A stretch of 19,676 nucleotides of DNA from Promethearchaeota archaeon. Its GTDB lineage: Archaea; Asgardarchaeota; Lokiarchaeia; Sigyniarchaeales; SOKP01. The notes under the pieces are model-generated. The model did no database searches and was not told where the DNA came from. It saw only the letters and a list, made by a program, of their open reading frames with translations. Within the stretch, counting starts at the first letter, position 1, and the number at the start of each line of letters is the position of its first letter. The translations under genes were made by a program, and so were the position numbers. The DNA is taken from assembly GCA_048941015.1 (NCBI GenBank), contig JBHLNZ010000055.1:1-19676 (forward strand), given 5' to 3'. This document shows, piece after piece, positions 1 to 19,676 of the stretch.

Positions 1-206
1 TATTTTTTTATATCAAGATTAATTAAGCTTTCTCTTCGTGAAACCGTTCTTTCACGTATTTCTATATATACCATTGTATTATGACAATAATACTTATGAA
101 AATTATTTAAATTTATATTTACCCCTTTAACTCAAATTGATTATATTTATTAAGAGATTTGATTTAATTAGATTAATTTTTAGAAAAGATAGAATTATAC
201 TCAAAA

Positions 207-1415
207 ATGAATCAAGAAGAAAAGTTTAAATTGAATGGAAAGACTTCAAAAAATTCAGTACTCATTGAATTAATTATCTATATTCTTTTTTGGTTAGGAC
301 CATTAACAGGTAATGTAATCTTGGTTTTATTTGGAGTACTTTCAACTGAATTTAGTGTTAATATTAATAGTCTTCTCATTGCTATACCATCTTTTATGTT
401 TCCCTTTGCAATATTTCAGCTCTTTTCTGGAGCACTTTCTGACATCAAAGGAAGGTTTCCAGTAATTCTTTTTGGGTTAATATTATTTGGTTTAGGTATG
501 CTTATAGCAGCTTTATCATTTTCACTAATAGCATATATTATAGCTAATATTCTTGGTGGCATCGGTTTTGGATTTGTAAATCCAGTATTAATAGCTCTTA
601 TGAGTGATATAACATCTGGTCCTAAGATCCCTAAAAAAATGGGGTATATGGGTGCTGTTGCTAACCTTGGAGTTGGAGTTGGTCCATTAATTGCTGGTCT
701 AATGGTAACATATGGATGGCGTTATCTTTATCTGTTATTTATTTTAATCACTGTTATTGGATTTATAGTAATCTCACTATTAAGAAAACAGCACAAAATC
801 AAAAAAGATACAAGCTTTAAACTATTTCTTTCTCATCTTACTCATGAAATACGACGTATAGAGGTATTATTATTGATCCTTTCTGCATTTTTAGCATCCC
901 ATACTTATTTAGCATCTGTAATTTGGACTTCAAGAGCTTTTACAGGTATAATACCAGAAAATTTAGCAGGTCTAATACTTGCCTTAGTTGGTATTATTGG
1001 TGCTTTAGCAGGGGTTATTATAGGGATAGTTATTGAAAAAAAAGGAGTTGGATATGCCCTGATTTTTGGTTTAATTTCATTATTCATAGGAATGATTATT
1101 TTAACTTCAGTTGGAAAAATCGAAATTGGAAGCCTTGGTTTTATCACAATTGGTTTAATTTTCATGGGCATGGCGGGTGGTACTTTAATACCTTCAATAA
1201 TGTTTTATAGCCAGACATTATCAAAAGAAAGACGTGGAGCTCTTGCGGGTCTAGCAACAGCAGGACAATTTATTGGAATAGCATTAATACCAACCACTTA
1301 TGAGCCTTTTTTCCATTCTGGAGGAATTGGTTTAGTATATCTCATAGTATTGATAGTTTCAATATTCCTTCTAATTGTAATATCTTTACTTTTTATATTA
1401 GCGAAAAAAAGATGA
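207..1415 (+). CDS. Major facilitator superfamily (MFS) transporter, drug/H+ antiporter-like
   Basis: 402 aa, about 12 hydrophobic segments, MFS motif A-like GALSDIKGRFPV between TM2 and TM3, second-half SKERRGALAG; convergent with the hdrA paralog. Confidence 0.9.
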   Translation: MNQEEKFKLNGKTSKNSVLIELIIYILFWLGPLTGNVILVLFGVLSTEFSVNINSLLIAIPSFMFPFAIFQLFSGALSDIKGRFPVILFGLILFGLGMLIAALSFSLIAYIIANILGGIGFGFVNPVLIALMSDITSGPKIPKKMGYMGAVANLGVGVGPLIAGLMVTYGWRYLYLLFILITVIGFIVISLLRKQHKIKKDTSFKLFLSHLTHEIRRIEVLLLILSAFLASHTYLASVIWTSRAFTGIIPENLAGLILALVGIIGALAGVIIGIVIEKKGVGYALIFGLISLFIGMIILTSVGKIEIGSLGFITIGLIFMGMAGGTLIPSIMFYSQTLSKERRGALAGLATAGQFIGIALIPTTYEPFFHSGGIGLVYLIVLIVSIFLLIVISLLFILAKKR

Positions 1416-1436
1416 ATATATTTTTATTAAAACTTA

Positions 1437-4193
1437 TTACTGAATAATTGTCATTCCTTTATCTTCTAAAGGCTTCCCCTCAGCTTTACCTAAGAAATAT
1501 GGATCAATTATAGAAGAAATTTGTTTAAAATCATAATGTCGAGGATCTATGGCTTTTAAACGGCATGTTGCGGAGCATTTTCCACAACCCTTACAGATTG
1601 CAGGATTAATATATGCTTTTTTAGTGGGTATACTAATATCTTCATATTCTTGCTTTACATCGATAAGAGAAATTGCTTTAAACTGACATATCTCAGCACA
1701 CTGTCCACACCCATTACATTTATCTGTGTTAACCTTCATATCCTTAAAGAAACATTCAATGGATAACAAGAATGATAATAATTCTAATTTAGTCGATGAT
1801 ATTTCTTTCAAACTTAAAAATCTGCTTGCTCTCCCAGCTGCTCCATTTGCCTCTAATATCGAGTCTTGAATATTTTTTGGCCATTGAGCACATCCACATA
1901 TAAATATACCATGAGCAGCAAAATCAAGGGGTCTAAGTTTTTCATGCGCTTCTATAAAAAATCCATGTTCGTCTAACGGTACATTCAATTTATTAGCAAG
2001 GTCTTGTAAATCATCAGGTGGAATCATAGGTGTGGATAGGATAATAAGATCTGTCTCTACTTTAATAATGTCACTTGGATCGATAATGCTCGGTACTTTA
2101 ATTTCATATTTTTCAGGATCATCACTTAGTTTAATTACTGATGGTATATGCTTAAGATCATACTTCAAATAATTCGCAATTTTTTTTCTCTTGGATACAT
2201 ATTTTTCAAACTCCTTTTTTGCCATATGAAGTTCTCTGAAAAGGACTAATGTTTCTAAATCAGTCTTAATTTCTTTCAAAACTTGTACATTTTTAATTGT
2301 ATTACTACAACATACATTTGAACAATAAGAAATCCCTCCTTTCTGCCTTGCATTCACACACATAATTGTTGTAACGTGTTTGATGTTGTTCAGCCATGAT
2401 TTATCTTCATACTTTAGTCTTTGCTCCAATTCCTGCTGAGTTATTATGTTTTTATTTTGTTTATTATATTCAAAAAGGCCATGAGGTTTAAATTCAATAC
2501 TTCCGGTCGCAACTATTATAACTCCAACTTCAATTTTACAAGTTTCGGCGGAATTTGCTATAGTTATATTATAATTACCAATGGAACCATTTACATTTTC
2601 TATTTTTGAATTTAAAATAGTTTTAATGTTTTTATTATCTTCCACTTGCTTTTCAATTTCTTCTAAATAATTAGATGCAGGTTGATTAGTTGGATATAAA
2701 ACATTAATATGATTTAAATTACCTCCTAGTTTATTTTCTTTTTCTACTATTATTGTTTCAAATCCTTGGTTGCTAATATTTAGGGCTGCTGTCATTCCAG
2801 ATATGCCTCCACCGATAATAAGAGCTCGTGGTGTAATTTTAATAGTTTCTTCTTCAGGTTTAATGTCTATTCCTCTTTCTCTCGTTTGAGTATATCTAAC
2901 AGGATTCAAAAATGTGGCTACCTGGGAAGCTACACCACTCGCATTAACTACTGTTTCAGAGATATTCATTGGTCCCTGACAAAATCCGCATAAATAAACA
3001 CCATTTCTCGAAGAGAGAGACTTTTCGAAGTAAGATTTTTCTTGAAAGAATCCAAAATCATCTAATTTAATTTTGAGCAGTTTGGCTAAATCTTTTGTTC
3101 CACTAGAAGGAACTAAAGGTGCTGCTAACACAACTAAATTTGCTCTATAACTCTTATCTATATCCCCTGTTTTTAAATCATCATAATGAATAATTAAGTC
3201 AGTAGTTTCTGGATCTTCTTCGATAGATTTAATATTTGAATTTATATAGCTTATATTAAAATCAGATTGAGCTTTTTTAGTATATTCATAGAAATTTTTC
3301 CCGAATACCCTTATATTATGTCTAAATATATAAATCTGAGAATCTTCAATATAATTCTTGGTGAGGATTGCATCTTTAGTTGTATACATACAACAAACAC
3401 GTGAACAATAAGGTATGTTTTCTACCAAATAACTTGAACCTGGACAGTGAATGAAAGCAATGCTTTGAGGCTCACTATCATCACTTGGTCGAAGAATTTG
3501 ATTTCCAAATGGTCCTGTAGGACATAGAATTCTTTCATATTCTAAAGCATTAACAACATTTTTAAAATGATATCCCCATTTTGGTGATAATTTGTTACCA
3601 AGCATATCGAATCCAGTAGCTACAACAATAGCACCAACTTTTAAATTAATCTCCTGAGGCTTCTGATCAAAATCTATAGCTTCACCCTTGCATACTTTTT
3701 TACATACTCCACATACGTTTCTGTTTAAATATAGACATAACTCAGGATCTATTATATAAACCGGAGGCGTAGCTTGTGGAAATGGCATATAAATTGACTT
3801 TCTTTTGCCTAAATTCATATCGAATATATTTGGAGTTTCAACTTTTGGACATTTGGCAGCACAATCCCCGCAACCTTTACATTTGGATTCGTCAACATAT
3901 CTTGGTTTTTTAAGAATAGTAATTTCAAAATTTCCTGCATTTCCCGATAACTTCTGTACCTCAGATAATGTATACAATTGAATATTTGGATTTCTATAGA
4001 CTGCAACCATTTTAGGGGCAAGGATACAAAGACTACAATCATTTGCAGGGAATAGTTTATCAAATTGAGCCATGTGCCCTCCAATTGACGGCTCTCTCTC
4101 TACTAAATAAACCTTAAACCCAAGTTCAGTTAGATCTAAAGAACATTGAATTCCTGCGATACCACCACCAATAACTAACACTGATCCTTCCAT
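1437..4193 (-). CDS. hdrA: HdrA-like tandem flavoprotein (two FAD modules, ferredoxin domains), lacking the internal CHCG Fe-S domain
   Basis: 918 aa; VIGGGIAG and IIGGGISG FAD motifs, FPANDCSLC, CKGCGDC/CGVCKKVC, YCSRVCC, YCSNVCC, C-terminal CNGCGQC/CKGCGKC; colinear with the 1028-aa paralog apart from a ~139-aa deletion; SD-like AGGGTG 8 nt before ATG. Confidence 0.9.
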   Translation of the reverse strand: MEGSVLVIGGGIAGIQCSLDLTELGFKVYLVEREPSIGGHMAQFDKLFPANDCSLCILAPKMVAVYRNPNIQLYTLSEVQKLSGNAGNFEITILKKPRYVDESKCKGCGDCAAKCPKVETPNIFDMNLGKRKSIYMPFPQATPPVYIIDPELCLYLNRNVCGVCKKVCKGEAIDFDQKPQEINLKVGAIVVATGFDMLGNKLSPKWGYHFKNVVNALEYERILCPTGPFGNQILRPSDDSEPQSIAFIHCPGSSYLVENIPYCSRVCCMYTTKDAILTKNYIEDSQIYIFRHNIRVFGKNFYEYTKKAQSDFNISYINSNIKSIEEDPETTDLIIHYDDLKTGDIDKSYRANLVVLAAPLVPSSGTKDLAKLLKIKLDDFGFFQEKSYFEKSLSSRNGVYLCGFCQGPMNISETVVNASGVASQVATFLNPVRYTQTRERGIDIKPEEETIKITPRALIIGGGISGMTAALNISNQGFETIIVEKENKLGGNLNHINVLYPTNQPASNYLEEIEKQVEDNKNIKTILNSKIENVNGSIGNYNITIANSAETCKIEVGVIIVATGSIEFKPHGLFEYNKQNKNIITQQELEQRLKYEDKSWLNNIKHVTTIMCVNARQKGGISYCSNVCCSNTIKNVQVLKEIKTDLETLVLFRELHMAKKEFEKYVSKRKKIANYLKYDLKHIPSVIKLSDDPEKYEIKVPSIIDPSDIIKVETDLIILSTPMIPPDDLQDLANKLNVPLDEHGFFIEAHEKLRPLDFAAHGIFICGCAQWPKNIQDSILEANGAAGRASRFLSLKEISSTKLELLSFLLSIECFFKDMKVNTDKCNGCGQCAEICQFKAISLIDVKQEYEDISIPTKKAYINPAICKGCGKCSATCRLKAIDPRHYDFKQISSIIDPYFLGKAEGKPLEDKGMTIIQ

Positions 4194-4282
4194 ATAGATA
4201 ACACCCTAATCGAAATTTTAACTACTTTCCCCTCTCGAAAAAGTCGTTAAAAGTTCGATAGTCATAAAATAAGTAAAATCTC

Positions 4283-4291
4283 TTATATAAA
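4283..4291 (-). promoter_or_regulatory. Putative archaeal TATA box for the 918-aa hdrA paralog
   Basis: TTTATATAA on the minus strand about 90 nt upstream of the ATG at 4193; AT-rich background lowers certainty. Confidence 0.4.
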
Positions 4292-4307
4292 TATTATGCA
4301 CTAGTTT

Positions 4308-4578
4308 TGATAAATCTCGATCATTTTTTCTGTTCAAAATTATGATTTCTGATCATTTATTCATTTTTTATTTTGGGATCCATCAATTTTTTTATTTTAA
4401 ATGATCAATTTAGATCATTCATTAATCTTTAAATCCGTAAAAATTTTCTTTATGAATTGAAAAATCTGGAATTGAATTTTGAACAATTCATACTGAATAT
4501 CTGTAGCTTTTTGATCATTTTTCCCTTTTTTTCTACAAATTTAAAAATTTAAAATTAGATTTTGATCTAAATTGATAA
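4308..4578. promoter_or_regulatory. Array of palindromic TGATC-N6-GATCA-like sites (candidate operators)
   Basis: TGATA-AATCTC-GATCA 4308-4323, perfect TGATC-AATTTA-GATCA 4402-4417, TGATC-TAAATT-GATAA 4563-4578; seven GATC tetramers between 4319 and 4567. Confidence 0.55.
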
Positions 4579-4671
4579 ATTGATAAAAAGAAGTGTCTTT
4601 ATAATTTTTTCATTTTCTATATTTTAATTCTAATTAAGTAATCATATAATACTTTTAAAGGACATAACTCT

Positions 4672-5658
4672 TTAATTTGATAATATTACAGAGTCTAACA
4701 GTTCAATAAGAGCTGACAAATCAAAAGGTTTTATGAAGTATCCATCTACACCCGTTTCCTCTTTTTTACTCTTTACTATCTCTTCAGGATAAGCAGTCTC
4801 ATAGAAAATAGGTATATGCTTTAAATTATTATTTCCTTTAATCTGCTTGCATACTTCATAACCCTTCAGGTACCCATCAGGTAACCTTATGTCTAACAAT
4901 ATTATTTTTGGTATTGATGCTTTCAATTGATTTAATCCTCCTTGACCTGTTGTAGCTATTTTATAAGAATAACCTTTCTTTTTAAAAATTTCTTCGAAAA
5001 AGTGAATAGTTGGTGGATTATCTTCAATCAATAAAACATCAATATATTTTCCTCCTTTATTATTCGAAATTTTCGATTCAAGTAACTGACATTGTTCATA
5101 TATATTTTCAATAGCATTTGCTACTTTATTGCTTAGCTCTTCTTTATATTCATTTAATAGTAATTCTGAAAATCCTTTTATTGCTGTAAGAGATTCTTTC
5201 ACCTCAAATAGAATTTTGGATATATCTTTATCATCCATATTAGATTCAAATATTGATGAATCTAAATGGTGCTTTATGTAATAATCAACACCAACTCTGA
5301 TTAATTTTGAAAAGGATGCAAAACTTTCATTACCTTCTATAAATTCATACCATTGTTTCTTTTTTTTTTCAGAAATATAAAAGGAAATCCTCTCTTTAGA
5401 GCGTTCATATACTTTTTGACCTGTTAAATATCGCCGAAAGGGATTTGTGACCCTTCCTTCCCATACAGCAGATTTACCAGTTTCTTTTTTATATTCTATT
5501 TGTTTTTCTCTAAGCACATCTTTACTTAATCCAAGTTGTTGGATTTCCTTATCATTATAAATTGTTTCTAGATTCTCTTCCATAATTCTATATTCTTTCT
5601 TATCATCGTTTTCTTTCTCATCATCATCATTTTTTTCATTGGTTGAAATTAATCTCAC
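4672..5658 (-). CDS. Response regulator: N-terminal ribbon-helix-helix-like segment, degenerate HisKA-like helices, C-terminal receiver domain
   Basis: REC motifs LLIEDN, ILLDIRLP (D256), FYETA, FIKPF; KERISFYISEKKKKQW...SFSKLIRVGVDYYI resembles RHH; LFEVKESLTAIKGFSELL resembles an H-box without His. Start uncertain (GTG 5658 or ATG 5583). Confidence 0.8.
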   Translation of the reverse strand: MRLISTNEKNDDDEKENDDKKEYRIMEENLETIYNDKEIQQLGLSKDVLREKQIEYKKETGKSAVWEGRVTNPFRRYLTGQKVYERSKERISFYISEKKKKQWYEFIEGNESFASFSKLIRVGVDYYIKHHLDSSIFESNMDDKDISKILFEVKESLTAIKGFSELLLNEYKEELSNKVANAIENIYEQCQLLESKISNNKGGKYIDVLLIEDNPPTIHFFEEIFKKKGYSYKIATTGQGGLNQLKASIPKIILLDIRLPDGYLKGYEVCKQIKGNNNLKHIPIFYETAYPEEIVKSKKEETGVDGYFIKPFDLSALIELLDSVILSN

Positions 5659-5841
5659 CCTTGTATAAAATTTTTATAACTAAGATTTCTTTGTTATCAA
5701 AAGAATCTTATCTGTGTACAAAATAGATGGTTTACTATTTAAATTTTATGCTCACAAAAATCTTTTTTATCTCAAGGTATCTTATTATGATAATAATATA
5801 TTAGCCCTAAAAGGGAGGTAAAATTTGTTAAGATCAACTGA

Positions 5842-6279
5842 TTATAAGACTTTTAGTGGGCCTAACTCTTTAATCTCATTTGTAAATTCTGTTATTAAGT
5901 CTGCAAAACGTTTACCTTCTGAAGCACTTACCCATTCCAGACGCACTCGCTTTTCATTTATACCTAATTGTTTAATAATAATATTATGCAATCTTTCAAA
6001 TCTTTCCCTGGCATATTCATTACCAGAGATATAATGACAGTCACCAATATGACACCCCGTTATTAAAACACCATCAGCACCATCCTTCAAGGCCCTGATT
6101 ATAAAAGAAGGATCAACCCTTCCTGAACACATTACACGTACAATTCTCATATTTGGAGGGTATTGAAACCTTGAAACTCCAGCTAAATCAGCTCCAGCAT
6201 AAGAACACCAATTACAACAAAAAACCAAAATTTCTGGATTAAAATCTGGATACTTTACTTTAGATTTTGCTTTTGGCAT
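5842..6279 (-). CDS. mvhD: MvhD/FlpD [2Fe-2S] subunit, Cys form
   Basis: FCCNWCSYAGADLAG, RVMCSGRVDP, GADGVLITGCHIGDCHY, WVSASEG are hallmark MvhD motifs. Confidence 0.95.
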   Translation of the reverse strand: MPKAKSKVKYPDFNPEILVFCCNWCSYAGADLAGVSRFQYPPNMRIVRVMCSGRVDPSFIIRALKDGADGVLITGCHIGDCHYISGNEYARERFERLHNIIIKQLGINEKRVRLEWVSASEGKRFADLITEFTNEIKELGPLKVL

Positions 6280-6299
6280 AATACATTACCTTTCCATTG

Positions 6300-9200
6300 T
6301 TATGTTTCTAATAAAAATGATTCAATCATAGCAGTTATTTGATCAAAATCATACTGCTTTATAGATATCGCCCCATTCGGGCAAGTTGCAGCACATGTGC
6401 CACAACCTTTACATAAGGCAGAATTTATGAAAGATTTTTTAACTATGAGACTTACATCTTCAAATTCTTTTGTTGATTCCAAAATATCTATAGCATTGTA
6501 AGGGCACACAGATTCGCATTTTCCACATCCGATACAATTTTCTGGATCTGTTTCAGCAACGATGCCTGATGTCGTTATTTCCTTGGCGTTTAAAAATCTA
6601 CTAGCTCTACCTGCTGCCCCATTTGCTTGAGAGATAGTATCTTGAATATTTTTTGGCCATTGAGCACAACCACAAAGAAATATACCATCTGTAGCAAAAT
6701 CTAAGGGCCTTAATTTCACATGAGCTTCAAGAAAAAAGCCGTTTTTATCTAATGGAACTTTTAACATCTTAGCCAATTCCTCTAAATTATCAGCAGGAAT
6801 TATGGGAGTTGATAATATAATCATATCAGTTTCAAATTCAAGAAAATCGTGCAAATTAGTATCATATAATTTAATTTCGTACTTTTCAGGACTTTTACTC
6901 TTTTTATTAATTATGGGAAGATTATCCAAATCATATCTTAGGAAAATTGCATCTTTTCTTCTTTCTCGATAATATTCTTCATATTTCTTCTTTGCCATTT
7001 GAAGATCTCTATAAAGCACAATTATCTCAAGGTTAGGTTTTAGTTTTTTTAAAAGACTAACATTTTTAATTGAATTCCCGCAACATATATTGGAACAGTA
7101 AGTAATTCCCTCTGATTGTCTTGCATTTACACATAAAATTGTAGTTATTCGATTTATATTTCTAAGCCAATCTCCTCCTTCTTCTTTCAGCTTTTGTTCT
7201 AATTCTAATTGGGTTAAAACATTTCTATTGTCTTTCTTATATTGAAATAAATCTTTAGGTTTTAACTCTTGTCCTCCAGTGGCAACAATGATCGTTCCAA
7301 TACTTAATTCTTGCACTTTATTTTTTGAATCAGCGACAGAAACAATATAATTACCAACATATCCTTTAACGTCTTTGACTTTCGCATTTAAGAAAACTTG
7401 AATAATATCATTTTTATTAACTTTTTCTATCGTTTGATTTAAAAATTCTGAGGCGTTTTCTTCAATCGGATATAATACATTAAGGTGATTTAAATTCCCA
7501 CCTAATATTTTTTCCTTTTCGACTATAAATGTTTTGAATCCTTGGCTTGCGATATTTAATGCGGCAGTCATTCCAGCAATTCCACCACCAATGACTAAAG
7601 CTGTAGGAGTGATCTTTAATAGTTCTTCTTTTAAGGGTTTCAATAATCTTGATTTCGCAACAGCCATTCGGATTAAATCTTTAGCTTTTTGAGTTGCAGC
7701 TTCTGCATCATCCATGTGAACCCAAGAACATTGATCTCTTATATTTACCATTTCAAATAAATATTTATTCAAACCCGCTTCTTGACAGGTTTCTTGAAAT
7801 AAAGATTCATGAGTCCTTGGCGTACAAGATGCAACTATAAATCGATTTAAATTATAATTCTTTATTAATTCCTTAATTCGAGCTTGGGAATCAGAACTAC
7901 AGGAATACAAATTATCTTCACAATGAACAACATTCGGTAAAGTTCTTACATATTCTGCCAGTAGAGGTACATGAACATACTTACCTATATTTATTCCACA
8001 ATGACAGATGAGAACACCAATTCTAGGTTCATCTGTAACTTTAACTTCTAACTCTAGTACTTCGATTACTTTTTCTTTAATTTCGTTAAACTTTACAGAA
8101 TTTAAGAATGAAGTGACCTGTCCTGCTACACCACTTGCATCAGCAACAGTTTCTGGGATGTCCATTGGTCCCTGACAAAATCCACATAAATAGATACCCT
8201 CTCTTGTTGATTGGGATTTATGATAATAATCTTTTTCTTTAAAAAAGTTATAATTATCAAGTTCAACTTTCAAAATATCTGACAACCCTTTGGTTCCTTC
8301 AGACGGGACTAATGGGGTTGCTAGTACTACTAGATTAGCTTTAAAATCATGAAATTCGCCTGTTTTTAAATCTTCATAATGAATTATTAGATCTTTACTT
8401 TCTGGATCTTCTTCAATTTTACTTATTTTTGTTTGAAAATATTTTACGCCATACTCTTTTTGAGCCCTTTGTGTAAATTCATAGAAATTTTTACCGTAAG
8501 CTCTTATATCGTGCCGAAATACAAAACATTTCGATTTTTCTGAATGCTCTTTTGTTATAATAGCTTCTTTGGCAGTATACATACAACATACACTAGAACA
8601 ATATGGTACATTCTCATGCAAATCTCTTGAGCCAGCACATTGTATAAAAGCAATTTTTTCAGGTTCATTCTGATCACTCGGTCTTAGGACATGGCCACCA
8701 AAAGGTCCTGAAGCACATAAGATTCTTTCATATTCAAGTGCACTTACCACATTATCAAATCGGTATCCCCATCTTGAAGTTAAATTTTCCGCAGGCATAT
8801 CAAATCCAGTGGCAACAACTATACAACCAACATTTAATTCAATTTCCTTCGGTTTTTGCTCAAAATCGATTGCTTCAGCTTGACAAACTTTTGCACAAAC
8901 TCCACATACATCTTTGTTTATTTTCAAGCATAATTCTGGATCTATTAAATAAACGGGAGGAACAGCTTGAGGAAATGGAATATATGCTGACTTTCTTTTA
9001 CCTAAATTCATATCAAAGAGGTTGGGAACTTCTATTTTAGGACACTTAGAAGCACAGTCACCACATCCTTTACATTTTGTCTCATCTATATATCGGGGTT
9101 TCTTAAGAACTTTTACTTGAAAATCTCCAGCTTTACCAGAGACTTCTTGTACTTCATGGAATGTCATGAGTTCGATATTTGGGTTTCTGAAAACTTCGAC

Positions 9201-9386
9201 CATTTTAGGTGCAAGTATACATAAACTACAATCATTTGTTGGAAATGTCTTATCAAGTTGAGCCATCCTTCCTCCTATTGAGGGCGATTTTTCAACCAAA
9301 TATACTTTATAACCTAATTCTGTTAAATCTAACGAAGTTTGAATTCCAGCGATTCCACCACCAATAACTAAAACTGAACCCTCCAT
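6300..9386 (-). CDS. hdrA: Large tandem HdrA-like flavoprotein (two FAD modules, internal CHCG Fe-S domain, ferredoxin domains), all Cys
   Basis: 1028 aa; GGGIAG twice, QLDKTFPTNDCSLC, FIQCAGSR...CSSVCC, RIGVLICHCG...ASCTPRTHE...NIRDQCSWVH, EAHVKLRPLD, C-terminal 2x CxxCxxCxxxCP; start overlaps upstream stop (TAATG at 9386). Confidence 0.95.
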   Translation of the reverse strand: MEGSVLVIGGGIAGIQTSLDLTELGYKVYLVEKSPSIGGRMAQLDKTFPTNDCSLCILAPKMVEVFRNPNIELMTFHEVQEVSGKAGDFQVKVLKKPRYIDETKCKGCGDCASKCPKIEVPNLFDMNLGKRKSAYIPFPQAVPPVYLIDPELCLKINKDVCGVCAKVCQAEAIDFEQKPKEIELNVGCIVVATGFDMPAENLTSRWGYRFDNVVSALEYERILCASGPFGGHVLRPSDQNEPEKIAFIQCAGSRDLHENVPYCSSVCCMYTAKEAIITKEHSEKSKCFVFRHDIRAYGKNFYEFTQRAQKEYGVKYFQTKISKIEEDPESKDLIIHYEDLKTGEFHDFKANLVVLATPLVPSEGTKGLSDILKVELDNYNFFKEKDYYHKSQSTREGIYLCGFCQGPMDIPETVADASGVAGQVTSFLNSVKFNEIKEKVIEVLELEVKVTDEPRIGVLICHCGINIGKYVHVPLLAEYVRTLPNVVHCEDNLYSCSSDSQARIKELIKNYNLNRFIVASCTPRTHESLFQETCQEAGLNKYLFEMVNIRDQCSWVHMDDAEAATQKAKDLIRMAVAKSRLLKPLKEELLKITPTALVIGGGIAGMTAALNIASQGFKTFIVEKEKILGGNLNHLNVLYPIEENASEFLNQTIEKVNKNDIIQVFLNAKVKDVKGYVGNYIVSVADSKNKVQELSIGTIIVATGGQELKPKDLFQYKKDNRNVLTQLELEQKLKEEGGDWLRNINRITTILCVNARQSEGITYCSNICCGNSIKNVSLLKKLKPNLEIIVLYRDLQMAKKKYEEYYRERRKDAIFLRYDLDNLPIINKKSKSPEKYEIKLYDTNLHDFLEFETDMIILSTPIIPADNLEELAKMLKVPLDKNGFFLEAHVKLRPLDFATDGIFLCGCAQWPKNIQDTISQANGAAGRASRFLNAKEITTSGIVAETDPENCIGCGKCESVCPYNAIDILESTKEFEDVSLIVKKSFINSALCKGCGTCAATCPNGAISIKQYDFDQITAMIESFLLET

Positions 9387-10657
9387 TATTTCTTTTTATC
9401 ACCACTATTTTTAGATTCAATAACTTCTATATGATCGACAAGGAATTCAGAAAAATCTAAAATTTGGATTGATGCGATATCTTCAAAATCATTTTGAAGA
9501 CAAGAAAAATGAATATTACATTTTGGGCAGCTAGTGACTAATTTTAAAGCAGTTGATTTAACTTCCTGCATACGTTTATATCTTAAAGCTTTTGATTTTT
9601 CATTACAATTCATCCATGAATTTACTCCACAACATAAGGTATTTACTTTATTATGAGGCATTTCGTTGAATTTATAGCCTAATTTATTAAATTCTTTAAA
9701 AATTTCTCTTGTTTCTTCAATAATTTTACTATCTTCGGGTAAAAATCGACTTAAACGACATGGATCATGATAAGTGAAGGTAATATCTTCATGATTTTTA
9801 TTTGGGTTTGTAAATTTTATTTTCTTTTCTTTCCAATTTTCATAAACATATTCAATTATGTGTTTAACATCTACTTTTTCGCCATATTCTTCAAAAATTT
9901 TTGCATAATCAACCTTAAGAGTTCGATAACATTCTGCACAAGCCGTAACAATTGAAGTGATTCCCGCTTTTTGAAACATTTCTAAATTTTTCTTAGCTAA
10001 CTTAATAAAGGTCTTTAATTTCCCTTGACCCCAATAAATATCATGTCCACAACAAACCTCTTCCTTAAAAACAACAATAGGTTGTTCTTCAATTTGACAG
10101 AGAATTTTTAATGTGCTTGTGGCAATAGAAGTAGGATTTTCAAATTCATAATTGAAGAAGGGTAAACATCCTACATAATATAATAAATTTCCTTTATTTG
10201 ATACTTTACATCCTTTTGGAACCCAGTCCATATTCCTGCTTGTGTTAATATAGGGACGGCTCATTATTTCAGAAATAGTAGTATACATTCCTTTATGGGC
10301 AACTAATTCATCAGAATTCTGATTTTTTTCATGTCTCATTTTATAACGAGCCATTCTTACAATATCAGCAAAATTAATTTTTTCTGGACAATCTTTAAGG
10401 CATTGATTACAGGTTAAACAATCCCATAAAACCCCACTTTCTAAAACTTTATCTTCAAAACCTTCTAAAATTAGCTGAATTATTTTACTTGGAGTATATT
10501 TCTCAACTTTACTTAATTGACATACTCCACTGCATCTTCCACACTGATAACATTTCTTTAATAAATTTCTTAATTGAGGTTCATAGACTTTTTCTAAATA
10601 TTCATATGTATCTGCAAAAAGCTTTTTCCTCTCTATATCACGTTTTGATTCGGTTAT
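9386..10657 (-). CDS. hdrD: HdrD/GlpC-like Fe-S oxidoreductase (2x[4Fe-4S] HdrC-like domain + two CCG domains), about 423 aa, probable non-canonical ATA start
   Basis: Frame is open from 10675 through the track ORF 10354-9386 and encodes CYQCGRCSGVC and WDCLTCNQCLKDCP upstream of the first ATG; CCG motifs YYVGC/EVCCG/TACAEC and YHDPC/LCCG/TSCPKC; GAGGT SD at 10669-10665 lies 7 nt before ATA at 10657. Exact start is inferred. Confidence 0.85.
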   Translation of the reverse strand: MTESKRDIERKKLFADTYEYLEKVYEPQLRNLLKKCYQCGRCSGVCQLSKVEKYTPSKIIQLILEGFEDKVLESGVLWDCLTCNQCLKDCPEKINFADIVRMARYKMRHEKNQNSDELVAHKGMYTTISEIMSRPYINTSRNMDWVPKGCKVSNKGNLLYYVGCLPFFNYEFENPTSIATSTLKILCQIEEQPIVVFKEEVCCGHDIYWGQGKLKTFIKLAKKNLEMFQKAGITSIVTACAECYRTLKVDYAKIFEEYGEKVDVKHIIEYVYENWKEKKIKFTNPNKNHEDITFTYHDPCRLSRFLPEDSKIIEETREIFKEFNKLGYKFNEMPHNKVNTLCCGVNSWMNCNEKSKALRYKRMQEVKSTALKLVTSCPKCNIHFSCLQNDFEDIASIQILDFSEFLVDHIEVIESKNSGDKKK

Positions 10658-10670
10658 GATTTTTACCTCT

Positions 10671-11783
10671 TTAACTTAAATTTTTCATAAATTCTTCTCT
10701 ACGTTTAATTTTAGCTTTTGAAAATTGAGTTATCAAATTTATCGTTTTATTCTTTTTTGTTTCGTCAAGATCTAATGCTCTTATTACTCCTGCATCTAAA
10801 GCTTTCTTTAACACATCCTTTCCTTTTTTAGTTCTTGGAATTACAGTAGTGTATTTATCTTGTGAACCCAAACCTCCAAAAGAAATATCTGCATAAATAT
10901 TTGTAAAATCATTGCATGCATTGCAAGCAGGACGCATGTAATCCTTTAAATGGTTAAATGGAACATGAATGACTCTTTCTCCACTTCCGATATCTTTTAA
11001 CTTGAAGATAACATCTTCTTTAATGTTTATTTTCTGGATGTCAGTAAATTTTATGTTAAAATCTTTCTCAAATTTTACTATTTGCATTTTTTCAAAGAAA
11101 AAGTTTTCATAACAAAATAAACCAAGACAAATCTCAATATTTTCAGAAGGAGTTACTCCTAAATCTTGCATACACCTTATTGTATAAAGTTGGCATGGAG
11201 TCCCCACTACCGCTAATTTCTTAAATTTATAGTGATTCAATTTTGGAATAGAATGTGTGTATGTACAGAATTTCTGAATTTCATCAAGATGTGGAGAGAT
11301 ATCCAATTTAGCTCCCGATGCTTTAATAAGATCATATTTACTATCAGCAAAAGTAGCTTCTCTCGAGAAAGGAGCATCAGTTTTCGAAACAATAGATCCA
11401 TCAATCAAATTCTTTTCAATTAAGAAGTTAATAATTGAGTTTACTACTCCACCGTCAGTTCCATAATTCAAAAACTCCTTATCTGTTGCTTGACAGGAAT
11501 AAACATCTTCAAAATGCCCAATTGGCAGTAAATTATAATCTGAAAATTGATACGTTTTATTTAACTCATCATCTAATACATGAGTTTGGGGGCAGATACA
11601 ATAACAAATTCCACATTCAAGGCACTTATCTTTATTTAAATATTCAGGAGGTTTGTATGGATCTTTTAATCCAATAACATCATATTCTGCTGAGCTACAA
11701 AAACTAACACAGCCCCCACATTCTTGACATATACCTCTCTTATGAACCTCCTCAATAAGATCTTGAAATGTTTTTGTATTCAT
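10671..11783 (-). CDS. Coenzyme F420 hydrogenase/dehydrogenase beta-subunit family protein (FrhB/FdhB-like) with N-terminal ferredoxin
   Basis: CQECGGCVSFC, CLECGICYCICP, TDGGVV, VVGTPCQ, LGLFCYENF, CNACNDF..YADISFGGLGS. Confidence 0.9.
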   Translation of the reverse strand: MNTKTFQDLIEEVHKRGICQECGGCVSFCSSAEYDVIGLKDPYKPPEYLNKDKCLECGICYCICPQTHVLDDELNKTYQFSDYNLLPIGHFEDVYSCQATDKEFLNYGTDGGVVNSIINFLIEKNLIDGSIVSKTDAPFSREATFADSKYDLIKASGAKLDISPHLDEIQKFCTYTHSIPKLNHYKFKKLAVVGTPCQLYTIRCMQDLGVTPSENIEICLGLFCYENFFFEKMQIVKFEKDFNIKFTDIQKINIKEDVIFKLKDIGSGERVIHVPFNHLKDYMRPACNACNDFTNIYADISFGGLGSQDKYTTVIPRTKKGKDVLKKALDAGVIRALDLDETKKNKTINLITQFSKAKIKRREEFMKNLS

Positions 11784-11793
11784 ATTTGTTTTA

Positions 11794-13299
11794 TCAACTA
11801 TTCTTGTGGTTTTCTAATACAATTGGTTTACAATTTTTTCTTTTTGATGCTGCTATTCTTTCTAGAAGCCCTTGCCCTGGTTTGACATCTTTTAAACTCT
11901 GATATTCAATCAGGCCAGCATCAGCAGCTCCTTTAAAAACTTCATCTCCTTCTTTAGATCTTGTAATTACTGATGAATATCCTCCTTGCGAGCCAATAGA
12001 TCCCACTGAGATATCTGCATAATCTGAAGTTAAGTCTCCACAGTAATGACAATTATTTCTTGCATATGATTTAACTTCTTTTAGATCAACTGACATCTCT
12101 TCTCCAGATTTTAAATTTATAATAAATTTTCCCTTATCTATATTCATTTTGGTCAATTCATTTATATCCTGATCAAATTTATCCTTTGTTAATTTGATGA
12201 TATCCGCATAAGAAAAGGATTCCATACAAAATAATCCTATTTTGTACTTTATATTTTTAAAAAAAGGAAATCCACTAGGAAATAAAGATCCTTTTTCTAA
12301 CGCTCTCATCATACATGGAACACCTACAACAGCAAGTTTATCATACTTTTTCGCTTGATCTATAATTGTTAATGAAGAAGCATTAGCATATTTTGTACCA
12401 CCAGTTTTATATAAATCTTTTACACTTTCTATTATTACTGGTTCAGGTCTCCATAAATCTTTTGAATGTTGAACAGCAATAACAGCATCTACTAATTTAT
12501 TTTCTAATAAATATTCTAAAATAGATGTTACAATTCCACCATCTTGACGTACCTTCTTAATTTCATCCTTAGTAGTACTTGCGGTATAAGCATTAACATA
12601 TCCTCCAATCTTTTCAGAATAGGTCAATGATTTATCTATTTTCTTAATACTTTTATAAGCTTGATTTATTGAAAAGGAGCTAGGGCATACGGTAAAGCAT
12701 AAACCGCATTTCATACAAATTTCTTCATCTATTTTAAGAGTATCTGCGGTAACCTTGATGGCATTTACAGGGCAAACTGAAGAACACCATCCACAATGGC
12801 AACATACTCCCGAATCAAATACGATTGAAACAGGTTCAAAATAATGCTCAATAAAAGTATTTGGTAATTCTTTAGCTTGATATCTGTAAAAATATTCTTC
12901 CTCTTCAACCTCTTTTTCTTCTCCCTTTATCTTCTTTATTACTTTTTTTTTTATAACTTCAATATGTTCTTCTACGTATCCTTGTTCTTTTAAGTATATA
13001 ACATCTCGTATTACGTTTTCAGAAGGGAAATCTTTAATCTTTTTAGCGATTTCCTCCAAAAATAAAGGTTTATCTCCTATTATCTTTTCTAAGACTATTT
13101 TACGTTCGGTTTCAGCATCGATCATAGCATCTAAAATTTCATAGAACTCTTGCTCAGAGTATTTTCCAGATTTTAAAATTTCTTCTTTTGCTTCGAAAAA
13201 AGCTCTCACTTGAAAATTTTCTGAAGCTTTATAAGTGGCATCCAATAAATCTTTAGGAGAAATCCTACTAAATAGTTTATTATTTACTATTTGAACCAT
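11794..13299 (-). CDS. FrhB/FdhB-family protein with ~150-aa N-terminal helical/winged-helix-like extension and ferredoxin domain
   Basis: CCHCGWCSSVCP, CMKCGLCFTVCP, QDGGIVT, GGTKY, VGVPC, IGLFCMESF, CHYCGD...ADISVGSIGS; N-terminal LFLEEIAKKI...SENVIRDVIYLKEQGYV is wHTH-like. Confidence 0.9.
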   Translation of the reverse strand: MVQIVNNKLFSRISPKDLLDATYKASENFQVRAFFEAKEEILKSGKYSEQEFYEILDAMIDAETERKIVLEKIIGDKPLFLEEIAKKIKDFPSENVIRDVIYLKEQGYVEEHIEVIKKKVIKKIKGEEKEVEEEEYFYRYQAKELPNTFIEHYFEPVSIVFDSGVCCHCGWCSSVCPVNAIKVTADTLKIDEEICMKCGLCFTVCPSSFSINQAYKSIKKIDKSLTYSEKIGGYVNAYTASTTKDEIKKVRQDGGIVTSILEYLLENKLVDAVIAVQHSKDLWRPEPVIIESVKDLYKTGGTKYANASSLTIIDQAKKYDKLAVVGVPCMMRALEKGSLFPSGFPFFKNIKYKIGLFCMESFSYADIIKLTKDKFDQDINELTKMNIDKGKFIINLKSGEEMSVDLKEVKSYARNNCHYCGDLTSDYADISVGSIGSQGGYSSVITRSKEGDEVFKGAADAGLIEYQSLKDVKPGQGLLERIAASKRKNCKPIVLENHKNS

Positions 13300-13353
13300 A
13301 TTCCAGTCATTTTATTTCCTATACTAAAAAAATTCATTTTATTATTAACAATT

Positions 13354-13375
13354 AAAAACCCCTCCCTTTGCGAGG
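13354..13375 (-). terminator. Short GC hairpin plus U-tract downstream of the SECIS (possible terminator or processing site)
   Basis: Minus strand CCUC-GCAAAGG-GAGG followed by GGUUUUU; only a 4-bp stem. Confidence 0.3.
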
Positions 13376-13378
13376 TAA

Positions 13379-13414
13379 GTCGTCTTATAACTAATATTTG
13401 ATTATAAGATTCAT
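13379..13414 (-). ncRNA. Eukaryote-like (Lokiarchaeota-type) SECIS element in the 3' UTR of mvhD(Sec)
   Basis: Minus strand AUGAA-UCUUAUAAU-CAAAUAUUA-GUUAUAAGA-CGAC: AUGA...GA core, 8 Watson-Crick pairs plus one U-G pair, AAA in the apical loop; begins 1 nt after the UAG stop of a gene with UGA at Cys positions. Confidence 0.85.
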
Positions 13415-13415
13415 T

Positions 13416-13868
13416 CTATGGGGTAGTTACTACTTTTTTTTTTGAAGATTTTATATTCATGACATTTATCGGATTTGGTCCAGCTCGCTTGACTTTTTCA
13501 AAGGCATCCTCAACACTTTTAACTAACTTTTCTGATTCTGCTGAGCTTAACCAATACATATTAACTCTTTGGCTTCCAAAACCTCTTGATTCTAATATTC
13601 TATTCGCTAAATCAACATGTTTTTGAGCTGTATAATTCCCTTTCTTAAATTGGCACTCATCTGGCCTTCATCCGACAACCATAACGCCGTCAGCTCCTGA
13701 TTTAATAGTATATAAGATATGCTTAACATCGACTCTTCCCGTACACTTAACTTTAATGATTTTTACCGAAGGAGTATACTTTAAACGAGCAACTCCAGCC
13801 AAATCCGCAGCACCATATCCTCACTTTAAACAAGCAAACATAATTATATTAAATTTATAATCTTCCAT
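13416..13868 (-). CDS. vhuD: Selenocysteine-containing MvhD/VhuD [2Fe-2S] subunit (150 aa; U16, U67), absent from the ORF track
   Basis: Manual translation MEDYKFNIIMFACLK-U-GYGAADLAGVARLKYTPSVKIIKVKCTGRVD...GADGVMVVG-U-RPDECQFKKGN...WLSSAESEK...GPNPIN...TTP*; TGA at 13823-13821 and 13670-13668 align to Cys in the paralog at 5842-6279; SD GGAGGT upstream; ends with TAG. Confidence 0.93.
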
Positions 13869-13875
13869 CTTTTGT

Positions 13876-15816
13876 CTAACCTCCTTCTAATAATCCATCG
13901 ATTTCAGCAAATAGTTGGTGATCCCGGTAATACCTAATGTCTATAGCTTGTGTGGGGCAACAAGTAGCGCATATTCCGCATCCATCACAATTAGTTTCAT
14001 CAACAACCGCTCCCTTTTCAAAAATAATTTTGATTGCCTTTTTAGGACATTCTTTTTCGCATCTTCGACAAGAAATACAGAAATCATTATTTACATCAGC
14101 AGTAATAAGTTCAATTTGTATTTTTCCTGGTGCTGTTAGTTCTGCAACTTTACTGGCTGCTGCTCTAGCTTGTGACACAGAGTAAGCAATATCCTTTGGA
14201 CCCTGAGCGAAACCAGCGATAAATATACCCTTTGATTTAGTTTCTTGTGGCATTAAACCAAAGTGAGATTCAGTTAAAAATCCATACTTATCGGCATCTA
14301 AATTTAATGCTTTAATAATTTGATGGGTTCCTTCAGATGGTAATGCAGCAGTAGATAATACAACTAAATCAGCGTCTATTTTAATAATTTCATCTGTTAG
14401 TGATGAGTATACTCTAACTTTAACATTTTTAGTTGCCGGATCTTCTGATATTTCGCCTACTTTACCTCGAATCATTCTAATATCTGAATCCTTAGCTCTT
14501 TGGTAATATTCTTCGAACCCTTTTTCATTAGTTCTAATATCGATATAACAAATAGTAATATTCGCATCTGGAAACTCCTCTTTGAGTAGCTTTCCATTCT
14601 TTAAAGCAAGCATACAACAAACTCCACTACAGTAGGTTCTTTCTGCTTCTCTGCTACCAACACATTGGATGAAGAGTATTTCCTTTGGTTTTTTGTTATC
14701 CGAAACACGCCTGACATGACCTTCTAAGGGACCATTAGGCGCCAGCATCCTTTCTAATTGGGCTTGAGTTATTACATTTTCAAATTCTCCATAACCATAC
14801 TCACCATATGGTTCATGAATATCCCAACCAGTTGCTATTATAATTGTTCCAACTTTGAACTTAACTTCCTCAGGCACTTGACTGAAATCAATAGCATCAA
14901 GTTCACAAGCTTCCACACAACTAAAACATTCAACACATGACTCGCGATGAACATCATATAAAAACGGTACCGCTTGACCAAAAGCGATATCAATTGCTTT
15001 TCGAGATCCGAGATTTTCATCGAAGTAATTAGATGTATATACAGGACAAACTTCAGTACACGCTCCACATCCATTACAAGTTTCATTGACATATCTCGGT
15101 TTCATTTCAACGGTTACATCATAATTTCCAACATAACCTGAAACTTCTTTTACCTCGCTAAAACTAAGAATTTCGATATTTTCATGGCGATTAACTTCGA
15201 GCATTTTTGGACCACAGATTCATATAGCGCAATCATCAGTGGGAAATGTTCTGTCTAATTGAGCCATCCTTCCACCAATAGTTGTTTTACTTTCTACTAA
15301 ATAAACTTTAATGCCTTCATTAGCGAGATCTAAAGCAGCATTCATTCCTGCTATACCTCCACCCACGATTAAAGTTGCTTTTTCTACAGGGACTGTTTTA
15401 ATTGGGACAACTTCTAACTCTTTTGCTCGTTCGATACCGCTTTTAACCAGAATCTTTGCTTTTTCTAATGCTTCATCACTATTTTCTGTGCACCATGAGC
15501 AATGTTCTCTTACATTTACCATCTGGAAATAGTAAGGATTTAAATCGGTTTTAGCTATCGATCCCCTATAAATTGGTTCATGAGTTCTTGGTGTTCAAGC
15601 AGATGCTACGATTCGAGTTAACCTTTTTTCTTTAATATCTTCTATTATTTGATTTTGTCCGCTTTCTGTGCATAAAAATGCATGTGTTTTTGCGACCACT
15701 ACATCATCCATTTCTTTCGCAAATTCAGCTAATTTATCGCAATTTATTTTGCCTCGAATATTAATACCTCAATGACACGCGTAGAAACCAATCCGATGCT
15801 TTTCAGATTTTTCCAT
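13876..15816 (-). CDS. hdrA: Selenocysteine-containing heterodisulfide reductase subunit A (646 aa; U16, U74, U199)
   Basis: One frame from ATG 15816: MEKSEKHRIGFYACH-U-GINI...RIVASA-U-TPRTHE...NVREHCSWC...GGGIAG...QLDRTFPTDDCAI-U-ICGPKMLEV..., joining track ORFs 15220-15522 and 13876-15204; TGA at 15771-15769, 15597-15595 and 15222-15220 each align to Cys in the 1028-aa paralog (CHCG, ASCTPRTHE, DCSLCIL). Confidence 0.93.
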
Positions 15817-15900
15817 CTTCTCTTACACATCCACCTCTATTAATACAATTCTGTATAAAATTTAATCTATAAATTATTTTTTATATATTGATCGATTTCC

Positions 15901-15914
15901 TATATAATTTTTTA
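15901..15914 (-). promoter_or_regulatory. Possible BRE/TATA for the hdrA(Sec) operon
   Basis: A-run followed by TTATATA on the minus strand about 85 nt upstream of the ATG; region is very AT-rich, so weak. Confidence 0.3.
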
Positions 15915-16276
15915 GATTAATTTCAATTTTTCTTAGTTTTTTGTATTTTAATATTGTTGATTAAAATTCATATAGTATATATATTTAAAATTGTTTTTAT
16001 TTAATGATATAAGTTCATTTTAGTAATGTAATAGTTATTGTAAGTAATTTTATTAAATTTCAATAATTTTTATTCCAATAATGTAGAGAATTAATAATTC
16101 TTTACTTTTAGAAATTACTGGTTTTAAAATTAACTTAGTTGCTAATTGTTATTATATACTAAAAATTAAAAACAAAATTATCATAATTAATTCTTAATCA
16201 CATATTTTTTTACAAATAAGTAAAAGAATAGATTTTTACAGCTATTTATTAAATAAAAAAATTATTATCTAATAAG

Positions 16277-18253
16277 ATGAGTGAAGAAAAGCCTAGGGAA
16301 TTAATCTATGTAGAGGAACTTATTAATGAGGGAAAGCATGATAAGGCACTCCAACTTATAGATGAATTTGAAAATAATAAAGATAACTCGGAATATGAGC
16401 TCTTATTATGTCTTCTACTTAAGAGTAAGCTTTTTCGCCAACATGGTCTAGATAAAAATGTAATCGAGTATACTAAACAAGTTTATAAAAAGAGTTTAGG
16501 AATAGGTAAATTTCTACTTGCAGTTGACGCCCTAAATTTGATGACCACATCATTAATAACTCTTAAACAATTAGATGAAGCTATTGTCATAATTGAACAG
16601 GCAGAAAACTTACTGAAAACTTTAACAAATGAGTTACCAAGAATATATAAACAACGAGAAGCGACAATTTTTTTTAATAGAGGGTTTCTAAATGATACTA
16701 AACATGATCTAGACTTAGCAATAGAATATTATGAGCGGAGTATAAAATTACGAGAAGAGATTGGTAAAAAAGATCAGCTTTCTTTATCACTCTCGCTACT
16801 TGCTTTTATCTTTGGTTTTTTTAAAAAGGAACCAAATCACGGTTTAAAATTAGCTAAGCGTGCTTTAGCTCTTGCTAAGCAGAGCAGAAGGAAATTTGCG
16901 ATAGCATTTGCTTTAATGGTTATGGGCTCAATTTATGGTTATAAGGGTGAAATAGATATAGCTATTAAACTGTTTGAGCAAAGTATAGCTATTAGCAAGG
17001 AAATTAAGAGTAAAAGACTTTTATCTGTGAGTTATAACAATTTTTCATACCTCCTAAGAATGAAAGGTGATCTAAATAATGCTTTAGAATGTATAAAAAA
17101 AGCGTTAGCAATCAGTACCGAGATTGAATTTTTACCAGGTATTGTTAGTAATCATGACTTCTTAATTCAAATTTTAATTGAAATGGGGGATCTTGAAAAA
17201 GCACAACAATATCTTGTTCGGTGGAAAGAGTTAAATAAAATATTGAAAGATAAAAAAACTGAGTTAGTTATTAAATATGATAAAGCTTTAATTTTAAAAA
17301 ATACACCAGGAATTCAGAATAGGGCTAAGGCTGAAGATATCTTAAAGAAAATCCTCGATGATAAAGACTCTGATGTTGAAATTCTATTAGGGGTTTTGAT
17401 AAACCTATGTGATTTGCTCTTAATTGAATTACGTGTTACGAATGATTCGAGTGTATTAAGAGAAATAGAGGATATCATTGCTAAATTATTGAATTTTGCT
17501 GAAAAGACACATTCATATTGGATTCTAGGGGAGACATATCTTTTTCAAGCAAAATTAGCTTTAATATCACTAGATTTTTATAAAGCTCGAATGTTATTAA
17601 CTAATGGCCAAAAGATTGCTGAGAAACATGGATTAACGCTATTAGCAAGAAAAATTTCGATTGAACATGATTTATTAATAAAAAATTTAATGATATGGGA
17701 GAATTTAAAAGACTCTAAGACATCCATATCTGAACGTATGGAATTGGCTCGGTTAAACGAACAAATTAGATCAATGATAAATAAAAAAAAGGTCGTTGAG
17801 CTTCCAGAGATTTCTAATGAAGAATCGGTTGTACTTTTAATCATATCAGAAGGAGGTAAACCAGTTTTCTCGCATTCATTTCAGGATGAGTGGTCATTTC
17901 AAGATCATCTTTTTGGGAGCTTTTTAACAGCTATTAATTCTTTTTGTGATGAGTTATTTTCTAAAGGGCTTGAACGTGCTATTTTTGGTGAATATACTCT
18001 GCTAATGAAATCTGTTTCACCTTTCTTGGTATGCTATTTGTTTGTGGGTCAATCATATTATGCTGAACAAAGAATAACATACTTTATTGAAAATATTCAA
18101 AGAAATAAGGAATTATGGGAAAAGATTGCAAAGTATTATAAATCGAGTCAAACTGCTCAACTAAAAGACTTACCCTCTCTGGAACCGCTTATTACAAACC
18201 TTTTCATTAATAAAAATATTCAATTTGAAGAAAAAGAATTATTGATTCAATGA
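16277..18253 (+). CDS. Tetratricopeptide-repeat protein with C-terminal longin-like domain
   Basis: TPR-like repeats (DLDLAIEYYERSIKL, GEIDIAIKLFEQSIAI, GDLNNALECIKKALAI); C-terminal LLIISEGGKPVFSHSF...LFGSFLTAINSFCDELF resembles a longin fold. Confidence 0.8.
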   Translation: MSEEKPRELIYVEELINEGKHDKALQLIDEFENNKDNSEYELLLCLLLKSKLFRQHGLDKNVIEYTKQVYKKSLGIGKFLLAVDALNLMTTSLITLKQLDEAIVIIEQAENLLKTLTNELPRIYKQREATIFFNRGFLNDTKHDLDLAIEYYERSIKLREEIGKKDQLSLSLSLLAFIFGFFKKEPNHGLKLAKRALALAKQSRRKFAIAFALMVMGSIYGYKGEIDIAIKLFEQSIAISKEIKSKRLLSVSYNNFSYLLRMKGDLNNALECIKKALAISTEIEFLPGIVSNHDFLIQILIEMGDLEKAQQYLVRWKELNKILKDKKTELVIKYDKALILKNTPGIQNRAKAEDILKKILDDKDSDVEILLGVLINLCDLLLIELRVTNDSSVLREIEDIIAKLLNFAEKTHSYWILGETYLFQAKLALISLDFYKARMLLTNGQKIAEKHGLTLLARKISIEHDLLIKNLMIWENLKDSKTSISERMELARLNEQIRSMINKKKVVELPEISNEESVVLLIISEGGKPVFSHSFQDEWSFQDHLFGSFLTAINSFCDELFSKGLERAIFGEYTLLMKSVSPFLVCYLFVGQSYYAEQRITYFIENIQRNKELWEKIAKYYKSSQTAQLKDLPSLEPLITNLFINKNIQFEEKELLIQ

Positions 18254-18261
18254 TTAAGAGA

Positions 18262-19380
18262 TTACGGTAGTACTCTTTCTTTTTCGTGAAATTCATTGAT
18301 AATTATTTCTAAAGTTTTAATTCTGTTTTCGAGCATATCAATTTTCTTGTAATTATTTGATATAATTTTTCTTATAAATTTATTTTCTGAAATGGTAAAT
18401 GCTCCTGCTTTTCTTTTAAAGAATTTAAACCTTCGATATGGATCTGAATGTTTTAAAAGATTTTGACGAATTGCCCACCTGCCTATTGAGATAAAGTATC
18501 TTTTTGATCCAATTTTGTGTCTCACTTCATTATAATAATCCTCAAGAGTATGTCTCTGGTACTTTAAAAGACTTTGAGATCTTGAAGTGTCCATAAAACC
18601 GCAATGGAAATTTTTTCGCTCAAATGCTTGTTTGGGTAAAAAATCTCTACCTAAACCAAATATTTCCATCATATTGTTAAGATATACATCATATGTGGTT
18701 CTGCATCGTTTTCCTCCTGCAATATGAAAGATTTCTCCCCAAATTTCATTACATTCAATTGCATTTACCAGCGCATATCCAACATCTTTTGTATCACAAA
18801 TTTCAATGCATGTATCCAATGGCATGTGGAACATTAATGGATCCATATTTAATTTATCAGTAGATGTTATGTAAGTCAGACGGAAAGTAGCAAAATCTAA
18901 GCCTGAAGATTTGATCATTTCTTCCGCTTTAATTTTTGTAATCGCATAGAAATCCCCCTTACTTGGATTAAGAGGATCAGTAATCTTGATCATAGGATTT
19001 GATCTTCTATCACCATATACCGCAATAGATGATGTGAATATTAATTTAGGTTTATGCTTCTGCTTTTTCATAACATTCAATAGATTCAATGTCCCCCCAA
19101 TATTTACAGCTTCAGCTAATTCGGGATGCATATCAGCTAAAGGAGGAATGATAGCTGCTAAATGAATAATTATATCCTGATTGTTAACTGCGGTTTCTAC
19201 CTGCTCCTTGTTTCTTATATCTCCCCAAATAATTTCTATCTTTTCTTTAAATTGCTTCGCAATTTTTTTATTTTTCCGATTTTTTATTTCAAAAACCGTG
19301 ATTTCATGTTTTCTATTTAATAACTCTCTTAATGTACTTATACCAACATTCCCAAAAGCTCCAGTAAGTAGAATCTTCAT
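18262..19380 (-). CDS. NAD-dependent epimerase/dehydratase (extended SDR) family protein
   Basis: TGAFGNVG Rossmann motif, IIHLAA, VNIGGT, FTSSIAVYG, YAITK catalytic motif. Confidence 0.9.
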   Translation of the reverse strand: MKILLTGAFGNVGISTLRELLNRKHEITVFEIKNRKNKKIAKQFKEKIEIIWGDIRNKEQVETAVNNQDIIIHLAAIIPPLADMHPELAEAVNIGGTLNLLNVMKKQKHKPKLIFTSSIAVYGDRRSNPMIKITDPLNPSKGDFYAITKIKAEEMIKSSGLDFATFRLTYITSTDKLNMDPLMFHMPLDTCIEICDTKDVGYALVNAIECNEIWGEIFHIAGGKRCRTTYDVYLNNMMEIFGLGRDFLPKQAFERKNFHCGFMDTSRSQSLLKYQRHTLEDYYNEVRHKIGSKRYFISIGRWAIRQNLLKHSDPYRRFKFFKRKAGAFTISENKFIRKIISNNYKKIDMLENRIKTLEIIINEFHEKERVLP

Positions 19381-19553
19381 TCCTTAATCTCCTTTTTTAT
19401 TTATTATAAAATTTTTGACTTTAAAATCAATATATTCCCTATAAAAATAAAATGAATATATACTAAATAGTGAAATGGTAGTGATCACGCAAAATATATA
19501 TTAGAAATAAGATTACATTAATAACTTAAAAATTCTATTTAAGGTAATTTAAA

Positions 19554-19676
19554 ATGAAAGTAGTCCGATTACAGATATCCGGTAATTTCTTGAATTATGT
19601 AGGATTTTCTCAATTATTTGAAGAGTTAGAATTTGTAGAAATTTTAAATGCTTTTCAATATGACCAAACCCATTTT
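19554..19676 (+). CDS. Partial ORF running off the window end (N-terminus of an unknown protein, possibly a regulator divergent from the SDR gene)
   Basis: ATG 19554 preceded by AAGGT; MKVVRLQISGNFLNYVGFSQLFEELEFVEILNAFQYDQTHF open to the end. Confidence 0.55.
   Translation, partial: MKVVRLQISGNFLNYVGFSQLFEELEFVEILNAFQYDQTHF

Follow-up and report, generated by a model that had tools for sequence, protein, structure and literature searches.

HdrA-type bifurcation independent of a hydrogenase has been described for the ElpABC-HdrABC (Elp-Hdr) complex of Methanothermobacter marburgensis (8RVU; PMC12350162) and for FdhAB-MvhD-HdrABC of Methanospirillum hungatei (7BKB); in both, a flavoprotein of the FrhB/FdhB family oxidizes F420H2 and an MvhD-type [2Fe-2S] adaptor feeds HdrA. 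The F420H2-dependent bifurcating enzyme ElpB(FdhB-like)-ElpC(MvhD)-HdrABC has been purified and structurally solved, so that the route from an FrhB-type subunit through MvhD to HdrA, invoked in the preliminary description of the present locus, is experimentally established (PMC12350162). HdrA2B2C2 is likewise an F420H2-dependent bifurcating heterodisulfide reductase. In the class II benzoyl-CoA reductase (BCRII) of Geobacter metallireducens, one gene unit encodes the HdrD-like BamD, a fused HdrA dimer with seven [4Fe-4S] clusters and two FADs (BamE) and an MvhD-like adaptor that contains Sec in Geobacter (BamF); BamE works with BamD and BamF, and BamD reduces ETF, not a disulfide (10.64898/2026.04.10.717634). 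In Ca. Ethanoperedens thermophilum, the plug-in subunits FwdI and ACDS-zeta (8RJA, 8RIU) connect their respective partner enzymes with F420, which both of them reduce in vitro (PMC11493965). These are the closest characterized relatives of the gene cluster described here.

The same parts, and the same notion of an F420-linked HdrA module, are found in frhB-hdrA-mvhD clusters of Korarchaeia (PMC10667645) and in the HdrA/FrhB clusters and tandem or fused HdrAs of ANME (PMC9012536); duplicated HdrA fusions are also present in Thor- and Lokiarchaeota (PMC11237513). Multi-Sec HdrA-VhuD pairs of Lokiarchaeota (PMC4989117; PMC11227280) have the same gene pair and Sec positions as our locus; in both cases, VhuD is followed by a single SECIS and hdrA ends in a stop codon other than UGA. 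The genes further downstream (FrhB-FrhB-HdrD-double HdrA-MvhD) are not discussed in these two papers. Thus, the Sec pairs, the fused HdrAs of Loki- and Thorarchaeota and the frhB-hdrA-mvhD clusters are already published; no description of the exact seven-gene order was found in the literature searched.

The locus lies in a window of 19,676 nucleotides (the whole stretch of DNA analysed) from a Lokiarchaeon, a member of the Asgard archaea, and comprises seven co-oriented genes on the minus strand (5842-15816), in the order HdrA (3 Sec), MvhD (2 Sec), FrhB1, FrhB2, HdrD-like, fused double HdrA and Cys-type MvhD (Table 1). The successive gaps are 7, 116, 10, 10-13, -1 (overlap) and 20 nt, with the lokiSECIS element in the 116-nt gap. 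An ORF survey of the window detected no MvhA/G, FrhA/G, FdhA or separate HdrB/HdrC; the further ORFs encode an MFS transporter, a 918-aa double HdrA, a response regulator, a TPR protein and an epimerase. The preliminary description had the genes, their positions, the tight spacing outside the SECIS gap and the missing hydrogenase, FdhA and HdrB/HdrC genes right. In at least 12 of 22 loci, the second double hdrA follows the cluster downstream at a distance of 0.4-4 kb. None of the cluster's proteins reaches an NCBIfam equivalog cut-off.

Table 1. Features of the cluster and its downstream neighbours (positions in the window)
Feature	Coordinates	Strand	Evidence or remarks
hdrA (Sec type), 646 aa, full-length	13876..15816	-	in-frame TGA codons 16, 74, 199; stop TAG
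mvhD/vhuD (Sec type), 150 aa, 2 Sec (TGA)	13416..13868	-	PF02662 1.5e-43
lokiSECIS gap, 116 nt	13300..13415	-	AUGA, 8-9 bp stem, A-rich loop, GA
frhB1, 501 aa	11794..13299	-	Pfam; PDB 3zfs_C 1e-53
frhB2, 370 aa	10671..11783	-	Pfam; PDB 8rja_E 3e-43, nearly full length
hdrD-like (HdrC+HdrB fusion), 424 aa	9386..10660	-	2x CxxCxxCxxxC and two complete CCG motifs
fused double hdrA, 1028 aa	6300..9386	-	Pfam; alignment to 5odc_A; AF2 model
mvhD (Cys type), 145 aa	5842..6279	-	PF02662 1e-56
response-regulator-type gene	4672..5658	-	between cluster and second double hdrA; same place in locus L008
second double hdrA, 918 aa	1437..4193	-	without N-terminal Fe-S (donor-arm) domain

The HdrA and MvhD of the Sec arm together carry five Sec residues. 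All TGA positions of the hdrA gene are conserved in the 17 orthologs examined (17/17), codon 199 being equivalent to Cys197 of HdrA from M. thermolithotrophicus (5odc_A), and both TGA codons of the mvhD gene are kept in all orthologs, with VhuD as the best NCBIfam model. The SECIS element matches the description in PMC4989117, has no model in Rfam, and is conserved across 23 loci with compensatory changes in the stem; 3' of it lie a small hairpin and then a GGGGUUUUU run, and a T5 run after the SECIS is conserved.

Both FrhB proteins belong to the FrhB/FwdI/Fsr type, and their top PDB matches are exclusively F420-dependent enzymes, namely FrhB (1e-53), FwdI (3e-43 to 9e-50) and Fsr, whereas matches to the FdhB/ElpB type, the F420 subunit type known to dock on MvhD-HdrA, reach just 1e-24 to 1e-19. 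FrhB1 consists of an N-terminal helical/winged-helix extension of about 150 aa that resembles the C-terminal tail of a long MvhD (E 1e-4), a 2x[4Fe-4S] ferredoxin domain and the FrhB core; in the AF2 model (pLDDT 85.6), the core matches FrhB with a TM of 0.87-0.89 and an rmsd of 1.5 A. FrhB2 consists of the ferredoxin domain and the core, as in FwdI and ACDS-zeta, with which it shares length and architecture (E 3e-43), although its partner here would be HdrA/MvhD rather than Fwd or CODH; its GAKL motif corresponds to G(T)RY in FrhB and FwdI.

The hdrD-like gene lacks an ATG, GTG or TTG start; translation probably begins at AUA (10657), or else at AUC (10660), 3' of a GAGGT Shine-Dalgarno motif, and the ortholog in locus L021 has ATG in place of this ATA. 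In 18 orthologs, 17 of the 18 ligand cysteines of the HdrD-like protein are invariant (8 of the ferredoxin type and 9 of the 10 in CCG motifs). The gene overlaps by 1 nt with that of the double HdrA, a protein whose N-terminal half comprises a TrxR/FAD domain with the Cys194/197 pair and an inserted ferredoxin domain, and whose C-terminal half comprises an N-terminal Fe-S domain, a TrxR/FAD domain without Cys197 and a C-terminal ferredoxin domain; the whole protein contains exactly one N-terminal domain and one Cys197. The AF2 model (pLDDT 82, pTM 0.85) shows two HdrA-like units, residues 452-1020 matching HdrA 2-645 (Z 32) and residues 1-432 matching HdrA 150-576 (Z 31). In the alignment to 5odc_A, the Glu of the 'L/Y-E' motif (Glu356) and the Lys of CCxxxxK (Lys409) are kept in all three HdrA units, namely the Sec HdrA and the two halves of the double HdrA, as the preliminary description had noted. 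HdrA2 is the best NCBIfam match of all HdrAs of the cluster, with scores of 772 bits (Sec HdrA) and 980, below the cut-off of 1100, and the Cys-type MvhD is closest to the MvhD domain of HdrA2.

The double HdrA, with its single N-terminal domain, single Cys197 and two HdrA-like units, matches BamE by described architecture, which was compared instead of sequence. The cluster differs from BCRII in that Lys is kept at both FAD sites, whereas the second site of BamE has Gln; in that all ten CCG cysteines are present in the HdrD-like protein, whereas the distal cluster of BamD is degenerate; and in its input, FrhB2 in place of the NuoEFG-like BamGHI, with no counterpart of the tungsten enzyme BamBC. 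Complementary HdrA halves with one N-terminal domain and one Cys197 are also a feature of the ANME and Thor-/Lokiarchaeota fusions, but in ANME the N-terminal domain is on the N-terminal HdrA unit (PMC9012536) and here on the C-terminal one. With Elp-Hdr and 7BKB, the cluster shares Cys197, Glu356 and Lys409 of HdrA; it differs in the lack of ElpA/FdhA, the fusion of HdrB and HdrC, the five Sec in HdrA and MvhD, the extra fused double HdrA and the F420 module, which is of the FrhB/FwdI type (N-terminal ferredoxin domain, three clusters) rather than the FdhB/ElpB type. Compared with HdrA2B2C2, MvhD and the FrhB subunits are encoded separately and the host is not a methanogen.

The genome encodes CofD, two CofE and CofH (above cut-off), a CofG-like protein whose gene adjoins that of CofH, and the F420-dependent Mtd; according to PMC8498797, F420 itself has yet to be demonstrated in Asgard archaea. 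McrA, ComA and DsrC were not found in the genome, so that the host, unlike those of Elp-Hdr and 7BKB, appears to lack Mcr and CoM genes; no candidate disulfide substrate was found for the HdrD-like subunit, and the genome encodes EtfAB, the kind of acceptor that BamD reduces in BCRII. The F420 link and the non-methanogenic host proposed in the preliminary description agree with this gene content.

About 20 loci/genomes, representing 7 genera of a single Lokiarchaeial (Promethearchaeia) family, share the gene order (54-93% protein identity), and given this recurrence the arrangement is more than chance; the anticipated synteny thus extends across genera but, for the exact cluster, not across the Asgard archaea. 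The cluster is composed of two separable, recurring modules, HdrA(Sec)-MvhD(Sec)-FrhB1 and FrhB2-HdrD-double HdrA-MvhD. The former trio has stand-alone paralogous copies in 6 genomes, beside ribosomal protein genes and with no CCG gene nearby, and occurs alone in locus L073; in L074, from another family, HdrD-double HdrA-MvhD adjoins the trio in the opposite order. The C84 and C110 paralogs, too, combine double HdrA-MvhD with HdrD-like genes, and an FrhB2-like gene follows the double HdrA-MvhD in the C3 paralog cluster. Because the trio exists as a stand-alone paralog, FrhB1 can be paired with the Sec arm, and because of its adjacency here and in the C3 cluster, FrhB2 can be paired with the double HdrA. 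The earlier proposal of two parallel arms, each with its own FrhB and sharing one HdrD, can be retained for the FrhB pairing, as far as these contexts indicate it; the sharing finds no support, given the trios without an adjoining CCG protein and the association of HdrD with the double HdrA-MvhD. Nor are the arms equivalent copies: the HdrA of one is of the ordinary kind and should form a homodimer, whereas that of the other is fused into a pseudo-heterodimer in which only one donor-arm domain is present. Having no neighbouring CCG partner in its stand-alone copies, the trio may not bifurcate at all.

On balance, and by a modest margin over even chances, we interpret the cluster as hydrogenase-independent, HdrA-type flavin-based bifurcating (in reverse, confurcating) machinery whose mid-potential electron gate would be formed by FrhB-type flavoproteins rather than by a hydrogenase or formate dehydrogenase. 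F420H2 would donate a hydride to the FAD of FrhB, and electrons would pass through its three [4Fe-4S] clusters, the N-terminal Fe-S domain of HdrA and the [2Fe-2S] cluster of MvhD to the HdrA flavin. There they would be split, one branch reaching ferredoxin by way of the C-terminal and the inserted ferredoxin domain, and the other passing through the TrxR-domain cluster to the HdrD-like fusion, whose two non-cubane clusters would reduce a putative disulfide or protein acceptor. The FrhB2-HdrD-double HdrA-MvhD module would resemble BamDEF and hold two FADs, a single donor arm and two ferredoxin domains, one inserted and the other C-terminal.

Alternatively, all seven proteins might form one supercomplex, in which the HdrA(Sec) dimer arm and the double-HdrA arm, each with a separate FrhB-MvhD pair as its feed, meet at the one HdrD-like subunit and might even be coupled in series like the two flavin modules of BCRII. 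The conserved neighbourhood in 7 genera, the renewed adjacency of the modules in another family, the single CCG gene and the precedent of two bifurcation-type modules coupled in BCRII (10.64898/2026.04.10.717634) are compatible with this arrangement, which we nevertheless consider rather unlikely given the solitary trios, the overlap of hdrD with the double hdrA and the company of HdrD-like genes in the C84 and C110 paralogs. Furthermore, a single HdrC-type docking site is expected from the single inserted ferredoxin domain of the double HdrA, and the conserved T-run 3' of the SECIS may end a first transcript. The possibility that the arms are selenium-dependent and -independent isoenzymes, like Vhu/Vhc and HdrA(u)/HdrA(c) of Methanococcus, where isoform switching is reported to follow selenium supply (PMC11097638), is suggested by the side-by-side location of a Sec and a Cys form of both HdrA and MvhD; it seems very improbable because the two HdrAs are not isoforms (43% identity, single versus fused double) and both arms are retained, adjacent and on the same strand, in every genome with the cluster.

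The identity of the electron donor can also be construed differently. The FrhB family includes members that do not use F420, such as HCAR, which uses ferredoxin and whose structure 5dqr is among the sequence and structure matches; the FrhB-like subunits could accordingly be FAD/Fe-S wires or sites for ferredoxin or NAD(P)H in a Hdr/Flx-like system. The deviant GAKL motif, the scores below the frhB equivalog cut-off and the widely differing contexts of the 10 FrhB-domain genes in the genome, one of them fused to a GltD-like domain and adjoining FdhA/NuoF, point in that direction. However, F420 enzymes occupy all the top ranks in both the sequence and the structure comparisons, HCAR ranking far below them, and the genome encodes F420 biosynthesis and Mtd, which makes this reading improbable. 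There is even less reason to expect that the MvhD and HdrA proteins serve a hydrogenase encoded elsewhere in an H2-dependent system: the sole [NiFe] hydrogenase of the genome (Mvh-type, small and large subunits), on contig C53, directly follows its own 848-aa HdrA-MvhD fusion, the genome contains 13 MvhD domains versus this single hydrogenase, and candidate donor modules are present in the cluster itself.

Thus, the cluster most likely represents a new wiring of enzymes characterized in methanogens, connecting F420 to an electron-splitting HdrA without a hydrogenase. In what is likely a fermentative or acetogenic Lokiarchaeon, it would likely serve to exchange reducing power among ferredoxin, a thiol/disulfide pool and the F420 pool, on which at least Mtd draws.

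The seven genes of the cluster are best read, from their content and order, as two modules that are repeatedly neighbors and are separable, namely (A) the trio HdrA(Sec)-MvhD(Sec)-FrhB1 and (B) the quartet FrhB2-HdrD-double HdrA-MvhD. The window is one entire contig of a metagenome-assembled genome (hereafter G000; 3.59 Mb, 95% complete, approximately 30% G+C). With all seven co-oriented genes present and no ORF in the window for a hydrogenase, a formate dehydrogenase, a molybdopterin/FdhA-like protein or a separate HdrB or HdrC, the gene content was correctly given in the preliminary description. The successive intergenic gaps, in cluster order, are 7, 116, 10, about 10, -1 and 20 nt. The remaining ORFs encode an MFS transporter, a second double HdrA, a response regulator, a TPR protein and an epimerase. 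The second double HdrA (918 aa; 1437-4193) retains the DCSLC pair and lacks the N-terminal Fe-S domain, so that it has no obvious MvhD/donor arm; at least 12 of the 22 loci inspected carry it on the downstream side of the cluster. Between it and the cluster lies a gene for a receiver-domain protein (328 aa; 4672-5658), with a counterpart at the equivalent position in locus L008 (72% identity).

Genes of the cluster, in cluster order
Gene	Coordinates	Strand	Product
hdrA (Sec)	13876-15816	-	646 aa; in-frame TGA at codons 16, 74 and 199
mvhD (Sec)	13416-13868	-	150 aa; two TGA
frhB1	11794-13299	-	501 aa
frhB2	10671-11783	-	370 aa
HdrD-like (HdrC+HdrB fusion)	9386-10660	-	424 aa
fused double hdrA	6300-9386	-	1028 aa
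second mvhD, all-Cys	5842-6279	-	145 aa

When FrhB1 was used as the query against 301 genomes of the phylum, full-length orthologs (54-88% identity) were confined to the GTDB family of the window (genera g1, g2, g4, g5, g6, g8 and g9). The sister family yielded no orthologs (0 of 7 at 1e-20), and in all other families of the phylum the matches were at the paralog level, with nothing closer. The labels carried by close homologs are Promethearchaeota, Promethearchaeia or Lokiarchaeota; an Asgard-wide distribution, read from the 'Thor/Hod/Odin/Hermod' labels of 78-83%-identical homologs, was rejected because the full-length orthologs of FrhB1 belong to one family. Within that family, conservation of synteny, which the preliminary description had made a test of its proposal, is borne out: across 22 fetched loci, the order hdrA-mvhD-frhB1-frhB2-hdrD-double hdrA-mvhD is retained wherever the contig is long enough, with frhB2 absent from two of these loci and a paralogous or additional double hdrA-mvhD pair present in some.

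The separability of the modules is apparent from their paralogs. In six genomes, a paralogous HdrA(Sec)-MvhD(Sec)-FrhB1-like trio (35-40% identity) stands alone beside genes for the ribosomal proteins S13/S4/S11; the trio is also alone in a genome from another family of the phylum, and in a second genome of that other family it directly follows HdrD-double HdrA-MvhD, that is, in the opposite module order and with no FrhB2. Within G000, double HdrA-MvhD has HdrD-like or HdrC-like genes as companions on contigs C84 and C110, and an FrhB2-like gene (44% identity) comes after a double HdrA-MvhD unit on contig C3. It is this combination, a trio that can stand alone and HdrD- and FrhB2-like genes that keep company with double HdrA-MvhD, that favors two modules. 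The paralogous cluster on C3 (L032:8720-19983) opens with a double HdrA that is split into genes of 414 and 562 aa by a TGA in the linker, followed by a long MvhD, a fused double HdrA, an MvhD, two Fer4 proteins, a PyrK-like protein and the FrhB2-like protein; split and fused forms of the double HdrA thus coexist in G000.

Both FrhB proteins combine an N-terminal 2x[4Fe-4S] domain with an FrhB core, in which Pfam and PDB sequence matches identify the FrhB_FdhB_N and FrhB_FdhB_C domains; for FrhB1, a structural model predicts the FrhB fold. The best solved relative of FrhB1 is FrhB (1e-53; the model superposes at 1.5 A, TM 0.87-0.89). FrhB2, which departs from the family in one conserved motif, has its best solved relative in FwdI of Ca. 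Ethanoperedens (3e-43 over almost the entire length). Similarity is far lower to FdhB and ElpB (1e-24 to 1e-7), the members of the family for which docking on MvhD-HdrA is known. Residues 1-150 of FrhB1 (window 12850-13299) are modelled as a helical bundle and a winged helix with a long beta-hairpin. This extension resembles the C-terminal tail of a long MvhD encoded in G000 (L032:16283-17059; 28% identity over 108 aa, pairwise E 1e-4), which suggests that FrhB1 carries a docking domain where MvhD is short and Sec-containing. The use of F420 by these proteins is suggested by homology and by the biosynthesis genes of G000, where a check already proposed in the preliminary description detected CofD, two CofE, CofH (469 bits, above the cut-off) and an adjoining CofG-like gene; Mtd is encoded as well. 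No strict match to Mer was found, just LLM-type matches below the cut-off.

Alignment to HdrA of M. thermolithotrophicus (5odc_A) equates the two HdrA motifs that had been pointed out previously, the 'L/Y-E' Glu and the CCxxxxK Lys, with Glu356 and Lys409, and the second Cys of DCxxC with Cys197. The alignments recover the hallmarks of the HdrA family: an FAD-binding TrxR-like core, Cys194/Cys197, Glu356, Lys409 and a four-Cys cluster beside the FAD. The Sec HdrA keeps Glu356, Lys409 and the Cys194/197 pair, with Sec199 at the position of Cys197; in the double HdrA, Glu356 and Lys409 are present in both halves and Cys197 in the N-half only. The NCBIfam scores remain below the cut-offs (772 and 980 bits vs 1100 for HdrA2; 600 and 739 vs 1400 for HdrA), and these HdrAs are members of the family and not equivalogs of the methanogen enzymes. 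All the HdrAs and the Cys MvhD score best against the NCBIfam model HdrA2, and none of the proteins of the cluster reaches an equivalog cut-off. Each MvhD spans the whole FlpD model of the MvhD/VhuD family (PF02662; 1.5e-43 and 1e-56).

The double HdrA does not consist of two complete copies. Its N-half includes the FAD/TrxR core with the Cys194/197 pair and an inserted ferredoxin domain and lacks the N-terminal and C-terminal domains; its C-half comprises the N-terminal Fe-S domain, an FAD/TrxR core without Cys197 or the inserted domain, and the C-terminal ferredoxin domain. In the AlphaFold model (pLDDT 82, pTM 0.85), residues 1-432 match HdrA 150-576 (Z 31) and residues 452-1020 match HdrA 2-645 (Z 32). 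The Cys motifs would accommodate seven [4Fe-4S] clusters, alongside two FAD sites and only one donor-arm domain, a cofactor inventory identical to that of the fused HdrA dimer BamE in class II benzoyl-CoA reductase (10.64898/2026.04.10.717634). Complementary halves have been described for HdrAs of ANME, in the reverse order (PMC9012536).

The HdrD-like protein contains two CxxCxxCxxxC motifs (eight ferredoxin-type Cys) followed by two CCG domains with complete five-Cys motifs, as expected of the HdrD type. The ligand Cys are invariant in 18 orthologs, with the exception of Cys244 (14 of 18), the last Cys of the first CCG motif; the four orthologs that have lost it recall the degenerate distal non-cubane cluster reported for BamD homologs. 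The best named model is TfrB, and with a score of just 127 bits vs a cut-off of 385, no specific subfamily can be assigned. The first 107 codons of the gene include no canonical start; in the start region (10655-10675, minus strand), it appears to start at AUA (10657) or AUC (10660), preceded by a GAGGT Shine-Dalgarno sequence. Since the orthologs share a GAGGTG-like Shine-Dalgarno sequence followed by ATA/ATT-ACA-GAA, and L021 has ATG at exactly that codon, initiation at AUA (or AUU) looks conserved across the family.

Directly 3' of the mvhD stop, the 116-nt gap contains AUGA, an 8-9-bp stem, an A-rich loop and GA, matching the lokiSECIS pattern of an AUGA...GA core, a stem of about 9 bp and an A-rich apical loop right after the vhuD stop; the published lokiSECIS serves both hdrA and vhuD (PMC4989117, PMC11227280), which the gap element fits. 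The case for a SECIS is made by conservation in 23 loci and by compensatory stem changes (L004, L007 and L018), not by single-sequence folding, in which the gap is no better than shuffles (z -0.08). A scan of the whole window against Rfam at E<=1 found nothing, which is no argument against a SECIS because Rfam has no lokiSECIS family. The TGA positions are kept in 17 of the 17 orthologs examined, and some orthologs carry a fourth or a different extra Sec. In L005, L007, L010, L014, L017, L018 and L022, the fourth Sec is at HdrA codon ~49, where it takes the place of the last Cys ligand left in the N-terminal cluster and would make all four ligands Sec; in genus g4 (L024, L025), the extra Sec lies instead at HdrA codon 291, inside the inserted ferredoxin domain (CVE-U-YAC). 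The gap at 13300-13415 and its orthologs contain a small conserved hairpin (CCUYGCAAAGG) 3' of the lokiSECIS, then GGGGUUUUU. The GGGG could pair with the CCCC immediately preceding the mvhD stop, closing a lower helix, and the T-run after the SECIS could be an archaeal terminator that divides the cluster into two transcripts. A scan for sigma-70 promoters and intrinsic terminators, with bacterial-type models on an archaeal sequence, returned 55 sites vs 53 expected. The stop codon of frhB1 (11791-11796) is TGA, 1.5 kb downstream of the SECIS and immediately followed by TAA; most orthologs have TAA.

The closest functional precedent is Elp-Hdr of Methanothermobacter, a purified enzyme with a cryo-EM structure, in which F420H2 is oxidized at the FAD of an FdhB-like subunit and electrons pass through the FdhB-like clusters and the N-terminal domain of HdrA to the MvhD-type [2Fe-2S] cluster and on to the bifurcating FAD (PMC12350162). 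The cluster is not an Elp-Hdr, given that the window has neither ElpA (a truncated FdhA) nor separate HdrB/HdrC. FwdI and ACDS-zeta exemplify an FrhB2-like subunit able to plug F420 into other enzymes (PMC11493965). With class II benzoyl-CoA reductase (BamBCDEFGHI), the cluster has only the DEF-like architecture in common, BamD and BamE being likened by description, and the window encodes no tungsten AOR-type BamBC subunit and no NuoEFG-like BamGHI.

Against this background, we lean toward an F420-linked, hydrogenase-free, two-module reading of the cluster. By analogy with Elp-Hdr and with FwdI/ACDS-zeta, each FrhB would be the F420 gate of its own HdrA unit, MvhD would act as the adaptor between the two, ferredoxin would be the low-potential partner and the HdrD-like protein the high-potential exit; the trio itself may bifurcate. 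Electrons would flow either from the oxidation of F420H2 or toward F420, in a reduction driven by ferredoxin and thiol that would feed Mtd and the methyl branch. The HdrD-like protein could reduce a small disulfide or, like BamD, a protein, for example ETF; EtfAB is encoded elsewhere in G000. A search of this 95%-complete genome for a candidate disulfide system turned up no McrA, DsrC or ComA, the last being weak evidence because ComA was also missed in the Methanosarcina control.

A single supercomplex in which two FrhB-MvhD-HdrA arms share one HdrD, as originally proposed, agrees with the retained seven-gene order and has to contend with the trio that stands alone; we consider it improbable, and every other reading ranks lower still. 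Among these, Lokiarchaeia might possess a large thiol/disulfide electron hub based on a low-molecular-weight or protein disulfide. The cluster would serve this hub as the F420 node, in the form of a supercomplex that has three bifurcation-type FAD sites in each protomer, receives electrons from F420H2 or ferredoxin alone, and has its donor arm tuned by selenium-ligated Fe-S clusters. The toolkit of G000 (at least 14 HdrA genes, 13 MvhD domains, four of them with TGA, 10 FrhB domains and 43 CCG domains across about 22 proteins) fits such a hub, which is nonetheless doubtful; if true, the closest prokaryotic relatives of eukaryotes would have their own, non-methanogenic equivalent of the CoM-S-S-CoB cycle. 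A partnership with the sole [NiFe] hydrogenase of G000 (C53, L003:4072-8673; MvhG-like, 252 aa, and MvhA-like, 436 aa) is unlikely as well because an HdrA-MvhD fusion of its own (848 aa) lies immediately before that hydrogenase; the 10-kb contig C53 showed no HdrB/C. Elsewhere in the genome, contig C85 (L033:2788-10696) encodes, in a row, a NuoF-like protein, a 1102-aa NuoG/FdhA-like molybdopterin oxidoreductase and a 910-aa FrhB-GltD/NfnB-like fusion, which may together constitute an F420 system linked to formate or NAD(P)H.

Every component of the cluster and most of the pairings have already been published: pairs of Sec HdrA and VhuD with a single SECIS (PMC4989117), duplicated HdrA fusions, some with MvhD, in Thor- and Lokiarchaeota (PMC11237513), frhB-hdrA-mvhD clusters in Korarchaeia (PMC10667645) and ANME (PMC9012536), and F420H2-dependent Hdr (PMC12350162; HdrA2 in PMC8498797). 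The conserved seven-gene combination was not found in the literature searched. At a single locus it brings together an Elp-like F420 arm whose flavoprotein subunit is of the FrhB type, a fused HdrA unit that resembles BamDEF and has FrhB2 as input, and, in an organism in which no Mcr was found, a complete CCG site. Why non-methanogenic archaea retain many heterodisulfide reductase genes, and for which disulfide, is an acknowledged puzzle (e.g. PMC10667645), and models of the origin of eukaryotes, to which Asgard archaea are central, depend on how cells dispose of reducing power. Compact, conserved and hydrogenase-free, the cluster offers a well-defined object for expression and assay, to learn if F420, ferredoxin and a thiol pool are coupled by bifurcation in Lokiarchaeia, and through which thiol.

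Follow-up and report, generated by a model that had tools for sequence, protein, structure and literature searches.

Can a single SECIS element of eukaryotic type serve the in-frame UGA codons of two successive genes in an archaeon? This question is raised by a locus of a Promethearchaeota archaeon, an Asgard archaeon of the Loki type, which we analyzed within a stretch of 19,676 nt, hereafter called the window. On its minus strand, hdrA (15816..13876) is followed by vhuD/mvhD (13868..13416), and the two genes contain five in-frame UGAs in total. A preliminary description of this DNA had proposed a shared, operon-level SECIS that recodes UGAs on both sides of the cistron boundary. Our analysis makes it probable that hdrA-vhuD is a bicistronic selenoprotein message whose sole signal for selenocysteine (Sec) insertion is a lokiSECIS at the 3′ end. 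The genes and their UGA codons are as follows:

13876–15816, minus strand: hdrA for heterodisulfide reductase subunit A, a 646-aa selenoprotein with U16, U74 and U199 when translated with TGA = U
15769–15771, minus strand: Sec16 UGA of HdrA, 2355 nt 5′ of the SECIS; Sec in 25 of 25 full-length orthologs
15595–15597, minus strand: Sec74 UGA of HdrA, from translation with TGA = U and the ortholog alignment
15220–15222, minus strand: Sec199 UGA of HdrA, at the place that is canonical for Sec in archaeal HdrA
13879–13884, minus strand: GGAGGU, Shine-Dalgarno-like motif for vhuD within the last hdrA codons, upstream of the 7-nt spacer
13869–13875, minus strand: 7-nt spacer between the hdrA stop and the vhuD start at 13868
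13416–13868, minus strand: vhuD/mvhD, FlpD family (Pfam FlpD, E 1.5e-43), 150 aa, stop codon UAG
13823–13821 and 13670–13668, minus strand: vhuD Sec codons U16 and U67, from translation with TGA = U

HdrA carries Pfam domains of the FAD/pyridine-nucleotide oxidoreductase and 4Fe-4S types, and its residues U16, U74 and U199 all align to invariant Cys/Sec columns of paralogs and orthologs; the canonical Sec position of archaeal HdrA lies around residue 200 (Mariotti et al. 2016, Mol Biol Evol, PMC4989117). 25 full-length orthologs retain 3–5 UGAs in identical Cys/Sec columns while the 646-aa frame is otherwise intact, which argues for purifying selection on read-through. Residue 49 is Cys in this locus and Sec in most orthologs. 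Both U16 and U67 of VhuD align to Cys of the Cys-type paralog encoded in the same window, and all five UGAs of the two genes fall at conserved Cys/Sec columns. The figures given for the locus in the preliminary description (five UGAs, a 7-nt spacer and about 2.35 kb between the hairpin and the first hdrA UGA) proved correct throughout.

The stop codon of hdrA is UAG (13878–13876), and synonymous variation is reduced in the last 15 hdrA codons. The spacer between both genes is similarly short in 30 related pairs that were measured (2–21 nt). Since a 7-nt spacer behind a Shine-Dalgarno-like motif that lies inside hdrA leaves no space for an intergenic terminator and promoter, hdrA and vhuD are probably carried on one polycistronic message. 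Directly behind vhuD lies the putative recoding signal:

13380–13414, minus strand: lokiSECIS core hairpin, consisting of AUGA, a 9-position stem (A·C and 8 Watson-Crick pairs), the 11-nt loop UCAAAUAUUAG and GA

The hairpin begins 1 nt past the vhuD UAG. By sequence and structure it is a lokiSECIS: the AUGA, the 9-position stem, the A-rich 11-nt loop ending in AG, the GA and the place behind a selenoprotein gene all agree with the published geometry. The AUGA directly 5′ of the stem (13414–13411) is invariant in 36 aligned elements, and the GA directly 3′ of it (13381–13380) is replaced by AA in 4 of 29 orthologs. Three of the first five bases of the loop UCAAAUAUUAG are A; an AAA and the final G are invariant in the alignment. 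The stem is uninterrupted, A+U-rich and 8–9 bp long, and its first position, A·C in this copy, lacks a pair in roughly half of the elements. Covariation, which the preliminary description had suggested looking for in orthologous loci, is evident in the stem: among 32 distinct sequences, eight of the nine pairs show changes in both partners, with pairing in 94% of cells. As a lokiSECIS, the hairpin would direct Sec insertion.

A covariance model (R1) was built from this hairpin and its relatives, and every position of the window was scored with filters off. The hairpin was the sole match with 62.8 bits, the next best score being 14 bits, and the earlier statement that the only SECIS-like hairpin follows mvhD can be upheld. 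We found no further SECIS dedicated to hdrA in its leader, in hdrA or in vhuD, coding sequence included, by searches that detect lokiSECIS-like elements or those leaving a conservation footprint. By chance, 2.65 copies of the bare pattern AUGA-N19-G-N9-GA are expected in a window of this size; no copy but this one reaches 7 or more of the 9 stem pairs. At E ≤ 10, Rfam yielded chance matches only and no SECIS family in the whole window, and standard SECIS tools likewise gave no match on lokiSECIS (Mariotti 2016, PMC4989117).

We compared the window with 45 other loci (15 related and 30 untrained) in a model scan with filters off: in all 46 loci there is exactly one match per hdrA-vhuD pair, always behind vhuD. 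In 29 of 29 complete orthologous loci and in 3 paralogous pairs of the same genome the hairpin persists, with compensatory changes, as it does in further sampled hdrA-vhuD loci of full extent. All four hdrA-vhuD pairs of this genome share the layout, and all seven strong lokiSECIS matches of the genome follow ORFs with an in-frame UGA. The genome also encodes the Sec machinery, with genes for tRNA-Sec, SepSecS, a SelB-like factor and a PSTK-like kinase. UGA is never the stop codon of hdrA (0 of 30 and 0 of 39 loci, 69 in total, the two sets overlapping partly and holding some duplicates), compared to 14.5% UGA stops counted over long ORFs genome-wide. The vhuD stop, on the other hand, is often the UGA of the AUGA core in related loci. 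One element per pair, its covariation and the avoidance of UGA as hdrA stop together point to a SECIS shared by both cistrons, and every comparative check suggested in the preliminary description favoured that reading. An internal negative control is found in the same window:

5842–9386, minus strand: Cys-type HdrA-like gene (1028 aa, 6300–9386) followed by Cys-type MvhD (145 aa, 5842–6279), without UGA and without SECIS

Behind the stop of this Cys-type MvhD there is no lokiSECIS, the best nearby model match reaching 8.4 bits, as the preliminary description had noted for the paralog. A Sec-containing HdrA next to a Cys-only VhuD with retained SECIS was also searched for, in 38 pairs drawn from 150 genomes of the class and in 28 metagenome loci of a paralog lineage that has lost one VhuD Sec. 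Among about 100 loci no Cys-only VhuD was found behind a Sec-HdrA, so the comparison cannot show that the element is kept for the sake of hdrA.

How could one element serve both genes? The AUGA/GA core, of kink-turn type, would lie below the 8–9 bp stem with its A-rich 11-nt loop and be seated on a lower helix with a third arm. It would be bound by a SECIS-binding factor, together with a SelB/EFSec-type factor and Sec-tRNA(Sec). To our knowledge no SECIS-binding protein is known in Asgard archaea, and we know of no SBP2 homologue. Like its eukaryotic counterparts, the SECIS would work at a distance, on every ribosome that encounters a UGA while translating either cistron of the mRNA. One element could in this way recode the three hdrA UGAs 1.8–2.36 kb upstream and the two vhuD UGAs 254 and 407 nt upstream. 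A UGA too near the SECIS would escape recoding and hence be usable as vhuD stop; the hdrA stop would have to be UAA or UAG. In Methanococcus a 3′-UTR SECIS functions over 520–679 nt with no strict distance limit (PMC9622424). The Loki SECIS of vhuU.2, which is another element than the one studied here, was inactive in M. maripaludis (PMC11881835).

Other explanations for the hdrA UGAs have to be weighed against a shared element. It is very unlikely that hdrA contains a recoding element of its own in its coding sequence, for which an AUGA...GA stretch at the MIRGKVGEISED codons (about 14475–14441), downstream of all three hdrA UGAs, would be the candidate. The lokiSECIS spacing pattern recurs at this stretch in many orthologs, with 6–9 of 9 possible pairs; however, 4 of the 9 positions pair in the window (fold of −1.4 kcal/mol), orthologs range from 4 to 9 pairs, and the AUGA and GA simply encode Met-Ile and Glu-Asp in a conserved peptide. 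Moreover, the third base of an Arg codon varies freely opposite a fixed partner, the loop has no terminal AG, and model R1 scores the stretch at 11 bits in the window, without any match to it at E ≤ 1 in the 45 other loci (filters off). The stretch shows neither a dip in synonymous variation nor a conserved fold, and we rejected it as a dedicated SECIS on the grounds of pairing and model scores. Over the whole hdrA codon alignment, synonymous-site entropy dips at the two gene ends only, and windows of 90 nt revealed no conserved fold and no internal synonymous constraint. Somewhat less improbable, although still unlikely, is that hdrA is served by another type of signal, be it a 5′-leader element as known from Methanocaldococcus fdhA, short contexts beside each UGA or SECIS-independent read-through. 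The hdrA leader does have conserved boxes (the palindrome AUACAGAAUUGUAU at 15856–15843 and a box about 40 nt further upstream), and synonymous variation is somewhat low in codons 1–37, around the first UGA. Low variation is usual at the start of a gene, however, the palindrome resembles a protein-binding site, and RNAalifold gave no consensus structure in the leader alignment. Sliding RNAalifold on hdrA coding windows found no conserved fold beyond −2.5 kcal/mol, compared to −5.9 for the SECIS, and the lack of an Rfam match in the window likewise speaks against another signal type. The avoidance of UGA as hdrA stop, in turn, fits a signal that acts on the entire message.

Could the two genes be transcribed separately, with a vhuD promoter inside hdrA, a SECIS for vhuD only and an hdrA that is truncated or non-functional? 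T5 tracts and AT-rich stretches do occur within hdrA, and premature termination at T5 runs inside the coding sequence is possible. A scan for promoters and terminators gave results at chance level with a bacterial-type model that is unsuited to archaea. We nevertheless regard separate messages as quite improbable: the UGAs at the same Cys/Sec columns and the intact frame of the 25 full-length orthologs argue against a non-functional hdrA, and even with an internal promoter the hdrA transcript cannot end in the 7-nt spacer but would continue to the SECIS. For a changed genetic code or sequencing errors instead of Sec nothing speaks except the mere presence of in-frame UGAs. UGA terminates 14.5% of the long ORFs in this genome, the in-frame UGAs are confined to Cys columns and conserved across independent assemblies, and tRNA-Sec and SepSecS are present; as far as sequence goes this explanation is already refuted, and we give it practically no weight.

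The shared lokiSECIS may be larger than its core hairpin. In the MFE fold it is enclosed by a lower helix (helix I), and an additional small hairpin lies on its 3′ side:

13420–13424, minus strand: 5′ strand of helix I (ACCCC), identical with the last sense codons of vhuD (Thr-Pro)
13354–13362, minus strand: 3′ strand of helix I (GGGGU), which leads into a U5 tract
13364–13375, minus strand: small third arm CCUCGCAAAGGG, flanked by the SECIS arm and the helix I 3′ strand

When any enclosing helix was counted against shuffled flanks, the A+U-rich flanks paired in 72% of shuffles; this test being uninformative, strand pairs were compared instead and an alignment was fitted to the model. For helix I we found 24 different complementary strand pairs among 36 elements, and 6 of 6 pairs covary in the model-fitted alignment. 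Paralogs, as well as further selenoprotein genes of this genome, have a hairpin of differing sequence where the third arm lies here, with 77% of cells paired in the same alignment, although in this copy the exact pairing register of the arm is ambiguous. The U tract that follows helix I occurs in many orthologs, though not in every one, and may mark the transcript end or a terminator. We tentatively consider that the functional lokiSECIS might be a three-way junction of 67 nt (13424–13358), as against 35 nt for the hairpin, composed of the covarying lower helix, whose 5′ strand is formed by the last vhuD codons, the AUGA/GA arm and the small conserved third arm, a possibility that we rate slightly below an even chance. 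The third arm might contribute to the docking site of an archaeal SECIS-binding factor, and its omission could be a reason for the failure of a lokiSECIS in a heterologous reporter. It is not mentioned in the text, figures aside, of Mariotti 2016 (PMC4989117) or, in the portion considered here, of Huang 2024 (PMC11227280), and the three-way junction may so far be undescribed.

Eukaryote-like SECIS elements have indeed been described for Lokiarchaeota, as the preliminary description stated (Mariotti 2016; Huang 2024). The arrangement of hdrA-vhuD with a single SECIS behind the second gene is real and conserved, yet comparison with these published selenoproteomes showed the idea of a shared element to be already known, since both studies state it explicitly. 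Tandem HdrA-VhuD pairs of Lokiarchaeota with one common lokiSECIS were published in 2016 (Mariotti et al., PMC4989117), together with the proposal, also inferred there, of a polycistronic mRNA in which one SECIS serves up to six UGAs over ~2 kb. Our locus agrees with those pairs in gene order, strand, the very short spacer, a multi-Sec HdrA including the position near 200, a two-Sec VhuD, a single AUGA/9-position stem/11-nt loop/GA element directly behind vhuD and an hdrA stop that is never UGA. It does not differ substantively and adds a further such locus, one with five UGAs; the single hairpin drawn in 2016 is extended here by the covarying lower helix and the third arm. In the text of Huang, Xiao and Zhang (2024, ISME J, PMC11227280) a type I 'eSECIS-like' structure common to hdrA and frhD is described in Asgard MAGs; the two genes are always adjacent, and almost all have the common structure. 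The core is given there as AUGA_GA with AUGA_AA variants, and an internal loop and a lower stem are modelled; the hairpin that we find within the 3′ side of that loop is unmentioned in that text, as far as considered here.

With eukaryotic type I SECIS (RF00031) the element shares its place at the 3′ end and an AUGA...GA core that should adopt a kink-turn; its apical loop likewise has adenosines that are not paired, a lower helix is present, and action at a distance on several UGAs is proposed here too. It differs in the upper stem (8–9 bp vs ~12–15), a loop ending in conserved AG, the third arm and the polycistronic prokaryotic message. Although it would work like a eukaryotic SECIS, the hairpin lies outside RF00031 as modelled, with no Rfam match at E ≤ 10 and a stem of 8–9 bp. 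The VhuD SECIS of Methanococcales and Methanopyrus has AUGA and GAC/AAC motifs flanking the main stem and an extra lower stem (Mariotti 2016, PMC4989117). Our element is similar in its place behind vhuD, two UGAs ~50 codons apart, the AUGA and the extra lower stem. The methanogen element, however, has a GAA_A asymmetric internal loop and G+C-rich helices, and hdrA has its own SECIS there; none of these is found here, and the hairpin is thus no canonical methanogen-type SECIS with GAA_A between G+C-rich helices. Nor do the hdrA UGAs have the bacterial arrangement of a coding-sequence hairpin just 3′ of each UGA. As in vertebrate selenoprotein P mRNA, many UGAs would be recoded from far downstream in the 3′-UTR; selenoprotein P has one cistron and two SECIS elements, whereas here two cistrons share one.

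A shared SECIS bears on the origin of the eukaryotic Sec system. Since this had been pointed out in 2016 and was taken further in 2024, the window represents one more well-documented example rather than a discovery. What it exemplifies, a single 3′ SECIS for the UGAs of two cistrons, would be a rare blend of a eukaryote-style recoding signal with the logic of a prokaryotic operon.

The UGA codons lie in two adjacent genes, hdrA and vhuD (mvhD), which are followed by a hairpin of the published Lokiarchaeota type (lokiSECIS):

15816..13876, minus strand: hdrA, 646 aa, uninterrupted with TGA read as Sec (U16, U74, U199); stop codon UAG
13868..13416, minus strand: vhuD/mvhD, 150 aa (U16, U67), Pfam FlpD with E 1.5e-43; stop codon UAG
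13414..13380, minus strand: lokiSECIS hairpin, AUGA-AUCUUAUAA-UCAAAUAUUAG-UUAUAAGAC-GA, beginning 1 nt past the vhuD UAG

A spacer of 7 nt separates the hdrA UAG from the vhuD start, and the first hdrA UGA lies 2355 nt from the hairpin. The preliminary description had read this arrangement as one eukaryote-type SECIS serving five UGA codons in two cistrons; re-derivation from the sequence bore out all of its coordinates and distances. The observation itself is thus confirmed, and its interpretation as a shared SECIS is supported at the level of sequence comparison. HdrA carries the expected FAD/pyridine-nucleotide oxidoreductase and 4Fe-4S domains, and its three Sec positions are invariant Cys/Sec columns in an alignment with 3 same-genome paralogs and 25 full-length orthologs. 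The window also encodes a Cys-type MvhD paralog, which has Cys opposite both Sec positions of VhuD. At HdrA residue 49 (15670-15672, minus strand) the window has Cys, but 20 of the 24 remaining full-length orthologs have Sec (UGA), and columns 300 and 613 bear UGA in single orthologs; Sec and Cys have thus been exchanged repeatedly within one orthologous group. Directly downstream of vhuD (9386-13299, minus strand) stand two FrhB/FdhB-like genes, for proteins of 501 and 370 aa, and an HdrB-like CCG-domain gene, followed on the same strand by the Cys-type HdrA-like/MvhD pair; these genes form a large electron-bifurcation cluster, and none of them contains UGA.

The hairpin pattern would be expected by chance 2.65 times per window if pairing is disregarded; once pairing is required, a single copy is left. 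Across the 3.59-Mb genome, 7 elements have an A-rich loop ending in AG, all of them behind ORFs with in-frame UGA and four of them behind hdrA-vhuD pairs (contigs C5, C44, C131, which is the window, and C137). R1, a covariance model built on the 43-nt core and run with filters off, scored the window element at 62.8 bits, a match that is partly by construction as the window copy is in the seed, and everything else in the window at 14 bits or less; 30 hdrA-vhuD loci outside the seed gave 51–58 bits at the same place. A VhuD protein query yielded 30 orthologous loci from Promethearchaeota (Lokiarchaeia) MAGs with 66–93% identity, and the hairpin is kept in all 29 complete ones. In 4 of these 29, AA replaces GA after the stem, a variant also noted by Huang et al. 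2024 (PMC11227280). RNAalifold recovered the stem from the ortholog alignment. Among 32 distinct sequences 94% of cells are paired, versus 38–52% when the partner is slid, and the covariation proposed as a check is found as changes on both sides in 8 of 9 stem pairs.

In the predicted fold the window element extends beyond the published hairpin and forms a three-way junction, in which the SECIS arm and a small hairpin are both enclosed by a lower helix (13358-13424, minus strand):

13424-13420 with 13362-13358, minus strand: lower helix, ACCCC (last vhuD codons) pairing with GGGGU
13375-13364, minus strand: third arm, a small hairpin 3′ of the GA

For the lower helix we counted at least 24 distinct complementary strand pairs, among them AGCUCCC/GGGAGCU, UCCUCC/GGAGGA, AUGUGUU/AACACAU and UCCGAAA/UUUCGGA, and the same three-part layout with differing sequences is found in paralogs and in unrelated selenoprotein genes of the genome. 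We aligned 68 distinct elements with an 83-position model (R2); in this alignment, which is fitted to the structure, 86.5% of cells are paired in the lower helix (6/6 pairs covary), 93% in the main stem (9/9) and 77% in the third arm (3/3), versus at most 56% in slid controls. The layout was seen in loci L001-L006 and about 60 further loci. A lower stem was modelled by Huang et al. 2024; the available text of that study and of Mariotti et al. 2016 (PMC4989117), figures aside, makes no mention of a third arm.

The shared hdrA-vhuD SECIS is a published phenomenon. Mariotti et al. 2016 described Lokiarchaeota HdrA with multiple Sec residues and a stop codon that is never UGA, up to 6 UGAs over ∼2 kb in the HdrA-VhuD pair, and translation probably from one polycistronic mRNA; this description fits the window pair exactly, and in sequence and position the window element shows all features of their lokiSECIS. 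The arrangement, known since 2016, was confirmed over 1439 Asgard selenoprotein sequences by Huang et al. 2024. The window element has no match to the Rfam model of the eukaryotic SECIS and lacks the GAA_A loop of the methanogen SECIS, and is therefore predicted to work like a eukaryotic SECIS while standing outside that family as modelled. Peiter et al. 2025 (PMC11881835) reported a vhuU.2 SECIS of Loki origin to be without activity in M. maripaludis.

A shared element has to be weighed against a separate SECIS dedicated to hdrA. No second SECIS for hdrA was found with R1 in the window and 45 other loci, in the hdrA codon alignment or in the 160-nt leader. In the R1 scan (15 + 30 other loci, ∼185 kb in all, filters off) each locus gave exactly one match, always behind vhuD, as the single-SECIS claim predicts. 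One stretch inside hdrA (14441-14475, minus strand) resembles such an element: it is a recurrent AUGA...GA at lokiSECIS spacing, and many orthologs can form 6–9 of its 9 pairs. However, it encodes a conserved peptide, MIRGKVGE(I/F)SED, has just 4 of the 9 pairs and no loop signature in the window copy, lacks compensating wobble changes and is not picked up by R1; we rejected it, and regard it as a trap for pattern-based SECIS finders. Along the codon alignment, third-position entropy is lowered only in the 15 codons at either end, where hdrA starts and where the ribosome-binding site of vhuD lies, and sliding RNAalifold found no conserved fold below −2.5 kcal/mol in hdrA coding windows, versus −5.9 for the SECIS. 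The 160-nt leader has no consensus fold; it contains conserved boxes, kept in most orthologs, that are probably an operator or promoter region:

15843-15856, minus strand: palindrome AUACAGAAUUGUAU, ∼27 nt upstream of the hdrA start
about 15887-15905, minus strand: second box AUAUAGGAAAUCGAUCAAU, upstream of the palindrome

A strong Shine-Dalgarno-like motif, GAGGUGGA, comes after these boxes.

Stop codon usage also favors the shared element. In every locus examined hdrA stops at UAA or UAG (UGA in 0/30 and 0/39, two sets that overlap in part), while 14.5% of the long ORFs of the genome stop at UGA; this avoidance is further support for a message-wide signal. The vhuD stop is UGA in 25 of 33 loci, and in 22 of those this UGA is part of the AUGA core, in agreement with the minimal-distance argument of Mariotti et al. 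2016. The genome encodes tRNA-Sec (C119:16590-16682) with an adjoining SepSecS (370.9 bits), a SelB-like factor (238 bits, slightly below the curated cut-off) at a distance of 3 kb and a PSTK-like kinase. A Cys-only VhuD beside Sec-HdrA occurs in none of 38 pairs drawn from 150 genomes of the class, and in none of 28 metagenome loci that represent the C137-type paralog lineage, where the second Sec of VhuD alternates with Cys. Since every sampled VhuD beside Sec-HdrA keeps at least one Sec, no natural case isolates the hdrA requirement; we infer co-transcription of hdrA and vhuD and Sec insertion into HdrA.

Three further strong lokiSECIS elements of the genome stand behind very small ORFs with in-frame UGA, encoding a 41-aa Zn-ribbon-like peptide, a microprotein that is rich in Cys/Sec and has several UGAs, and a membrane-like peptide of 67 aa that contains GDGUPC:

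G000:C20:3781-3823, minus strand: L004
C31:43541-43583, minus strand: L005
C130:6313-6355, minus strand: L006

Two weaker model matches lie at C32:3043-3086 and C53:3538-3585. A contig of a related genome (L070) carries two full three-way elements ∼700 nt apart (719-801 and 39-119, minus strand) that adjoin neither hdrA nor vhuD and probably belong to two small selenoprotein genes in tandem. Three near-identical orthologous contigs (L007, L013, L030) come from records labelled Hodarchaeota, Odinarchaeota and 'Sumerlaeota bacterium'; because their VhuD is 73–93% identical to the Lokiarchaeial VhuD of the window, these labels are probably binning or naming errors. Within the window's own family the lokiSECIS model matches 122 of the 126 genomes sampled, versus 1 of 24 from the six other families in the class, so that in this sample the Sec trait with lokiSECIS is sharply confined to one family.
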